In this document: positions 1 to 64,000 of the stretch, one piece after another
Layout of the letters: each line of letters opens with the position of its first letter
Position numbering within the stretch: the first letter of the stretch is position 1
Virus record (IMG/VR): IMGVR_UViG_3300028883_000032
Location: 1 to 64,000 of that record
Reading direction: 5' to 3' (one strand)
Length of the DNA: 64,000 nt
Position numbers and translations under genes: made by a program
The notes under the pieces: model-generated
Seen by the model: the letters and a program-made list of their open reading frames with translations, nothing else
What the model was told of the DNA's origin: nothing
Database searches by the model: none

Positions 1-214
1 GGTTCCCCCCCCCCATCACCTCAGAGCACTCTACTTTACATGAATTTTTCAAAGGAGAGCGTCATGTCTAGAATTAAAGAGGCCATTAGCGGAATTATTG
101 AAGACATCGAACCAGATTTTGTTTTAATTGACGTTAGCCCAAAAGATCTTTGGGAAGAAATAGAGAACCGATTTTTTGAAGACAACTATGACCTATACTT
201 AGGAGATATAGCCG

Positions 215-763
215 ATGGGGAAGCCTGCTAAAAATCCAACAGTGCTATTCGATCAACATGGTTTTAGGGTAGCACAAAATCCCGAAAAACCCGCGGAAGT
301 GTATCACGACGGGGCGGATATATTAATTATTGCCCCGGTTACAACTGCTCGCGGGGAACCGCGCTTAATTGTGGAAAAAACAAAGAGACAGGCTTACACA
401 CATTGGGGAGTATACGAAGAATACTATACTCCAATATGGGATAATATTTATAATGATGCACTAACTACCGCAGAGGAAGCAATAGTTATTTTTGAAAGAA
501 TAACTGGAATTCGCTTAACGAGCTACAATGTTAACCCCTTTGCACAAAGTATCCCAATTTTTTGTGGAACTAATGTCAGGGTATCAGTTGTTGCCATAGA
601 TATAAATACTTGCAAGTTAGATAAAGGTAAAATAAGTGAAAACCTTGAATTTCTAACTCGTGCAAAATACGTGGAAGCTATAAAAGATAACAGAGTTGAC
701 TTGTTATTGTTTTCATTGTATAATATAGCTACTAAACTTATTGAGACTAAAACAAAAAAATAG
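215..763 (+). CDS. hypothetical protein
   Basis: 182-aa ORF overlapping the upstream 63-aa ORF; no recognisable motif. Confidence 0.6.
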   Translation: MGKPAKNPTVLFDQHGFRVAQNPEKPAEVYHDGADILIIAPVTTARGEPRLIVEKTKRQAYTHWGVYEEYYTPIWDNIYNDALTTAEEAIVIFERITGIRLTSYNVNPFAQSIPIFCGTNVRVSVVAIDINTCKLDKGKISENLEFLTRAKYVEAIKDNRVDLLLFSLYNIATKLIETKTKK

Positions 764-769
764 TTAAGG

Positions 770-845
770 GCTCTTGTAGCTCAATTGGTAGAGCAACGCA
801 CTTGTAATGCGTAGGTTTGGGGTTCGACTCCCTACAGGAGCTCCA
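770..845 (+). tRNA. tRNA-Thr(UGU)
   Basis: Cloverleaf GCTCTTG..CAGGAGC, anticodon loop CT-TGT-AA, T-loop TTCGACT, encoded CCA. Confidence 0.95.
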
Positions 846-870
846 CGGAGTTAACGTTAACGGAGATAAT

Positions 871-2316
871 ATGAAAAGAAGACGCGGGAACATCATGATC
901 AATGCGTTGATCATTACGTTCTTCCTTGTGATGACCGGAACCGCATACATGATGTGGGCCGTTGGTGAAAATCATCAGGGGAGGATGGATTTAGCGAGAA
1001 CTCAAGCATACTATGTTGCACAGTATGGGGTTTTGAATAGAGGGCTAACCGAGTTAAGAACTCGTCAGATTGAAACTTTGCCCCCTGATAGGGAACACCT
1101 ACCGTCAGGTAAATTTTATTCAGGCCGCCAAGATGAATTAGGGGTATATACGGACACCTATATTGAGCGTGTGAGCGGCATTGATCAAGATATTTATATG
1201 CAGCAATTAGAATATAAAGTATGGTCTACAGGGCACGTTGAATTAAAAGACCAAGGTATGGTTCGAGATGTGACAAGAACTATAAATATGGTTTTTAGAC
1301 TTAGGTCCTATTCTGCATATATGTACCTTACCAATTATGAAATGACCATGTTTGATGAGATCATTTGGTTTTATACAGACGACACTTTACATGGAAGAGT
1401 TCATAGTAACTCCCAAATAGGAATAAAACAGAGACCGGTATTTTATGGACCGGTAAGTACATGTGCCGACGACTTTATACATGGGCCAGGATATAATCCT
1501 TATTTTGCCCACGAGCCACAATTCAATGCACAAAAAGTATTTTTCCCAACAACTGCCGAAAAAATACGGACTGGAGCAAGCTCTGGGGGATGTTTTTTCG
1601 ATAATGACAACGGGAGACTTCAATCAAGACTAACTGGACAAAACGGAGCTTGGGTTTTAGAGCAATGGACTCAAGGAACCCCATATAATGAACAGCACAT
1701 CGCAGTTTTTCAAACCATTGGAATGCCCGCTAATATATTTATAGAGGGCGATGTCGAACTAAGTGGTACCGTGACAGGAATTCAGACGATAGGTTGCTCT
1801 GGAGATCTGAGATTAATTGACAATATCTATTATGCTGACGTATCTCCCAACAATCCAGGTGGTTCTGATCGCTGGTTAAGTTATAACGGCTCTTCGCATC
1901 TACTAGGTTTAATCAGTGAGCAACGTATAGTCATCCAAGATACCAATGAAAATGGTCACGGTAATAGTATGAACGGTTCAGATATTACTATTACCGCCGC
2001 ACTTGTAGCACTGGGCGAATCCTTCACTTTTCAGCACCAGAATGACGAATGGGATACTTACCAATGGTGTGCCGATGGAATAAACGGCCAAGACGAACGT
2101 GGTGACATAAGATTAAGAGGTTCTGTTACACAGGTGCGTCGTGGATATGTCCATCGCTCTAATTGTGGTGGTACCGGGTATTGGAAAGACTATCTTTACG
2201 ATAGACGATTAGACAGAACTCCTCCCCCGTGCTACTTAGACGCGGTTGATGAGGAGGGATATGCTTTGTTTGATCCCATTTATTGGGCTGAAGATGCCTC
2301 ATTCATAGTAAACTAA
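871..2316 (+). CDS. PilX-like minor pilin / pilus assembly protein (DUF4900-like C-terminal region)
   Basis: Start moved to ATG 871 after GGAG (817 lies inside the tRNA); N-terminus MKRRRG/NIMINALIITFFLV then hydrophobic helix and QAYYVAQYG, typical of PilX N-terminal domains; GRVHSN and GYWKDYLYDRRL motifs. Confidence 0.7.
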   Translation: MKRRRGNIMINALIITFFLVMTGTAYMMWAVGENHQGRMDLARTQAYYVAQYGVLNRGLTELRTRQIETLPPDREHLPSGKFYSGRQDELGVYTDTYIERVSGIDQDIYMQQLEYKVWSTGHVELKDQGMVRDVTRTINMVFRLRSYSAYMYLTNYEMTMFDEIIWFYTDDTLHGRVHSNSQIGIKQRPVFYGPVSTCADDFIHGPGYNPYFAHEPQFNAQKVFFPTTAEKIRTGASSGGCFFDNDNGRLQSRLTGQNGAWVLEQWTQGTPYNEQHIAVFQTIGMPANIFIEGDVELSGTVTGIQTIGCSGDLRLIDNIYYADVSPNNPGGSDRWLSYNGSSHLLGLISEQRIVIQDTNENGHGNSMNGSDITITAALVALGESFTFQHQNDEWDTYQWCADGINGQDERGDIRLRGSVTQVRRGYVHRSNCGGTGYWKDYLYDRRLDRTPPPCYLDAVDEEGYALFDPIYWAEDASFIVN

Positions 2317-2982
2317 ACATTTCCACGGGGTATAAAGATGACACCAAAATCGGACACACTCGATAAATTACAAGAATGGTATGACCAACTTATACCAACG
2401 GAAAAAGTTGGCTTCTACATTGTATCTTTTTTTATAATGGCAATTGCAGTAATGATGTGCATCAGTTTCGTGGCCTTGCTAATCCAACTTCCTAAAGTAG
2501 TAATATCAATAACTATACTACTTATAATACATCGTGTGTTATTTAGGTGGTTATTCAAAGGGGGGTTAAAAAAGAGAATACAAAAGGATTAAATTGTTAT
2601 TCTCTACAGGAAGGAAATAGTGATAAAATGAAACCGACAAAAAGAACACCTGTTTTACAAAACTTTCTTGAAACTTTGGGTTCTACTATTTATGGAAGAA
2701 GTTTACAAGAAAGTATAAAAAAGAGGATTTGCGTAGCGTGCGGAAAACCGGCATTAACTTTCGTAGATGCAAAATCGAAAGAAGAGTATTATATTAGTGG
2801 TTTTTGCCAAAAATGCCAAGATAGGACTTTTACGGACTTACAAACACTTTTAATTGGTTCAGCATGAAAGGACAAAGGACATGAAACACACATAGGTATT
2901 TTACCTAATTCCTCCTTAACCATTCAATTAATTTAATTAGTTCCATGAATGTTACATTAAATTTAATTGAAAGGTTATAAAA

Positions 2983-3264
2983 ATGAATGTAGTGCGTTTT
3001 AACGATATTAAGGAATTCAAACAATTCCTTAAAGACCTGGTTGTAGAAATCAGGCAAGAGAAAAAAGACCATGGGTATTCCGAAAGAAAGCACCGACTTT
3101 CTTGGAAGTACCGGCACTATCACATTGCGTATTGTCTGCTTCGCGGTAGAGAGTATGTAGAAATTGAACAAATAGTACAGGAAGGCAATGAACCCAATAT
3201 GCTATTTGTTCGGAATATAATGGATTCATTTCACAATGAAACGCTTATACGTGATAGTGCGTGA
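2983..3264 (+). CDS. conserved phage hypothetical protein
   Basis: RHYHIAYCLLRGREY motif; overlaps the PTH2-like gene. Confidence 0.55.
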   Translation: MNVVRFNDIKEFKQFLKDLVVEIRQEKKDHGYSERKHRLSWKYRHYHIAYCLLRGREYVEIEQIVQEGNEPNMLFVRNIMDSFHNETLIRDSA

Positions 3265-3565
3265 GGACTTAAACTCACCAAATACTCACCAAACAGATGG
3301 TGGATTTAAAGCAGCCCAAGCATGCCACGCAGTTGCTGAATTGATTGGAAAATTCCAAACAGACAAGCGCTGGGATAAGTACATGATACTATTAGGTGTA
3401 CCTGATAAGGGGACGCTTTTAGATTGGGCAGACTTTAGATTACTTAAGAAAAAAGTTCATGAGTATGTTGTGTTTTATGAACCCGACATAGGAAATGAAC
3501 CTACTTCAATTGCATTTTTTGCTGAACCAAAAAAGATAAGGGGTTTAGAGCTTTTAAAGCTCTAA
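3236..3565 (+). CDS. peptidyl-tRNA hydrolase PTH2-like protein
   Basis: LYVIVREDL, G.KAAQACHAV and FYEPDIGNEPTSIA motifs. Confidence 0.75.
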   Translation: MKRLYVIVREDLNSPNTHQTDGGFKAAQACHAVAELIGKFQTDKRWDKYMILLGVPDKGTLLDWADFRLLKKKVHEYVVFYEPDIGNEPTSIAFFAEPKKIRGLELLKL

Positions 3566-3794
3566 CCCCTTTTCCCACTTAAAGGAAAAAAGACATGAAA
3601 GCACTACTGATATTGATTATCATTTGGGCATTACTGGCAGTACTTTCTTGGGTATTGAGAAAAGTATCCCAAGAACTTATCATGATCATAGGAATAAGAA
3701 CGGCATTTTTATGCCAAATTGCTGCTTACGTTTTATGGATAGTTTCACCCATGTATTTGGTATTTAAAGTACAACCTCAACAAATGCTGAAAAA

Positions 3795-4211
3795 ATGAAA
3801 ACAGAACATTTACAGCAATTACTTGTGTCCGGACAGTTTATAGGATCTCACATGTGCCTTGCCAAAGACATAGGATCAAACGGAAATCTCTTTGGGGGTA
3901 ACATGCTAGCTTGGGCAGACGAAATGGGTGCTATTTTTGCTAAAAAGTTTACTGGAGAACCAAAGCTCGTAACTGTTCAAATGGACGCGGTTGAATTCAC
4001 TGTTCCAGTACATGAAGGCGAAATAGTTGATTTCTATGCCGCTAACCCCAAACCCGGCCATACCAGTTTAACGTTCACTCTTGTTGTTGCCAAACCGAAC
4101 AATGCCGACGGGGTAAGACAAATTGTATTTACAACGCGATTTGTTTTCGTGGCTGTCGGCGATGATGGGCACTCCAAACCAATTGAAAGGTTTGCAGAAA
4201 AGCGCCCATAG
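3795..4211 (+). CDS. acyl-CoA thioesterase (hotdog fold)
   Basis: NGNLFGGNMLAWADE motif, VTVQMDAVEF, GHTS, FVFVAV; 3' end overlaps the tRNA. Confidence 0.85.
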   Translation: MKTEHLQQLLVSGQFIGSHMCLAKDIGSNGNLFGGNMLAWADEMGAIFAKKFTGEPKLVTVQMDAVEFTVPVHEGEIVDFYAANPKPGHTSLTFTLVVAKPNNADGVRQIVFTTRFVFVAVGDDGHSKPIERFAEKRP

Positions 4212-4274
4212 TTCAGTGGTTAGAACAGCGGACTCTAAATCCGTGTGTCCTCGGTTCAAGTCCGAGTGGGCGCA
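4202..4274 (+). tRNA. amber suppressor tRNA (CUA anticodon)
   Basis: GCGCCCA/TGGGCGC acceptor, anticodon stem GCGGA/TCCGT with loop CT-CTA-AA, T-loop TTCAAGT. Confidence 0.85.
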
Positions 4275-4287
4275 CAAAGGAGACCTA

Positions 4288-4692
4288 ATGGAAAACGTGA
4301 TTAAAGGCCTAATGCTTACTATCAGGTTTATTGTTGTATTTCTAAAAGTGTTCACAAAACACATCTTTGCTAGTGTGGTTATTCCCTTAGACATAGCTTT
4401 CAACAGACGGGGCATTTGGTTAGGAGAGATTTTTTGGTCCACGCTAAAAAATTTTAAAAACACATTAGGTTGTGAAGATGGGCCCTACCCCATAGTTAAC
4501 TCTCTGGCTGGTTTATTTAGCAGTATCATTGCAATACTCCTTGTTGTTGGGTTTCTTGGTTTATGGTATAGTGCACTAGCCTTTGTAGTATGCGTCGGTT
4601 TTAGCTTCCGAATACTACATTTTGTTGTTTTGTTTATAGCTGTTCACTCTATAATTGCAGCCCGCCGAGCAGTTAAAGGAGGCCAAAATTGA
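4288..4692 (+). CDS. hypothetical membrane protein
   Basis: ATG 4288 after AAGGAG; hydrophobic segments. Confidence 0.6.
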   Translation: MENVIKGLMLTIRFIVVFLKVFTKHIFASVVIPLDIAFNRRGIWLGEIFWSTLKNFKNTLGCEDGPYPIVNSLAGLFSSIIAILLVVGFLGLWYSALAFVVCVGFSFRILHFVVLFIAVHSIIAARRAVKGGQN

Positions 4693-5234
4693 AATTTGTT
4701 AAGTTAGCCGCACTAAACTTTATTGGACTGTTTCTAGTTTTCCTTTTTACCACCTTTACTTGGATTTTCAGAAAACTTGTTTGCAACGAAAATATAGGAA
4801 TAGCCGGCTTATTTAATGAAGCGGAAACGAGCACAGAAACATTAGATGAAACTGCTGAAGGGTTATTCCAAACATTTATAATACTAACTGTAGGTTTAAT
4901 CTACTTAGCAGCCATAGTGGGATACTATGCGGTAATCTTATACTTTCTAATAGCTTGGTATAATGTCACCATACCATTAATATTCGTGGCACTAGTGGCT
5001 GCAACGTTTACACTAAAAAGTTATTGGTATGATCCCAACGAGGCAGAAAACCATCAAGCCCAAGGCTCGGAGTCAAAAATGAAAAAACTCAAATACGAAG
5101 TTGTCCTTTTACAGACAGTTTGGGCACACGACCCCGACGACGCATGCTCACATCTGCTCTACGGCGATGACATCAAAATACTAGACATTAAAGATGTTAC
5201 TTTACTAGATGAGGCAAGATTTGAGGAGAGATAA
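4689..5234 (+). CDS. hypothetical membrane protein
   Basis: Several hydrophobic helices; overlaps neighbours at both ends. Confidence 0.55.
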   Translation: MKFVKLAALNFIGLFLVFLFTTFTWIFRKLVCNENIGIAGLFNEAETSTETLDETAEGLFQTFIILTVGLIYLAAIVGYYAVILYFLIAWYNVTIPLIFVALVAATFTLKSYWYDPNEAENHQAQGSESKMKKLKYEVVLLQTVWAHDPDDACSHLLYGDDIKILDIKDVTLLDEARFEER

Positions 5235-5680
5235 TGGATGCTTCTTTGGCGACTGCAAATAACCTTGTAAAGGCCTTAAGGATAGCTCTTGATGCCCATA
5301 AAGATCAAGTTGATAGGTTAGGCCATCCGTATATTCTCCACCCAATCAAAGTTATGACCATGGTCGGGGATGATAGGGTGCTGCAAATAATAGCACTACT
5401 ACACGACGTGGTGGAAGATAGCGATTGGACTCTTGAAGAATTAGGTTCTGAAGGATTTTGTGAACGTGTGATAAATGGTGTGGATTCTATGACCCGCAGA
5501 CATGGAGAAACTTATACTGAATTCATAGAGAGGAACAAGCATAATGAGGATGGAAGGAAAGTTAAGATAGAAGACATACGCCACAATTCCAGCTTCGAAA
5601 GATTGTCCCACTTACCTGTGGATGTTGCCACGCGGCTAGCAGTCAAATACGCAAAAGCCCTTATTATTTTAGGAAGATAG
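5234..5680 (+). CDS. HD-domain protein, (p)ppGpp hydrolase-like small RSH homologue
   Basis: AHKDQVDR.GHPYILHP, ALLHDVVEDS, VKIEDIRHN motifs. Confidence 0.85.
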   Translation: MDASLATANNLVKALRIALDAHKDQVDRLGHPYILHPIKVMTMVGDDRVLQIIALLHDVVEDSDWTLEELGSEGFCERVINGVDSMTRRHGETYTEFIERNKHNEDGRKVKIEDIRHNSSFERLSHLPVDVATRLAVKYAKALIILGR

Positions 5681-5787
5681 ACGTAGTCCCAGATAGTAGC
5701 TTTGTTACTATCTGGGTATTTTTATCCCAATGTAAGCATAACTTAATGGCATAAGAAAGAGTGAAGTTTAACCATGCGGAGGTAAGA

Positions 5788-7026
5788 ATGCTAAAGAAGA
5801 TTCTTGTTGTCATGTTGCTTTTGAGTACCACGGTGGTATTCGGGCAAAGTTTTGAGGAAGTATCTACCGTCAGTATGGACGGTAGAAAATCGGATGCATT
5901 CCTGGTTAATAATAGTATTTTGTGTTTCTCATGTAGAGACACGGTGTATTATTACGACACCGGGGACTTTTCCCGAATGGGAGAAGTGTACGTTGACGGT
6001 GAAGTTTCCTCGCTTGAGTATAATTGGATTTATACTTATGCGAGTACAAATCGAGGCTTTGTCATCATTGACTGTGAAGACGTCTTTGATGGCAGGGCGC
6101 CGTATAATCCACGTTTTGTGGATAGAGTAAATCTTGGTGGTATAACAAACCTCTCAGTAACAAGTCGTGATTCTCTCCACGTATATGCCTCCGGTGGTCC
6201 TAACGGGGTCTTTAGGATTAATATCCAACAAGATACTAATCCGTATGTTACGGACCATCTCAGTACGCCCGGCTACGCAAACGATCTTTGCGTAGTAGAC
6301 GGTTTCGTCTACACGGCCTGCTGGGGACCGATCCACAAGCACCGGTTGGCCACGGACTCTACATACGGGGTGTGGTCTATCGAAGGACAGAACGTCAAAC
6401 GTATTGGAGATTTGAACGACGGAGTCGGAGTATGGTGGGCGTCCGATTATCAAATCGGGGCCCTTGACATTTGGGGAAACTTAACAACTTGGAGGTATTA
6501 CCCAAACTCCAATGCTGTTAAGGATGTTTTCGCCAGTGACGGCTATACTGCAGTACTTGGCGATTCGGCCGAGTATTGGATATGGGGATCAGAAGAATTT
6601 GATGATCCCGATATAAACTGGAGCTACCCGGATGGAGAACATCCTAACCGGGTGGTTGTATGGAGGAATGAAGGTGAGATATTCTCTGCAGTATTAACAC
6701 AGGAGAATATACACTTCCTCCAGTTTGTGGAAGAAAACAAAGTTTCTGACAAGGGAGAACTCCCCCAGAAGTACGAGGTGAGTGTCTACCCGAACCCGTT
6801 CAACCCGACAACCTCCATCGGCTTCAGCCTTGCACGCCAGGGGCGTGTGACGCTCGCGGTGTACGATGTGCTGGGACGCCAGGTTGCCACACTGATCGAC
6901 CGTACGATGAACAACGGTCATCACACGGTATTCTTCGATGGAAGTAACCTCTCGGCAGGAGCTTACTTCTTAAAAATACGGACCAAGGACTCGGTGCATA
7001 CCCAAAAGCTTGTATTGTTGAAATAG
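5788..7026 (+). CDS. secreted beta-propeller-like (LVIVD-like) protein with T9SS type A C-terminal sorting domain
   Basis: Signal peptide MLKKILVVMLLLSTTVVFG after GGAGG; C-terminus YPNPFNPTTSIGFSL..AVYDVLGRQVATL..G.YF..TQKLVLLK. Confidence 0.8.
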   Translation: MLKKILVVMLLLSTTVVFGQSFEEVSTVSMDGRKSDAFLVNNSILCFSCRDTVYYYDTGDFSRMGEVYVDGEVSSLEYNWIYTYASTNRGFVIIDCEDVFDGRAPYNPRFVDRVNLGGITNLSVTSRDSLHVYASGGPNGVFRINIQQDTNPYVTDHLSTPGYANDLCVVDGFVYTACWGPIHKHRLATDSTYGVWSIEGQNVKRIGDLNDGVGVWWASDYQIGALDIWGNLTTWRYYPNSNAVKDVFASDGYTAVLGDSAEYWIWGSEEFDDPDINWSYPDGEHPNRVVVWRNEGEIFSAVLTQENIHFLQFVEENKVSDKGELPQKYEVSVYPNPFNPTTSIGFSLARQGRVTLAVYDVLGRQVATLIDRTMNNGHHTVFFDGSNLSAGAYFLKIRTKDSVHTQKLVLLK

Positions 7027-7044
7027 CCGAGTTTGGGTTTTATC

Positions 7045-7072
7045 AAGGAGGATCAGTTCGATCCTCCTTTTT
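7045..7072 (+). terminator. rho-independent terminator
   Basis: AAGGAGGATC-agttc-GATCCTCCTT followed by T run. Confidence 0.8.
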
Positions 7073-7081
7073 ACATTGGTA

Positions 7082-7110
7082 TTGATTTCTATTAAATAAA
7101 GTTGTATAAT
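7082..7110 (+). promoter_or_regulatory. sigma70-type promoter for tRNA-Leu cluster
   Basis: TTGATT-N17-TATAAT just upstream of tRNA-Leu(UAA). Confidence 0.7.
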
Positions 7111-7117
7111 ACAATAA

Positions 7118-7202
7118 GCCGGGGTGGTGGAATTGGCAGACACACGAGACTTAAAATCTCGTGGAGCTTAGCTCCGTGCGGGTTCAATTCCCGCCCTCGG
7201 TA
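7118..7202 (+). tRNA. tRNA-Leu(UAA)
   Basis: Cloverleaf with long variable arm, anticodon loop CT-TAA-AA. Confidence 0.95.
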
Positions 7203-7224
7203 CAACATTATAATTGGTGCGATT

Positions 7225-7599
7225 ATGGGTACAAGTAACTATGAATCGTTTCTTATAGAATGGCAGAAAAAACTCCGATTAATGGATTGGAATATAGCCC
7301 TTAATGTGTGCACTAAACGAGAAATTTCTGATTCAATGGCAACTGCCGAAGTTACCATATCCAATCACACCAAAGAAGCAATAATTGATCTACTAAATGA
7401 AAAAGATTTCAATGTTGGTGACTATGGGGGATTTCATTCCTTAATAGGAGAGAATAGGTGTAAATTTGACATACTCCACGAACTGGCAGAGATACGCTTA
7501 CAAGCTTGGGAACCACAAAACGATAGTGAACTTTTGCAAAAGGAACAAGCCTGTAATATGTTTGCGTGGGCACTTTTACATGCCACAAACCACAATTAA
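7225..7599 (+). CDS. hypothetical protein, possible zincin-like (HELxE)
   Basis: Start moved downstream of the tRNA; WQKKLRLMDWNI and ILHELAEI motifs. Confidence 0.5.
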   Translation: MGTSNYESFLIEWQKKLRLMDWNIALNVCTKREISDSMATAEVTISNHTKEAIIDLLNEKDFNVGDYGGFHSLIGENRCKFDILHELAEIRLQAWEPQNDSELLQKEQACNMFAWALLHATNHN

Positions 7600-7601
7600 C
7601 T

Positions 7602-7874
7602 ATGCCTCAAATTTATAGTAGTTACAAACTTAATAGTTTTACCAAAAGAGAGCTTATAGAGATAATACAAGAATGGCAATCAGAAGACAGGGCTCCTATT
7701 GATGAACCACAGGAAATCACCGAGGACATCATAAATTCAATATCAGAAATATTGGATAACTGGCGTAATCAGCTGGGTGCAGTCCGGGTTGCTGGAGTAG
7801 CGCCAAGGCCAGCCGAGTCAATCATGGCAACAACTAAACGTATAACCAAAGTAATAAAACATGGAATCAAATGA
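7602..7874 (+). CDS. hypothetical protein
   Basis: ATG 7602 preceded by AACCA at -14. Confidence 0.55.
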   Translation: MPQIYSSYKLNSFTKRELIEIIQEWQSEDRAPIDEPQEITEDIINSISEILDNWRNQLGAVRVAGVAPRPAESIMATTKRITKVIKHGIK

Positions 7875-8244
7875 AACTCGCGTTACTCCTTATAATGAGG
7901 ATAAATTTAAGGAATGGTGCAAAGTACTAGATGTTACAAAATTAGCTATTCAGGAAAAATTTCCTGATGAAGCTTATGCGCTCAACGTACATTTGGACCA
8001 AATAAAAGAATATTTGGAAGAAGTTATAAGTTCCCCAAATGATAGGGTAGTTGCTGCTAAAGATGGCTCTCTTGCAAGTTTATTATCTAATATAGGAATA
8101 TCGCAAGTAGAAAAAAAAGAAGAAGATCGCCCGCTAGACCCAAGATTCAAATTCTTACGTAATGCAAATAAAAACACGGATATTACAGAGGGCGCAGTTG
8201 TATATAACCCCCTAAAGCCGCATAAAGGGCTTAAAGGGTCATAA
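7861..8244 (+). CDS. hypothetical protein
   Basis: 127-aa ORF overlapping the previous gene. Confidence 0.6.
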   Translation: MESNETRVTPYNEDKFKEWCKVLDVTKLAIQEKFPDEAYALNVHLDQIKEYLEEVISSPNDRVVAAKDGSLASLLSNIGISQVEKKEEDRPLDPRFKFLRNANKNTDITEGAVVYNPLKPHKGLKGS

Positions 8245-8330
8245 ACCGGGATGGCGGAACTGGCATACGCGGGGGCCTCAAAAGCCCCTGTCTTTTTATA
8301 GGCGTGAGGGTTCAACCCCCTCTCCCGGTA
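8245..8330 (+). tRNA. tRNA-Leu(CAA)
   Basis: ACCGGGA/TCCCGGT acceptor, loop CT-CAA-AA, long variable arm. Confidence 0.93.
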
Positions 8331-8334
8331 CTTT

Positions 8335-8420
8335 GCCGGATTACCCGAATTGGCACAGGGGCTGGATTGAGATTCCAGTGGCCGACTTTGGTCGTATAGG
8401 TTCGAGTCCTATATCCGGTA
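8335..8420 (+). tRNA. tRNA-Leu(GAG)
   Basis: GCCGGAT/ATCCGGT acceptor, loop TT-GAG-AT, long variable arm. Confidence 0.9.
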
Positions 8421-8474
8421 CAATAAACCAATAAAAATTGGTAAAAGATTTGTAGAGCAAGTAACACAAAGTAT

Positions 8475-8780
8475 TTGTACACAGAAGACGATCAACAAAT
8501 AGTGTGTCGCAATAGTTAGCGAATCCTTAACGGCTGGATATAATGGACCAGCTGGGAGCGGCGAGTGGGTGACGAATCGGAAGTCCCACCAAATACTTAT
8601 TATGGCATAAGAAGATGAGATAGCTGACCGAAACCTCTTGGGATTCATGTGTACACTCCTACAACACGTGAAAGTAGGAAGCTGTCTTTTCAGAGATTTA
8701 TGCGAGGTCCATACTGATGTAGCCACCGTGTCAGTGTATCTTTGTGTAGATCGAGGAGTGTTATAGCTAACGGTGGCTTT
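8475..8780 (+). ncRNA. candidate structured ncRNA (unassigned)
   Basis: No + strand ORF; stems GAATCC/GGATTC, GCTGG/CCAGC, TCCTAC/GTAGGA, AGCCACCGT/ACGGTGGCT; shares TGGG..GTGGGTGA..CCCACC with RNAs at 35.6 and 37.7 kb. Confidence 0.45.
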
Positions 8781-8821
8781 GTTTTTTTGGCGGAGTGGCG
8801 GAATTGGCAGACGCGCTAGAC

Positions 8822-9358
8822 TTAACTCAAAGAATTTAGAATGTCATAAGCATTCTTTACTACATCACGAACTAGTGTTTTACCACCAGAGTAAACCCTT
8901 ACGATTGCGTTTTTTCTATTTACGTCCTTTTGAAATTTAGCGTTAGGGTAAATATCTAAGAAACCCTTAGCATCGCTTTTAGATTTTGCCAACACAACCA
9001 ATCTTATACTTTTGGCGCTATATACTTCAGTCAGCATTGAAGTTATTAAGTCTATTAAGTTTGGATCTTGGTTGCAAAATTGAAATATATTAGCTTTTTC
9101 TGTACGATACCCTTCACACAGATAAGCAATATGGCCTGCTATGCTAAGGTTAGTCTTTAATAAAGATTGATCCGGGTTTTGATGACTTACTCTGGGAAGA
9201 TAATTATATTCAGATGCACTACGCATAGAAATATTGTGAAATTTTAAATACTTACGAACTGTTTTGTGATCACATTTTAAAAGCATTCCAATTTCATAAG
9301 GATTTAATTTATCTTCTAAGTAGAGTTTTTCTAGTTCATGTTTAGTAAAATTCTTCAT
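8822..9358 (-). CDS. intron-encoded HTH + degenerate LAGLIDADG-like putative homing endonuclease
   Basis: 178 aa from MKNFTKHELEK; HTH (LYLEDKLNPYEIGMLLKCDHKTVRKYL) then IAYLCEG..FQFCNQDPNLI; antisense to the intron. Confidence 0.6.
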   Translation of the reverse strand: MKNFTKHELEKLYLEDKLNPYEIGMLLKCDHKTVRKYLKFHNISMRSASEYNYLPRVSHQNPDQSLLKTNLSIAGHIAYLCEGYRTEKANIFQFCNQDPNLIDLITSMLTEVYSAKSIRLVVLAKSKSDAKGFLDIYPNAKFQKDVNRKNAIVRVYSGGKTLVRDVVKNAYDILNSLS

Positions 9359-9626
9359 CCTGAGCCTTTGGTTAGAAATAACTAATTGAATTCGGCTATA
9401 TGCGGGAAACTCATAAAGCCTACAGTACCATACGTATACCAATAGTATACTAAATTGGAAATACGTTGTCAAGTAAAAATCTGTAGGATGTACAATTGAC
9501 AATCCGCAGGGAAGCCTGTAATGGCCCCTCAGAGACTAAACGCCGAACCCTTAACAGGTAATGCTGAAGGAGATGATATAGTCCAGACCACAACAGAATA
9601 TGGCTTGTGAAAGCAAGTGTGGTAAG
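8824..9626 (+). mobile_element. group I self-splicing intron (~803 nt) in the tRNA anticodon loop
   Basis: Core elements ATGCGGGAAACTC (P), AATCCGCAGGGAAG (Q), TCAGAGACTA (R), GATATAGTCC (S); ends in G; splice point +/-1 nt uncertain. Confidence 0.88.
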
Positions 9627-9723
9627 AGGATCTAGTGTCTTCGGACGTGTGGGTTCGAGTCCCACCTCTGCTACCATTAAGATAAACTCATATGAGACAT
9701 ATGCAAAGCGACATAAAAACAAT

Positions 9724-9752
9724 TTGCATTTGGCGTTCATATTTTGTATAAT
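9724..9752 (+). promoter_or_regulatory. sigma70-type promoter for glycan cluster
   Basis: TTGCAT-N17-TATAAT. Confidence 0.65.
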
Positions 9753-9784
9753 ATAGTACGCCATTTTTTTAGCCATTTGAAGTA

Positions 9785-10777
9785 ATGAATATCATAGTGA
9801 ATTCTCTGATAAACGACAGAAGTTCATTTGGAAGAGTCGGCTATAATTTAGTTTTAGCTATGACTAAACTTGGTCATAAAGTTAAAACTGTTGCATGGCC
9901 GGAAAGTAATTTTGATATTGTAGAAACTCTACCAAAACCTGACTTTGCTAGCCCTGATTTATGGGTAAGGCTGTCGCATCCAGATGGCCCAGTAAGCCAT
10001 CCAGACTGTGAACACGCTGGGTTACTGACTGTATTTGAATCCACAGGACTATATAAGCACACAAAAATAGGTAACCTCAAACCCCTTGATTTCATCGCTA
10101 CTCCTAGCGAATGGTGTTCCAATATCTTAAGGAATATCAAGAAAGATATCCCAATCTTTACTTGGAATCACGGGTACAATCCAATCCTTCCTTTTAAAAC
10201 AAACATTAATGATCAAGTAACTACCCTACTAACTGTTGGGTGTATGGATGATCGTAAGCACATCTACAATTTTCTTAAATTATTTGAAGACAATTTTAGG
10301 AATTCAAATGAAATTAAGTTAATAGTAAAATCTCAAAAAGGATTTAATCCTAGGTATTGTCTTGATTGTAAAAACGTAAAATTTGTAGATAAAGAGCTTA
10401 ATAAATTAGAACTAGAAAAGCTTTATTTAAGTGCCAGCGCCTATGTTATGCCATCAAGGGGTGAAGCCTTTGGTTTAACCGCTTTGGAAGCCGCCATGAT
10501 GGGTATACCTATAATGGTCACTAATTTTAGTGGGCCAGTAGATTATTTAGACGATTGCGCATCCATTAAATTAGACTATGACCTAGTAGATACTCCAAAT
10601 AGCGGACCTTGGGCAGGAAAATGGGCAAAACCAACAGACGATGCCATCCTTACGGGAATTGAAGAGTTAGTGACTAACAATAAATTGGGTATAAAAGCAG
10701 TAGATGTGGCACAAAATGTTAGAGACAAGTGGTCATGGGAAATAACTACTGAAAGGTTTTTAAATAGTATACAATGA
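9785..10777 (+). CDS. glycosyltransferase family 4
   Basis: YVMPSRGEAFGLTALEAA (E-x7-E) motif. Confidence 0.9.
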   Translation: MNIIVNSLINDRSSFGRVGYNLVLAMTKLGHKVKTVAWPESNFDIVETLPKPDFASPDLWVRLSHPDGPVSHPDCEHAGLLTVFESTGLYKHTKIGNLKPLDFIATPSEWCSNILRNIKKDIPIFTWNHGYNPILPFKTNINDQVTTLLTVGCMDDRKHIYNFLKLFEDNFRNSNEIKLIVKSQKGFNPRYCLDCKNVKFVDKELNKLELEKLYLSASAYVMPSRGEAFGLTALEAAMMGIPIMVTNFSGPVDYLDDCASIKLDYDLVDTPNSGPWAGKWAKPTDDAILTGIEELVTNNKLGIKAVDVAQNVRDKWSWEITTERFLNSIQ

Positions 10778-12417
10778 AAATTCCTTTATTTGTATCAACA
10801 TTCAATAGAATAGAGACTGTAAAACAATCATTGACAAGTCTTGCAAACTCAAACTTACCAGACTATGTCCAAGTAATCATTAGTGACGATGGATCAAGCG
10901 ATCCAGTTGTTCCACAAATTAAAAGGTTATATGGAAAGTTAGGTTGGGAAATACATGCGAACCATCATAGGGAGTTCCCCGAAGGAAAGTTGGCCCCTAT
11001 ACGAGAACATTTAGACAGGTTTCCAGATGCCCCATACTTTCTAGTTTCTGATTCTGATATGTTATACACCAAAAACTGGGTACAGGCTTTAGAAAAGATA
11101 TATCGTGACACTAAAAAGGATGGTGTAAATCCGGCCGTTATAACTGGTTTTGATACGGAGTGGAATCAACATAGAATAGTAGAAAGACATGGATATTGGG
11201 GATTTAAGGGAACTGTTGGTGGTGCAAACCTATTAGCAGATAGAGAATTTTACAATAAGTGGCAATGGAATGGAATGCATTGGGATTGGGGAATATGTTC
11301 AAAAGCAGGAGAATTTGATTACAAGCTCGTTAGCAGTTGTCCATCTTTAACTGAACATATTGGGAAACATGGTAAATTTTCAAAACCGGGTAAATATGAC
11401 GTAGCGGTTCATTTTGAAGGTGAAGATTTCGATGCCATGGAAATTTTTAATCCGGAGTATAAATACTTGAGTGAAACAGCACTAGTAACAGCAGGACAAG
11501 GGGTAGGAAACATAGTAATGGCTACTCCATTAATAGAAGCTCTGCACGATTTAGGATATATAGTAGATTTTATGGTTGGATGTAACTGGCCTAAAAGCAA
11601 AGAGTTGTTTTTTGAAAACCCACATTGTAGAAATGTTGCTTGGAGTAATGAGCATATAGATGGTTTCTATAATATAGTTGTTGAAACTGCTTGGAGTTTT
11701 TCTTCTTGGGAAGGAAAATATGCTACCAATAGGTTGGCACGACACGATCGCCACGTAAAAGTGGACAAATCAGTAGTTGACCACCAATACCGTAATCATG
11801 AAATCCACCATAACCTAACTCCAGCAATTCAGCTTGGTATGGATGAATCCAAGATGAACAGCTACAAGCCTTTTGTTAACACCCTAATGCCCCACAACTA
11901 TAATACTGATTCAAAGGTTATAGGAATTCATGCAGGGTGTAATCCAAGACCCGAATGGGAAGGTAAAAAATATCCGTACTATCAAGAGCTTGTTTACTTA
12001 TTAAAAAGAGACGGATATAAAATTGCACTATTTGGCACTGATACGGACCAACATTTAAAGGATGTTGATTATGACTTTATAGGAGCAACTAATGTCCAAG
12101 GAGCAGCAGAACGCATCGCTGGCTGTGATATATTTATTTCTAACGATTCTGGATTAATGCATTGTGCAGGCGCCAGCCAAATACCACAAATAGCTATATT
12201 TGGGGGCGAAGGTTACAAGAAAATGGTTAAAAACGACCCTCGACTATATAATGATAAGGCTATTGTAATTGGCGCGGAAGACTTAAGCACTATTTCTCCG
12301 GAACAGGTGATGGATACTCTCAAGTATGGTAAGTTCTCTAAAAATAAGTATCAAGGTAGTGTAGATATTCCAATTAAACCAAAAGTGAAGCGTAAAACAA
12401 CCACTAAAAAGAAATGA
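10774..12417 (+). CDS. bifunctional glycosyltransferase, GT2 (N-term) + GT9-like (C-term)
   Basis: IISDDGSSD/SDSD N-terminal; GVGNIVMATP and FISNDSGLMHCAGA..IAIFG C-terminal. Confidence 0.85.
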   Translation: MKIPLFVSTFNRIETVKQSLTSLANSNLPDYVQVIISDDGSSDPVVPQIKRLYGKLGWEIHANHHREFPEGKLAPIREHLDRFPDAPYFLVSDSDMLYTKNWVQALEKIYRDTKKDGVNPAVITGFDTEWNQHRIVERHGYWGFKGTVGGANLLADREFYNKWQWNGMHWDWGICSKAGEFDYKLVSSCPSLTEHIGKHGKFSKPGKYDVAVHFEGEDFDAMEIFNPEYKYLSETALVTAGQGVGNIVMATPLIEALHDLGYIVDFMVGCNWPKSKELFFENPHCRNVAWSNEHIDGFYNIVVETAWSFSSWEGKYATNRLARHDRHVKVDKSVVDHQYRNHEIHHNLTPAIQLGMDESKMNSYKPFVNTLMPHNYNTDSKVIGIHAGCNPRPEWEGKKYPYYQELVYLLKRDGYKIALFGTDTDQHLKDVDYDFIGATNVQGAAERIAGCDIFISNDSGLMHCAGASQIPQIAIFGGEGYKKMVKNDPRLYNDKAIVIGAEDLSTISPEQVMDTLKYGKFSKNKYQGSVDIPIKPKVKRKTTTKKK

Positions 12418-13313
12418 GAGTCCTACTAGGGTTCCCACAGCAAGATCAGCAAACTGGTGTTTATATTAAACGTGCCTTTGAGGAACTTGGACATGAAATA
12501 GTTGATATCCATGACCCAAAAATTCAGGATCGCGAACTATTTCTGTCAATGGCTAAACAACATCGTCCAGATTTAGCGTTTATGAGTAGAAGTGAGCCCT
12601 ATTGTCATGTTATTGAACGTTTGCGAGATGTATGTTTAACATCATTTTGGAATGTAGATGTTAGAGCAGACATAGGACCTTGGGCCAACCTCGGCGCGCT
12701 TATGCAATATACCCACTTCTGGTTCACCATAGCAAAAAGCCAGATACCAGATTTTAAGAAGGAGTATGGTAACAAAAATGTGTATTGGCTTTCAGAAGGA
12801 TGCGACAGTATCCATTCCATCCGTCCCGGAGGCCGTACTGAAGAATTTGACGTGTTCTTTGCCGGAAGTATCGATCAGTTTCACGAGGACTGCGGTAACA
12901 GAGTATCAGTATTAAACGCTATTCAAAATCACGGATTTACGTGTCAGTATTCTCATGGGCTTAAATTGGTAAATGAATATCATAATGATTATGTTGGTAG
13001 ATCTCAAGTATGTTTAGGAAACAGCGCTTTTCCGCAGGTTGAGCTTAGCATGTCTGCTAGAGATTACCGCATCATGGGAGCAGGAGGATTTCTTTTAACA
13101 AATAATGTGAAGGGAATAGAAAACTGGTTTAAAATTGGCAAAGAATGCGAAACCTATTCTTCCCCCGAGGAAGCTGTTGAAAAAGTAGAATACTACTGTA
13201 TTCATAAGGAAGAGCGTATAAAAATAGCAGATACTGGATACAAAGCAGCCCACGAAAAACACAGGTTTAAAAACAGAATTGAAGAAGTAATAAAAATTGC
13301 GAAAAGTTTCTAA
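12414..13313 (+). CDS. CgeB-like glycosyltransferase
   Basis: SARDYRIMGAGGFLLTN..YSSPEEAVEKVEYY..RIKIA..GY motif. Confidence 0.85.
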   Translation: MRVLLGFPQQDQQTGVYIKRAFEELGHEIVDIHDPKIQDRELFLSMAKQHRPDLAFMSRSEPYCHVIERLRDVCLTSFWNVDVRADIGPWANLGALMQYTHFWFTIAKSQIPDFKKEYGNKNVYWLSEGCDSIHSIRPGGRTEEFDVFFAGSIDQFHEDCGNRVSVLNAIQNHGFTCQYSHGLKLVNEYHNDYVGRSQVCLGNSAFPQVELSMSARDYRIMGAGGFLLTNNVKGIENWFKIGKECETYSSPEEAVEKVEYYCIHKEERIKIADTGYKAAHEKHRFKNRIEEVIKIAKSF

Positions 13314-13315
13314 TA

Positions 13316-14047
13316 ATGCAAAAAAATTTATATCTTATATATGCTATGCAGCGTTCTGGGCAACATGCCATTATCAATTGGATGGGAAACCAGCTTGGTA
13401 ATTGTAAATTTATTAATAATGCGGGCTGGTCTACTGTTGTTAGAGAGTTTGGAAGTAGATATGGTGGAACAGAGGATGAAGGTAAATGTTATGGAAACGC
13501 CACGGAAGATAAGTTTGATAATCTGATTGTAAGCTTTGAAAATTTTTCCCCAAAAGATGTTCTTGACGAAAGGCTTACAGACATAATGGCCCAAGTACAT
13601 AAAAAATACAATAATGTATATAGCGTGATAATTCTTCGCGACCCACTAAATTGGTTAGCAAGTATGATGAAAATGCATTGGAGGTTTGCAGAGTATTTTA
13701 AAAACCACTATCTAGCAGATGTATATATAAAACAAGCAGAAGAGTATTTCGGCAATACAAAGTATTTATCAAATTTAGTAAAAATTAATTATAATACATG
13801 GTGTACAGATACGACATATAGACATGAATTGTCAGTTAAATTAAATTTTAATGAATTTACTGATGAGGGAATTTATACTCCAAGTTTTACAGGTAGTAGT
13901 TTTGATAATGAAATAAAGTTTCCAAACTTTCAAATATTTAGTCGCTACAAGGAATACGAGGGAAATTTACAGTTTGAGGAAATTTTGCAAATATACCCAA
14001 GATTGCTAAGTATAGCAAAAGATGAATTTAACATTGAAAAAGAATAA
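13316..14047 (+). CDS. sulfotransferase-like protein
   Basis: AMQRSGQHAIINW (5'-PSB-like) and ILRDPLNWLAS (3'-PB-like). Confidence 0.65.
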   Translation: MQKNLYLIYAMQRSGQHAIINWMGNQLGNCKFINNAGWSTVVREFGSRYGGTEDEGKCYGNATEDKFDNLIVSFENFSPKDVLDERLTDIMAQVHKKYNNVYSVIILRDPLNWLASMMKMHWRFAEYFKNHYLADVYIKQAEEYFGNTKYLSNLVKINYNTWCTDTTYRHELSVKLNFNEFTDEGIYTPSFTGSSFDNEIKFPNFQIFSRYKEYEGNLQFEEILQIYPRLLSIAKDEFNIEKE

Positions 14048-14052
14048 ATAAT

Positions 14053-15033
14053 ATGTTTAGAAAACCTAAATTAGAGCTTGAACATTACGGAACTAAACCT
14101 TTAAGGAAGGAAGATTGGGTTTCTAGGGGAGTAAAGTTTGAGCCAACTGGCGAAGAATATGATTTGGCTGTAAGTTTAGTGACATATAATACCGCAAATA
14201 GTTTAAAAGACGTGGCGGAATATTTAGAAACTACAGCCCCTGATATAAAAAAGAAGTATATTTTTGTTAACTCCGGAAGTATAGATCACTCGGCGGAACT
14301 ACTCCCATTGTTACCTTTTGATAAAGTGGTTGTTAGCCACACTTATGATGAAGCAATTGAACATAGGTATAGTTTGGCTTCAGCACTAAATGATGCGTTT
14401 GCAATAGCACATAAACTTGGTATAAAATATTTGTTAGTGCATGACATAGATGCCTACGTGGAAGAGGAAGGGTTGTATCAAATGTTTAATGTGCTAAAAA
14501 AAGCCCCTAAAGACGTGATAGCAGTTACGTGTCCTCCAACAGGAGGATATGAGCATAGGGTAGAAGGCAGGAAAGATGAGGCGACAGTATTAAGTTGGGG
14601 GAGTGGATGGACTGCGGCAATAACAAAAGTGGAAGAACATATAAAACATTGGGGATGGTGGAGTGAGGCGCTTATGCCCTGTTTAGGAATTGATAGCGAC
14701 TTAAATAGGCGCATTAATGAGACACCCTATAAGCGACTAATGGATAAAAATTATTTTCACGACCATTACGGAAATATCGGATTAAAGACCACGGCACAGA
14801 TAGGGGGAATTCCTGTAGATAGGCCCGATGGAATTGGTTGGGAAGACGCCTACCGAAGAATTTGGGGAGGCCCCACCGGTAAAGAAAAATTCCAATATCC
14901 ATTAAACAGGCAAGATTGCTTAAGGGGGGTATCCTACAATTTTACACCTATACAGGATAATAGGATATATAGAAGAGTAGATTCGTATAATTTAGAGGGA
15001 GTACCAAAGCTATGCTTACCCACGGAAGCGTAA
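14053..15033 (+). CDS. GT2-like glycosyltransferase
   Basis: VSLVTYN, VNSGSID, VHDIDA (DxD). Confidence 0.65.
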   Translation: MFRKPKLELEHYGTKPLRKEDWVSRGVKFEPTGEEYDLAVSLVTYNTANSLKDVAEYLETTAPDIKKKYIFVNSGSIDHSAELLPLLPFDKVVVSHTYDEAIEHRYSLASALNDAFAIAHKLGIKYLLVHDIDAYVEEEGLYQMFNVLKKAPKDVIAVTCPPTGGYEHRVEGRKDEATVLSWGSGWTAAITKVEEHIKHWGWWSEALMPCLGIDSDLNRRINETPYKRLMDKNYFHDHYGNIGLKTTAQIGGIPVDRPDGIGWEDAYRRIWGGPTGKEKFQYPLNRQDCLRGVSYNFTPIQDNRIYRRVDSYNLEGVPKLCLPTEA

Positions 15034-15647
15034 CGGGGGCTGCAACAATGCCATCACAGGCCGTAATTAGAAGTTGGGAAAAAACCTCAAACATGTCACA
15101 GTTGGCTCCTATTTACTATTTTATCGGCATCGGCGAAAATTGGAAAAATATTTTAGAATTGGGGACAGGTTTTGGGGTGTCTACAACTACCCTTACCGAA
15201 ATAGCTAAAGTAAATGGGGGATTGGTAATTACGGTAGACAGAGAAGACATGAGAGATAAAATAAAAAATTTGACAAACTACAAATTTATCCAAACACATA
15301 CTGGCGACACTTATAGAATAAAAAATGTTTTAAAAAATAACAATATAGAGGAATTAGATTGTTTGTTTATAGATGCCGATCATCACGCAGATTCAATACG
15401 TGAGGACTTCCACAGGTATAAATACTTGGTAAAACCTGGAGGTTTTGTTATTTTTCACGATGTGGTTTTAGTGGACGAGGAGTGTGAAGGTTCCGAATTC
15501 TGGTTCAATGAGGACTTTGGAGAAGGTTTTGAAAAACTAACATTAAGTTTTTGCAATGGGCTGGGAATACTAAGGAAGATAGATTATGGAAAAGATCTCA
15601 GTAATGATTCCAACAATGAATCTGGATCTAGTAGAATACTCGATTAA
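15012..15647 (+). CDS. class I SAM-dependent methyltransferase (Methyltransf_24-like)
   Basis: ILELGTGFGVST, LFIDADH, VKPGGFVIFHD. Confidence 0.88.
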   Translation: MLTHGSVTGAATMPSQAVIRSWEKTSNMSQLAPIYYFIGIGENWKNILELGTGFGVSTTTLTEIAKVNGGLVITVDREDMRDKIKNLTNYKFIQTHTGDTYRIKNVLKNNNIEELDCLFIDADHHADSIREDFHRYKYLVKPGGFVIFHDVVLVDEECEGSEFWFNEDFGEGFEKLTLSFCNGLGILRKIDYGKDLSNDSNNESGSSRILD

Positions 15648-16380
15648 AAGTTTATTACAAAATTCAACTTATGAACCAGAAATACTAGTTTGGGACAACC
15701 GTGTAGAGCCTGAAGAAGGGCATCTCGGGGTAGCTCAGGAAACACATGAGCTGTGGCTAAAATTTGATGGGAAAATTAGGGTATTTGGGGATTTAGGAAA
15801 TATAGGCATCCCAGCCGCCTACAATCGAATGGCTAAAAAGGCGTCAAACGGTATTCTGTGGGCGGCTGACGATGACTATTACTACCCTAGGGGATGGGAT
15901 GAACCACTTATAGAAATAATGGAAAGAGACAGATTGAGTTCTGTTACTCCACACATCTCGAGACATCCAATAATGATAGAGCCTCTAGACGGCAACCCTA
16001 ACACTATATATAAGGATTTTGGAAGAGCTCCAGATGTATTTAGAAAAGATGAGTTTGACAAATTCGCCAACGAACAATTACCGTGGCCAGGCTTCAAAGA
16101 AGAAAGAGTAAACCCTAATTGCCCATGTGCAGTATGGAAAGATACTTGGGCAGCTCTGGATGGGTGGGATGAAGACTATTTCCCCGGATTTGGAGCTGAT
16201 CCTGACTTCCTTATAAGATTGCGAAACATGGGTGGAAAAATGTTAAGTGCCCCAAATTGTTATTTTTACCATTTTTCAGGAACAACATCTAGTGGAATGC
16301 CTAGGAACGAATCTCGTGAAATGTTTCTAAAAAAACATGGAATTGCAATTAAACAATTTGTGGAAAGCATGAGAAAGTAG
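15586..16380 (+). CDS. glycosyltransferase family 2
   Basis: SVMIPT, NIGIPAAYN, ADDD, GWDEDYFPGFGADPD. Confidence 0.85.
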   Translation: MEKISVMIPTMNLDLVEYSIKSLLQNSTYEPEILVWDNRVEPEEGHLGVAQETHELWLKFDGKIRVFGDLGNIGIPAAYNRMAKKASNGILWAADDDYYYPRGWDEPLIEIMERDRLSSVTPHISRHPIMIEPLDGNPNTIYKDFGRAPDVFRKDEFDKFANEQLPWPGFKEERVNPNCPCAVWKDTWAALDGWDEDYFPGFGADPDFLIRLRNMGGKMLSAPNCYFYHFSGTTSSGMPRNESREMFLKKHGIAIKQFVESMRK

Positions 16381-16430
16381 CACCGACGCATATAAAATTA
16401 TACCAGCGTTTTTGAAAGCGCATTTAAAGC

Positions 16431-16979
16431 ATGAAAAAAATAAATTTGGGATGTGGCAGGTTTCCTATGAAAGGCTATATTAATATAGACCTTCATAGCA
16501 ATAAAGCTGATGTTAACACTGACTTACTTGAATACCTAATTGGCGAAGAGGAAGGTTCTATTGATGAAGTATTTGCAGATCATGTATTGGAGCACCTTGA
16601 TTTCATAGAGGAACGTTCTTTTTTTATACAATCAAAAAGAGTCCTTAAACCTGGTGGAGAATTACATATAAAGGTTCCTGATTTTGAATTTGCATGTAAG
16701 ACATTTTTATTAGGGAGAGAGAACGACTATAATTGGTATAGATTGGATTCCGACGACCACTACTTTGGATCGGGGTTTGACCTATCTAAACGTTGGGGGT
16801 ATATTACAACCACCTTCTTTGGAAACCAATCAAATACCGGGGAAGTACATAAAAATGCCTACACATTTGAAAAATTACAGTCGATAGCAAGACTTATAAA
16901 TATGAAATTAACCCACTCAGAATACTATACACGCAAGGGTGTAGTTTGTATATATGTGGTTTTAACCAAGAGAGATTAA
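16431..16979 (+). CDS. class I SAM-dependent methyltransferase
   Basis: INLGCG, DHVLEHL, RVLKPGG..VPD. Confidence 0.88.
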   Translation: MKKINLGCGRFPMKGYINIDLHSNKADVNTDLLEYLIGEEEGSIDEVFADHVLEHLDFIEERSFFIQSKRVLKPGGELHIKVPDFEFACKTFLLGRENDYNWYRLDSDDHYFGSGFDLSKRWGYITTTFFGNQSNTGEVHKNAYTFEKLQSIARLINMKLTHSEYYTRKGVVCIYVVLTKRD

Positions 16980-17347
16980 TGGCAAATTTAGACAGAGTTT
17001 ACGCAGGAAATGTTAATTCATTCGGACATCTACTGGACAGGCTGGTGGTGGAAAATATAAAGCTCACAAACTTCCTGAAAAGAATGGAAGCCGAACAAAG
17101 AAAAGAAAAACCGGATTCTGATTTAATAGTAAGATTAGATTTGGGACATCGCAAATCTAATGAAGCGCGCTCTGTAATAAAAAATGAGATAGACAGGCTT
17201 CTTAGTGATGTAATGGCCGCTGGGGAATACAGAATCATTGAGGAAACACGTACTTGGACTACCCCAAATGATCCACAAGATGCTTCAGTGGAAGAAGACG
17301 CATCTGGTGATAAATTAGAACTTAAAAAATACATGGAAAATAAATAA
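16979..17347 (+). CDS. small helical protein, DUF4254-like
   Basis: SFGHLLDRLVVENIKL..SNEARSVIKNEID pattern; within glycan cluster. Confidence 0.45.
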   Translation: MANLDRVYAGNVNSFGHLLDRLVVENIKLTNFLKRMEAEQRKEKPDSDLIVRLDLGHRKSNEARSVIKNEIDRLLSDVMAAGEYRIIEETRTWTTPNDPQDASVEEDASGDKLELKKYMENK

Positions 17348-18525
17348 TGGTACACGAATTTTTGGATTTAGGAATGCAGCCATTGGCAAATGGCTTTAGA
17401 GACCCCAACGACCCATCAGAGGAGTATAGACACCCGCTACGTGTGGGTGCCGACGACGAAACTTACTTGATTTCATTGATAGACCCAGTTCCAAAAGAAA
17501 AGATGTTTAACCAGGCATATCCTTTTTTAACTGGTTCGTCAGAAAAAATGAAAGACTATTTTGCACGTATGGCATTAAACATAAGTGCTTTTTGTAACAG
17601 CAAAAACAAAAATAAACGTAAAAATGTTATGGAAATAGGTTGTAATGATGGTACTTTTTTAACTGCTTTAGACGACGACATAAATAAAATTGGCATAGAG
17701 CCTTGTGAAAACATAGCAGAAGTGTGTGCGGAAAAGGGCATAGAAGTGTACCCCGAATACTTTACAAGGGATTTAGCAAATAGAATAGTTACCAAGCATG
17801 GTAAATTTTTAGCAATATATGCTGCAAATACTATTTGCCACATTGAAGACCTAGACGAAGTGTTTGAAGCCGTAAAAATACTTCTTGACCCTGAAGGCCA
17901 ATTTGTTTTTGAGGACCCGTGGTTTGGGGCCATACTCGCTAAAGGCACCTACGATCAAATTTATGATGAACACATACACTACTTTACTGTATTGGCTGTG
18001 GAACGTCTAGCGAAAAAACACGGATTAAAACTTTATTCCGCTTTACCCACACAAGTACACGGTGGGGGGATGCGATACTACATTTATTTTCCAGAACATG
18101 TCGGAGAAGAGTATGATTATTCAGTTACAACAATGAAGGCCTTGGAGCATACTTTGGGGGTTTATGATATGAAAGAGCTAAAGCGCTTTGCCTCCAGAGT
18201 GTATACCAATATTAGCCTATTTAAGGAACTAGTCCAAGCTGTTAAAAAGCCAATCTGGGCGTACGGGGCAACAAGTAAATCAACAGTAATCTATAATGCT
18301 TGTGGAATAGGTAATGATAAAATTAAGTATGTAACTGATACAACCCCATATAAAATAGGAAAATTACTACCGGGAACAAAAATACCTATTATACATCCAG
18401 ATGAAAGAAGCGATGAAGACACGGTAGCTTTTTTAGCAGCATGGAATCATAAAGAAGAAATTTTTAAAAAGGAAAAAAGTTGGATTGAATCCGGCGGGCG
18501 GTTTATAACCCACCTACTAATATAG
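17347..18525 (+). CDS. NDP-hexose C-methyltransferase
   Basis: LDLGMQPLAN, EIGCNDG, YDQIYDEHIHYF, HGG, YGATSKS, LAAWNH. Confidence 0.9.
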   Translation: MVHEFLDLGMQPLANGFRDPNDPSEEYRHPLRVGADDETYLISLIDPVPKEKMFNQAYPFLTGSSEKMKDYFARMALNISAFCNSKNKNKRKNVMEIGCNDGTFLTALDDDINKIGIEPCENIAEVCAEKGIEVYPEYFTRDLANRIVTKHGKFLAIYAANTICHIEDLDEVFEAVKILLDPEGQFVFEDPWFGAILAKGTYDQIYDEHIHYFTVLAVERLAKKHGLKLYSALPTQVHGGGMRYYIYFPEHVGEEYDYSVTTMKALEHTLGVYDMKELKRFASRVYTNISLFKELVQAVKKPIWAYGATSKSTVIYNACGIGNDKIKYVTDTTPYKIGKLLPGTKIPIIHPDERSDEDTVAFLAAWNHKEEIFKKEKSWIESGGRFITHLLI

Positions 18526-18535
18526 GAGTAATAGA

Positions 18536-19372
18536 ATGAAAAAGTTGGCAGTATGCATTACAACACATATAACGGGCCCTAATGGAGACGCCGGGAGACA
18601 CGGAAGAGAATTCAGGGAGAACCTCTTTGCGTACTATAAAAAAATGATAGATAGGTATATAGACCTTAAAGCCGGATTAAAAGACGACGACTGGGATCTA
18701 TATATTATGGATACAGGCTGTGATGTTGATTTTCAGGCGTGGGCTAAAGAAACAGAAATATACAACGAAAATTTTTATCACATTGGTGTCCCAAATAATT
18801 GTGGATTTGCGGCAGGTTTAAAGCATGTAATGCATGGAAATAATGACCTAAAAAGTAAGTACGAGTACTACTTTTTTCATGTTGACGACGGTGTGGAACC
18901 ACAAGCTGATAACTGGGCAACGTCGCTAATATCATCCTATAAAAAAGGGTGTGAGTTGGGAATTATGGGACGGGAACTTATTACAATTAAACTTGGCCCA
19001 AACGGTTTAACGGATCACCACGGCTGGTGTAAGCACGTTGCTAAAATGTGGAATATGAATGAGGAAAAGCAAATACCGCACTTACATGCTGACTGGTGGT
19101 TCATGAATAAAGCCACACTAAATAAGTTGGCTGACGTGTGGTATGAGCCGCAATACTCGGAAGCTGCAATGCAGTATCAAAAACAGTGGGAAAATACGGA
19201 TTTTATTGCTTTGCAGGATCTGAATGATGGAAGAAAAACTCTTGACAACATACACGTTGGTAGAGAAGTGGATACTCCACTTAGGGTAGAACTGTTTGGT
19301 GGAAAGGTGTTCGCTTATAAAGGCACAAAAATAAACGCTGTTCAAATACACCACCGGGGATTTAAGATATAA
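18536..19372 (+). CDS. putative glycosyltransferase (GT-A-like)
   Basis: FFHVDD DxD-like motif; cluster context. Confidence 0.45.
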   Translation: MKKLAVCITTHITGPNGDAGRHGREFRENLFAYYKKMIDRYIDLKAGLKDDDWDLYIMDTGCDVDFQAWAKETEIYNENFYHIGVPNNCGFAAGLKHVMHGNNDLKSKYEYYFFHVDDGVEPQADNWATSLISSYKKGCELGIMGRELITIKLGPNGLTDHHGWCKHVAKMWNMNEEKQIPHLHADWWFMNKATLNKLADVWYEPQYSEAAMQYQKQWENTDFIALQDLNDGRKTLDNIHVGREVDTPLRVELFGGKVFAYKGTKINAVQIHHRGFKI

Positions 19373-20151
19373 TGTTTTATTCCGACAAATGGGCGTATTT
19401 TAGATTCCAAAGAACTGGATCAAAAATAATTGCTTGGATTCTAATTGAATTAGAAAATGGAGTTGAAAAAAAGGAAGAGCTGTTTACTACAGTAAGGGAA
19501 CCTGAAGCTCTTCGACATAAAGGAAAAGTTTGGATATCAAGTGTAAGACACCCACTCCCATGGAATCATTCTCATTATGACGATTATATATTTGGGCTTC
19601 AGAACCATGTAAGCAGGATATATAATTACCTTGAACCTGTATTTTATACGCCAACCGATCACCGCAATTTTGTAAATTTTGGTCAACATTTAGACTTACT
19701 TTATTCATGTGATCTTGATGAAGAATGGGTAACAGGTCACGGACATCACATAAACCCATATATAATGAATAGCCTAGGCATAGGAGTACAAACATATAAG
19801 TTTCTAGATATGTATTCTAAGTATCATCCGAGGCATTTTTTAGACTTGGGCTACACAATTGATGATTTGCTTGAAGACTATGATAACTATATGGCTATTG
19901 ACGACTTTATCATACACAGTGATGTAGAATTATTTGAGAACACTATGAGTACCCTTACTAGGTGTGGAATTAATTATTCAAATGAAGCTGTGCAGAGAGC
20001 AAAAAAAATGGTTAGAGATAACCCAAAGAGAGTAATTTCATATAAAAAACTATACACACCACAAACAGAAAAACTAGTTTTAGAAAAAGAGCAGTTTATT
20101 ATAAAGAAATTTTTTAAAAATGGATCACGAATTCGCACCCAAAATTATTAA
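19372..20151 (+). CDS. sulfotransferase family 2-like protein
   Basis: YFRFQRTGS and SSVRHP..W..S.Y motifs. Confidence 0.6.
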   Translation: MFYSDKWAYFRFQRTGSKIIAWILIELENGVEKKEELFTTVREPEALRHKGKVWISSVRHPLPWNHSHYDDYIFGLQNHVSRIYNYLEPVFYTPTDHRNFVNFGQHLDLLYSCDLDEEWVTGHGHHINPYIMNSLGIGVQTYKFLDMYSKYHPRHFLDLGYTIDDLLEDYDNYMAIDDFIIHSDVELFENTMSTLTRCGINYSNEAVQRAKKMVRDNPKRVISYKKLYTPQTEKLVLEKEQFIIKKFFKNGSRIRTQNY

Positions 20152-20557
20152 GATTCACAAGAACAAGGACAACAGGGGATTTTTTCAAGAAATACTGAAA
20201 ACCTCTCAAGTACCAGAAAAAATTGAGCAGATTTCTATCTCTGAAACTTATCCGGGAGTTATTAAGGCATTTCATAAACACGAACACCAATGGGATTATT
20301 GGTACTTGATATCGGGAAACATAGAGGCGAAGTTAGTTCATGAAAAGCACCAAATTCCCCTATCATACTATTTATCCGGGGACGACGATGTAATACTAGT
20401 AATACCCCCTTATTGGTACCACGGATACAAAGTTTTAGGTAACACTCCGGCAAAAATGCTATATATGGTTAGCACAGAATATAACCCTGATAGCCCAGAT
20501 GAAGAAAAGATATCTCCGTATTCTTATGGAGTTACGTGGGATACAGAAAACCGATGA
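20120..20557 (+). CDS. dTDP-4-dehydrorhamnose 3,5-epimerase-like cupin
   Basis: DNRGFFQEI, PGVIKAFHKH..QWD, IPP..YHG. Confidence 0.88.
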   Translation: MDHEFAPKIIKIHKNKDNRGFFQEILKTSQVPEKIEQISISETYPGVIKAFHKHEHQWDYWYLISGNIEAKLVHEKHQIPLSYYLSGDDDVILVIPPYWYHGYKVLGNTPAKMLYMVSTEYNPDSPDEEKISPYSYGVTWDTENR

Positions 20558-21318
20558 ATACTAAAATAAAAGATTTTTGGAATACAAGGTCTCTTGGTAA
20601 AAATCCGGGATCTGATGACTATCATATAAAAAATTTGGAGCTTAAAGCACTAATTAAAACTATACGCAGTATAGAAAACTCCCACAGCAATATCGCAGAT
20701 GTTGGGTGTGGAAACGGAGAAACACTTAACAAGCTGTGTGAGGTACTTAATTGTGCGGGTTTTGGGATAGATTATTCCAAAGGAATGGTTGATTCCGCAA
20801 ATAAGTTTGGCGGAGAAATGTTTGTAGAGGACGACATATCCGAAGACTTACAAAAGGACTATTTAGAGTCAAGTGTGGTTTATACGGAAAGATGCTTAAT
20901 AAACATATCACCAGAAAAAAGAAAAAAAGCTTTAGAGAATATTTATAAATTAGTAAAACCTAATGGATTTTATTTAATGATTGAAAGTTTTATCGAACCA
21001 TTAAATAGAATAAATGTAATAAGAGAAAAACTTAATCTGTATAGAATTGAACCTCCGTGGCATAACAGCTTTCTAAAAAGAGACGAAATAGTCAAATTAG
21101 CGACAGATTCGGGTTTTTCATTAATCGGAGAATACACATTCACAAGTTCCTACTACTTTTTGAGTAGAGTTGCTAATGCAAAGCTTTCAAATTTATTTGG
21201 CAGAACTCCCAAATACAACGACTTCTTAAATAATATAGGAGAGCACTTACCGTCTGTTGGGGATTTTGGTCCAGTAAAAATGTTAATTTGGGAGAAAGGT
21301 TGTCTTGAGAACAATTAA
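20554..21318 (+). CDS. class I SAM-dependent methyltransferase
   Basis: ADVGCGNG, GIDYSKGM, TERCLIN. Confidence 0.85.
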   Translation: MNTKIKDFWNTRSLGKNPGSDDYHIKNLELKALIKTIRSIENSHSNIADVGCGNGETLNKLCEVLNCAGFGIDYSKGMVDSANKFGGEMFVEDDISEDLQKDYLESSVVYTERCLINISPEKRKKALENIYKLVKPNGFYLMIESFIEPLNRINVIREKLNLYRIEPPWHNSFLKRDEIVKLATDSGFSLIGEYTFTSSYYFLSRVANAKLSNLFGRTPKYNDFLNNIGEHLPSVGDFGPVKMLIWEKGCLENN

Positions 21319-22405
21319 TTTATATAATCCAAACCTACAACTCCAAGATAAATTAGCAGTAATGGAAGCCCTTAATCTAGATTGGAGTTCTGGACAATAC
21401 TATAAACCGATAGAGCAGTTTGAAGCCGCTTTTGCAAATCGTGTGGGTCGCAAGTATGCGCTAATGACACCAAATTGTACAATAGCAATTGAACTTGCTT
21501 TACGAGCTCGCGGTATAAAAAAAGACAATTTGGTGGCCGTCCCAAACAATACATGGATAGGAAGCACAGCAGGGATACACACTGTTGGAGCTTCTCAAGT
21601 TGTGTGTGATGTTGGGCAACGAAGTTGGTGTTTAGAGGTAACTAATCTTATAGAAGCTGATTATAGATTAAACGCAGTGGTGGTTGTAGATTTATTTGGA
21701 CAAATGCCGGACTATAATTCATTATTAAATTATACAGAAAAACACGGCATATTCGTAATTGAAGACGCTGCGGAAGCATTAGGTTCAACATATAATGGAA
21801 AACCCGCTGGCTCTTTTGGGGATGTTAGTGTCTTCAGTTTTCATCGTTCAAAAACCATCGCTTGTGGAGAAGGTGGAATGGTAGTAACAGATAACGACAA
21901 ACTTTACGAGATGATGTGGACACTGCGCGATCAAGGCAGACCAAAAAGTTGCGAAACCTATAAAAATGAATACCTAGCACATAAATTTATTCCATCAAAT
22001 ATGCAGGCAGCTCTAGGATTAAGCCAGCTTATGAGGTTAGACAGCATTCTAGAACATAAGAGAAGGGTATTTAGGTGGTACCATAAACACATCAATATGG
22101 ACGACAAGTCTCTAACTCCTGATATCCCAGGAGTAAGTAATTCATATTGGGTACCTATTTTAGTATTTAAGGATAACACAATTAATACTGATTTTGTAAT
22201 TAACACATTAGCGAAAAATGGAATTTACACCAGGCGGTGTTTCTACCAACTATCAGAATTACCAGCATACTCAAGAATAGGGTTTTTTAGAAATAATACG
22301 CCTAATTGTAAATGGTTACAAGACCATGCCATTAATTTACCATCTCCGATGGATTTAACAGAAGAAGATGTCGAAAGGATAGCAGGAGTAATCAATATAT
22401 TATGA
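21305..22405 (+). CDS. DegT/DnrJ/EryC1/StrS sugar aminotransferase (perosamine synthase-like)
   Basis: IEDAAEALGS, SFHRSKTIACGEGG. Confidence 0.92.
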   Translation: MRTINLYNPNLQLQDKLAVMEALNLDWSSGQYYKPIEQFEAAFANRVGRKYALMTPNCTIAIELALRARGIKKDNLVAVPNNTWIGSTAGIHTVGASQVVCDVGQRSWCLEVTNLIEADYRLNAVVVVDLFGQMPDYNSLLNYTEKHGIFVIEDAAEALGSTYNGKPAGSFGDVSVFSFHRSKTIACGEGGMVVTDNDKLYEMMWTLRDQGRPKSCETYKNEYLAHKFIPSNMQAALGLSQLMRLDSILEHKRRVFRWYHKHINMDDKSLTPDIPGVSNSYWVPILVFKDNTINTDFVINTLAKNGIYTRRCFYQLSELPAYSRIGFFRNNTPNCKWLQDHAINLPSPMDLTEEDVERIAGVINIL

Positions 22406-22977
22406 AAGTTCAGCTAGGGGCGGGCGATGACCCCAAGAGGGGTTATACAAACGTAGATTTATATGAAACAATCCCAGATGGAGATTATACATACATCTCT
22501 AAAGATATTTTTGAATTTTTGGAAGAAACACCTGATAATTCACTAGATGAAATTTATGCTAAATGGTTATTTGAACACATCGCTTTTCCTGATGAGGAGC
22601 GTTTGTGGAGAGAATGTTACAGAACTCTTAAGCCGGGAGGGAAATTACAAATATATGTACCAGATTTTGAATTTTTATGTGAGCGCTTTCTCAAGGCTAA
22701 AGAAGGATTTAAGGGGTTCTATAAACTGACTACACCGGACGACCCAGCTTACGGTTTTGGGTTTGGCTACGATCGTGAAATAGAAAATAGGTGGGGTACT
22801 CTTATGGTATTTATGTTTGGAGTTCAAACCAACCCAGGACAATTTCACAGGAATGCCTATACAGAACAAAGAGTAATAGATATATTTAATTACATTGGAT
22901 TCACTAATATTGAAACCAACCTTGTAATGGAACGAAATATTAGAAACGTAGATGCAATAGGAATTAAACCGGAATAA
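22402..22977 (+). CDS. class I SAM-dependent methyltransferase (paralogue of 16431-16979)
   Basis: QLGAG, FEHI, RTLKPGG..VPDFEF; shares RWG..FG.Q.N.G..H.NAYT with 16431. Confidence 0.85.
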   Translation: MKVQLGAGDDPKRGYTNVDLYETIPDGDYTYISKDIFEFLEETPDNSLDEIYAKWLFEHIAFPDEERLWRECYRTLKPGGKLQIYVPDFEFLCERFLKAKEGFKGFYKLTTPDDPAYGFGFGYDREIENRWGTLMVFMFGVQTNPGQFHRNAYTEQRVIDIFNYIGFTNIETNLVMERNIRNVDAIGIKPE

Positions 22978-22992
22978 CAGATTAGTAATACT

Positions 22993-23424
22993 ATGGAAAA
23001 GCCAACTACTATTAAGGACGTAAAACTAATTGAGTTTAATCAAATCAAAGAGAATAACGGAACTCTAGTACCAATAGAGGACTTTGAGCTTCCATTTGAA
23101 ATTAAACGCACATTTTACGTCTATAAAGTAGACTCAAACGACCTTAGAGGACAGCATGCTCACAAACAAGGAGAGCAAGTTCTAATATGTTTGGGAGGCA
23201 CTTTAGTATGTATGGTAGACGACGGGGTGGATAGAAAACATTTTGTTTTGGATTCACCAACGCAAGGTTTGTACATTCCAAAAATGATATGGGATGAACA
23301 GATATACATATCCAAAGACACTTTAATGCTATCGTTAGCAAACAACAACTACGACTCCGAGGACTACATACTAAACTATAAAGAATTCCGACAATTAAAA
23401 ACAGAAAATAATGAAAATGGCTGA
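22993..23424 (+). CDS. FdtA/QdtA-family sugar 3,4-ketoisomerase
   Basis: PFEIKRTFYVY, RGQHAHK, GLYIP.MIW. Confidence 0.9.
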   Translation: MEKPTTIKDVKLIEFNQIKENNGTLVPIEDFELPFEIKRTFYVYKVDSNDLRGQHAHKQGEQVLICLGGTLVCMVDDGVDRKHFVLDSPTQGLYIPKMIWDEQIYISKDTLMLSLANNNYDSEDYILNYKEFRQLKTENNENG

Positions 23425-24265
23425 ACAAACAACAGTTTTGGTGCTAGGAAGCAAAGGCTACATAGGATCCAGAATATTACAACAACTAAAAAAAGAACAG
23501 TCTGCTTTTAAAGTTGTTGAAGATGGTCGTGAATACGACCTCTTGGAATTGCAGCAGGTACAAAAGCTGTATGATAAACAACACATCGATGAGGTTATTG
23601 TAGCAGCTGGAGTAGGAAACCGAGCTTCAGACAGAGATTCTATGTGGGCTATGATGGAAAACATACAAATTACAGCCAATGTTCTTTACACCTTTGGCGG
23701 AAATTGTAATATTGTATACCTAGGAACAGGATTAGACGACAAGTATGAGGGTTCTTATTATCAAAGAGTAAAGCACATATGCAGACTAATGACTGCTGAC
23801 TTGTGTAAGAACGAAGGTTTGGGGGATGTTACCCATGTGAGGCTATTCCATGTATACGGGCCAAACGAGCCAAAATACAGATTAATACCCTTTATAGTTA
23901 ACCAAATAAATACTAAAGGCGTTGTTAACTTGGAGCGTAATATTTGTATAGACCCGCTACATGTAGATGAAATATGCAAAACTATATGTAATTACGTCCG
24001 TCGCGGACACGACAAAGTACAAAATGTATGGAATGTGGGTACAGGGACCGGAACATTAATTAGTGATCTAGCAAAACAAATTGCTGTAATTATGGGAAAA
24101 CCCGAAACGCCTATAATCTGTAACCCGTACTGTGTATCACACCATAATTATGTTCCCGAGGGACCCTACTTAAATCAAAGGGAACTACAACCAGAAGAGC
24201 ACATTTGGCTAGAGGAAGCATTGCCAGAAATTGTGACATCATATACCAAAACATACCATGAGTAA
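23411..24265 (+). CDS. NAD-dependent epimerase/dehydratase
   Basis: GSKGYIG, YxxxK, RLFHVYGP. Confidence 0.82.
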   Translation: MKMAEQTTVLVLGSKGYIGSRILQQLKKEQSAFKVVEDGREYDLLELQQVQKLYDKQHIDEVIVAAGVGNRASDRDSMWAMMENIQITANVLYTFGGNCNIVYLGTGLDDKYEGSYYQRVKHICRLMTADLCKNEGLGDVTHVRLFHVYGPNEPKYRLIPFIVNQINTKGVVNLERNICIDPLHVDEICKTICNYVRRGHDKVQNVWNVGTGTGTLISDLAKQIAVIMGKPETPIICNPYCVSHHNYVPEGPYLNQRELQPEEHIWLEEALPEIVTSYTKTYHE

Positions 24266-25217
24266 ATTAGTAATAACCGGAGGATTGGGCCACATAGGAT
24301 CTGTAATATTAGCTAAACTATCCAATTTACGCGATTCCGGTAGAGGCTTTAGCGAAATAGTCATTATTGATGCATGTTTACAAAGACAAGAAACAGTATT
24401 CTTTGATAGTAATATCCCGTTGAGAAATTTTAAATTAATACAAAAAGTATTACCAACAGACAATATAGATGATGTGGTGGAAGTGCTGGATGGGGCGGAT
24501 GCCGTTATACATTTAGCAGCTGTTACTGATGCCCCAAGCACCTTTGAAAGACCCGAATATACGAGGATAACAAATGTTGATTCCACAAAACAACTTGTAA
24601 ATGCATGTGAAAAGGTGGGAGTGAAAAAATTTGTGTTTGCGTCGTCTACAAGTATATACGGGCCCTCCAAGAAAGTAAACTTAGAAAACGATGCATGCAT
24701 AAACCCACAAACCCCGTATGCCAGATCAAAGTTAGCCGCGGAGGATTTAGTATCCAAAACTGATATGAACTACGCAACATTCAGAATGGGTACAATATAT
24801 GGCTACACTCCCGGTATGCGTTTTCATACCGCTGTAAATAGGTTTATTTGGCAAGCTATAACCAAACAGCCAATCACCATCTGGTCAGGGGCAGCGGACA
24901 GTGTTAGGCCATATTGCCACGTGTATGCAGCATGTGAGGCTATGCTTCGATTTGTGTCACCAGTAAAGGATACCAAATCTGGAATCTATAATATAGTCTC
25001 TGATCACTATACCCCCAACTCCATAATTGAAGTTATCAAACAGGAGATCCCAAACGTAGAAGTGATAACAACCCCAACAAGAATACTTAACCAAGATTCT
25101 TATTTTGCACCTAATGATAAAGCCAATCAAGCCGGTTTATTGAAACAAGAATATGTGGGAAATACTGACCACTTATTAGATTACATTCGCTACATCAAAA
25201 CCAAGTTTGAAGGATGA
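24258..25217 (+). CDS. NAD-dependent epimerase/dehydratase
   Basis: TGGLGHIGS, HLAA, SSTSIYG, YARSK. Confidence 0.9.
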   Translation: MSKLVITGGLGHIGSVILAKLSNLRDSGRGFSEIVIIDACLQRQETVFFDSNIPLRNFKLIQKVLPTDNIDDVVEVLDGADAVIHLAAVTDAPSTFERPEYTRITNVDSTKQLVNACEKVGVKKFVFASSTSIYGPSKKVNLENDACINPQTPYARSKLAAEDLVSKTDMNYATFRMGTIYGYTPGMRFHTAVNRFIWQAITKQPITIWSGAADSVRPYCHVYAACEAMLRFVSPVKDTKSGIYNIVSDHYTPNSIIEVIKQEIPNVEVITTPTRILNQDSYFAPNDKANQAGLLKQEYVGNTDHLLDYIRYIKTKFEG

Positions 25218-26308
25218 TATTAACAAGTAGGCCTTGTATAGGCAAAGAAGAACAAGATGCGGCTATGAGGGTTTTAAAAAGTGGATGGTATATACACGGT
25301 CAAGAACTAGAATCATTTGAAAAAGAATTCGGAGAATATCACTCAACACATTGGTGGGGTAAAGAAGCCGTTGGAGTAAGTAATGGCACAGCCGCGCTAT
25401 TTTTAACTTTGCAGGCATACGGTGTTGGTCCGGGTGACGAGGTTATAGTACCTGAAGTGACTGCATTTCCTACAGCAGAAGCTGTCTGGCAATGTGGAGC
25501 GACTCCCGTTCCTGCCGCCGTTCATCCACATTCAAAATTACTTGACTTTCGTACAATAAAAGATTATACTACAAGTAGAACTAAAGCAATTATAGGTGTA
25601 CATTTATATGGGCAACCTTTACAAACAGTTGACTTTTATCAATTTGCACGTTCAGAAAATCTAATTTTTATTGAAGATTGTGCACAAGCTTTTGGAGCAA
25701 AATTAAACGATTTTCCCGTTGGTCTTTGTAGCGATGCCTCGTGCTTTTCTTTCTATCCTACCAAAAATATTACAGCTGCAGGGGATGGAGGAGCGGTTAT
25801 TTGCACACCAAAAATCGCTGACAAAATTAAGAAGTTAAGAAACCACGGAATAGTAAATTGTACTTGGGACCACACTGAAGTTGGTTGGAACTTCAGGATG
25901 AGTGAGCTGTCTGCGGCTATTTTAAGAGAACAGCTAAAAAAAGTAGACTGGTTTATTGAAGAACGCAGGAAACTAGCATTTAATTACATTGATTTGTTAT
26001 CTACGTTTCAACCATACAATAATGGGTCGAAAGCGGACAGATATATAATCCCCAAAACTTATACTCCGGGAGCCAAACACTCTTATCACTTATTTGTGAT
26101 TCAAGCAAGAAACATACGCGATTTAATGTGTACGGAAGATAATTTCAGCCTTATTGATGTAAAACCCGGGTATCATTATCCGTATACTATTACATCAAAT
26201 CGAGATAAACCAATTCAAAGTATAGACAACTTTAATTGTATTAGCCTTCCTTTGTATGTAGGCTTAACAGAAAAAGAGCAAGAACTAATAGTAAACCACA
26301 TATTTTAA
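25214..26308 (+). CDS. DegT/DnrJ/EryC1/StrS sugar aminotransferase
   Basis: SNGTAAL, IEDCAQAFG, SFYPTKNITAAGDGG. Confidence 0.92.
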   Translation: MILTSRPCIGKEEQDAAMRVLKSGWYIHGQELESFEKEFGEYHSTHWWGKEAVGVSNGTAALFLTLQAYGVGPGDEVIVPEVTAFPTAEAVWQCGATPVPAAVHPHSKLLDFRTIKDYTTSRTKAIIGVHLYGQPLQTVDFYQFARSENLIFIEDCAQAFGAKLNDFPVGLCSDASCFSFYPTKNITAAGDGGAVICTPKIADKIKKLRNHGIVNCTWDHTEVGWNFRMSELSAAILREQLKKVDWFIEERRKLAFNYIDLLSTFQPYNNGSKADRYIIPKTYTPGAKHSYHLFVIQARNIRDLMCTEDNFSLIDVKPGYHYPYTITSNRDKPIQSIDNFNCISLPLYVGLTEKEQELIVNHIF

Positions 26309-26634
26309 TGATTTATACAACATACTTTGGTAGTGGAAAATCTCATGGAGACAAGATCTCCATTGCTAGGACACATCCAGAGGGTAAGTATGAAGAATTC
26401 CCCTCGTTATTTCCCAGTTGGGAAATGATACGTGAGCACAAAAGCGGAGGAATGGACGACGAGGAGTACACTTGGTTATATAACGAGGTTTTACAAAGTC
26501 TAGATGTGATAGAGTTAGCAGAGTACTTTGATGAAAAAACACTAATGTGCTGGTGTAAGCGTGGTAAATTCTGTCATAGACATCTTGTAGCAAAGTGGTT
26601 TAAAGATGCCGGATATGATGTAGCAGAGCTGTAA
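26308..26634 (+). CDS. DUF488-family protein
   Basis: IYTTYF, SIART.P, LFPSW, LMCWC..FCHRHLV. Confidence 0.75.
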   Translation: MIYTTYFGSGKSHGDKISIARTHPEGKYEEFPSLFPSWEMIREHKSGGMDDEEYTWLYNEVLQSLDVIELAEYFDEKTLMCWCKRGKFCHRHLVAKWFKDAGYDVAEL

Positions 26635-27128
26635 TGCGTAAGAAATCTAATAAGCGGGGACAACGAGGTAAATACCTAGAATCATTTGTTAATAAGGTGA
26701 ATATGAAGTATCGGCGAGAGAAATTAGCAATGATTAGAAGGATAGATGTGCCCATACGCATGACTAACTTTGGTTATCAGCGTACTTTATCTACTGTAGA
26801 CTTTGAAGGAGTTGTTAAGAAAAACAATGTTGGTATTGCTGTAGCTTTTGATGCAAAACAGACTACCAGCAAAACATCGTTTCCATTAAGTAATATACAC
26901 CAGCATCAGCTGGACTACTTACTATTGGTAGAAGAACTTTGTGGAATTGCTTTTTTCTTAATAATGTTTACAGAAGTAGATGATCAAAAGGCTTATAAGG
27001 TTTCTCCAAAAGTAGTAAAAAAATATTGGGATGCTTGGAAAGATAATAAAGGAAGAGCGAGTATTCCGATAAGCAAGTTAAAAAAGGAATGGTTAGTTCC
27101 AGTAACTGACTATTTAACCATATTATAA
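26634..27128 (+). CDS. recU: RecU-like Holliday junction resolvase
   Basis: RGKYLE, STVDFEG, FDAKQT, FPLSNIHQHQLDYL. Confidence 0.85.
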   Translation: MRKKSNKRGQRGKYLESFVNKVNMKYRREKLAMIRRIDVPIRMTNFGYQRTLSTVDFEGVVKKNNVGIAVAFDAKQTTSKTSFPLSNIHQHQLDYLLLVEELCGIAFFLIMFTEVDDQKAYKVSPKVVKKYWDAWKDNKGRASIPISKLKKEWLVPVTDYLTIL

Positions 27129-27129
27129 A

Positions 27130-27411
27130 ATGTTCAAAGAACAGTATTACAGAGACAAGGTGTTGGGGATAGGTACTACCTCTGGGGTTATTTTGTTGTG
27201 TAGAATGGTTAACAGGGGAGTATCTAAAGAGGAAAAAGATATAGTTTCTCTATCCCCATTAAAGCCATCAGAAATAGAACAAATGATGAAAATAGAAGAG
27301 ATACAACCACTATTACCGGTTAAGTTCCCAATGGATATGAGAGAATCACTAATTACAAATGTGGCGTTATTAGAACTTCCGCCTGAAGAAAAAGAAAAGA
27401 AAAAGAAATGA
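27130..27411 (+). CDS. hypothetical protein
   Basis: 93-aa ORF between recU and dut. Confidence 0.6.
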   Translation: MFKEQYYRDKVLGIGTTSGVILLCRMVNRGVSKEEKDIVSLSPLKPSEIEQMMKIEEIQPLLPVKFPMDMRESLITNVALLELPPEEKEKKKK

Positions 27412-27866
27412 ATGCAAAATTAATTGTAGCCTATAAATTAACAAACACCATGGCTATAGCTCCAACAAAGAAATCACATGGGGACGACGAGGCCTATACC
27501 GCAGGATTTGATCTATATGTTCCAAAAAATATCAAATGCCGCGTTAATACAAACTCACATACAAGGATAGACATTGGCGTTGCGTTTAGCATTCCAAAAG
27601 GATACATGGGATTAGTAAAACTAAGATCTGGTTTTGCAAATAGAACAGGTTGCGTACAACCTGCTGGGGTAATAGATGCTAATTATAGGGGAAACATTAT
27701 AATTCCTATTGTAAATCCCACTAATCACATAGTTGACATAAAACCTGGTGAAGGTTTTGCACAAATGATTATTTTCCCAATACCTGAGATACATCTAGTT
27801 GAAGTAGACGATTTAGACGCCACCAACAGAGGATCTCAAGGTTTTGGTTCAACAGATAAGGATTAA
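27408..27866 (+). CDS. dut: dUTP diphosphatase (trimeric)
   Basis: AGFDLY, RSG, GVIDANYRG, AQM, RGSQGFGST. Confidence 0.95.
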   Translation: MNAKLIVAYKLTNTMAIAPTKKSHGDDEAYTAGFDLYVPKNIKCRVNTNSHTRIDIGVAFSIPKGYMGLVKLRSGFANRTGCVQPAGVIDANYRGNIIIPIVNPTNHIVDIKPGEGFAQMIIFPIPEIHLVEVDDLDATNRGSQGFGSTDKD

Positions 27867-27872
27867 TTAGTA

Positions 27873-29726
27873 ATGAATCTTGCCAGTCAAATTTTATCAG
27901 ACATTACGGTGCATATGAAATATGCGCGATACATCCCAGAACTTAATCGCAGGGAAACCTGGGATGAGATCGTAACACGAAATAAAAATATGCATCTTAA
28001 GAAATTTCCAGACTTGGCAGACGAAATCGAGGAAGCTTATACTTTCGTATACGACAAAAAAATACTACCATCTATGCGATCACTACAATTTGGTGGTAAA
28101 CCTATTGAAATAAGCCCTAACAGAATTTATAATTGCAGTTTTGCTCCAATTGATGATTGGCGTGTATTTCATGAAATAATGTTTCTCTTATTAGGTGGGA
28201 CGGGAGTTGGTATTTCTGTACAAAGACACCATGTGGAACAGCTACCTGAAATTGTTAAACCCAACCCACAACGTAAACGCAGATTTCTAATAGGAGATAG
28301 CATAGAGGGGTGGGCTGACGCAGTAAAGGTTTTAATGAAATCGTATTTTTTTGGTGGAAGTACTATTATATTTGATTTTGACGACATTAGACCAAAAGGG
28401 GCTAGATTGGTAACCAGTGGAGGAAAGGCGCCAGGACCACAACCTCTAAAAGAGTGCTTGGTTAAAATAAGAGGCATTCTTGATGAAAAAAATGCTGGGG
28501 ATCAATTAAAACCAATTGAAGCATATGATATAGTTTGTCATATTGCAGACGCCGTATTAGCTGGAGGGATACGCAGAGCAGCATTAATAACACTATTTAG
28601 TGCAACTGATATCGAAATGCTTACAGCTAAAAGTGGTAACTGGAGTGAAAGAAATCCACAAAGAGCCAGATCAAATAATTCCGCAGTATTACTGAGGAGT
28701 TTAATTACTAAAAAATTCTTTGATGCAGTTTGGGACCGTATCATACATAGTGGTTCTGGGGAACCCGGAGTATATTTTACAAACGATAAAGAATGGGGAG
28801 CAAATCCTTGTGTAGAAATAGGTCTGAGGCCTTTTCAGTTTTGTAACTTAGTAACTATAAATTCTAGTAGCTTAGAGTCACAAATTGATTTTAATGACAG
28901 AGCAAGAGCCGCAGCATTTATTGCTACACTTCAGGCATCATATACAGATTTTCACTATCTAAGACCGGTATGGCAACGTACAACAGAAAAAGAAGCTCTA
29001 ATAGGGGTGTCGTTAACCGGAATAGCAGATAAAACAGTATACAGATTTAATAAAGAAGAAGCAGCGATAGTAGTAAAGTCCGAAAATTCAAGAACAGCAA
29101 AGCTAATCGGGATAAATACCGCCGCAAGAACCACCTGTGGTAAACCGGAAGGAACATCTTCTCTAGTCCTAGGTAGTTCTAGCGGATGGGGACGTAGGTC
29201 AGCAAAGAGGTATATCAGAAGATTAAGAATTGGTAAAAATGAAAGCTTATACCCATATTTGTTAGAAAACCACCCAGAATTGGTTGAGGATGAATATTTT
29301 TCTCCACACGACACCGCAGTAATATCAGTACCTCAAGAATCACCATGGGGAGCAATTACTGAAGAAACTGCTTTAGAGTTTATGGAGAGAATAAAAGAGG
29401 GCTATCTGACATGGGTTAAACCAGGACACAGATCTGGATTAAATACCAACAACATTTCTGCCACAGTATTCGTAAAGCCCAAGGAATGGGAATCTGTCGG
29501 TAATTGGATGTGGGAAAATAGGGAGTACTACTGTGGACTCACAGTTCTTCCTCACGACGGCGGGACTTATAAACAAATGCCATTCGAAGAATGTGACAAA
29601 GATACCTATGATAAAATGTTCTCCGTATTACAGGAAATCGATTTAACTAAAATAGTGGAACTATCTGATAATACTGACCTAAAAGGAGAAATTGCTTGTT
29701 CGGGAGGTTCATGCGAATTGGTATGA
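27873..29726 (+). CDS. nrdJ: class II (B12-dependent) ribonucleotide reductase
   Basis: RRETWDE, LPSMRSL, YNCSF, GGIRRAA, NPCVEI, KPEGTSS, C-terminal CSGGSC. Confidence 0.92.
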   Translation: MNLASQILSDITVHMKYARYIPELNRRETWDEIVTRNKNMHLKKFPDLADEIEEAYTFVYDKKILPSMRSLQFGGKPIEISPNRIYNCSFAPIDDWRVFHEIMFLLLGGTGVGISVQRHHVEQLPEIVKPNPQRKRRFLIGDSIEGWADAVKVLMKSYFFGGSTIIFDFDDIRPKGARLVTSGGKAPGPQPLKECLVKIRGILDEKNAGDQLKPIEAYDIVCHIADAVLAGGIRRAALITLFSATDIEMLTAKSGNWSERNPQRARSNNSAVLLRSLITKKFFDAVWDRIIHSGSGEPGVYFTNDKEWGANPCVEIGLRPFQFCNLVTINSSSLESQIDFNDRARAAAFIATLQASYTDFHYLRPVWQRTTEKEALIGVSLTGIADKTVYRFNKEEAAIVVKSENSRTAKLIGINTAARTTCGKPEGTSSLVLGSSSGWGRRSAKRYIRRLRIGKNESLYPYLLENHPELVEDEYFSPHDTAVISVPQESPWGAITEETALEFMERIKEGYLTWVKPGHRSGLNTNNISATVFVKPKEWESVGNWMWENREYYCGLTVLPHDGGTYKQMPFEECDKDTYDKMFSVLQEIDLTKIVELSDNTDLKGEIACSGGSCELV

Positions 29727-29935
29727 ACTGGAAACTAAGTGGCAAAGAAGGTTTTGGTATATTAATAAGTTGTCCAAAATGCCGGTCAATAAGTAAAATG
29801 ACACAAACAAGGTATGATGACACATATGAAATTAAGCACCAAAGGACATGCCCTGGTTGTAAAACCACATTTAATGAAATGCACTCACCTATCATGGAGT
29901 CATACCCACAATCTACATGGATAAGAAAAACCTAA
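29723..29935 (+). CDS. small zinc-ribbon protein
   Basis: CPKC..CPGC pairs. Confidence 0.5.
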   Translation: MNWKLSGKEGFGILISCPKCRSISKMTQTRYDDTYEIKHQRTCPGCKTTFNEMHSPIMESYPQSTWIRKT

Positions 29936-30055
29936 ACAGGAGATTTAATATCCAAACACCTTGATCTCCGTCAAGGGGAACATATTAGTACAATCCTGGT
30001 AAATATGGAATAAGATTATGCCAACGGTTCTATATTATTATAACCAACATTACAA

Positions 30056-30445
30056 ATGACAGACATACTGAAACAGCAAGTTGGGGGTAGAACTAAATTT
30101 TTAGAAGTGGTTGATGTACAGATTAACAAGGAAACGTCAAGGGAAGGCGTGGAAGGTGAAAAAGCTGCGTTAATCTGCAATTTTAATGGAACCCATAGAT
30201 TCAAGGTAGATGAAATGTTGTTACATGATAGAAATGGGAATCTTCATGCAACAGGTTTATGGGTAAACACAAACGCAGACGGAAGCCACAAAGATACATC
30301 AGCTATCGCAAGAATACTGCGATACTACGGCGCTCCTACACTAGAGGATTTAGTCGGCAAAACAGTTAGGACACTGCCCAAAAAAAGCAATTACCTGGCT
30401 CTTGCCGCAAACGATGAAGTAACAGAAGAAGCCTTACCTTGGTAA
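30056..30445 (+). CDS. hypothetical protein, possible ssDNA-binding protein
   Basis: Beta-rich body with acidic tail ending EEALPW, reminiscent of SSB tails. Confidence 0.4.
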   Translation: MTDILKQQVGGRTKFLEVVDVQINKETSREGVEGEKAALICNFNGTHRFKVDEMLLHDRNGNLHATGLWVNTNADGSHKDTSAIARILRYYGAPTLEDLVGKTVRTLPKKSNYLALAANDEVTEEALPW

Positions 30446-30475
30446 GGCTTCCCCGCACTACAAACCAAATAGACT

Positions 30476-32785
30476 ATGTCGACTTATGACGTTAATTTTA
30501 GAATACTAAAGCTAAGAAACGAATTAAACGGACTCGGATTATCAAAAAACGCACTTGATCAAACACTTTACAATTGGGTCCAATTTAACAATAAAATAGC
30601 AAACTATTCGTTAAAATTCGGCGGATTGACTCTTATTAAAAAATTGGAATTACCACAGCAGGCTCCAGTATTTAAGAACCTATCCATAGCTTTAAAATGG
30701 GAGACACCGACAGCATTATATTCAGCTGACAGTGCCCAAGATGTAAATATATACATTTTATCAGATAGCTCTAACTTTGGTATCATCCCCACCAACAAAA
30801 TACTAATTATTCCGCCCAAACGAGATTATCACTTTTATAGTCTAACTGAGGCTGTTACAGTTGATGAGGAAAACATTGAAGAGGGGTTTCTTCAGGTTGT
30901 AGATTTTATTAATGGTATTAAAGATGATCTGCTAATTCCTTACAACATGACAAACCTGCTACCAAGCAAAGTACAAACTGAAGTAAGTTTAAGAAAGCAT
31001 TATTACGAAAACGGCCTACCCTTGGTAGACTTTAATAAGATGTGTGAGTATAGTAAAGAGCAACGAGATGAAATTGTAAACAAATGGTGTGAGCTTACTC
31101 TTCATTCCACATTTGAAAAAGCTTTTCCGAATGTATACTCTTACTACAATGATATCAAAAACTATAAATACGAAAACCCAATGTATGGAAGAATAGTAGA
31201 CGTTGCCGAACACAAAGATAATGGTGACAGATACTATATTATCGCTCTCCCAGAAAGAAAGAAGTTGGGGTTGGAAAAAATAGTAATAGAGGGAGTAAAG
31301 AATCTAAAACTAACTTCCGGTAAGATAACATCAAAATCGGAATACTGGCCATACATTGATGTTGGTAGGTATTTGTATTATCGGGTGCCTGAGATAGTAA
31401 TTAACCGTATAAAAGGAGACAGTCCTGGGGATAGGGCCATTAGGACCTATTATTACCATAACGATTATTATAGGACTGGTACACGAGACCCCTTATCAGA
31501 GATTTGGGGGATGTTCATAGACGAAAACCCCCTTCTACCTCAAAACCCAATACCTTTACAAAATCATTTAAATGACGATCACAGAAGAGTACAGGAACAA
31601 AATTTTGTAACCTTGCTAGATAATAGGCAGGTTAAAAGATTAGTTAAACAGCATGAGCAAATTCAGGATCGGCTAAAAAAAGAAGAAAAGCTGGAAAAGC
31701 TTTTAAAAACAAAGTGGGAACATAAATTTGAAATACTCAACGAAGACCCGTCGGCTTCCATACAATTAGATGACATAATATTCACAGGTAAAAGGGCGAT
31801 ATTTAGACCGCCAAACGTAGATGACCCTGAGCAGCCTATTGAATGTTCTGCCATAAAAGTAACCGACGTATTAAGAAGTCTTCTTTCTAAGCATTCTCCT
31901 GATCAAATATCGTTTCTTATGTATTTAGAGAATCTTTCTGCACATATTATTAAAAAAGTAGTAGAAGAGGGTAAAACTAATAATGTTACGGGAGTAATAG
32001 GAAACATTTCCTATAAATTACATTTTACCGAGACAGAAACAAAAACTGGCAGTTGCATGAGAAGGTACTTTATAAATGGGTATCGTGTAAACAAAGATGA
32101 AATGGCTCAAATACTAGATGCAGGGCTTTGTTTCAGAAGTACTCCAGAGTTTAATTCTTGGTTAAAAACCGTATCTAGATATTCGTTAAGAATACACGGA
32201 TTGATACAAAGAGGACTTGAGGCATCAGTTACGGATTCTTTAGCCTTTGACAACAACAAAAAATTCAATATAAAACTAACCTTGGAAAGACACGGTAGTA
32301 GGAATTATATTAAAAATGAAACCGATCTTTTTCAGATTCACGATATAAATAGGTTAGAAACAATCCAACGAGCGCGTCAGATGGATCATATAATATCCAT
32401 ACTTACCGATCCAAAAATATCAGATATTGGATACGAACATGTTACAAAAATACTCAAGGATGCCAGAAAGTACTACGAAGATGCTATTGAAAAAAGTCAA
32501 GCACTGCTTAATAAAACAATAGAGAAATATGGAGTTGTTAAAGATACAAAAAATGGCATGAATGGGTATGTAGTACAAGGAAAATTAAGATCGTATTTCA
32601 TAGAGCACAGTAGCAACGCAACCGTTTATTCATTGCCTAAAATGAGGCCTCTTTGCATAGTTGAAAAAACAGGCCACGGCAGAGATCCAAATGACCAAGT
32701 TGGCATGGATAAAATATATAATAGAATAATGATGCTGCGAAATGACCATCTTGTATTAGATAAAGTTCACACTTTAAACTTTTAA
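30476..32785 (+). CDS. large hypothetical protein heading the Ubl/JAB/E1 module 1
   Basis: 769 aa; coiled-coil segments; C-terminal VQGKLRSY.I..LCIV..D..ND domain with a single Cys. Confidence 0.7.
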   Translation: MSTYDVNFRILKLRNELNGLGLSKNALDQTLYNWVQFNNKIANYSLKFGGLTLIKKLELPQQAPVFKNLSIALKWETPTALYSADSAQDVNIYILSDSSNFGIIPTNKILIIPPKRDYHFYSLTEAVTVDEENIEEGFLQVVDFINGIKDDLLIPYNMTNLLPSKVQTEVSLRKHYYENGLPLVDFNKMCEYSKEQRDEIVNKWCELTLHSTFEKAFPNVYSYYNDIKNYKYENPMYGRIVDVAEHKDNGDRYYIIALPERKKLGLEKIVIEGVKNLKLTSGKITSKSEYWPYIDVGRYLYYRVPEIVINRIKGDSPGDRAIRTYYYHNDYYRTGTRDPLSEIWGMFIDENPLLPQNPIPLQNHLNDDHRRVQEQNFVTLLDNRQVKRLVKQHEQIQDRLKKEEKLEKLLKTKWEHKFEILNEDPSASIQLDDIIFTGKRAIFRPPNVDDPEQPIECSAIKVTDVLRSLLSKHSPDQISFLMYLENLSAHIIKKVVEEGKTNNVTGVIGNISYKLHFTETETKTGSCMRRYFINGYRVNKDEMAQILDAGLCFRSTPEFNSWLKTVSRYSLRIHGLIQRGLEASVTDSLAFDNNKKFNIKLTLERHGSRNYIKNETDLFQIHDINRLETIQRARQMDHIISILTDPKISDIGYEHVTKILKDARKYYEDAIEKSQALLNKTIEKYGVVKDTKNGMNGYVVQGKLRSYFIEHSSNATVYSLPKMRPLCIVEKTGHGRDPNDQVGMDKIYNRIMMLRNDHLVLDKVHTLNF

Positions 32786-32797
32786 CCATTATTAGTA

Positions 32798-33619
32798 ATG
32801 TACAAACACGACGAACCACAGAAAATCAAATTTAGTGTTGTATCCGTAAATGGGGACGATGAATTTGAAATGTTTCCAGCGGATGCTTTGGAAGAAATGA
32901 AACGTCTAGTAAATAACCATGGAAAATGGTTATATGAAGACGGTGACATAGTAAATGTAATGGATCTTACTCCTGGAGATCTAAACCCGAATAGAGATTA
33001 CGAACTTGGAAATCTGTTAAAGGGCGGTGTAGCCATAGATGAATCATGTCGGGAGACAGAAAGCGATGGGTGCTGTTGTGAACCAGAAGGTCGCTGTGAT
33101 GAGACTTCAAAACAATTAGAACTTGGAGATCCACAAAAGTATTTTTACTCCACACAACTTAATACAGTGGATAATCAGGAATTTGATTTTATGATCTGGG
33201 TCAATGATGAAAAGAAAGAAATTACTGGCCAACTACGTAAGGATCGCGGAAGATTTTATGTAGCTAATAGAGACGACATCGCAGAGATACTATATTCTGT
33301 ACTACACAATCTGAGTGTTGTGGAGACTCGAAAAATAGCAGAACCATTGAACGTGCCGTCATATGAATTTCAATTCCGTAATACTCGTACACGTATTGCT
33401 GAAGGATACAACTTCTTTTTTGATGTTTCTGGTGATCCAATGATAACCTTAAACTACGACATTAAAGATAACATACTGACCGTTGGGATTAATAACAACT
33501 TAAGGTTTAGAGCCATGAAGCATCAACGAGAACTAAAAGCTTTTGTTGGTAAGCAAATGGTAGCATTCGGACAACAGTATGTACAGGACATGGCGAAGCT
33601 AACAGGCCTTCGCGGCTAA
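32798..33619 (+). CDS. putative ubiquitin-like (beta-grasp) domain ending in GG, fused to C-terminal domain
   Basis: 77-aa N-terminal unit ending ELGNLLKGG, Cys-rich acidic linker, ~190-aa C-domain; adjacent to JAB and E1. Confidence 0.55.
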   Translation: MYKHDEPQKIKFSVVSVNGDDEFEMFPADALEEMKRLVNNHGKWLYEDGDIVNVMDLTPGDLNPNRDYELGNLLKGGVAIDESCRETESDGCCCEPEGRCDETSKQLELGDPQKYFYSTQLNTVDNQEFDFMIWVNDEKKEITGQLRKDRGRFYVANRDDIAEILYSVLHNLSVVETRKIAEPLNVPSYEFQFRNTRTRIAEGYNFFFDVSGDPMITLNYDIKDNILTVGINNNLRFRAMKHQRELKAFVGKQMVAFGQQYVQDMAKLTGLRG

Positions 33620-33644
33620 TAATATTACCATTTAACGGGAGTGT

Positions 33645-33679
33645 GGTGGGTTAGATTAAGCTCTAACCCACCTTTTTTT
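33645..33679 (+). terminator. rho-independent terminator
   Basis: GGTGGGTTAGA-ttaagc-TCTAACCCACC + T7. Confidence 0.75.
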
Positions 33680-33685
33680 AATGTT

Positions 33686-34117
33686 ATGAAAAGACAAATT
33701 TACATAAAAAACAACTTAATAGAGCACTTTGATGTATTAGGAAGAGCATACTACCCACAAGAAATTTGTGGCATATTAACTGGGCGAAACTTAAATGGAT
33801 TGTATACAGTACGTAATTTTCACTGGATAGATAACATCAGTAAGGAGCCCGGTAAATGGGATTTTACAATGGATCCCGAACAATATATGGATGTAGTAAG
33901 GGCCTTTATTAGTTCCAAATTCTCGGAAGTAGTGGGTATTTTTCACACTCACCCCAATGGTCCAAGTGTTCCTTCACTTATAGACACGAAGTATGCAACC
34001 CAAGCAGGAGATAAGATACCGTGGGTAATATATTCTGTAAGAGATAAACAGACTCAATCTTGGTACTATAATGGTAAAGAATTTGAACTTATGGATGTAG
34101 AGGAAATATATGAGTAA
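33686..34117 (+). CDS. JAB/MPN (Mov34) metalloprotease
   Basis: PQEICGIL..HTHPNGPSVPSLID (E..HxH..S..D). Confidence 0.92.
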   Translation: MKRQIYIKNNLIEHFDVLGRAYYPQEICGILTGRNLNGLYTVRNFHWIDNISKEPGKWDFTMDPEQYMDVVRAFISSKFSEVVGIFHTHPNGPSVPSLIDTKYATQAGDKIPWVIYSVRDKQTQSWYYNGKEFELMDVEEIYE

Positions 34118-34733
34118 AGTAAAAGTAGCTATTGTTGGTCTTGGGGGCATTGGTTCTTGGCTAGTCAACCATATTAATTGGTTGGTAAATAGGGGCCAAA
34201 TAGACACGTCATTAATTGAATTTCATGGATATGATGATGATGAAGTGGAAGACAAAAATACACGCTATCAATGTTTTGAGCCAGAAGATATATTTGACTC
34301 TAAAGCAGCTGCTCTTGAAATTAGATTCTTACCCGTTAGTGGAGAACACTGGTTTTTTGGACACGAAGAAAGAATTACAAATGTGGGAAAACAGCTTGGA
34401 GATGCAAACCTTATTATCTCGGCTGTCGATAACCTCAAGTTTAGAAAGGCTCTTTTTGAGTTCTGCTTGGATAAAGAGATCCACTGGTTTGATTTTCGTT
34501 CAGAAGGACGAGCTATAATGGCTCTAACCAAACACCCCTCCAACAATGTTGAAAAGCTTGAAATGTTTACTGCTGGAGATCAAGAAGAGAACGGATCATG
34601 TCAATTAGCAGCCGATTTGGAAAAAGGTTTAGTGCAACTTGGCAATCAAATTATTGCTCAAATAGGGGCTCAATACCTGCTAAACTGGTGGAGAGACATC
34701 CCTAATCCAGCACAATTTATAAGGAAGTTTTAA
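34110..34733 (+). CDS. ThiF/E1-like adenylating enzyme
   Basis: GLGGIGSW, DDDEVEDKNTRYQ, K, AVDNLKFR, D.RSEG, candidate catalytic Cys GSCQ. Confidence 0.9.
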   Translation: MSKVKVAIVGLGGIGSWLVNHINWLVNRGQIDTSLIEFHGYDDDEVEDKNTRYQCFEPEDIFDSKAAALEIRFLPVSGEHWFFGHEERITNVGKQLGDANLIISAVDNLKFRKALFEFCLDKEIHWFDFRSEGRAIMALTKHPSNNVEKLEMFTAGDQEENGSCQLAADLEKGLVQLGNQIIAQIGAQYLLNWWRDIPNPAQFIRKF

Positions 34734-34970
34734 ATATGTCAATGTTTAGCGACATCTCCGATGAATTCTGGGCAAAGAGAATCTCAGAAGTTTTAATCGA
34801 AGTATACAAGTCTGGAAACGAAGAGCATAAGCAATTTTGTAAAGCTAAAATACTACCTCTTCTAGACTATAGCAACTCCTTTGAAGTCGTAAAAGAAGAA
34901 GAGGAAGCTAGAAAATTATATAAGGAAGTACCGTGAAAGTTTATGATGTATGGATGGAGAGTTTTGGATA

Positions 34971-35531
34971 ATGGCAATTTTTGTAACTTCAGATACCCAC
35001 TTCAACCATGAAAAGATTATTGGGTATTGCAATCGTCCATTTTCGGACGCAAAGGAGATGAACGAGGTTCTTATCAATAATTGGAATGAAACAGTGGGTC
35101 CCGAAGATACAGTCTACCATCTTGGGGATTTTGCCATGGGAGGACCGGCCAGGATATGTCCAATTTTTGATCAATTAAATGGTTATAAAATCCTAATAAG
35201 AGGTAATCATGACTACCTTGACAGGATTACAAAAGTTGGGTTTCCTCAAATAATATGTCATGGGATCATTCTCCCATTAACAGATAATCTACAAGTCGAG
35301 ATGGTTCACCGACCAATACAAAGTTTAACGTCTTTGCCTACACTATGTGGACATGTACACGACTTGTGGAAAAGTATAAAGCCTGGTGATAAACCAATTG
35401 TTTTACACTTTAAAGATGAACATGTGCCAGCTGTTTATAGCAAGAAAAATCATTGGTACATTAATGTCGGTGTAGACAATTGGGGGTTTAAACCAGTAAA
35501 CATACAAACAATCATTGAATTGTTGACTTGA
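34971..35531 (+). CDS. calcineurin-like metallophosphoesterase
   Basis: SDTHFNH, HLGDF, RGNHD, GHVH, NVGVD. Confidence 0.92.
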   Translation: MAIFVTSDTHFNHEKIIGYCNRPFSDAKEMNEVLINNWNETVGPEDTVYHLGDFAMGGPARICPIFDQLNGYKILIRGNHDYLDRITKVGFPQIICHGIILPLTDNLQVEMVHRPIQSLTSLPTLCGHVHDLWKSIKPGDKPIVLHFKDEHVPAVYSKKNHWYINVGVDNWGFKPVNIQTIIELLT

Positions 35532-35556
35532 CAAACAAATTATAATTGTATATATT
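35528..35556 (+). promoter_or_regulatory. sigma70-type promoter
   Basis: TTGACA-N17-TATATT immediately before the ncRNA candidate. Confidence 0.75.
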
Positions 35557-35564
35557 AGTAAGTA

Positions 35565-35774
35565 GCGCCTATTGAGTGCTGGAACAGGGTAGCCTGGAAT
35601 CACTACTTCACGCATGGGGCGTATGCGTAAATTACGTAATCCCCAATGTATGGCGGCATACGGGATGGCCAAAGTGTTGACGGTGGACTAGGACAGCACC
35701 CGGGTCCCACCTATAACCCCTGACTGTATTATTGAGCGGTTAAGTTGGCGCGTAGTGAACCCCGATGTAGGCGC
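35565..35774 (+). ncRNA. candidate structured ncRNA (family paralogue A)
   Basis: Ends pair (GCGCCTA/TAGGCGC); GC-rich, no + strand ORF; own promoter; motifs shared with 37633-37820. Confidence 0.6.
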
Positions 35775-35796
35775 GATGTTATAACCAACAAAAAAT

Positions 35797-36393
35797 GTGA
35801 CTAAAGTAATACTATCCCTGTTTGATTATACAGGAGAGTGGCCTCGTCCTTATAAAGAAGCAGGGTACCATGTAATACAAATTGACATAAAGCACGGTAT
35901 TGATATTTTAAGTGATGATAAGTACCACGTTTTAGACGGGTTACCAAAGAATTCAAGAGTTGTCGGAATTATGATGGCCCCGCCATGCACGGATTTCGCG
36001 GGCTCTGGAGCACGGTGGTGGCCAGAGAAAGATGCCAACGGTACGACAGTAGCATCTGTTCAACTAGTCCGTGAAGGGCTTAAAACTGTGATCTTTTACA
36101 AGCCTGATTGGTGGGTACTAGAAAACCCTGTTGGCAGACTGCCAAAACTTGTACCAGAGTTAGGCCAACCAACAATGTATTTTCAGCCTTGTGATTTCGG
36201 GGACCCATATACAAAGAAAACAGGTCTTTGGGGAACATTTAACATTCCTAAAAAGAACCCCGTTAAACCAACAGAAGGTAGTAAGATGTGGAGACGGTAC
36301 GGTGGTAAATCTGAACGTACTAAAGAGTTGAGATCTATTACTCCTGCCGGTTTTGCAAAAGCCTTTTATAGAGCAAATAGTATGAGCTGTTGA
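35797..36393 (+). CDS. DNA cytosine-5 methyltransferase (short type)
   Basis: LSLFD, MAPPCTDF (PC), VLENPVG (ENV-like). Confidence 0.85.
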   Translation: MTKVILSLFDYTGEWPRPYKEAGYHVIQIDIKHGIDILSDDKYHVLDGLPKNSRVVGIMMAPPCTDFAGSGARWWPEKDANGTTVASVQLVREGLKTVIFYKPDWWVLENPVGRLPKLVPELGQPTMYFQPCDFGDPYTKKTGLWGTFNIPKKNPVKPTEGSKMWRRYGGKSERTKELRSITPAGFAKAFYRANSMSC

Positions 36394-36439
36394 TGAAGTT
36401 GAAATGGTCTAAAACTAGTAAGCCGCTTAAGCGGCATAT

Positions 36440-36514
36440 CCAGGTGTAGCTCAGTCCGGCCAGAGCTCTCGGTTTGGGGCCGAGGGGCCGCAGGTTCGAA
36501 TCCTGCTACCTGGA
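36440..36514 (+). tRNA. tRNA-Pro(UGG)
   Basis: CCAGGTG/TACCTGG, loop TT-TGG-GG. Confidence 0.93.
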
Positions 36515-36517
36515 CAA

Positions 36518-37079
36518 TGGCAGACTTCCCCCATTAATTTACTACCAAAAAGGAGTATGATTATGACTAATCTACCAGTAGAAAAATGGGGATTTGATGA
36601 CATTTTTGCATCATTCGGTGGTTTTTTCGATAGTATGTTTAAACCCAGTAGTCTCGTTAGACAGGGGTTTTGTAAAACTCCAGACCAGTCTTTTCCTAAA
36701 TTTGATTTGAACTACCTTACAAATCAGAACGGAGACAATACAGGTGTAGTAATGCATTGTACAGTGCCAGGATGGGATAATGGTGGGCTGTCAGTGAAAG
36801 TTGAGGAAATTAACAGTAACATAGGAGTACTTGTTGTTTCCGGGGATAAACAAAATCGGCAGGAAGGTGAAAAAGCACAATTTAGCGGAATAAAACGAAG
36901 TAAGTTCCGTCGCTTCTTTGTGCTAAAACCTCTTGAAAAATATAATTTAGATGCGTTAGTAGCAAAATTAGAAAAAGGCATTTTAACAATAGAACTACCG
37001 TATAATGCGGAGTTTGATGTTGAGCAGGAAATAAAAGTTCGTAACATAGAAATCAATTAAATTGTGGGGAAGTCTGCCA
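36518..37079. repeat. 14-bp inverted repeat pair flanking the Hsp20 gene
   Basis: TGGCAGACTTCCCC at 36518-36531; GGGGAAGTCTGCCA at 37066-37079. Confidence 0.85.
36557..37060 (+). CDS. small heat shock protein Hsp20
   Basis: FP.FDL, VPGW, SGIKRSKFRRFF, AKLEKGILTIEL, C-terminal IEI. Confidence 0.85.
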   Translation: MIMTNLPVEKWGFDDIFASFGGFFDSMFKPSSLVRQGFCKTPDQSFPKFDLNYLTNQNGDNTGVVMHCTVPGWDNGGLSVKVEEINSNIGVLVVSGDKQNRQEGEKAQFSGIKRSKFRRFFVLKPLEKYNLDALVAKLEKGILTIELPYNAEFDVEQEIKVRNIEIN

Positions 37080-37532
37080 CTAAATTAACCAATTAAAACA
37101 ATGGAACAAGAGCAGGATGGCACAATCACAAGCATGCAAATACTTGGTTTGAGATATGATGTATTTATGAAACTACTGTCGTTTCATTTAGATCACATTG
37201 ATTCCGTAGAAATGAAAAGCCATATCCAAATAGCCGAACAAGCTAATAAAATCGTTAGTAAATTAATGGAATAAGAGAACGGAGAGTTAATCTACTATGT
37301 CATTAACCAAAAAGAATTATGACGTCCAGCAACAAGATGAAAAATAAAATCTTGGAGACAATTAATGGTCTCGATAGCGACTTATTCGAGCAGGCAGACG
37401 AATCGATTGCTGGAGCAGTGTTAACAGCACTAACTTATGGTGCAACATTTTTAACAGACATAGTAAGAGACTTAAAAGTTACAACAACTCTTAAACAGAG
37501 ATTAGTAGATATACTTTCTAAATAGACAACGT

Positions 37533-37609
37533 TGCGGGGTGGTCTAGACGGGTAGGACGCCGGGCTCATAACCCGGAGGTCGCGGGTTCGAATCCCGCCC
37601 CCGCTACCA
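37533..37609 (+). tRNA. tRNA-fMet(CAU), initiator
   Basis: 1:72 mismatch, GGG/CCC anticodon stem, loop CT-CAT-AA, CCA. Confidence 0.93.
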
Positions 37610-37632
37610 ACGACAAACATGACTAATCGATT

Positions 37633-37820
37633 ATGTAGCGGTCAACAGATTGCACATAAAAAGCACAGGGTCTCCGATATCCGCCGCTCATGGGGATTAA
37701 ACAGTGGTGATCAGGGCGTAGCGGACCCACCCATTACCCTGTAGCTTATTTTTTATCACGTGGCAACGTGTGAAGCGGGTTACGCCGGAATGTGGTCAAA
37801 TACTCGACCCCTCGCTATAT
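37633..37820 (+). ncRNA. candidate structured ncRNA (family paralogue B)
   Basis: Ends pair (ATGTAGCG/CGCTATAT); CAGGGT/ACCCTG stem; motif order shared with 35565-35774. Confidence 0.6.
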
Positions 37821-37840
37821 TAAATCAATCCGGCCCCCAT

Positions 37841-37940
37841 GTACCGGTAGTTCAAATGGTTTAGAACCTGCGTAAGTAGGGCAAGATCGCTGCCCGAAAA
37901 ACGCGGAGATGGAGGATTCGAAGACCTCCCCGGTATGCCA
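37841..37940 (+). ncRNA. tRNA-like RNA with hairpin inserted in the anticodon loop
   Basis: GTACCGG/CCGGTAT acceptor + GCCA, GTTC/GAAC D arm, 27-nt anticodon loop containing GGGCA/TGCCC hairpin, 9-nt T-loop. Confidence 0.75.
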
Positions 37941-37944
37941 TTTA

Positions 37945-38013
37945 AGCAGGGCGTGTAAGCGGATCCGCGGCTAAGCAAGCGTTTAGCTAGAATGTTCGAG
38001 CCATTCTCCTGCT
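37945..38013 (+). ncRNA. compact tRNA-like element
   Basis: AGCAGG/CCTGCT closing stem, GCGG/CCGC hairpin, GCTAAGC/GTTTAGC hairpin, AGAATG-TTCGAGC-CATTCT T arm. Confidence 0.5.
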
Positions 38014-38058
38014 GCGATTACAAGTTTTCGGAAAACGTTCCATAGGTAAAATAGGACT

Positions 38059-38856
38059 ATGCAGCGGTTTCCCAGAATGAAAGGAAATAACATAATGTTA
38101 TTAAACAGCCATGGTAGTGAGGTAGCACGCGTTTCAATAGAGAGAAACGGTGATCCTCTACGAGAGACTGCTGTAGGCAGTCAAAAATTAGTACATGTCC
38201 CTGATGGGGCAGAGTATGGTATTATGATTAAGAATCTAAACTACTCACAGATTCTTGCGGATGTGTGGATGGATGGCATCAAACTAACCTCCGAAAACCA
38301 ACTTTTACTTGATGGGTATCAAACGCTTCATTTGGAGCGGTTTCTTGATACAGACCGAAAGTTTAAGTTTGTACGATATGAGGGCAGTGGACAAGAAAAC
38401 AGCGTAGAAGAAAGAAACGCTGGAATAATTAGAGTGCGAATTTGGCACAATGTTGGGTATAGGCCAAAGCCATTTATTACTCAACCAACAATGTGGTGGC
38501 AAAACTATTCCTATCCAAGCATGTTCGCAAACCCAGCTCCGTATTCACAACAGTGCCGTAGTTCTTTCAATATGGAAATTGGAAACCAAAGTGTAATGTG
38601 TTGTTCTGATGCTAACTTGGTTTCAAGGTCGATTGGAGAGGAAGAAATAGGAACAACAGTGGAAGGCAGCAAATCTGATCAATCATTCCATGAGGTAACT
38701 ACTACTCAAAGGTTTCCTTATTGGGAAGAAATTATATTTAAGCTGGTTGTAGCAGACGAGCCAACTGCTGTTGCCCATAATTCAAAATTCTGCCCCAAGT
38801 GTGGAACTCGTAACAAAAATTACTCTTACTGTCCTGAATGTGGACAAAAGCTGTAA
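38059..38856 (+). CDS. hypothetical protein with C-terminal double zinc ribbon
   Basis: LERFLD..RKFKF core; CPKCG..CPECG. Confidence 0.75.
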   Translation: MQRFPRMKGNNIMLLNSHGSEVARVSIERNGDPLRETAVGSQKLVHVPDGAEYGIMIKNLNYSQILADVWMDGIKLTSENQLLLDGYQTLHLERFLDTDRKFKFVRYEGSGQENSVEERNAGIIRVRIWHNVGYRPKPFITQPTMWWQNYSYPSMFANPAPYSQQCRSSFNMEIGNQSVMCCSDANLVSRSIGEEEIGTTVEGSKSDQSFHEVTTTQRFPYWEEIIFKLVVADEPTAVAHNSKFCPKCGTRNKNYSYCPECGQKL

Positions 38857-38877
38857 AGACACGAAAGCAAACAACAC

Positions 38878-38903
38878 GGGGCTCGAAATCGGGCCCCTTT
38901 TTT
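38878..38903 (+). terminator. rho-independent terminator
   Basis: GGGGCTCG-aaat-CGGGCCCC + T run. Confidence 0.75.
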
Positions 38904-38920
38904 ATTATTTTGGAGTTATT

Positions 38921-39629
38921 ATGCTCGACCCGTTAGGTGATAGAATGAAATCTTACGAACGTGTAACTAGTTCGGTGATTGTTCCCAGAACCCCGGTTAT
39001 CTTAAGGCTTGATGGGAGATCGTTTCATACTTTTACAAAAAAAACTTGATAAACCATTTGACGAGCGAATGAGACAAGCGATGTATGCAGCAATGGAATC
39101 GCTAATGTCTAGTATATCGGGAGCCGAAATTGGATTCACACAATCCGACGAAATAAGTATTTTTGTAAAAACTTATAATAAGTTTGAAACACAAGCTTGG
39201 CATGGTGGAAAAATACAAAAAATGATATCTTCTGCTGCAAGTATTGCAACAGCGTCTTTTATACAATACTTGAGTATGTTTGAAGCCCTTCAAAAACACG
39301 CATTTACAGCAACTTTTGATTGTCGTATATTCAACTTACCATTGGAGGAAGTCGCCAATTACTTCCTATGGAGAGGAAAAGATTGTTTTCGTAACGCAGT
39401 TATGGCTTACTATTTATCACTCAACTCGCATAAATCTGCGCAAAATAAAAGCACTTCAGAACTATTGGAGTTAATTCCAAAACACAACTGGAATACTGTT
39501 GCAGATGAGTCAAAATTTGGTATTTTACTATTTAAAGACAGTGATACAACTAAACGTTCTTACTCATGCCCGATAGGAGACATGTTAAAGAACGTAAACG
39601 ATGTAGTAAATCACAGAGAAGACCAATAG
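38921..39629 (+). pseudogene. tRNA-His guanylyltransferase Thg1-like, frameshifted at an A8 run (39037-39044)
   Basis: LGDRMKSYE..ILRLDGRSFHTFT in one frame continues KKLDKPFD..TQSDEIS..FDCR..NYFLWR in the next; A7 would restore the frame. Confidence 0.85.
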
Positions 39630-39700
39630 GGTCGTAGCTCAATTGGCAGAGCGCTGGTCTCCAAAACCAGAAGTTAGGGGTTCGAGTCCTCTCGGCCCTG
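39628..39700 (+). tRNA. tRNA-Trp(CCA)
   Basis: Cloverleaf, loop CT-CCA-AA. Confidence 0.95.
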
Positions 39701-39879
39701 CACAGGAGGTAGAAAATGCATGTTTTTATTGCAATACTGTTGTTTTTCATAGTTTCGCTTCTTTTTGGTGATGGGGCGGGGCTTGTGCTATGGGTATGCC
39801 TAGCTGTTTTTGGATATATAAGTTGGTTTGCTTTCTTTGTGAGTTTAACAGCATACATAGTTGTAGCAATAATACTAGT

Positions 39880-39954
39880 GGGCGATTAGCTCAGTTTGGT
39901 TAGAGCGCTGCCCTTACAAGGCAGAAGTCGTTAGTTCGAACCTAACATTGCCCA
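39880..39954 (+). tRNA. tRNA-Val(UAC)
   Basis: Cloverleaf, loop CT-TAC-AA. Confidence 0.95.
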
Positions 39955-39957
39955 CAA

Positions 39958-40164
39958 TCTTCGTCGTTGGCGCTAATGTTTATTTTAGCACACATAATCG
40001 TAGGGGGCGTACCGCCCCGCCCACTATAAATACTTTTATGTGAAAAAATTCGTTACTCTTAATTCTTAAGAAGTAACACGCGAATTTATTGGGCTCGCCA
40101 TGCTCGCCCAAAATTCAAACCAAAAATTTTTACATGAAATGTAAAAATTTAGCGGCGATGAAGA
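39958..40164 (+). ncRNA. candidate multi-hairpin ncRNA
   Basis: 11-bp end pairing TCTTCGTCGTT/GGCGATGAAGA enclosing several hairpins; no ORF. Confidence 0.5.
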
Positions 40165-40233
40165 TTCGGCCCGAAGAGGGTAAATCTATCGGGGCGCCAG
40201 GCAAGTGGGCCCCGCCCCCGATAGTAATTTTAT

Positions 40234-40311
40234 GCTAGTGTAGCTCAGTTTGGAAAGAGCGCTCGACTGTGGATCGAGAGGTCATGGGTTCGACCCCCAT
40301 CGCTAGTTCCA
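40234..40311 (+). tRNA. tRNA-His(GUG), no encoded G-1, U73
   Basis: GCTAGTG/CGCTAGT-T-CCA, loop CT-GTG-GA; preceding base is T. Confidence 0.9.
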
Positions 40312-40336
40312 CACAACCTAGGGGCACTAAATATGA

Positions 40337-40410
<74 letters not shown>

Positions 40411-40607
40411 CATACAAAAGAGGTACTAAAATGAAGCTGCATTTCACAGTGATGCCCGCATGCCTATTCGGGATACAGCACCAAAAGGGCCATACTAGAG
40501 AATTTTTTTCATTGTGGCTAATTTGCTTCAGGATATCTTTATCAATCCCTAAAGCACTAACCGACTATCCTCTTCTGAACGAATTTGAATGTTGTTAGGA
40601 GATTATT

Positions 40608-40817
40608 ATGCCTAAAGTAGTTATCGTACATCATTGTAGCAAATGTCCATATGGAAATTCCAGTTATCAAGAACCAGATGCTTGCTTTGCTGCTACGGAT
40701 AAGGATCACAAGCATTTTCGAATTTTTGGCGAACCGGGTGACCGCAACTACGGCACTTATCCAAAAGAGATACCAGATTGGTGTCCGTTGCCCGATACAG
40801 AGGAGTCGTTGTCATGA
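40608..40817 (+). CDS. small Cys-rich phage protein
   Basis: CSKCPY..IPDWCPL; AGGAG RBS. Confidence 0.6.
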   Translation: MPKVVIVHHCSKCPYGNSSYQEPDACFAATDKDHKHFRIFGEPGDRNYGTYPKEIPDWCPLPDTEESLS

Positions 40818-41178
40818 ATATTACAATACAAGTATGGCGTATTCCTGGACCTATTCATAAGTTAACCATTCCTGGGAGGGGGGGATGTGCTTAAAATACA
40901 TTTTAGATCAGCATGACATTAAGCGCCCCCACAAATGTAATGCTGTATTAGATAATCCTTATAGCCGTAAATACCGTGTAAGCTTGAATGGTGTACGCGA
41001 CTGTATAGACGAGGAGTATATACCGAAGAATGGTGATGAGATAATATTGTTATCGCCTTTGCATGGTAATGGGCCGTGGCCACCTTGGGGATTTGGTCCA
41101 AGGTGGAGAAGGGTATCCTTGTTAACTCGCCATAAAGGGTTAACAATAAAGGCCCCACATGGGTTAATGAAGTTTTAA

Positions 41179-41263
41179 GGGTCGGTGGCCGAGTGGTTAA
41201 AGGCGCCAGACTGTAAATCTGGTCCTCGAAAGAGGTTCGCTGGTTCAAATCCAGCTCGGCCCA
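41179..41263 (+). tRNA. tRNA-Tyr(GUA)
   Basis: Long variable arm, loop CT-GTA-AA. Confidence 0.95.
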
Positions 41264-41295
41264 CTAAATTAGGACATAATAAGGACAATGAGGAC

Positions 41296-41715
41296 ATGAT
41301 GAGACTAGTTAGACGTAAAATGAAGATTTACACTACCTATGACAACGTGTACGAAATGCACATACTGTGCAACCACAACACCCCTAAAAAGGAAATAGCA
41401 CAATGGTTTTTTACAAATGGTGTAAGGGAATCTCATAGAGTAGTCGTAAATAATGCGCTTAAAGCACTCCGAATTTATCCCGGAAAAACAATCTCTGGAA
41501 ATGATGTTGAATTCTTTGAAATAGTGATAAAGTATAAAAGTGGGACAGACGCTAGGGGAATGATAGAAGTCCCAGCAAAATTAATACAATCTGAACTGGA
41601 AGGATACATCAAACGTGAAGGTATAAAAATTCGCAGCAGTATCGTTGCTACCACGGATTATCTGGTAGAGGCTTCCCTCATCAGAGACATTACTTTGACC
41701 ATACCAGAGGTATGA
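41296..41715 (+). CDS. hypothetical protein
   Basis: Start moved downstream of tRNA-Tyr, GAGG RBS. Confidence 0.55.
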   Translation: MMRLVRRKMKIYTTYDNVYEMHILCNHNTPKKEIAQWFFTNGVRESHRVVVNNALKALRIYPGKTISGNDVEFFEIVIKYKSGTDARGMIEVPAKLIQSELEGYIKREGIKIRSSIVATTDYLVEASLIRDITLTIPEV

Positions 41716-41716
41716 C

Positions 41717-42559
41717 ATGAAGTTTACCTTTTTAGGCGTTGGGGGCATGTTCGCAAAAACTCTCGGCCATACCAACATACTAGTAGAGTTTACAAGCGGG
41801 TATAAGTTACTAATTGACTGTGGAAATAGAGCACCGCTTGAACTATACCAGCGAGGATTATACCCACAAGACATTAACGGGTATTATATATCCCACCTGC
41901 ATGACGACCATGTTGGAGGAATACAAGAATTGGGGCTGTTTGCATATTTCCACCCCAATTGCCATTTCAAGCCTGATTTGTTTATTGCCCAACAACTTCG
42001 TGGGGAAATTTGGAATAACTGTTTAATGGCCGGAATGTCCAGTATTGAAGGCAGTGTTATGTCCCTAGAAGATTACTTCAATGTTGTGTCTATTCCCCCT
42101 AATGGTTCTTTTGGCGTAGTAAAAGACCGCAGAGACGACTCTGAAAGCAGCGTCTTGGCCATTGATGCTAGGTTTGATGGTTGGAAATTATCCCCCGTTC
42201 AAACAGCACATTTCATGAATGGAAGAATAATTGTTCCATCCTTTGGGTTATTGTTTGAAAAAGGGGACGACAAACCAACCATTTTCATTACAACTGATAC
42301 CCAATTCGCACCCCATCAGATACAAGTGTTTTACGAAAAAGCTGATGTCATTTTCCAAGACTGCGAAGCGGCACCATATAAAAGCGGAGTTCACGCTCAT
42401 TTTGATGAGCTTGTCACTCTACCAGAAAAAATACGTAGGAAAATGTGGTTTGTACATTATCCTGATACTGTTCTCGAAGATATAAACACTTGGAAAATGA
42501 AGGCAAATGGAAGCGGGTTCCTTGGGTTTGTAAAAAAAGGACAAGAATTCGAGTTTTAA
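41717..42559 (+). CDS. MBL-fold metallo-hydrolase (RNase Z-like)
   Basis: FLGVGG, LIDCG, SHLHDDHVGG, TTDT, HAH, VHY. Confidence 0.88.
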   Translation: MKFTFLGVGGMFAKTLGHTNILVEFTSGYKLLIDCGNRAPLELYQRGLYPQDINGYYISHLHDDHVGGIQELGLFAYFHPNCHFKPDLFIAQQLRGEIWNNCLMAGMSSIEGSVMSLEDYFNVVSIPPNGSFGVVKDRRDDSESSVLAIDARFDGWKLSPVQTAHFMNGRIIVPSFGLLFEKGDDKPTIFITTDTQFAPHQIQVFYEKADVIFQDCEAAPYKSGVHAHFDELVTLPEKIRRKMWFVHYPDTVLEDINTWKMKANGSGFLGFVKKGQEFEF

Positions 42560-42560
42560 C

Positions 42561-43307
42561 ATGAACGAAAACGAAGCAAAGACTCAACTGATCTTGAAGG
42601 GGTATGGTGGGTCCATTGCTTACGGAACAAATACCCCATCAAGTGACGTTGATTTAAGGGGGGTATTTATTCCTCCAAAGGAGTACTGGGTCGGGTTAAA
42701 GAGTGTGGATCAAATAAATTTTTCCGCAGAAGACACGACTTTCTACTCTTTACAAAAATTCTTTATGTTGGCTATAAAAGCTAACCCAAACATCCTTGAA
42801 CTATTATGGTTACGAGATAATCATTACATTTGGAAAGACGTACCAAAAGATTTCCGTAGCCTAGGAAGAAAATTGATAAGTAATAGGAATCTTTTTCTTT
42901 CAAAAAACATAAAACACACATATACCGGCTATGCCTATTCTCAACTTCATAGAATGGATAAGTTAAACAAGAACGTAGCACAAAATGCAGACCGTACAGC
43001 TCGCGTAGAGAAATTCGGGTATGATACTAAAAATGCTATGCATTTGATACGGCTACTACGTACTGGTCTGGAGATTCTTACGGAAGGCGAATTACATGTA
43101 TTTCGAGAAGATGCCCGAGACCTTTTAGCCATCAAGGATGGGAAGTATACTTACGATGAGTTGGTGGAAAAAGCCCAGCGTTACGACGAACTCATTGAAG
43201 AGGCATATGTTCGCAGCCCATTGCCACATAAACCGGATTTTAATGCTATTCAGAATCTACACATGGAGATGGTGGAAGAAGCTCTATCCATTTTAAACAA
43301 AAGGTAA
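42561..43307 (+). CDS. predicted nucleotidyltransferase (pol beta-like superfamily)
   Basis: GSIAYGTNTPSSDVDLRGVF, NPNILE, GYDTKNAMHLIRLL. Confidence 0.85.
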   Translation: MNENEAKTQLILKGYGGSIAYGTNTPSSDVDLRGVFIPPKEYWVGLKSVDQINFSAEDTTFYSLQKFFMLAIKANPNILELLWLRDNHYIWKDVPKDFRSLGRKLISNRNLFLSKNIKHTYTGYAYSQLHRMDKLNKNVAQNADRTARVEKFGYDTKNAMHLIRLLRTGLEILTEGELHVFREDARDLLAIKDGKYTYDELVEKAQRYDELIEEAYVRSPLPHKPDFNAIQNLHMEMVEEALSILNKR

Positions 43308-43559
43308 ACAAAGATGAATAAAATTTTTGGTGGAATTATGACTATGCTGGTCTCCATACCAATCATGATTGTGAGTACTTTAGGATCAGCATTGGCTTTT
43401 GGTTTGCTGGTATGGTGGTTGTGGAACGCCACCATAGCTATCGCAATCGTTGGAATAGGGACTATTGGATACTGGCAAGCTGTTGGTTTGTGCCTATTAT
43501 GTTGGATACTATTTAAAGGAAGATCAAAGAGTTAGTATAGCGGGCATAAGCCCGCATTT

Positions 43560-43635
43560 GGGGCCCTAGCTCAGTTGGGAGAGCGCCGGCTTTGCAAGCC
43601 GGAGGTCATCGGTTCGATCCCGATGGGCTCCACCA
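43560..43635 (+). tRNA. tRNA-Ala(UGC)
   Basis: G3:U70, loop TT-TGC-AA, CCA. Confidence 0.95.
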
Positions 43636-43681
43636 AAAACAAGAGACGGCTGGGCATCTGATCACTTTTCAGGAGAGCGTC

Positions 43682-43957
43682 ATGGGTTTATACGTTGAGG
43701 GCGTTAACAAAAACACTTGGCTAGACCGGGTGGGCATTGAAGTATCTATGAATGTCGTGCTTTCTCATGAATTTGATGACGATGTATTCCCCGTAGTTTG
43801 GATAAACAACGGGCCTTTCATTGCCATTGGCGTTGGGTTTTCTCCAACAGAGGTCAAAGCCTTTTGCCAGCCTACCGATCATCGCCAAAAAAGGTTTTAT
43901 TTGGTAGAGGCAAGCAAGTTAAAGCCTGTTTGTCCACAGTGGGACAGTTATTTGTAA
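43682..43957 (+). CDS. hypothetical protein
   Basis: ATG after AGGAG; NNGPF.AIGV.FS..E..AF..D.R motif. Confidence 0.6.
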   Translation: MGLYVEGVNKNTWLDRVGIEVSMNVVLSHEFDDDVFPVVWINNGPFIAIGVGFSPTEVKAFCQPTDHRQKRFYLVEASKLKPVCPQWDSYL

Positions 43958-44028
43958 ACATACATAGCATCGAGTTCGCCGGAGGAGGATGAAATAGACT
44001 CCCTCGATTAATAAAGAATCCGGCTCCT

Positions 44029-44102
44029 GGGCCCATAGCTCAGTTGGTTAGAGCCGCCGACTCATAATCGGCTGGTCCCAGGTTCGAGTCCTGGTGGGCC
44101 CA
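44029..44102 (+). tRNA. tRNA with CAU anticodon (likely Ile2; elongator Met possible)
   Basis: GGGCCCA/TGGGCCC acceptor, loop CT-CAT-AA. Confidence 0.88.
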
Positions 44103-44112
44103 CAGAGACTAA

Positions 44113-44185
44113 TCCGGGGTAGCTCAATTGGTAGAGCACTCGGCTGTTAACCGAGGGGTTGTGGGTTCGAGTCCCTCCCCCGGAG
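44113..44185 (+). tRNA. tRNA-Asn(GUU)
   Basis: Cloverleaf, loop CT-GTT-AA, G73. Confidence 0.93.
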
Positions 44186-44203
44186 CCTATAAAGGAGACA
44201 AAA

Positions 44204-44623
44204 ATGTTTGAAGCGATCTATGGAATTTTCATAGTAGTTTTTATTCTTTCGTATTTTTATTTCAAAGCCATTACAACAGTAACGATTTGGTCAAGCGTTA
44301 ACCGCAATACAACTATACACAACGAACGACACCACATGGAGCGTCTGTCAGAAGAAGCTAGTCTCATTACTAGTTACATTGCCTTAGCAATTGTGCAGAT
44401 TCCGGTGATATTAAAAATATCTATAATAGTGGGGTCTGTATTAATTGGTTCTGTTATATACAAAAAAATTTTGGGTACGATCGGGGAAGACAAGTTAGTT
44501 AATCCCAACCTAGTAGGATTAAACCTCTTTGGCAAAAAGATAGTAATTGTACGCCCCAAATGGTTTACGACAATACAACTCATACTCGGTATAACTTTAG
44601 TGTTGTTACGATTTCTTTATTAA
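44204..44623 (+). CDS. hypothetical membrane protein
   Basis: ATG after AAGGAG; hydrophobic segments. Confidence 0.55.
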   Translation: MFEAIYGIFIVVFILSYFYFKAITTVTIWSSVNRNTTIHNERHHMERLSEEASLITSYIALAIVQIPVILKISIIVGSVLIGSVIYKKILGTIGEDKLVNPNLVGLNLFGKKIVIVRPKWFTTIQLILGITLVLLRFLY

Positions 44624-44666
44624 TAACTACTTATAATATGGAAAAAGAACGAGTAGTGCTTCCTTT

Positions 44667-44738
44667 GGCGCGATCGTCCAGTGGTCAGGACATCGGTTTT
44701 TCATGCCGGGAACCGGGGTTCAATTCCCCGTCGCGCTA
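44667..44738 (+). tRNA. tRNA-Glu(UUC)
   Basis: Cloverleaf, loop TT-TTC-AT. Confidence 0.92.
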
Positions 44739-44764
44739 CTATTTAATTTGGAAGACAAAGAGAA

Positions 44765-46372
44765 ATGAATCCAGAAGACGAAAGAAATACTACTTATACT
44801 CTTGGAAATATCGATCAATTTAGGTTCCAAATTGAACCTAACTTCACTGTTCGAGATGTAGAGCGGGCGAGACAACAAATAAATGCACTCGCTGCCCAAC
44901 ATTGGGGTGAAAGGTTACGTACACGACAAGAAGAGATTTTTGCACAATATCTAAACAGGCCAAATACCGAAGCACCTCAACAAGAGCTGCAAGCAGACCT
45001 GATTGGAGAGCTACGTCGCAATATGGAACACCAACAAACCGTACGTGACGATATGGCAGATGCTGCCCGTTGGGCATATGACGTGGGGGTTAGAGCAGGG
45101 CAGCTTGCTCAAGAAGAACAAATTGAAGAACAAGCCGTCGATAACCCAAATTATTTTGCTACAGAAGAAGAGTATACAAGGTATTTAGAAGAGCTGGATA
45201 CGGATACGCCTCCCTTGGTTGTGGAGGCCCCAAACCCAGAATTAATAAATATAACAAATGCCCCTGAAAAAGGAGAAACGACAACGATGGCAATAAATGT
45301 GGAAATACGCACAGCGAATAAATTTTCAGATCTTCAAAGACAAAAGATCAGAGAAATCGCTTCTGACGTGTTGGCGCCAGTAGTTGGTAAAAAAATTGTG
45401 ATAGCGCACAGAGGTAAAACTCAAAAACCAATCGAAGACGGGTGTTTCCATATTCATTGTTGGTCCTCCGTAAGAGGTAGACGAGTATATACTCCGCCCA
45501 GTGAATTATGGATATTTACTGTACAAGATCGATCAAAATCTTACAAACCGTCTGGAGACGGTTTAGCACTTAAAGCTGGACGATGGTCACACAGTGAGTT
45601 GGTAGGAAATAACCTCTACATTCATCACAATATATTTGCTGATCCCAATCGCCCATCGACGTATGATCTTGAATTGTTTAAGAAAATACTTGATGCCGTT
45701 ACACGCGCATACACAGACACTACCCCAGAATTGGATGAACTGGCAAAAACGAATTATGTAAATTTCTGCTTAAAGAGGAAAGACGATTCCATTAAACAGC
45801 TGGAAGACCGTAACGCTAAGGCACGTCAAGCTTTACAAAGTTCGGTACAAGCATCTCTACAGAAAATACGTTTGGCCAAACAGTCTCAATTTGATTTAAC
45901 TCAAGCACTGAACTCCAAACCGGCAGATATGCGTAAAAAATTTGAAATTGAGTTTGAACGTTTGTTGGAACATCCAAAAATTGTAAAAGTTAGAGTAACT
46001 AGCGGCAAGTTCATGGTTGACACGGAAACTTTATACTGTACAGATCCGCGTAGTAAGAAAGTACACGAAATCGGTAAGTTTTGCATCGAAATCAATCCGA
46101 ATACAGGTTCAATACGGTGGGATAATTTAACCCGTAAAGTGGACGGTATGCGTCGCAATATGAACGGTCCACATATTTGGGCAGATGGTCAGGCATGTAT
46201 GGGAAATACAAGTAGTTCGTTTCATTCACTTATCGCTAACTACGAACTAGCAATTGCCGCCCACCTTGCCATCGAATTTGTGGAAAGTGTAAATGTCAAC
46301 GACGGGGCCGGGGAACGTATTAATAATTGGCCTTTAGCCCCCGAAAAAATGCAAGCTAAAAAGGGTAAATAA
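44765..46372 (+). CDS. coiled-coil + prokaryotic E2-like conjugating enzyme (active Cys)
   Basis: C-terminal GPHIWADGQACMGN (PH..G..C.G; Cys478) followed by N.ND..G...WP; possible second start at 45287. Confidence 0.75.
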   Translation: MNPEDERNTTYTLGNIDQFRFQIEPNFTVRDVERARQQINALAAQHWGERLRTRQEEIFAQYLNRPNTEAPQQELQADLIGELRRNMEHQQTVRDDMADAARWAYDVGVRAGQLAQEEQIEEQAVDNPNYFATEEEYTRYLEELDTDTPPLVVEAPNPELINITNAPEKGETTTMAINVEIRTANKFSDLQRQKIREIASDVLAPVVGKKIVIAHRGKTQKPIEDGCFHIHCWSSVRGRRVYTPPSELWIFTVQDRSKSYKPSGDGLALKAGRWSHSELVGNNLYIHHNIFADPNRPSTYDLELFKKILDAVTRAYTDTTPELDELAKTNYVNFCLKRKDDSIKQLEDRNAKARQALQSSVQASLQKIRLAKQSQFDLTQALNSKPADMRKKFEIEFERLLEHPKIVKVRVTSGKFMVDTETLYCTDPRSKKVHEIGKFCIEINPNTGSIRWDNLTRKVDGMRRNMNGPHIWADGQACMGNTSSSFHSLIANYELAIAAHLAIEFVESVNVNDGAGERINNWPLAPEKMQAKKGK

Positions 46373-47734
46373 ATGTTTGATTTTACCGCACCTATATCCC
46401 CGGGTAGTGTATTTTGTTTTTTGTCTAATTTGTCAAAAAAACAACTAGATAAATTGGACAGCATGGGTGCTACTCCAATGCCTTTTGATCTTGATGGTGA
46501 ATCCGGGATTATTGTTGATGGCTCACAGATGGGTGATATAATACGTGAATTAGACCTAGACATCCTGACAACTGATGCTACTACCTATGATGGTGTATAC
46601 AACATTTTGTGGAGACCAAAAAAAGACGGTAGAGGAAAGGCAGAAGGAAACTCAAGAATTATTTTTGAGAATTCTGAAGTTTGTAGGTGGAATGGAAAAC
46701 TTCCAACCGCTGTCATGGAAAGCTCTATTGAAAGGTTTCTTCTTCCATCTTTAAGTAAAGACGTAAAGGTTCACCTATATGTTCCGCACGGGAGTAACCA
46801 TGGCTTAATAAATAATGGGGAATTTAACATATTTATTTGGTCGGGATTGGGACGAAAGGCAGCACTGACACCGAAGAAAATGTGGGGAATACCCGTTGAC
46901 TGTAAAGATAAACCGTTTGATTATTCAGGAAGCGGGTTAGCCATTTATGAATCAGGTGGAAACATCGTAGGCGAGTTAGTACAAAACAACCTCTACATTT
47001 TTCACGATCTTGTACACATGGGTACTCAGCGCGAAAAACAAATCTTCGAGCACATACTGGAAGAAGTTGTGTATCTAACACAAAACCCAGAAGCCGGTAT
47101 TGATAGGCAGGCTCAGCATTTAGCAGAAGTATTGGCCGCTGAATATCAAAATACTTATAAAGTGAGGGAACAGCAGTTAACCACAATTGAGGATGATATT
47201 CAAAGATATAAAGCCGTGCTAGTTGAGAAGATTAGAGCAGCGGATTCTGCTAAAATGATGGTTTTGGGAGCTGAAGAAGCTCTACGAGATATTCGAAGTG
47301 TGGCCAAGGAACAATTTCTGATACTGCGCAGCAACGACAAAATTGAACGTATTGAACCGTCTGGAGATTGTGTAACAATTTACACCAAACGGTTAATTTG
47401 TACTCACCCCGTAAGTCAAAAACAATACGGCATTGGAAACTTTAAAATTATTATTCATTTAACCGGTCATCCAACTATGGTTGAATGGCACAACTTGACT
47501 AGACAGAGTGATTGCCAAGCACCCCATGTTGAACTATCAGGTTATCCCGTAGCGGGAATGACGGAAGAGATGTTCTTGGAGTTACTCGGAAATTATCAAA
47601 TAGGAATAATCGGAAACTTAGCAATTCAGTTTATAGAAACGGTAGATCCTACCCATCCAACAGCTGAACGCTTGAAAAAGTTTCCCCTTCTTAAGGAATC
47701 GATAGAAACTGATGGCAAAGAAAAAACCAAATAA
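46373..47734 (+). CDS. paralogous coiled-coil + E2-like protein lacking the catalytic Cys (UEV-like)
   Basis: Aligns with the previous gene (ELVQNNLYIFH vs ELVGNNLYIHH; WHNLTR vs WDNLTR); APHVELSGYPVAG has Val at the Cys position. Confidence 0.7.
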   Translation: MFDFTAPISPGSVFCFLSNLSKKQLDKLDSMGATPMPFDLDGESGIIVDGSQMGDIIRELDLDILTTDATTYDGVYNILWRPKKDGRGKAEGNSRIIFENSEVCRWNGKLPTAVMESSIERFLLPSLSKDVKVHLYVPHGSNHGLINNGEFNIFIWSGLGRKAALTPKKMWGIPVDCKDKPFDYSGSGLAIYESGGNIVGELVQNNLYIFHDLVHMGTQREKQIFEHILEEVVYLTQNPEAGIDRQAQHLAEVLAAEYQNTYKVREQQLTTIEDDIQRYKAVLVEKIRAADSAKMMVLGAEEALRDIRSVAKEQFLILRSNDKIERIEPSGDCVTIYTKRLICTHPVSQKQYGIGNFKIIIHLTGHPTMVEWHNLTRQSDCQAPHVELSGYPVAGMTEEMFLELLGNYQIGIIGNLAIQFIETVDPTHPTAERLKKFPLLKESIETDGKEKTK

Positions 47735-48605
47735 AAAAAGAGCTGCCCAGTACTTTATACCTCACGATTTTAAAGAAGAGGTAGAAGTGCTTAACCAGTC
47801 TTCTTACTGTATATGGATGACCCCGCTAGCCTTTCAAAAAATGTGGCATTTTGTCGATATTTGTAGTCAAGAAGTTGGCTGGCTTGGATCGGTTGAACGA
47901 GAGGGAAGAAATTTCATTATAACCGATGTTTTCATGTTTGAGCAAGAAGTTACAGGGACTACAACATCTCTCGATGAAGCTGGCCAGACTAAACTTATGG
48001 AAAATTTTCTGGCACAAGAGAATGGTACAGAGCTTTATAACTCTATAAGGTTCTGGGGACATAGTCATGTTAACATGGGAACAACTCCAAGTGGTCAAGA
48101 TGAAACCACAATGAAGGAATTCGAAGAAAATGGCTGTGCGTGGTTTATAAGAGGCATATTCAACAAAAGAGGACGAGCACAGTTTGATATATTTTTATAC
48201 GACGAAGGTGTACGAGTAAACGATGTTCGTTGGGCAATTCTTGTTGAAATGCCGGAATTTGATATCCGCAAAGAGTTGGAAACTGAAATACAAAAGAAGG
48301 TTACCACAAAAAAGTATGTATATCCTTCGTACGCAGGTGGATGGGGAGGAGGAAATGGCTATGACCCTACCAAGAGGACTGGGAATGGTACTGTTAACCA
48401 CTCAGTCCACCCTACTGTAGGTCAAGGGAACCGCTCATCGTCACAGCAGGGAAATGTCTGGGACGAATTTTATACGGCAAATCCAAGCGGAACTCTTGAC
48501 CTAGATGAAGACGACGAAGGAACAACCTTTTTCAACAATAATGGAGTTGTTGAAGAACTAAAACCAGAAACTAAAAAAGAGACAAAAAAGGACAAAACTA
48601 AATGA
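47712..48605 (+). CDS. JAB/MPN-family metalloprotease
   Basis: QEVGWLG..EQEVTG..WGHSHVNMGTTPSGQD; low-complexity tail. Confidence 0.88.
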   Translation: MAKKKPNKKRAAQYFIPHDFKEEVEVLNQSSYCIWMTPLAFQKMWHFVDICSQEVGWLGSVEREGRNFIITDVFMFEQEVTGTTTSLDEAGQTKLMENFLAQENGTELYNSIRFWGHSHVNMGTTPSGQDETTMKEFEENGCAWFIRGIFNKRGRAQFDIFLYDEGVRVNDVRWAILVEMPEFDIRKELETEIQKKVTTKKYVYPSYAGGWGGGNGYDPTKRTGNGTVNHSVHPTVGQGNRSSSQQGNVWDEFYTANPSGTLDLDEDDEGTTFFNNNGVVEELKPETKKETKKDKTK

Positions 48606-49294
48606 TCGATCCTTTACGTCACTTGGCTATTTTTGATCCTGATGCCTTTGGTCCCCGACGAGTTGATGTAATAGGTGTGGGTGCAACTGGATCAAAAGTT
48701 GTGTTGGAACTTGCAAAACTCGGCATAGTTAACATTCACGTATGGGATTATGACAAAGTCGAAGAACACAATGTTCCCAACCAAGTTTTTGGAAATGATC
48801 ATGTTGGGATGTTCAAAGTTGACGCCATATCAAAAATTGTCAAGGCACAAACTGGTATTGACTTAGTAACTCATAACGAAGAAGTAGACGGTACTCAAAC
48901 TTTTGGTGATATAGTATTCTTGCTAACCGACACCATGAAAAGCCGTAAATCAATCTTTGAGAGGGGCATTAAATATAAATTTAATGTCAAATTAATGATT
49001 GAAACGCGGATGGGAAAAGACAGCGGGCAGATATACTCCATCATTCCGACAAAACCGGATCACATCAAAAATTGGGAAAATTCCCTGTTTAGCGATGATG
49101 ACAAAGATACTGAAGTATCTCTATGTGGAAGTACAATAACTGTTGGGTCAACTGCCGGAATAATTTCGGGCCTAGCGGTTTGGAAAGTCATTGAATGGCT
49201 TCAACACGAAACCGGCAAACTGGAAAATGGAATTGCTAACGAAACAATGATTGATATTTCCCCCAAGTTAGCAGTTTATCAAAACAAATATTAA
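48602..49294 (+). CDS. ThiF/E1-like activating enzyme
   Basis: GVGATGS, WDYDKVEEHNVPNQ, KV, TDTMKSR, ETRMG, candidate catalytic Cys SLCG. Confidence 0.92.
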   Translation: MIDPLRHLAIFDPDAFGPRRVDVIGVGATGSKVVLELAKLGIVNIHVWDYDKVEEHNVPNQVFGNDHVGMFKVDAISKIVKAQTGIDLVTHNEEVDGTQTFGDIVFLLTDTMKSRKSIFERGIKYKFNVKLMIETRMGKDSGQIYSIIPTKPDHIKNWENSLFSDDDKDTEVSLCGSTITVGSTAGIISGLAVWKVIEWLQHETGKLENGIANETMIDISPKLAVYQNKY

Positions 49295-49314
49295 CTCAGG
49301 AGTAGAATTTCAAG

Positions 49315-49524
49315 ATGGAACCTATTCAAGTACGTGTAGGAACAATTCCTGGTGGAGTCTCCGAATTTGCAATCATAGATGCAACAGTTCGTGGAGCACT
49401 TACAGCAGCAGGCCTTGAGGCGGACGGTTACAAAATCAATGTAAACGGCGTGGCAGCTAACTTAGACACACCGTTACGAGATGGTGATAATGTTCTTCGT
49501 GTTCGCAAGGTTGTTGGTAACTAA
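49315..49524 (+). CDS. ubiquitin-like (ThiS/MoaD-fold) protein ending GN
   Basis: 69 aa; ATVRGAL..INVNG..LDTPLRDGDNV..KVVGN. Confidence 0.85.
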   Translation: MEPIQVRVGTIPGGVSEFAIIDATVRGALTAAGLEADGYKINVNGVAANLDTPLRDGDNVLRVRKVVGN

Positions 49525-49531
49525 TGTTACT

Positions 49532-49566
49532 AGAAGAGCGGAAATATTTATATACCGCTCTTTTTT
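49532..49566 (+). terminator. rho-independent terminator
   Basis: AAGAGCGG..CCGCTCTT + T run after the Ubl gene. Confidence 0.75.
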
Positions 49567-49639
49567 ACCCCAAAATGGAATAAGAATATAGCAGGGACTC
49601 TTAAGGTAGAGGCCCGTAAAGCTAAATTGGGAGGATAGC

Positions 49640-50431
49640 ATGAAGCTACTTGAGTGGACCATAGCTGGAGGATTAGACGCCCCCATGGTCTTGTGTGAGG
49701 CTAATGCAGTGTTCGGGTCGCTGAATGTCAAACGACCAATGTGGGCAAGAGTTGTAACATCAATGGGTCACGAAATACCCCCATATCTTAAAAGCTGTAT
49801 GCATGGGTTAGATGGGCTTTTAACTGAAGCTACACTACTTATCAATCGAGCTATTCTCCCAGGAATGGGAGAACAGGCAATGGTAAACATGCCGGAATCT
49901 CCAGCAGGAGAAACCAGAATAGAGTTTCTAACTCCTGGAGGAGTGAAGTTTAGCATAACCAAACATTTAGAACTTTCTTCCCTCAATGTTGCATGGAGAT
50001 TTGGAAGAAATAGTCACTACGCAGCCAATAGGGTACTTCAAGGGTTACTGACTTGTGCGCCAACAAGAGAAACAGCCTTAATACTTGACCATCTATCTGA
50101 CTTAATAAGGAGTTGGAAGATCGAGGTAGGGGGTAATGGACCAACCTCTAATTTCAAAATTGGCCAATGCTTTTCATATCCGAATAACTATGGAAGCTGG
50201 CTTTATATAACAACCACTAAAGAGGCGTGCTATGCTGTAGCAAAAGTGACAGCTCCTGAAACCAATCTTGGGTTGGGGGTATTGGGAAAAGATTTAGACC
50301 CAACATCCCCCAAAAACCAGTGGCTAAATCATGTAGCAGTAGTTGTGGGGAGGGATGAAAGGGGAACTATCGCCGCTTACCACTCTGATTTCCATTACTA
50401 CTTCTTGCACCTTCAAAGAAAATACAGATAG
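49640..50431 (+). CDS. hypothetical protein
   Basis: 263 aa, GGAGG RBS, flanked by terminators. Confidence 0.65.
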   Translation: MKLLEWTIAGGLDAPMVLCEANAVFGSLNVKRPMWARVVTSMGHEIPPYLKSCMHGLDGLLTEATLLINRAILPGMGEQAMVNMPESPAGETRIEFLTPGGVKFSITKHLELSSLNVAWRFGRNSHYAANRVLQGLLTCAPTRETALILDHLSDLIRSWKIEVGGNGPTSNFKIGQCFSYPNNYGSWLYITTTKEACYAVAKVTAPETNLGLGVLGKDLDPTSPKNQWLNHVAVVVGRDERGTIAAYHSDFHYYFLHLQRKYR

Positions 50432-50473
50432 TTGCGGGGATGCGACCAAGATAACAACCAGTGTTATCTTGAG

Positions 50474-50500
50474 AAGAGGCCAGCATGTTGGCCTCTTTTT
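50474..50500 (+). terminator. rho-independent terminator
   Basis: AAGAGGCC-agcatgtt-GGCCTCTT + TTT. Confidence 0.75.
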
Positions 50501-50569
50501 AAACATTTATGTAAATTTAGAATTTTTATGGTATAAGATTTTATCGTCGCGCTTTAGGCTTGCTTAAAG

Positions 50570-51345
50570 TACGACATCGGCCGCATGGGTCGTTAGACAT
50601 AAACCTTGAAAGAGGTGGATAGGGGCGTTGGCAACGTCCGGTCGTAGACAGTCAAAATGCAATCCGTTCCTCCTTCCTTAAAATTCCCGAGGGCAACGCT
50701 GTAGGCGAACCAACTGGAAGGACTCGAAACGAGACAACCAAAACTGGTGTGGACAAGTAACACGTGGTGGTGACTTGGAAACGTACCAACCAATTAATGG
50801 TGAATCGGACGGAAAGGTGGTGTGGTTAGATCGGCTCCTGTTAGAGTCGGTGTGGCTATCTACCATTCAAGGAATTTCTAGACCAGAAATCTAGAAAAAC
50901 TGCGAATCGGGGGACCAACAGGCCTCTGTGATGGAGTAGAGTATTTCGTTGCTCAAAAGGTAACGAAGCTCAAATCCCAGCGCTTCATCAGCCGAGAATT
51001 TTTAACAGATTCGCTCGGGTACGAGCACTTACTATCAATAAGTGAGATCATTTAAAGCACAAGACTGGGACGTGCTGAAACCTAAAGATGCCTCCGCCTT
51101 TAGTGGCCCTTAATTACTCGCAAGGTAATTAAGTTGTGTCGGAAACTAACTTTGCCCCGGCCAGGGTAAAGGGAGTGGTAAGATGCAGAAAGGTTCAGCT
51201 GGAAGACATGTGAAACCAATCTCGGGTTCACGGCATTTCCTACATACGTAAAGACATTTGCGTGGACACACCCTAAACCCAAATATTATGGGAATGTGGG
51301 GGTAAAAGTGTAGGATCAAATAGTCACGTCTAAACTATTTGATTT
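50570..51345 (+). ncRNA. large structured ncRNA, GOLLD-like candidate
   Basis: ~770 nt without a + strand ORF, many hairpins (CTCGAAACGAG, TTTCTAGA..TCTAGAAA, TTCGTTGCTCAAAAGGTAACGAA, TTAATTACTCGCAAGGTAATTAA); tRNA-rich phage context; terminal hairpin + T run. Confidence 0.6.
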
Positions 51346-51382
51346 TTTTAGCCTAAAATGGAATAAGAGTGTATACAAACTC

Positions 51383-51745
51383 TTGGGAGGAAAAGTGAAA
51401 AAGTTGGTGCTTTTACTGCTGCTTGTGATGGTAACGGGATGTTGCCATCACCCATTAGGGCTGTGGAGATCGGAATCCACCCTGTATGAGCTTCAATGGA
51501 GCTTTGAGAACCAGCATATTTATTGGGGAAGAGCAGTAATAAGCTACGACTCCGTATGGACTATTGTTGGAGAGCCAGAAGTAGGCCTAGCCGTTATAAG
51601 AGGGGATACTCTAAATTTGTATATAGACAAGGAGTTGAAATACAGCCTTTTGGTTAAAAACGAAAAATACATACAGATATATCCGGAATATATGCTTCTG
51701 ACCGGCAGTTGGATAAACCGGGAGGACAGTCCAATGGGCAAGTAA
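51383..51745 (+). CDS. putative lipoprotein
   Basis: KKLVLLLLLVMVTG-C lipobox-like N-terminus (start probably GTG 51395). Confidence 0.55.
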   Translation: MGGKVKKLVLLLLLVMVTGCCHHPLGLWRSESTLYELQWSFENQHIYWGRAVISYDSVWTIVGEPEVGLAVIRGDTLNLYIDKELKYSLLVKNEKYIQIYPEYMLLTGSWINREDSPMGK

Positions 51746-51748
51746 AGT

Positions 51749-51797
51749 CAATGGGGAGTCTTGAGATCGGGCTGAGCGACTCGACTCCCCATTTTTT
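51749..51797 (+). terminator. rho-independent terminator
   Basis: AATGGGGAGTC..GACTCCCCATT + T run. Confidence 0.7.
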
Positions 51798-52061
51798 AGA
51801 CTAGTATTTTTATGGAATAAGATTCCAGAAGAGCATCATGATGTCTAACCAACTTAAGTACATGGAAAAGGGAAATATAACGCCGCAAAATGGCGGTTGC
51901 TGGTATTGTCATAAAACCGATTATCCGCTTGTTTTTAGCATTGAATTCGATACTTTTGTGCACCTTGACTGTATAAAAGAAATGTTGAAACTAAACGATA
52001 CAAATGATAAAGAAATAACTTTTTTAGCAAAAGAATTTAATTTGCTGTAACCATAACTTAC

Positions 52062-52901
52062 ATGAACATTTTACTAAATGATGGGGATTTTGTCGTATTA
52101 GCCCATACTACACCAACAAATTTTGAAACAGATGATTTGATGGAAATAGTCAAAAAAGCGGCTACTACTTGTTACCAGAGCGAACAAAAGACACATAAAA
52201 ACCCGCAAGAATTTGCAAAAATGCTTTTGGGACGTGGGCACATGAGCATGTTTGATCATGTCCATGTTACAGTGCTATTTAAAAATGTGTCCCGTGGGTT
52301 TACCCACGAATTGGTGAGGCACAGAATAGCAGCCTACGCCCAAGAAAGCACACGATACGTTGATCCTGGTAATATTAAAGTTGTAGGACCGCCCCATAGA
52401 AATTTAGATGAACAAATAACTATCGAAACTAATTTAGATGATGGATCAATAGCGTATAAAGAAATAACATTTAGAGAGATGGTAAAAGAAGTAGAAAGAT
52501 TTTATCGCGGTTTACGCAATAGTGGGTGGTCTCAAGAAGATGCCCGTCAAATCTTACCCATAGGTATTAAATCTGAAATAGTTATGACGGCAGATTTAAC
52601 GGAGTGGAGACACACATTTCGTTTGCGCACGCAGAAAGCGGCACATTGGGAAATACGCGGGGTAATGAATAAATTATTAAAGCACTTTAAAGAAGTGTTT
52701 CCCCCGGTATTTGATGATTTTATCATAGCCGGTAAGGATGAAAACGAATTAGAATACTACAAAATAAAAGGATACGTTGGCGACATAACGAAAATGGTAA
52801 ACCAAGCATTAGAGCAATATGTGGCAGAAAATACTTTGGGAAATGACCAAGCAAGTCATTTTGCCAACTATCTCAATAGTTATTACAACCAAAATTACTA
52901 A
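52062..52901 (+). CDS. thyX: FAD-dependent thymidylate synthase
   Basis: GHMSMFDH, SRGFTHELVRHR..AQESTRY, EDARQILP, LRTQKAAHWEIR. Confidence 0.95.
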   Translation: MNILLNDGDFVVLAHTTPTNFETDDLMEIVKKAATTCYQSEQKTHKNPQEFAKMLLGRGHMSMFDHVHVTVLFKNVSRGFTHELVRHRIAAYAQESTRYVDPGNIKVVGPPHRNLDEQITIETNLDDGSIAYKEITFREMVKEVERFYRGLRNSGWSQEDARQILPIGIKSEIVMTADLTEWRHTFRLRTQKAAHWEIRGVMNKLLKHFKEVFPPVFDDFIIAGKDENELEYYKIKGYVGDITKMVNQALEQYVAENTLGNDQASHFANYLNSYYNQNY

Positions 52902-53492
52902 ATGGCTTACACAGGACTAAGAAAGCCAAGAACAGACGATCTAGAAAACTGGAAAACTTATTTTAGTGTTAATCCTGAAAAGAAGGATGACTTTCCAGAG
53001 ATGTTTGTTAAATGTTTTAACCGTGATGAACCTAAGAATGACAAAAAGGTTAGAAAGGTTAAAAAGGCCAAAACAAAAAAAGAAAAGAAGGCCATCGAGG
53101 AAGTGGAGGCCATTGTAGTAAAAAAAGAAGTACCGGAGGTAAAAGTTAAAGATGACAAACAAGAGATTTTTATTAATTCCGGTGACACTTTTTGGGCAGA
53201 TACCCTGCAAAAACAAATAACGATTTGGGACATGGACCCGGAATCGGGATTAGTGGCATTCAGAATTTCTGGCTATGATATTCTTCCTTTAGATGAGTTA
53301 ATTAATCTCGGCCTTCGAAAATTTAATGAAAATTATATAGACCACAATAAAGAAAAGCTGAGCTATTCCGATGGTTCTAGAAAAAGAGTAAGTAAGAAAG
53401 GTACCAAAATTACTATTCAAGGAAAGGCTACTTTAAATAAAGTTCATTGGTCAAAGATGGTAGATGACCTTACTAAAAAAGCAAAAATATAA
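52902..53492 (+). CDS. hypothetical Lys-rich protein
   Basis: 196-aa ORF directly after thyX. Confidence 0.6.
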   Translation: MAYTGLRKPRTDDLENWKTYFSVNPEKKDDFPEMFVKCFNRDEPKNDKKVRKVKKAKTKKEKKAIEEVEAIVVKKEVPEVKVKDDKQEIFINSGDTFWADTLQKQITIWDMDPESGLVAFRISGYDILPLDELINLGLRKFNENYIDHNKEKLSYSDGSRKRVSKKGTKITIQGKATLNKVHWSKMVDDLTKKAKI

Positions 53493-53504
53493 CCAATTGA
53501 AATA

Positions 53505-53774
53505 ATGGGTAGTTTAACAGACCAAGTTGCTCCTAAAGAAAAATTAAAAAATAAAGAGACAGGAGAAACAGGTAAACCGGTAATTGTTATACTTAAAACA
53601 GAAAGCGGACAGTTGGGAGTCCAGTGGGATCAAGACAACATGAACAAGGCAGACGTATTTCAAGCATTAGTCGCGTCGGCCGGTATTTTGGAACGTAAAA
53701 TAATGGAAGAAGTGGAAGCATTTAAAAAAGATGTTAAAGCTATTGATGTGCCACCAACTATAAAGGAAAAATAA
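53505..53774 (+). CDS. hypothetical protein
   Basis: 89-aa ORF, AACCA at -14. Confidence 0.55.
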   Translation: MGSLTDQVAPKEKLKNKETGETGKPVIVILKTESGQLGVQWDQDNMNKADVFQALVASAGILERKIMEEVEAFKKDVKAIDVPPTIKEK

Positions 53775-54184
53775 TGTTGCGTAAAGTGTGCGTAATTGTA
53801 CGCGGGTTGCCCGGTTCAGGAAAAACTGAATTTACAAATTTCTTGAACACGCTGTCTATGGATGGTATTAATATTTTCACAACCGACGATTTTTTCACGC
53901 GTCGGGGACAATATAAGTTTGATGGCTCAAAACTTGCCGAAGCCCATAAATGGAATTTTAAACGTTTTTGCGCTACAGTAAAAGCGGGAGCAACTTACGT
54001 GGCAGTAGCTAACACAGCTACCCGCGAGGAAGAATTTCGTTCTTACAAGGAATTTGCAGAAAAACACGGTTACAAAGTATATGTAATTACTGTGGAAAAC
54101 TGGCACGGTAATAAAAATGTACACGGAGTTCCAGACGAGAATCTGGACAAAATGGACGAACGCTACGAGTTGCGTTTGCGTTAG
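53774..54184 (+). CDS. P-loop kinase (AAA_33 / polynucleotide kinase-like)
   Basis: RGLPGSGKT, TDDFF, AHKW, VANT, NVHGVP. Confidence 0.85.
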   Translation: MLRKVCVIVRGLPGSGKTEFTNFLNTLSMDGINIFTTDDFFTRRGQYKFDGSKLAEAHKWNFKRFCATVKAGATYVAVANTATREEEFRSYKEFAEKHGYKVYVITVENWHGNKNVHGVPDENLDKMDERYELRLR

Positions 54185-54198
54185 ATTTTATGTATATT
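54170..54198 (+). promoter_or_regulatory. sigma70-type promoter
   Basis: TTGCGT-N17-TATATT before the Y-RNA-like element. Confidence 0.55.
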
Positions 54199-54200
54199 AT

Positions 54201-54338
54201 AGTAACCTACCATAGAACGCAGTTCGAATCTGCGAATTCGTGTGAGCCATGACCGTCAATACCAATGGTATTAGGTTCAGTCTGCTAACGATGGCACTGT
54301 CACGATATGGAGTAATGGCAACTCGATGGTAGGTTACT
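54201..54338 (+). ncRNA. YrlA/Y RNA-like permuted tRNA mimic
   Basis: 13-bp terminal stem AGTAACCTACCAT/ATGGTAGGTTACT; T arm CGCAG-TTCGAAT-CTGCG precedes D arm GAGT-AATGGCA-ACTC. Confidence 0.65.
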
Positions 54339-54341
54339 TAC

Positions 54342-54416
54342 AGGGTCGTAGCTCAGCTTGGTTAGAGTGCCGGCCTGTCACGCCGGAAGTCACGGGTTCG
54401 AATCCCGTCGGTCCTG
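54342..54416 (+). tRNA. tRNA-Asp(GUC)
   Basis: Cloverleaf, loop CT-GTC-AC, G73. Confidence 0.93.
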
Positions 54417-54418
54417 CA

Positions 54419-54500
54419 AAGTCTGTGTCAAGAGTCTTGGAGACGTCATCTGCAGGTGACATGGGTTCGAATCCCGTCTTGAAGTTGCAACCACAGACTT
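54419..54500 (+). ncRNA. compact tRNA-like element with extended closing stem
   Basis: AAGTCTGTG/CACAGACTT outer stem, TCAAG/CTTGA, GTCT/AGAC hairpin, GTCAT-CTGCAG-GTGAC, ATGGG-TTCGAAT-CCCGT. Confidence 0.5.
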
Positions 54501-54760
54501 GACTTTTGAGGATTAAAGTGTTATATTATGAAGATTGGGGCACCACAGCCTGCGAGATTTTTAAGGAATGGAACAAGACAGTCGTGAAGAAATGTAAGAA
54601 GAAATCTGCAAACAAACGATTTACAGCTATTTCCGCTAAAACCCGGAAAGAGGTTGCCGAGGTACGCCCTAATCAAAAAGAACGAACCTAACGTTCATAA
54701 TTTAATTGGTTGGAGCCTAAACTTCGGTTTAGGCTTTTTTATTTTAAATAAGGACTTAAC

Positions 54761-55159
54761 ATGACAAAAACTGAATTTCGAGAATTGTGGAAAGCTGCAG
54801 AAGAAAGCGGATTAGATAGATTCACTGTTATCTACTTAAGTTCCGGAGCCAAACACAATGGGCTGCTAGGAGAAATACTATTCAAACAGAATAGTATAGG
54901 AAACTCATACCCGAGTGTATTTTTTTCAGGAACGGGGCAAAGAATTACTACCTCCCTCGACAAATTAGTTGCAACGGAACAAAATTTTATTCGAACTCCA
55001 AAGGAACTGCAACCTGGATTAGAAATCTTGGTTATGGCTAATGAAGGTTCATTAGATATTGTTAATGAATCAGAAGCAATAAAGAAATTACAAAAAGATC
55101 CCAAAACAAAAATATTTACGTGTTTAATACGAAAGCAAGTTGAATTAAGACTTGTGTAA
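54761..55159 (+). CDS. hypothetical protein
   Basis: 132 aa, AAGGA RBS. Confidence 0.6.
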   Translation: MTKTEFRELWKAAEESGLDRFTVIYLSSGAKHNGLLGEILFKQNSIGNSYPSVFFSGTGQRITTSLDKLVATEQNFIRTPKELQPGLEILVMANEGSLDIVNESEAIKKLQKDPKTKIFTCLIRKQVELRLV

Positions 55160-56093
55160 TCAAGGAGATAAAAATGCTGGGAGCTCTACGGGCCTAATGG
55201 CCCCCCACAAAGTTATTGATGTAGTACAAGAAGAGTTTTATAAAGTAAATTTAACTTTAGACAATAATTTTAGATTGTCACCCCCAGACAAAACAACAAA
55301 TTTTACAACGGCAGGAATGCAGTGGTTTAAGAACCGCTTTAATAATCCGGACGGGACAAGATGTGGTAGCAGACAATCTTGTTTACGTACAAACGATTTG
55401 TCCTTAATTGGGGACGGGACACATTTAACCTATTTTGAAATGCTGGGAAATTTTTCATTTGGAAATAACGATTATGAACAATCGGTAGAATTGTGGCACA
55501 ATATTGTTTCTCAATTAAAAATCCCAGTTACATATGTTACGGTACACCCGTCACAAAAATACCATAAGAGAGTTTGGGAGAGGTTGCATTACCCCATAAA
55601 AGAAGACGAAAGCTGCGTGTGGTCAGACGGTAATATCGGAGGATACTGTTGTGAAATGTTTGTTAATGACCTCGAAATCGGGAATCTGGTAAATACTTCT
55701 GGAGTTTCAACAGATGTGGGTTTTGGTTTTGAGAGGTTAGTACAAGTTTATGAAAACCAAACAAATATTCATGACACAACTTTGTTTGATTGCTCTTTAC
55801 CTCCTTTTGTCAGAGACCACGTTCGCGCCTTGAATGCGTTATATCTTAACGGTATAAAACCGGGAGCAAGTGGACCAAATTACTCCGCCAAACTAATACT
55901 CAGAAGAGTACTATCTCATCTTGACCCAAAATGTTATAAGTTTGGGCACTGGTTAGAACAAGAAAAACTAATTAGTGAAGATGGTAAGTACAGAGCTAAA
56001 AAACACTTTAACCGCTATGGTATTAAAGACTATGACTTTGTTAAAGCCACATTTGGTTTAACAGCCGAAGAATATGAGGAAGTACTATCGTGA
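55152..56093 (+). CDS. truncated alanyl-tRNA synthetase-like protein (catalytic core only)
   Basis: DKTTNFTTAGMQ.FK, QSCLRTNDL..IGDGTHLTYFEMLGNFSF, EIGNLV, DVGFGFERL, RDHVRA..G.KP...GPNY...LILRR. Confidence 0.85.
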   Translation: MCNQGDKNAGSSTGLMAPHKVIDVVQEEFYKVNLTLDNNFRLSPPDKTTNFTTAGMQWFKNRFNNPDGTRCGSRQSCLRTNDLSLIGDGTHLTYFEMLGNFSFGNNDYEQSVELWHNIVSQLKIPVTYVTVHPSQKYHKRVWERLHYPIKEDESCVWSDGNIGGYCCEMFVNDLEIGNLVNTSGVSTDVGFGFERLVQVYENQTNIHDTTLFDCSLPPFVRDHVRALNALYLNGIKPGASGPNYSAKLILRRVLSHLDPKCYKFGHWLEQEKLISEDGKYRAKKHFNRYGIKDYDFVKATFGLTAEEYEEVLS

Positions 56094-56151
56094 TGAATAA
56101 TAAATCTAGAAAAGGGGCCGTATACTAGTATACTTAACAGGAGACTAGTAT

Positions 56152-56691
56152 ATGTCTGGATTCAAAGAAGTTATGGATTCTACGTCCAACTCAAGCGTTT
56201 ACAAAAAAGCACGTAAACTATATCTTGACCATACCGGGGAAATTAGTTGTTCTCGTTGTGCATACCACTGTAGAGATAATTCCGGAAAACGTGCGCGTGG
56301 TTATAGAGACTGGAAAGCACGTAAAAACCAACGTTACCAGTGGCAAAAAGGTAAGAAGACTCCCTGGGGAAAAGAAATAGAAACTTGGGATATGGATATA
56401 TTAGCCAAAGGTAGAGCCTACAGTAGCTGGGAAAAGAAACGTATGTACCCAGGTGCAAGAAAAGACAGGGCTAACCGCAGGAGAGTATATAATGCCATAT
56501 GGGCTGCAGAATGGTATTGGAGACAAGAACAGGGCCCTTGGTGGTTTCTGATAACTAACCACCCAAACTTTTATGACCCTAAAATATATAGCCCATATTT
56601 AGCACCAGATCCCGACGAGGAAATAGATTGGGAATATTTCCCAGGAGAAAGTAAGGGTTTTATAAATAAACCGCAGATTGCATGCAAATAA
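56152..56691 (+). CDS. hypothetical basic protein
   Basis: CSRCAYHC motif; AGGAG RBS. Confidence 0.55.
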   Translation: MSGFKEVMDSTSNSSVYKKARKLYLDHTGEISCSRCAYHCRDNSGKRARGYRDWKARKNQRYQWQKGKKTPWGKEIETWDMDILAKGRAYSSWEKKRMYPGARKDRANRRRVYNAIWAAEWYWRQEQGPWWFLITNHPNFYDPKIYSPYLAPDPDEEIDWEYFPGESKGFINKPQIACK

Positions 56692-56695
56692 TATT

Positions 56696-56785
56696 GGCTG
56701 GTAGATGGGTATTCTAGATACTCTATGTTGGACACAAGCTCGGCTGATCACTGAGAAGAGCGGGTTCGACTCCCGCCACCTGCCA
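56696..56785 (+). ncRNA. tRNA-Ile(GAU)-like RNA with expanded D region
   Basis: CTCGG-CTGATCA-CTGAG anticodon arm and GCGGG-TTCGACT-CCCGC T arm; D region contains GGGTAT/ATACTC hairpin. Confidence 0.55.
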
Positions 56786-57058
56786 ACACTACGGAGATGT
56801 AATGAAAGACTATTTTGAAACTAAACTCAAAGCTGGAGATATAATTGTAAGGGCAAGTTTCTCCGGATATAGTAGAGGACTATTCTTGGGGATAGTTACA
56901 GAGCCGGAACAAAACAGAGTTTTGGGGTATTGGGTGGATAACAAGAGATGGAACGAAAGACAATCAAAGTGGCAATGGGGCTTTTTAAAACTGTCTTTGG
57001 ATGTATTACCTATTAATTTAAGAAACGAGTTTAAAGAAAAATTATCCACATTGAAACT

Positions 57059-57132
57059 ATCCTCGTAGCTCAATTGGATAGAGCGCTGCGCTACGAACGC
57101 AGAGGTTGGGGGTTCGATCCCCTCCGAGGGTA
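57059..57132 (+). tRNA. tRNA-Arg(ACG)
   Basis: Cloverleaf, A20, loop CT-ACG-AA. Confidence 0.95.
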
Positions 57133-57225
57133 CAAACAAAAGGAGAAATTGTAGGATTTCTAGCAATTAGCTTAGCAGGAGATAAGAGCTGTAGTTATAG
57201 GGACTATTCAAACCAAACAAAAATA

Positions 57226-57984
57226 GTGGGATACACAACAGATTTTGAAGGATCGTTTAGTATCGATCCTCCGTTAAATGAAGAAACTAAAACATTTCTT
57301 AATAAGTTCAATCAAACGCGTAGAATGGCTCGCAATGTTGATGCCAAGTATGGTATCGAAGGAGAATTCTATGTGGATGGAACAGGAGATTATGGTCAAG
57401 CACATGAAGCCAATATTATTGACTTCAACCGACCACCAAGCACACAACCCGGATTATGGTGTCAATGGACACCAAACGAAAATGGGACAGAGTTAATATG
57501 GGATGGGGGCGAGAAGTTTTACAGTTATATAGATTGGCTAAAATACCTGATCAAAAACATCTTTGAACCAAGAGGCTACACACTTAACGGTGCTGTGAAT
57601 TGGTATGGCGAAGACCGAGAAGACACGGGAGTTATTAATGTAGTCGATAACAAAGTAACATCAAACAAGTCTCTTCCAGGTTCGGGGGAACGTGTAAAAA
57701 TAGGTATTGTTGGAGTGGATAGCGGCCAACTAATGATTATGGATCCGTGCTATGCAATTGGAGATAGTGGTTTTGGTACACAAGAGGACTACAAAAAAGC
57801 CTGTGAAGTATCACACCCTGTCGGAGGCCAATTAAAATATAAAATGGGGCATGACGGTCTCGGAGTAGTGTTTTCTTCTGGATTTGGAGATGGCACCTAC
57901 GATGTTTATGCTACCATTAAAGACTGTGGAACTTGGGGAAAACGAGTCACAAAAGTTGAAGTTATTCTTATAGACGAGGACTAG
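57226..57984 (+). CDS. two-domain hypothetical protein (phage MGYTTDF-type domain + DUF4241-like domain)
   Basis: GYTTDFEG..WCQW..WDGGEKFY..GED; then GVDSGQLMIMDPCY..SGFGDGTYDV. Confidence 0.6.
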   Translation: MGYTTDFEGSFSIDPPLNEETKTFLNKFNQTRRMARNVDAKYGIEGEFYVDGTGDYGQAHEANIIDFNRPPSTQPGLWCQWTPNENGTELIWDGGEKFYSYIDWLKYLIKNIFEPRGYTLNGAVNWYGEDREDTGVINVVDNKVTSNKSLPGSGERVKIGIVGVDSGQLMIMDPCYAIGDSGFGTQEDYKKACEVSHPVGGQLKYKMGHDGLGVVFSSGFGDGTYDVYATIKDCGTWGKRVTKVEVILIDED

Positions 57985-58138
57985 GGTTTCTAATGAAAAC
58001 AATGCGCATAGGCAAAACACAAGTTTGTATACGAGTTCCTGATAACCAAGTGGAACACTGGAAAAAAGAAGGTTTTCACCTCTGCTCAAAATCCATTTGG
58101 AAAAAATTTGTAAGAAATAAGAAGTAAAAATAAAGCAC

Positions 58139-58285
58139 GGGTGATTGGCGAAATGGTACACGTCGCGGCTAACTTCCAAAAAATATTAAATCTATGGAGA
58201 AGGTAAACCGCTGGGGTATTAATTCTGTTAGATTTAAAACGGTTTTATGCAATTCCCCTTCCAAGTTCAAGTCTTGGATCGCTCT
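58139..58285 (+). ncRNA. tRNA-like RNA with enlarged anticodon and variable arms
   Basis: GGGTGAT/ATCGCTC acceptor, D loop AAATGGTA, GCGG/CCGC stem with ~38-nt insert, GGGG/CCCC long arm, CCAAG-TTCAAGT-CTTGG T arm. Confidence 0.7.
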
Positions 58286-58290
58286 GTATT

Positions 58291-58363
58291 GGGCCGGTAG
58301 CTCAGTTGGCAGAGCAGCGGACTTTTAATCCGAAGATCGACGGTTCGATCCCGTCTCGGCTCA
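58291..58363 (+). tRNA. tRNA-Lys(UUU)
   Basis: Cloverleaf, loop CT-TTT-AA. Confidence 0.93.
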
Positions 58364-58638
58364 CGAAATAGTGGAAATTGTATAATATGGCAAAATATGA
58401 CAAAGTAAATTTAGAAGAATACTTAAGAGCTGACGCTGATGGTATGCCTATATTTAGAAGATGCTTCGATCATGAAATTTTAATGTCCTTCATTAATGAT
58501 TTGGGAGCAGAGGCATTTGATAGCTGGTGGTATGAGGAAGGGGCTGAATTATTTAATAATTGGCTTAAGGACCACCCAGATTTTCATACCGAATACTGTA
58601 AACCTTTTTATAAGTAACACAGGAGAAGTTTTCCGATA

Positions 58639-58711
58639 GCCCGTATAGCTCAGCTGGCAGAGCAGCCGGCTCTTAACCGGCAGGCCCTAGGTTCGAAACC
58701 TAGTACGGGCA
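58639..58711 (+). tRNA. tRNA-Lys(CUU)
   Basis: Cloverleaf, loop CT-CTT-AA. Confidence 0.93.
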
Positions 58712-58733
58712 CTGCCAACGACAAGGAGACACC

Positions 58734-59093
58734 ATGTTTAAGGATTGGGCAATCATACTATTACAGTTGGGTGATGAAGACATCATAACAGGAGAACCCC
58801 AATTTAGATACGTATGTTTGGGGGCCATCTTTGACGAACCAGATATAACCAAAGCAGCCGAACAAACGGAAGCACTTTTGAATAGTATTGGGTATCAGGT
58901 AGAAAATCGGGAGTATAAAATCGGAGAACCTGATTTTGAGGGACCTGACTGTGACAAACACGAGGGAATTGACTACACAATTTATGATGAAACTATTGGG
59001 AACGCTGTGGTTATGCTCAATAGTTATTCTCCTGAAAAAGTCAAGGAAATTTACGATACCCTATACTACAAAAACGTCCATAACCGGGAGTAA
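58734..59093 (+). CDS. hypothetical acidic protein
   Basis: AAGGAG RBS, 119 aa. Confidence 0.6.
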   Translation: MFKDWAIILLQLGDEDIITGEPQFRYVCLGAIFDEPDITKAAEQTEALLNSIGYQVENREYKIGEPDFEGPDCDKHEGIDYTIYDETIGNAVVMLNSYSPEKVKEIYDTLYYKNVHNRE

Positions 59094-59096
59094 GCC

Positions 59097-59699
59097 ATGC
59101 TGAAGCACATCATCACTACAAAATGCCCAAGAGGGTGTGAGTATTGCATTTCAAAAAACTTGCGTGTTTCAAGTGAGTTAAGTGCCCACCAAGCCATCGA
59201 TTACTGGAAAAAATGGCTTGAGGCGTGTCATTTAGAGAAAGGCAGCGACATAAACTTAACCGGTGGAGAACCTGGAATGCACCCAGAGTTCGATGATTTT
59301 GTGTTTAATGCATGCCAATATTTTGTAAATGTTAATGTGACAACTTCATTAATATCTCTCATTAACTTTGATTATTCACATACAACAGTATTCTCTCTCC
59401 ATGGAAGAATACCATCATACGACATGGTGGTTGTGCCCGGCTGCACTGTTTATGCCTCCATATTGTCAAACGAATACTATGTTGGTATTGTTGACGATCT
59501 CGCAGATCTGGGGTTTAGAGGACTAACAATAAACGAGGACCACAGAGGTGGGGGTGTTAAAATATCTAATTTAAGTTTACCAAAAAGTCCCGAAGGTTTT
59601 AGCATAAAATGCAACTACGAGGGTTACTGTGTTAACGACGACACCCCGATTATGCTTCCGGATGGTTCAATAATTAAAGGATTTTTACCATACCTATGA
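59097..59699 (+). CDS. short radical SAM protein
   Basis: CPRGCEYC (CxxxCxxC), LTGGEP. Confidence 0.8.
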   Translation: MLKHIITTKCPRGCEYCISKNLRVSSELSAHQAIDYWKKWLEACHLEKGSDINLTGGEPGMHPEFDDFVFNACQYFVNVNVTTSLISLINFDYSHTTVFSLHGRIPSYDMVVVPGCTVYASILSNEYYVGIVDDLADLGFRGLTINEDHRGGGVKISNLSLPKSPEGFSIKCNYEGYCVNDDTPIMLPDGSIIKGFLPYL

Positions 59700-60043
59700 A
59701 CACTACAACAAGGCCAAGTGTATCAGAAGAGGTTAAAACATTGGGCCATAAACTGTTCGACCACCAGTTAACGCGCCGACTAAAAGAAAAGGGACCTCTC
59801 GCGTTTGCTGGAAGACATGAATCCTACGGCATACTTGCCGAAGAATTTAATAAAGAGCTTTTAGATGCTTTACACAGCAATGACCTATTAGACTTTGTAT
59901 GGGAATCGTTAGACGTGGCTGTAGGAGCTTTTTGGGCCGCAGTTTCGGCTATACAAGAATATGAGGATAGCTTAGATGATCATAATAGAGGGAAAACTTG
60001 GGAAGACCAATTTAATAAAAAACTTGGCGACGGTAGCTCTTGA
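59696..60043 (+). CDS. MazG-like helical protein
   Basis: HESYGILAEEF.KE..ESLDVA acidic pattern. Confidence 0.45.
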   Translation: MNTTTRPSVSEEVKTLGHKLFDHQLTRRLKEKGPLAFAGRHESYGILAEEFNKELLDALHSNDLLDFVWESLDVAVGAFWAAVSAIQEYEDSLDDHNRGKTWEDQFNKKLGDGSS

Positions 60044-60337
60044 ACAAGGCAAAAAAGTGTTGTTGGTTGATGCCGTAGACGTTTTACACATTGTTCCCTG
60101 TACATTATGCACAAGGCTGGTAAACAAATGTGACGACTCAAAAATACGAGCCAGCATAGGTATTGTGAAGGAGCATTTCCACGAGTTTGGGTTAATTGTA
60201 CTAGCACTAAATCTACCTGTTTCCCGCAAAGAAGAACTAACCAACGTTTTAAGTAAACACAAAAACGTGGTTGTTACTATACAAAATAATAGTAAAGACA
60301 CTCTGGAACAATACGAAAGCTAACCAAAATATATGAG

Positions 60338-61462
60338 GTGAAAAGATCAACAACAAAGGAATTTAAGGAAAAAGCTAACGTAGTTCACGGAAATAACTAT
60401 ATTTACGATAAAGTTGAATATGTAAATACCTATACTCAAGTAACTATCATGTGCCCAGAACATGGAGAGTTTACACAAACCCCCAATTGCCATTTAAGTG
60501 GGAGTGGTTGCCCTAAATGTGCCGGTAAATTCATGGATCGAGACTATTTTATTGAGAAAGCCAATGTAGTTCATGGAAATAATTATATTTACGATAAAGT
60601 TGAATATGTAAATACCGATACTAAAGTAACTATCATATGCCCCGAACATGGGGAGTTTACACAAATCCCCCATAACCATTTAAGTGGGAAAGGTTGCCCT
60701 AAATGTGCCGGTACATTCATGGATCGAGACTATTTTATTGAGAAAGCTAATGTAGTTCATGGAAATAAATATATTTATGATAAAGTTGAATATGTAAATA
60801 CCCATACTAAAGTAACTATCATATGTCCTGAACATGGTGAGTTTGCACAAACCCCACGTGATCATTTAAGTGGGAAAGGTTGCCCTAAATGTGCCGGTAC
60901 ATTCATGGATCGAGACTACTTTATTGAGAAAGCTAACGTAGTTCACGGAAATAAATATATTTATGATAAAGTTGAATATGTAAATACCCATATTAAAGTA
61001 ACTATCATATGCCCTGAACATGGAGAGTTTACACAAACCCCTAGTAACCATTTAAATGGGAAAGGTTGCCCTAAATGTAATTATTCCCATGGTGAACGCT
61101 ATTTTTATGAACAACTGGAATTATCTAACATAAAGTATGATCCACAAAAAACATACGACGACTTAAAGGGTTTAGGAGATGGTTTGTTGTCCTATGATTT
61201 TTATTTGCCAGAATATAATACTTTAGTAGAGATAGACGGAGTGCAACATTATAATGAAAAGTGTGGGTGGCACCAAAAAGAAGAGGATTGGACTATAAGA
61301 CAGATACACGATGAGGCTAAAAACGAATACGCCGAAAATAATAGAATTGAATTAATACGAATTCCTTATTTGAATGGTGTAAACGACGAGTTTAAAGTGC
61401 AGGTTCAACAGACTATTGACCAAATAAAAAATGCCGCCGTAGCTCAGTTGGTAGAGCGGTAG
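60338..61462 (+). CDS. putative free-standing homing endonuclease with 4 Zn-binding repeats and C-terminal PD-(D/E)XK-like domain
   Basis: 4x VHGN.YIYDKVEYVN..KVTIICPEHGEF.Q.P..HL.G.GCPKC; C-term YDFYLP..LVEIDGVQH..D..KN..LIRIPY. Confidence 0.8.
   Translation: MKRSTTKEFKEKANVVHGNNYIYDKVEYVNTYTQVTIMCPEHGEFTQTPNCHLSGSGCPKCAGKFMDRDYFIEKANVVHGNNYIYDKVEYVNTDTKVTIICPEHGEFTQIPHNHLSGKGCPKCAGTFMDRDYFIEKANVVHGNKYIYDKVEYVNTHTKVTIICPEHGEFAQTPRDHLSGKGCPKCAGTFMDRDYFIEKANVVHGNKYIYDKVEYVNTHIKVTIICPEHGEFTQTPSNHLNGKGCPKCNYSHGERYFYEQLELSNIKYDPQKTYDDLKGLGDGLLSYDFYLPEYNTLVEIDGVQHYNEKCGWHQKEEDWTIRQIHDEAKNEYAENNRIELIRIPYLNGVNDEFKVQVQQTIDQIKNAAVAQLVER
60371..61078 (+). repeat. tandem 186-bp coding repeats (~4 copies)
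   Basis: Unit starts at 60371, 60557, 60743, 60929. Confidence 0.95.
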
Positions 61463-61505
61463 ACTGAAAATCTGCGCGTCGGTGGTTCAAGTCCGCCCGG
61501 TGGCA
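61433..61505 (+). tRNA. tRNA-Phe(GAA)
   Basis: Cloverleaf, loop CT-GAA-AA. Confidence 0.95.
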
Positions 61506-61507
61506 CA

Positions 61508-61610
61508 TGGAGATTAAGTGTGGGGGTTCGAATCCCCTTTAATGGGTGGCTTCCTACATTATTTGGAACTCGTTGCGCAACGTGGGCCGGATCGAAGCCG
61601 GTAATCTCCA
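61508..61610 (+). ncRNA. candidate T-loop-containing structured RNA
   Basis: TGGAGATTA/TAATCTCCA closing stem; GGGG-TTCGAAT-CCCC near 5' end; CCGG-ATCGAAG-CCGG near 3' end. Confidence 0.45.
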
Positions 61611-61656
61611 CCTTAAAAATGGAATATGAAATAAAGACACAACTAACCATAAAGTA

Positions 61657-62805
61657 TTGTTGAAAAAATTTACACCGCTTTTTTCAGAAGATTCCAAAGG
61701 TAATATTAAACAGTGGACCATTACGGCCATTGACTGTGATGACGGTACAGCACAAATTGTAACCGAGCATGGACAGTTGGATGGCAAAATCGTCACAAGA
61801 ACAAAAAATATTACCGTTGGCAAAAACATTGGTAAATCTAATGAGACGAATCCGTACGAACAGGCGATACTCGAAGCTCAAAGTTCGTGGACCAAAAAAA
61901 GGGACCAAGAGGATTATTTTGAATCTGTAAAAGAAGCCCAAGGTCACGAAAGTAAGCTTCCAATGCTTGCTCAACCTTATGACAAGAGAAAGCATTATAT
62001 CGTATTTCCAGCATTTGTACAACCAAAGCTAGATGGAGTTCGTTGCCTTTCTTTTTGCGATAAAAACAACAAAATAAAGTTGTTATCGAGGAAAGTAAAG
62101 GACTACACAAGTATTGTTGGACGAAACGAATTCATCATCAATTCTCTTACTAAATTGATGTCACCGGGAGATGTGTTAGATGGTGAATTGTATGTCCATG
62201 GGTGGAGTTTGCAACGCATAAACTCTGCCGTAAAAAAGTATCGAGATGATACGCTGTTGCTGCAATATTGGGTATACGACTTTCCCAGTATTGCCGATAC
62301 TTTCGAAAGTCGGATAAATCGTTTAAAAGAAGTGTTTGGGAATACACGGCATCCTCAAATAGTATTGACGGAAACTGAACCAATCGATTCTGAACAAACG
62401 ATGGTTGAGTACCATAAGCGCTTTGTAAATAGAGGTTTTGAGGGTGCTATAATTCGCAATTCAAGTGGGTTATACTCTTGGGGAAACAGGAGTAATGATC
62501 TGCAAAAGTACAAGCATTTTAAAGACGACGAATTCAAAATTGTAGGGAGTTATAGTGAACAACAACAAACAAACGGAAAAGAATATACCTGCATCGTATT
62601 CATCTGTGAAACCGATGATGGCACAACTTTTCACTGTCGCCCAAAAGGGACTCTCGAAGATCGCCAGCAAGCTTGGGGAAATCGAGAAAAGTTCATTGGA
62701 AAGTATCTCACAGTCCGATACTTCACCCTCACAGATTCAGATCAAGGAAGCGGAAGAGGCGTTCCCCAGTTCCCTGTCGGAATCACCGTCAGAGATTATG
62801 AATGA
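61657..62805 (+). CDS. ATP-dependent DNA ligase
   Basis: PMLA, QPKLDGVRC, LDGELY, YDF, GFEGAIIR, RSNDLQKYK, PQFPV..RDYE. Confidence 0.93.
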   Translation: MLKKFTPLFSEDSKGNIKQWTITAIDCDDGTAQIVTEHGQLDGKIVTRTKNITVGKNIGKSNETNPYEQAILEAQSSWTKKRDQEDYFESVKEAQGHESKLPMLAQPYDKRKHYIVFPAFVQPKLDGVRCLSFCDKNNKIKLLSRKVKDYTSIVGRNEFIINSLTKLMSPGDVLDGELYVHGWSLQRINSAVKKYRDDTLLLQYWVYDFPSIADTFESRINRLKEVFGNTRHPQIVLTETEPIDSEQTMVEYHKRFVNRGFEGAIIRNSSGLYSWGNRSNDLQKYKHFKDDEFKIVGSYSEQQQTNGKEYTCIVFICETDDGTTFHCRPKGTLEDRQQAWGNREKFIGKYLTVRYFTLTDSDQGSGRGVPQFPVGITVRDYE

Positions 62806-62861
62806 CAGTGAACCCGAAATTGGACTAATGCATGGAAGGCCTGTAAGTGATGATTTGATCG

Positions 62862-63308
62862 TTGCAAAGACCGAACGATATGTTAGTAAACATTGAGCCG
62901 CATGACGCGGTAAAAGTGCAGGCTTTTCTTACTCTGGATATTTTGGGAATCCCCGTAAGTGACACGGGGATTCTCTATCCAGAAGTTTTAGATAAGTGGC
63001 CAAACCTAAAAGAAGTATGGGAGGGCCTGTTAAAAAGTCACCGACAGATAGATCTAACAGGGAAAGTACTGTTAGTAAATGGTTTAAACAATTCTACAAA
63101 ATTTAAGGTTGCCTTTATATTTACTCATAAAGGCAACAGCCCAAAGAAAGAGTGGTTAGAAAGCGCCCTAACCAAACTTCTTAAAAGGGCAGAAGAACTT
63201 GACATGGACATTCATATGCCTTATATTGAGGAAGCGCTGTGGTTTTTAAAGGGGTATGAATCTCCAATAAGTTTTGTCATGTACAAACCGGAGAACAAGG
63301 ATGAGTAA
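62862..63308 (+). CDS. hypothetical protein, possibly degenerate macro domain
   Basis: KWPNL..GKVLLV..AFIFT..EWLESAL.KL..IHMPYI pattern. Confidence 0.4.
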   Translation: MQRPNDMLVNIEPHDAVKVQAFLTLDILGIPVSDTGILYPEVLDKWPNLKEVWEGLLKSHRQIDLTGKVLLVNGLNNSTKFKVAFIFTHKGNSPKKEWLESALTKLLKRAEELDMDIHMPYIEEALWFLKGYESPISFVMYKPENKDE

Positions 63309-63720
63309 TTTCTTACTTATTAAGTACCGTCATGGAATTAATCATGGCGACGAATCAGTGGAACATGGAGTTGTGGGTATTCCCGCGGGAAGTCACATTT
63401 CTGGATCAAAGGCTTTTCAAGAAACAAGCCCACACAATAAGCTGTATGGCGCAATTTATGATGTAAACCAAAGAGCCATTGTCAGCTTGTTTACCAGTTT
63501 AGGAAACCCATATTTTACCGATGAGAGGGGAACTTTTAGACCCGATACTCGTGTACCTGGTGAAAATTGGGGAAGGCGGATTAATGTAATGATTCATAAA
63601 ACCAATAGAATCGTACCCCGCAATCAGTTTATAGAGTGGGGAGGAACCATTACAAAAGGTTCCGCAAATTACATGACGGAAGTTATGTGGAACAGGCTTC
63701 GCGACCACATGACGGCATAA
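63301..63720 (+). CDS. hypothetical protein
   Basis: ATG after AAGG, overlapping the previous gene. Confidence 0.55.
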   Translation: MSNFLLIKYRHGINHGDESVEHGVVGIPAGSHISGSKAFQETSPHNKLYGAIYDVNQRAIVSLFTSLGNPYFTDERGTFRPDTRVPGENWGRRINVMIHKTNRIVPRNQFIEWGGTITKGSANYMTEVMWNRLRDHMTA

Positions 63721-64000
63721 TGCAGGCTTTTTATCGTCACCCTAGCTTTAACAAGTCTGCGGGGATTATTGATTTCCGCGGACTTGGTAAGCAGCGGGTA
63801 GGGCCTTACCAAATTTTAAACATGTTGTAAAATGGGAGAAGTATGGTTATAGATGTAGAGAGATTAAAAAGAGAGATGGCGGAGGAAGCGAAACAACTTG
63901 AAAACTTTACTAGCCATTCTCTAGGCTACCCAGCATTTATTTTAAGACAGGCTTTAGAGTACATAACAATACTAGAGACAAAATTACAAAAGGACAGTTA

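What the first reader, a model, noticed from the sequence alone, without database searches (positions are those of the whole stretch)
58139..58285. Giant tRNA-like RNA whose two inserted arms are complementary (kissing loops)
Seen: a 147-nt tRNA frame with intact acceptor, D and T arms. The anticodon arm carries an insert with TTAAATCTA (58186-58194) and the enlarged variable arm carries TAGATTTAA (58229-58237), its exact 9-nt reverse complement. Complementarity between two separate insertions argues against random decay, though both are AT-rich. Inference: a new tRNA-scaffolded pseudoknotted ncRNA.
Basis: partly seen in the sequence, partly recalled or inferred. Interest (0 to 1): 0.75.

Follow-up and report, generated by a model that had tools for sequence, protein, structure and literature searches.

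The report
Oversized tRNA-shaped gene in phage
A 147-base gene in a 207-kb phage's tRNA array keeps the outer shape of a leucine-type tRNA but has no anticodon loop and two long extra arms; the tRNA frame is real, but the proposed arm-to-arm pairing is only weakly above chance, and no relative was found to test it.

Summary
Window 58139-58285 (+) has a 7-bp acceptor stem, a D arm, a consensus T arm, two 4-bp G-C stems that close a 39-nt anticodon-side insert and a 38-nt variable-arm insert, and exact 9-nt complementary loops. The frame is not chance: a strict scan gives 1 real hit and 0 in 30 shuffled genomes. Its D arm is the tRNA-Leu type. It lies 5 nt upstream of tRNA-Lys(UUU) in a 206,856-bp marine-sediment phage that carries a real tmRNA and a CCA-adding-enzyme-like ORF.

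It is not a canonical tRNA. Rfam's tRNA model and default ARAGORN do not call it, and no single excision restores a good anticodon arm. The loop complementarity is suggestive only (p about 0.015-0.04). Covariation cannot be tested, because no homologue turned up in the phage, viral, metagenome or genome collections. Other oversized tRNA-Leu-type frames exist in phages and bacteria but lack the complementarity.

Best reading (0.45): a non-decoding tRNA mimic that is processed together with the array, in the manner of T4 species 1 RNA. Main rival (0.35): a decaying tRNA-Leu-type gene with the stub of a lost group I intron. I rate it a new variant of a known kind, of moderate interest.

The parts
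58139..58285 (+). Whole 147-nt tRNA-shaped gene (class II, tRNA-Leu-type frame), non-decoding
   Evidence: Sequence. MFE cloverleaf. Pair probabilities. ARAGORN calls it only with -i. Rfam tRNA does not hit it at E<=10. Unique hit of the strict frame scan, 0 of 30 shuffles.
58139..58145 (+). Acceptor stem, 5' strand (GGGUGAU). It pairs with 58278-58284 (AUCGCUC): 7 bp including G2.U71 and U4.G69. U at 58285 is the discriminator, and no CCA is encoded.
58147..58164 (+). D arm (UGGCGAAAUGGUA...) with GG in the loop and U8 just upstream. The 13-mer is tRNA-Leu-type.
   Evidence: In fetched loci the same 13-mer lies in tRNA-Leu in 14 of 15 canonical ARAGORN calls.
58165..58211 (+). Extended anticodon-side arm. 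The GCGG:CCGC base (58165-68 / 58208-11) encloses a 39-nt insert (58169-58207) with an internal loop, a bulge and a 16-nt A/U-rich terminal loop. There is no 7-nt anticodon loop.
   Evidence: The ARAGORN -i alternative (Gly-UCC with a 66-nt 'intron') has only 3 of 5 anticodon-stem pairs.
58186..58194 (+). 9-mer TTAAATCTA in the terminal loop of the anticodon-side arm
58213..58258 (+). Extended variable arm. The GGGG:CCCC base (58213-16 / 58255-58) encloses a 38-nt insert that ends in an 8-nt loop.
58229..58237 (+). 9-mer TAGATTTAA, the exact reverse complement of 58186-58194. It fills the variable-arm terminal loop.
   Evidence: Duplex energy -6.6 kcal/mol.
58261..58277 (+). T arm: CCAAG / UUCAAGU / CUUGG, with the consensus T loop and the G53-C61 pair
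58291..58364 (+). tRNA-Lys(UUU), 5 nt downstream on the same strand; likely the co-transcribed partner
   Evidence: 65 bits.
57059..57133 (+). tRNA-Arg(ACG), the nearest upstream tRNA of the same array
58639..58712 (+). tRNA-Lys(CUU), the next member of the array

Best explanation
The element descends from a class II (tRNA-Leu-type) tRNA gene and no longer decodes. It keeps the acceptor stem, D arm and T arm, which together form the part that tRNA-processing enzymes recognise. The anticodon loop has been replaced by a 39-nt irregular helix, and the variable arm has grown to 46 nt.

Inferred steps:
- It is transcribed with the neighbouring tRNA-Lys(UUU).
- RNase P cuts its 5' end, the 3' end is trimmed, and CCA is added; the phage has its own CCA-adding-enzyme-like ORF.
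- It then persists as a stable tRNA mimic, like T4 species 1 RNA.
- The two extended arms leave the junction one nucleotide apart and are of similar length, so they can lie side by side and be clamped by a 9-bp loop-loop helix.

Its most plausible role, which is speculative, is to bind proteins that recognise tRNA shape without being usable in translation or cleavable in an anticodon loop. Host tRNA-targeting defence nucleases are one example of such proteins.

Shown here: the tRNA frame, its Leu-type origin, its place in the array, the lack of an anticodon loop, and the loop complementarity. Inferred, not shown: expression, processing, stability, kissing and function.
For: Frame integrity and uniqueness. 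Leu-type D arm. A covariance model built from this sequence alone retrieves bona fide tRNA-Leu genes and other oversized Leu-type frames, though in loci preselected by a pattern that included the D-arm 13-mer. The 5-nt spacing to tRNA-Lys on the same strand is typical of the tandem tRNAs in this genome. The phage encodes a PolyA_pol/CCA-adding-type ORF at G000:135811-136191. Both inserts are closed by four consecutive G-C pairs, and their terminal loops are 9-nt complementary. T4 rnaC, in T4's tRNA cluster, is 139 nt with a consensus T arm next to its 3' end and two long hairpins. A distantly related 234-kb phage (ligase 49% identical) has a different 112-nt tRNA-shaped gene without a credible anticodon arm, also 5 nt upstream of a normal tRNA. 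Oversized Leu-type frames recur in large viral contigs.
Against: No RNA data: no RNA run was listed. No homologue anywhere, so there is no evidence of purifying selection or covariation. The folding z-score is only -0.99. The inserts are AU-rich and of low complexity, and the complementarity has p of only about 0.02-0.04. A degenerate tRNA-Ser(GGA)-like relic 1.35 kb upstream shows that tRNA genes do decay in this array. The discriminator is U rather than the A of tRNA-Leu, so charging is doubtful. The decoy role has no direct support.
Confidence: 0.45

Rival explanations
1. Decaying pseudogene. A tRNA-Leu-type gene once carried a group I intron in its anticodon loop, as two other class II tRNA genes of this phage still do. 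It lost the intron core by deletion, which left short stubs and a broken anticodon arm. The variable-arm insert is a second neutral insertion, and the 9-nt match is chance.
For: Two intron-bearing class II tRNA genes are in the same genome. The candidate's 5' half aligns with the gene at 8789-9676 through the splice site and about 24 nt into that intron (anchored shuffle p = 0.056). No excision restores a canonical tRNA. A degenerate tRNA-Ser-like relic lies nearby. No homologue was found. The complementarity is only marginally significant.
Against: The similarity to the intron's 3' end is not significant, and the 5' similarity is marginal. All frame helices are still perfect, unlike the nearby relic. 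Two independent inserts are each closed by four G-C pairs, have similar length and have complementary loops. The element is tightly packed between the upstream ORF or coding region and tRNA-Lys.
Confidence: 0.35
2. A functional decoding tRNA whose inserts are removed after transcription ('enigmatic introns', as proposed for Lak megaphage tRNAs). The product would be, for example, the Gly(UCC) reading of ARAGORN.
For: ARAGORN -i calls tRNA-Gly(UCC) with a CUUCCAA loop. The discriminator U73 and G1-C72 fit bacterial Gly identity (own knowledge). Many oversized tRNAs in other contigs do become perfect tRNAs once one insert is removed. Lak phages are a precedent (PMC6784885).
Against: The anticodon stem after excision has only 3 of 5 pairs, and that reading breaks the two G-C stems. 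The insert is far too small for a group I core, and Rfam finds no ribozyme. The phage has no RtcB and no tRNA-intron endonuclease, and its host is bacterial (tmRNA). A normal tRNA-Gly(UCC) already exists at G000:205415-205488. The D arm is Leu-type, not Gly-type.
Confidence: 0.1
3. The 9-mers act otherwise than in an intramolecular kiss. They could form an alternative nested long-range helix (a structural switch), or intermolecular loop-loop contacts that join copies into dimers or chains.
For: The nested alternative costs only 3.2 kcal/mol more than the MFE (-31.9 versus -35.1). Two mutually complementary loops on one molecule also permit head-to-tail association (inference).
Against: The nested helix has about 5% ensemble probability and destroys both G-C stems. 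There are no data on oligomers.
Confidence: 0.05
4. Chance: no gene at all, only a fortuitous tRNA-like pattern.
For: Rfam and default ARAGORN do not call it.
Against: Zero hits in 30 shuffled genomes versus one real hit. It sits inside a tRNA array on the array's strand, 5 nt from a tRNA.
Confidence: 0.02

Closest known systems
Bacteriophage T4 species 1 RNA (rnaC; AF158101 70908-71046) and species 2 RNA (rnaD)
   Same: A small RNA gene of about 140 nt inside a phage tRNA cluster, on the tRNA strand and next to a tRNA. It has a consensus T arm adjacent to the 3' end and long hairpins where the anticodon and variable arms would be. T4's record annotates it as a small stable RNA. Its function is still unknown (own knowledge).
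   Different: No sequence or model similarity: R1 finds nothing in the T4 region. T4 rnaC folds very stably (z = -4.6, against -1.0 here) and has no clear D arm or 7-bp acceptor stem in the MFE fold. No loop-loop complementarity has been noted for it.
Oversized tRNAs with 'enigmatic introns' in Lak megaphages (Devoto et al. 2019, PMC6784885)
   Same: tRNA genes in very large phages that are much longer than normal because of inserts of tens of nucleotides in the anticodon region. Bacterial tRNA finders miss them, and the mechanism is unknown.
   Different: In the Lak example shown (tRNA-Tyr, 93-nt insert), removing the insert leaves a clean anticodon arm. Here it does not, and there is also a second expansion in the variable arm.
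tRNA-Leu genes interrupted by group I introns (the classical cyanobacterial/plastid trnL-UAA; in this genome the gene at 8789-9676)
   Same: The same Leu-type D arm and T loop. The insert begins at about the same place in the anticodon loop. The first 24 nt or so resemble the start of the intron at 8789-9676.
   Different: The insert is 39-66 nt and has no catalytic core: Rfam Intron_gpI matches 9345-9604 but nothing at the candidate. The exons cannot be joined into a canonical anticodon arm.
Bacterial Y RNAs / YrlA (RF02553), tRNA mimics bound by Ro60 (Rsr)
   Same: A tRNA-like module plus a long helix on the anticodon side.
   Different: The candidate scores 21 bits on YrlA against a threshold of 69, and that match covers only the T arm plus part of tRNA-Lys. 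The phage has no TROVE gene. The conserved insert module of the cyanobacterial RNAs is absent here.
tmRNA
   Same: A tRNA-like acceptor and T arm with non-tRNA content in between.
   Different: The phage has its own genuine tmRNA elsewhere (111.8 bits). The candidate has a D arm, no tag reading frame and no pseudoknot series, and RF00023 does not match it.

Membership tests
Canonical tRNA (RF00005) | Acceptor stem, D arm with GG, T arm with the consensus loop | tested here: met
Canonical tRNA (RF00005) | 5-bp anticodon stem with a 7-nt loop (U33, anticodon, purine 37) | tested here: not met
   The MFE fold has a 4-bp base and then a 39-nt irregular helix. The only 7-nt-loop reading needs a 66-nt excision and has 3 of 5 stem pairs.
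Canonical tRNA (RF00005) | Score at or above the Rfam gathering threshold (29 bits), or a default ARAGORN call | tested here: not met
   No RF00005 match at E<=10 in a 421-nt search. Absent from default ARAGORN.
tRNA with a self-splicing group I intron | Group I catalytic core (P3-P9) within the insert | tested here: not met
   The insert is 39-66 nt. There is no Intron_gpI hit at the candidate, although the model finds 9345-9604 in the same window.
tRNA with a protein-spliced (bulge-helix-bulge) intron | A splicing endonuclease and ligase are available, and excision restores a canonical tRNA | tested here: not met
   PF01974 and PF01139 are absent from the phage. tmRNA implies a bacterial host. 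The arm after excision is poor. The host genome is unknown.
T4 species 1 RNA-like stable RNA | Located in a phage tRNA cluster, about 140 nt, T arm at the 3' end, long hairpins in the middle | tested here: met
   (architecture only).
T4 species 1 RNA-like stable RNA | Detectable homology to T4 rnaC | tested here: not met
   R1 finds nothing in T4 68-76 kb.
T4 species 1 RNA-like stable RNA | Accumulates as a stable processed RNA | not testable with these tools
   No RNA run was listed.
Y RNA / YrlA | Adjacent or co-resident Ro60 (TROVE) gene, and a YrlA model match | tested here: not met
   No TROVE in G000. YrlA scores 21 bits against a threshold of 69.
Kissing-loop (pseudoknotted) RNA | Two hairpin loops with Watson-Crick complementarity | tested here: met
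   Exact 9 nt, both in predicted terminal loops. p is about 0.015-0.04.
Kissing-loop (pseudoknotted) RNA | Covariation or probing evidence that the loops pair | not testable with these tools
   No homologue was found. Analogous oversized frames lack the complementarity.

The most novel reading that the evidence does not exclude
The RNA is a functional, expressed tRNA-scaffolded non-coding RNA. Two independently acquired arm expansions are locked by a 9-bp loop-loop helix (or link copies together). The result is a closed tRNA mimic that the phage uses against tRNA-recognising host factors, and it would be a previously undescribed architecture among phage tRNA-array RNAs.
Probability: 0.17. Interest if true: 0.7.

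Novelty: new variant of a known kind. Interest (0 to 1): 0.45.

Why it matters
Large phages carry tRNA arrays, and their roles in codon supply and in escape from tRNA-cleaving host defences are under active study. Non-decoding, tRNA-shaped RNAs within such arrays have been known since T4's species 1 RNA and remain unexplained. Oversized phage tRNAs with 'enigmatic introns' are also unexplained. This element is a clean example: the tRNA frame is demonstrably intact while the anticodon loop is gone, so it must be either a mimic or a fresh relic. The search it prompted also showed that oversized tRNA-Leu-type frames recur in viral contigs and bacterial genomes, and that one of them sits next to a Ro60 gene. 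If the mimic reading is right, this is a small, tractable object for asking what tRNA-shaped decoys do during infection.

Tried and rejected
Homologue searches that found nothing:
- Megablast of 57.0-59.5 kb against GenBank phages matched only a 39-nt tRNA-Lys segment.
- An exact 23-mer in IMG/VR gave nothing.
- Protein-anchored loci from the 292-aa neighbour, the ligase, the radical SAM protein and the AlaRS-like ORF gave only distant relatives (31% for the ligase locus, 49-50% for the others); those scanned had no tRNA-like element.
- In the 5.8-billion-protein search the nearest relatives are at most 53% identical for the ligase, and at most 71% over half of the 292-aa protein.
- The contigs fetched from those hits carry no match to model R1.
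- Only the source contig encodes the neighbouring protein.
- One weak R1 hit in the related phage proved to be coding sequence.
- An 18-nt similarity at G000:66669 is also inside a coding region.

Readings rejected:
- A mobile or repeated element: there are no other copies in the genome.
- A known ribozyme or RNA family: nothing in Rfam at E<=10.
- A tmRNA or Y RNA.
- A protein-spliced intron.
- The 44-aa ORF at 58194-58328, which runs into tRNA-Lys and was not called by the collection's gene caller.

Other points:
- RNA-seq evidence: none was listed.
- Similarity to the intron's 3' end is not significant.
- The other oversized frames share only the tRNA-Leu scaffold. They are analogues, not demonstrated homologues of the inserts.

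Full report
**Setting.** The window is the first 64 kb of a single-contig virus record of 206,856 bp. It came from a marine sediment metagenome. The record carries 28 ARAGORN tRNA calls and a genuine tmRNA (111.8 bits against RF00023), so the host is bacterial. It also encodes a PolyA_pol/CCA-adding-type ORF. tRNA genes are scattered over the first 66 kb, all on the + strand, and are interleaved with small ORFs.

Unconstrained folding gives a cloverleaf:
- a 7-bp acceptor stem;
- a D stem, preceded by U8, whose loop contains GG;
- a 4-bp GCGG:CCGC stem where the anticodon stem should be;
- one unpaired U;
- a 4-bp GGGG:CCCC stem where a class II variable arm begins;
- a 5-bp T stem with the loop UUCAAGU;
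- a U discriminator.

Almost all of these pairs have ensemble probabilities of 0.8-1.0. The GCGG:CCGC stem encloses 39 nt that form an irregular helix ending in a 16-nt loop. The GGGG:CCCC stem encloses 38 nt ending in an 8-nt loop. TTAAATCTA (58186-58194) and TAGATTTAA (58229-58237) sit in those two loops and are exact complements.

**How far beyond chance.**
- *The frame.* A strict scan for standard tRNA frame features, allowing total lengths of 95-400 nt, finds only this element on both strands of the genome. It finds nothing in 30 shuffled genomes.
- *The complementarity.* A 9-nt or longer exact complement between the two arms arises in 3.4% of dinucleotide shuffles, in 3.8% of whole-sequence shuffles and in 1.5% of mononucleotide shuffles. 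The duplex is all A-U apart from one G-C pair (-6.6 kcal/mol). The match is suggestive, not compelling.

**What it is not.**
- *Not a canonical tRNA.* Rfam's tRNA model does not match it even at E<=10, and default ARAGORN does not call it.
- *Not rescued by the ARAGORN -i reading.* With introns allowed, ARAGORN calls tRNA-Gly(UCC) with a 66-nt intron. That reading has only 3 of 5 anticodon-stem pairs and ignores both G-C stems. A normal tRNA-Gly(UCC) exists elsewhere in the genome.
- *Not a group I intron or another known ribozyme.* The inserts are too small, and no Rfam family matches.
- *Not likely a protein-spliced intron.* The phage has neither RtcB nor a tRNA-intron endonuclease.
- *Not a tmRNA or Y RNA.* There is no Ro/TROVE gene in the phage, and YrlA scores only 21 bits.
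- *Not a repeated element*.

**Where it comes from.** The D arm (UGGCGAAAUGGUA) and the T loop are of the tRNA-Leu type. Among loci fetched with a pattern containing that 13-mer, the canonical tRNA carrying it is tRNA-Leu in 14 of 15 cases. The layout is also that of a class II tRNA: a 3-4-bp D stem and a variable stem that starts one nucleotide after the anticodon stem.

Two other class II tRNA genes of this phage carry group I introns with endonuclease-sized inserts:
- 8789-9676 (Rfam Intron_gpI at 9345-9604);
- G000:64043-64799, tRNA-Ser(UGA).

Reading the exons of the first gene gives CUAGA-CUU | intron | AGGA-UCUAG. That is tRNA-Leu(UAG) split between positions 34 and 35, not the 'SeC(tca)' that ARAGORN reports.

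The candidate's 5' half aligns with that gene through the splice site and for about 24 nt into the intron. An anchored shuffle test gives p = 0.056. The 3' end shows no significant similarity. A lost-intron origin for the anticodon-side insert is therefore possible but not shown.

**No homologue.** The phage has no close relative in any collection:
- The best ligase relative is 53% identical, and the best match to the upstream 292-aa protein is 71% over half its length.
- Only the source contig encodes the neighbouring protein.
- A covariance model built from the element (R1) finds only itself in the genome. It finds nothing credible in a 234-kb relative, in another large viral record or in 17 fetched loci.

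**Analogues.** I scanned for the Leu-type D arm followed 91-121 nt later by the T loop. The pattern selects frames of about this size.
- The JGI metagenome scan returned 28 loci: the source contig, many ordinary tandem tRNAs, and about ten frames of 132-157 nt with properly paired acceptor ends.
- The IMG/VR scan returned five loci. Four of them are such frames, in viral contigs of 30-203 kb.
- The species-genome scan returned ten loci, several of them oversized frames.

All of these other frames that I scored exceed Rfam's tRNA threshold despite their inserts. The candidate does not. They are heterogeneous:
- Some become perfect tRNAs when one insert is removed, for example a tRNA-Leu with a 74-nt insert that is conserved between a metagenome contig and a Proteobacteria MAG.
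- Some keep a normal anticodon arm and have a variable region of 62-80 nt.
- One type, from a metagenome contig and a Flavipsychrobacter MAG, shows two double compensatory changes in its extended anticodon-side helix.
- Cyanobacterial arrays (Aliterella atlantica, Richelia sinica and two metagenome contigs) carry a conserved module of about 50 nt in several different tRNA frames. In Richelia the RNA lies 189 nt upstream of a Ro60 gene, which points to Y-RNA-like tRNA mimics.

None of the five two-armed frames I tested shows inter-arm complementarity (p 0.3-0.9). The viral records carrying such frames have no TROVE gene. These are analogues on the same scaffold, not homologues of the candidate's inserts.

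The nearest phage I could fetch (234 kb, 32 tRNAs, ligase 49% identical) has its own aberrant 112-nt tRNA-shaped gene. It has a perfect acceptor stem and T arm, no credible anticodon arm, and it also lies 5 nt upstream of a normal tRNA.

**Known precedents.**
- T4's record annotates rnaC (species 1 RNA, 139 nt) and rnaD next to tRNA-Arg in its tRNA cluster. The rnaC fold has a consensus T arm near the 3' end and two long hairpins. R1 finds no similarity to it.
- Lak megaphages were reported to have oversized tRNAs with 'enigmatic introns' (PMC6784885).
- Host defences that cleave tRNA anticodon or variable loops, and phage tRNAs that counter them, are documented (for example PMC13096335). This is why a decoy role is conceivable, but nothing here tests it.

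**Verdict.** The element is a real, tRNA-Leu-derived, non-decoding tRNA-shaped gene.
- Most likely (0.45) it is processed with the array and persists as a tRNA mimic, possibly with its two arms clamped by the loop-loop helix.
- The main rival (0.35) is a recently disabled tRNA gene carrying an intron stub. A degenerate tRNA-Ser(GGA)-like relic 1.35 kb upstream shows that such decay happens in this array.
- A spliceable decoding tRNA (0.1), other uses of the 9-mers (0.05) and pure chance (0.02) are less likely.

It is a new variant of a known kind, of moderate interest. The kissing-loop idea is worth a simple probing experiment but is not established.

Noticed in passing
window 50929-51337 (+): Match to GOLLD RNA (RF02032): 126.7 bits, E = 5e-33, over the whole 416-position model. 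It is below Rfam's gathering score of 150, so the default search did not list it. It lies inside the phage's tRNA-rich region.
   Followed up: no
window 8789-9676 (+): Class II tRNA gene split by a group I intron (Rfam Intron_gpI at 9345-9604, 71 bits). ARAGORN -i labels it SeC(tca), but the exons read CUAGA-CUU | intron | AGGA-UCUAG. That is tRNA-Leu(UAG) interrupted between positions 34 and 35, the classical tRNA-Leu intron site.
   Followed up: partly
G000:C1:64043-64799 (just beyond the window): tRNA-Ser(UGA) with a 667-nt insert in the anticodon loop. The insert's 3' end closely resembles that of the intron at 8789-9676 (...GUGAAA.C..GU.G.UGGUAAG|), so the two introns are related.
   Followed up: partly
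window 56695-56784 (+): Degenerate class II tRNA-Ser(GGA)-like sequence, with mismatches in the acceptor and anticodon stems and a 4-bp T stem. ARAGORN finds it only at relaxed thresholds, and its T arm gives a partial tmRNA-model hit. It is probably a decaying tRNA gene.
   Followed up: partly
window 4202-4275 (+): Well-formed tRNA with anticodon CUA (71.8 bits), an amber-suppressor type that ARAGORN labels Pyl. Stop-to-stop frame statistics give no sign that TAG or TGA is recoded genome-wide, and TAG ends 23 long ORFs.
   Followed up: partly
window 55152-56093 (+): A 313-aa ORF that matches only the N-terminal catalytic part of class II alanyl-tRNA synthetase (PF01411, 73 bits, profile positions 28-139 of 552). 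It lies 2 kb upstream of the element. No relative was found in IMG/VR.
   Followed up: no
G000:C1:150804-151169, 135811-136191 and 162777-162851: Phage-encoded tmRNA (tag GETPVLKAA), a 561-aa ORF with a CCA-adding/poly(A) polymerase domain, and a tRNA-like gene with an 8-nt anticodon loop (anticodon 'ataa').
   Followed up: no
L011:5806-5917 (G004:C1:70305-70416, IMGVR_UViG_3300033153_007973): In a 234-kb phage distantly related to this one: a 112-nt tRNA-shaped gene (34 bits on RF00005) with a perfect acceptor stem and T arm and a variable-arm-like hairpin, but no credible anticodon arm. It lies 5 nt upstream of tRNA-Val.
   Followed up: partly
L062:6807-7951 (Aliterella atlantica), L059:4605-4745 (Richelia sinica), L034:1255-2224, L043:1546-2304: Arrays of tRNA-shaped genes of 125-177 nt. 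Different tRNA frames, most with encoded CCA, each carry a homologous module of about 50 nt (...CCUUAUUC...GAAGAAUUGAGGRUUAUCG) in the anticodon region. In Richelia the RNA is 189 nt upstream of a Ro60 (TROVE + vWA_Ro60) gene, and the arrays give weak YrlA hits of 35-40 bits. They look like unpermuted Y-RNA-like tRNA mimics.
   Followed up: partly
L033:4454-4585 and L061:3925-4057 (Flavipsychrobacter MAG): A 132-133-nt tRNA-Leu-type frame with a 10-bp extension of the anticodon stem. The two copies differ by two double compensatory changes in an inner helix (GGUGC/GCACU against GGAGU/ACUCU), so this oversized tRNA-shaped RNA is under structural selection.
   Followed up: no
L049:4479-4633 (IMGVR_UViG_3300014202_001569, provirus): A 155-nt frame that looks like one tRNA-Leu-type gene nested inside another: the D arm and T arm are duplicated. 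This recalls the Lak phage 'intron that may encode a tRNA'.
   Followed up: no
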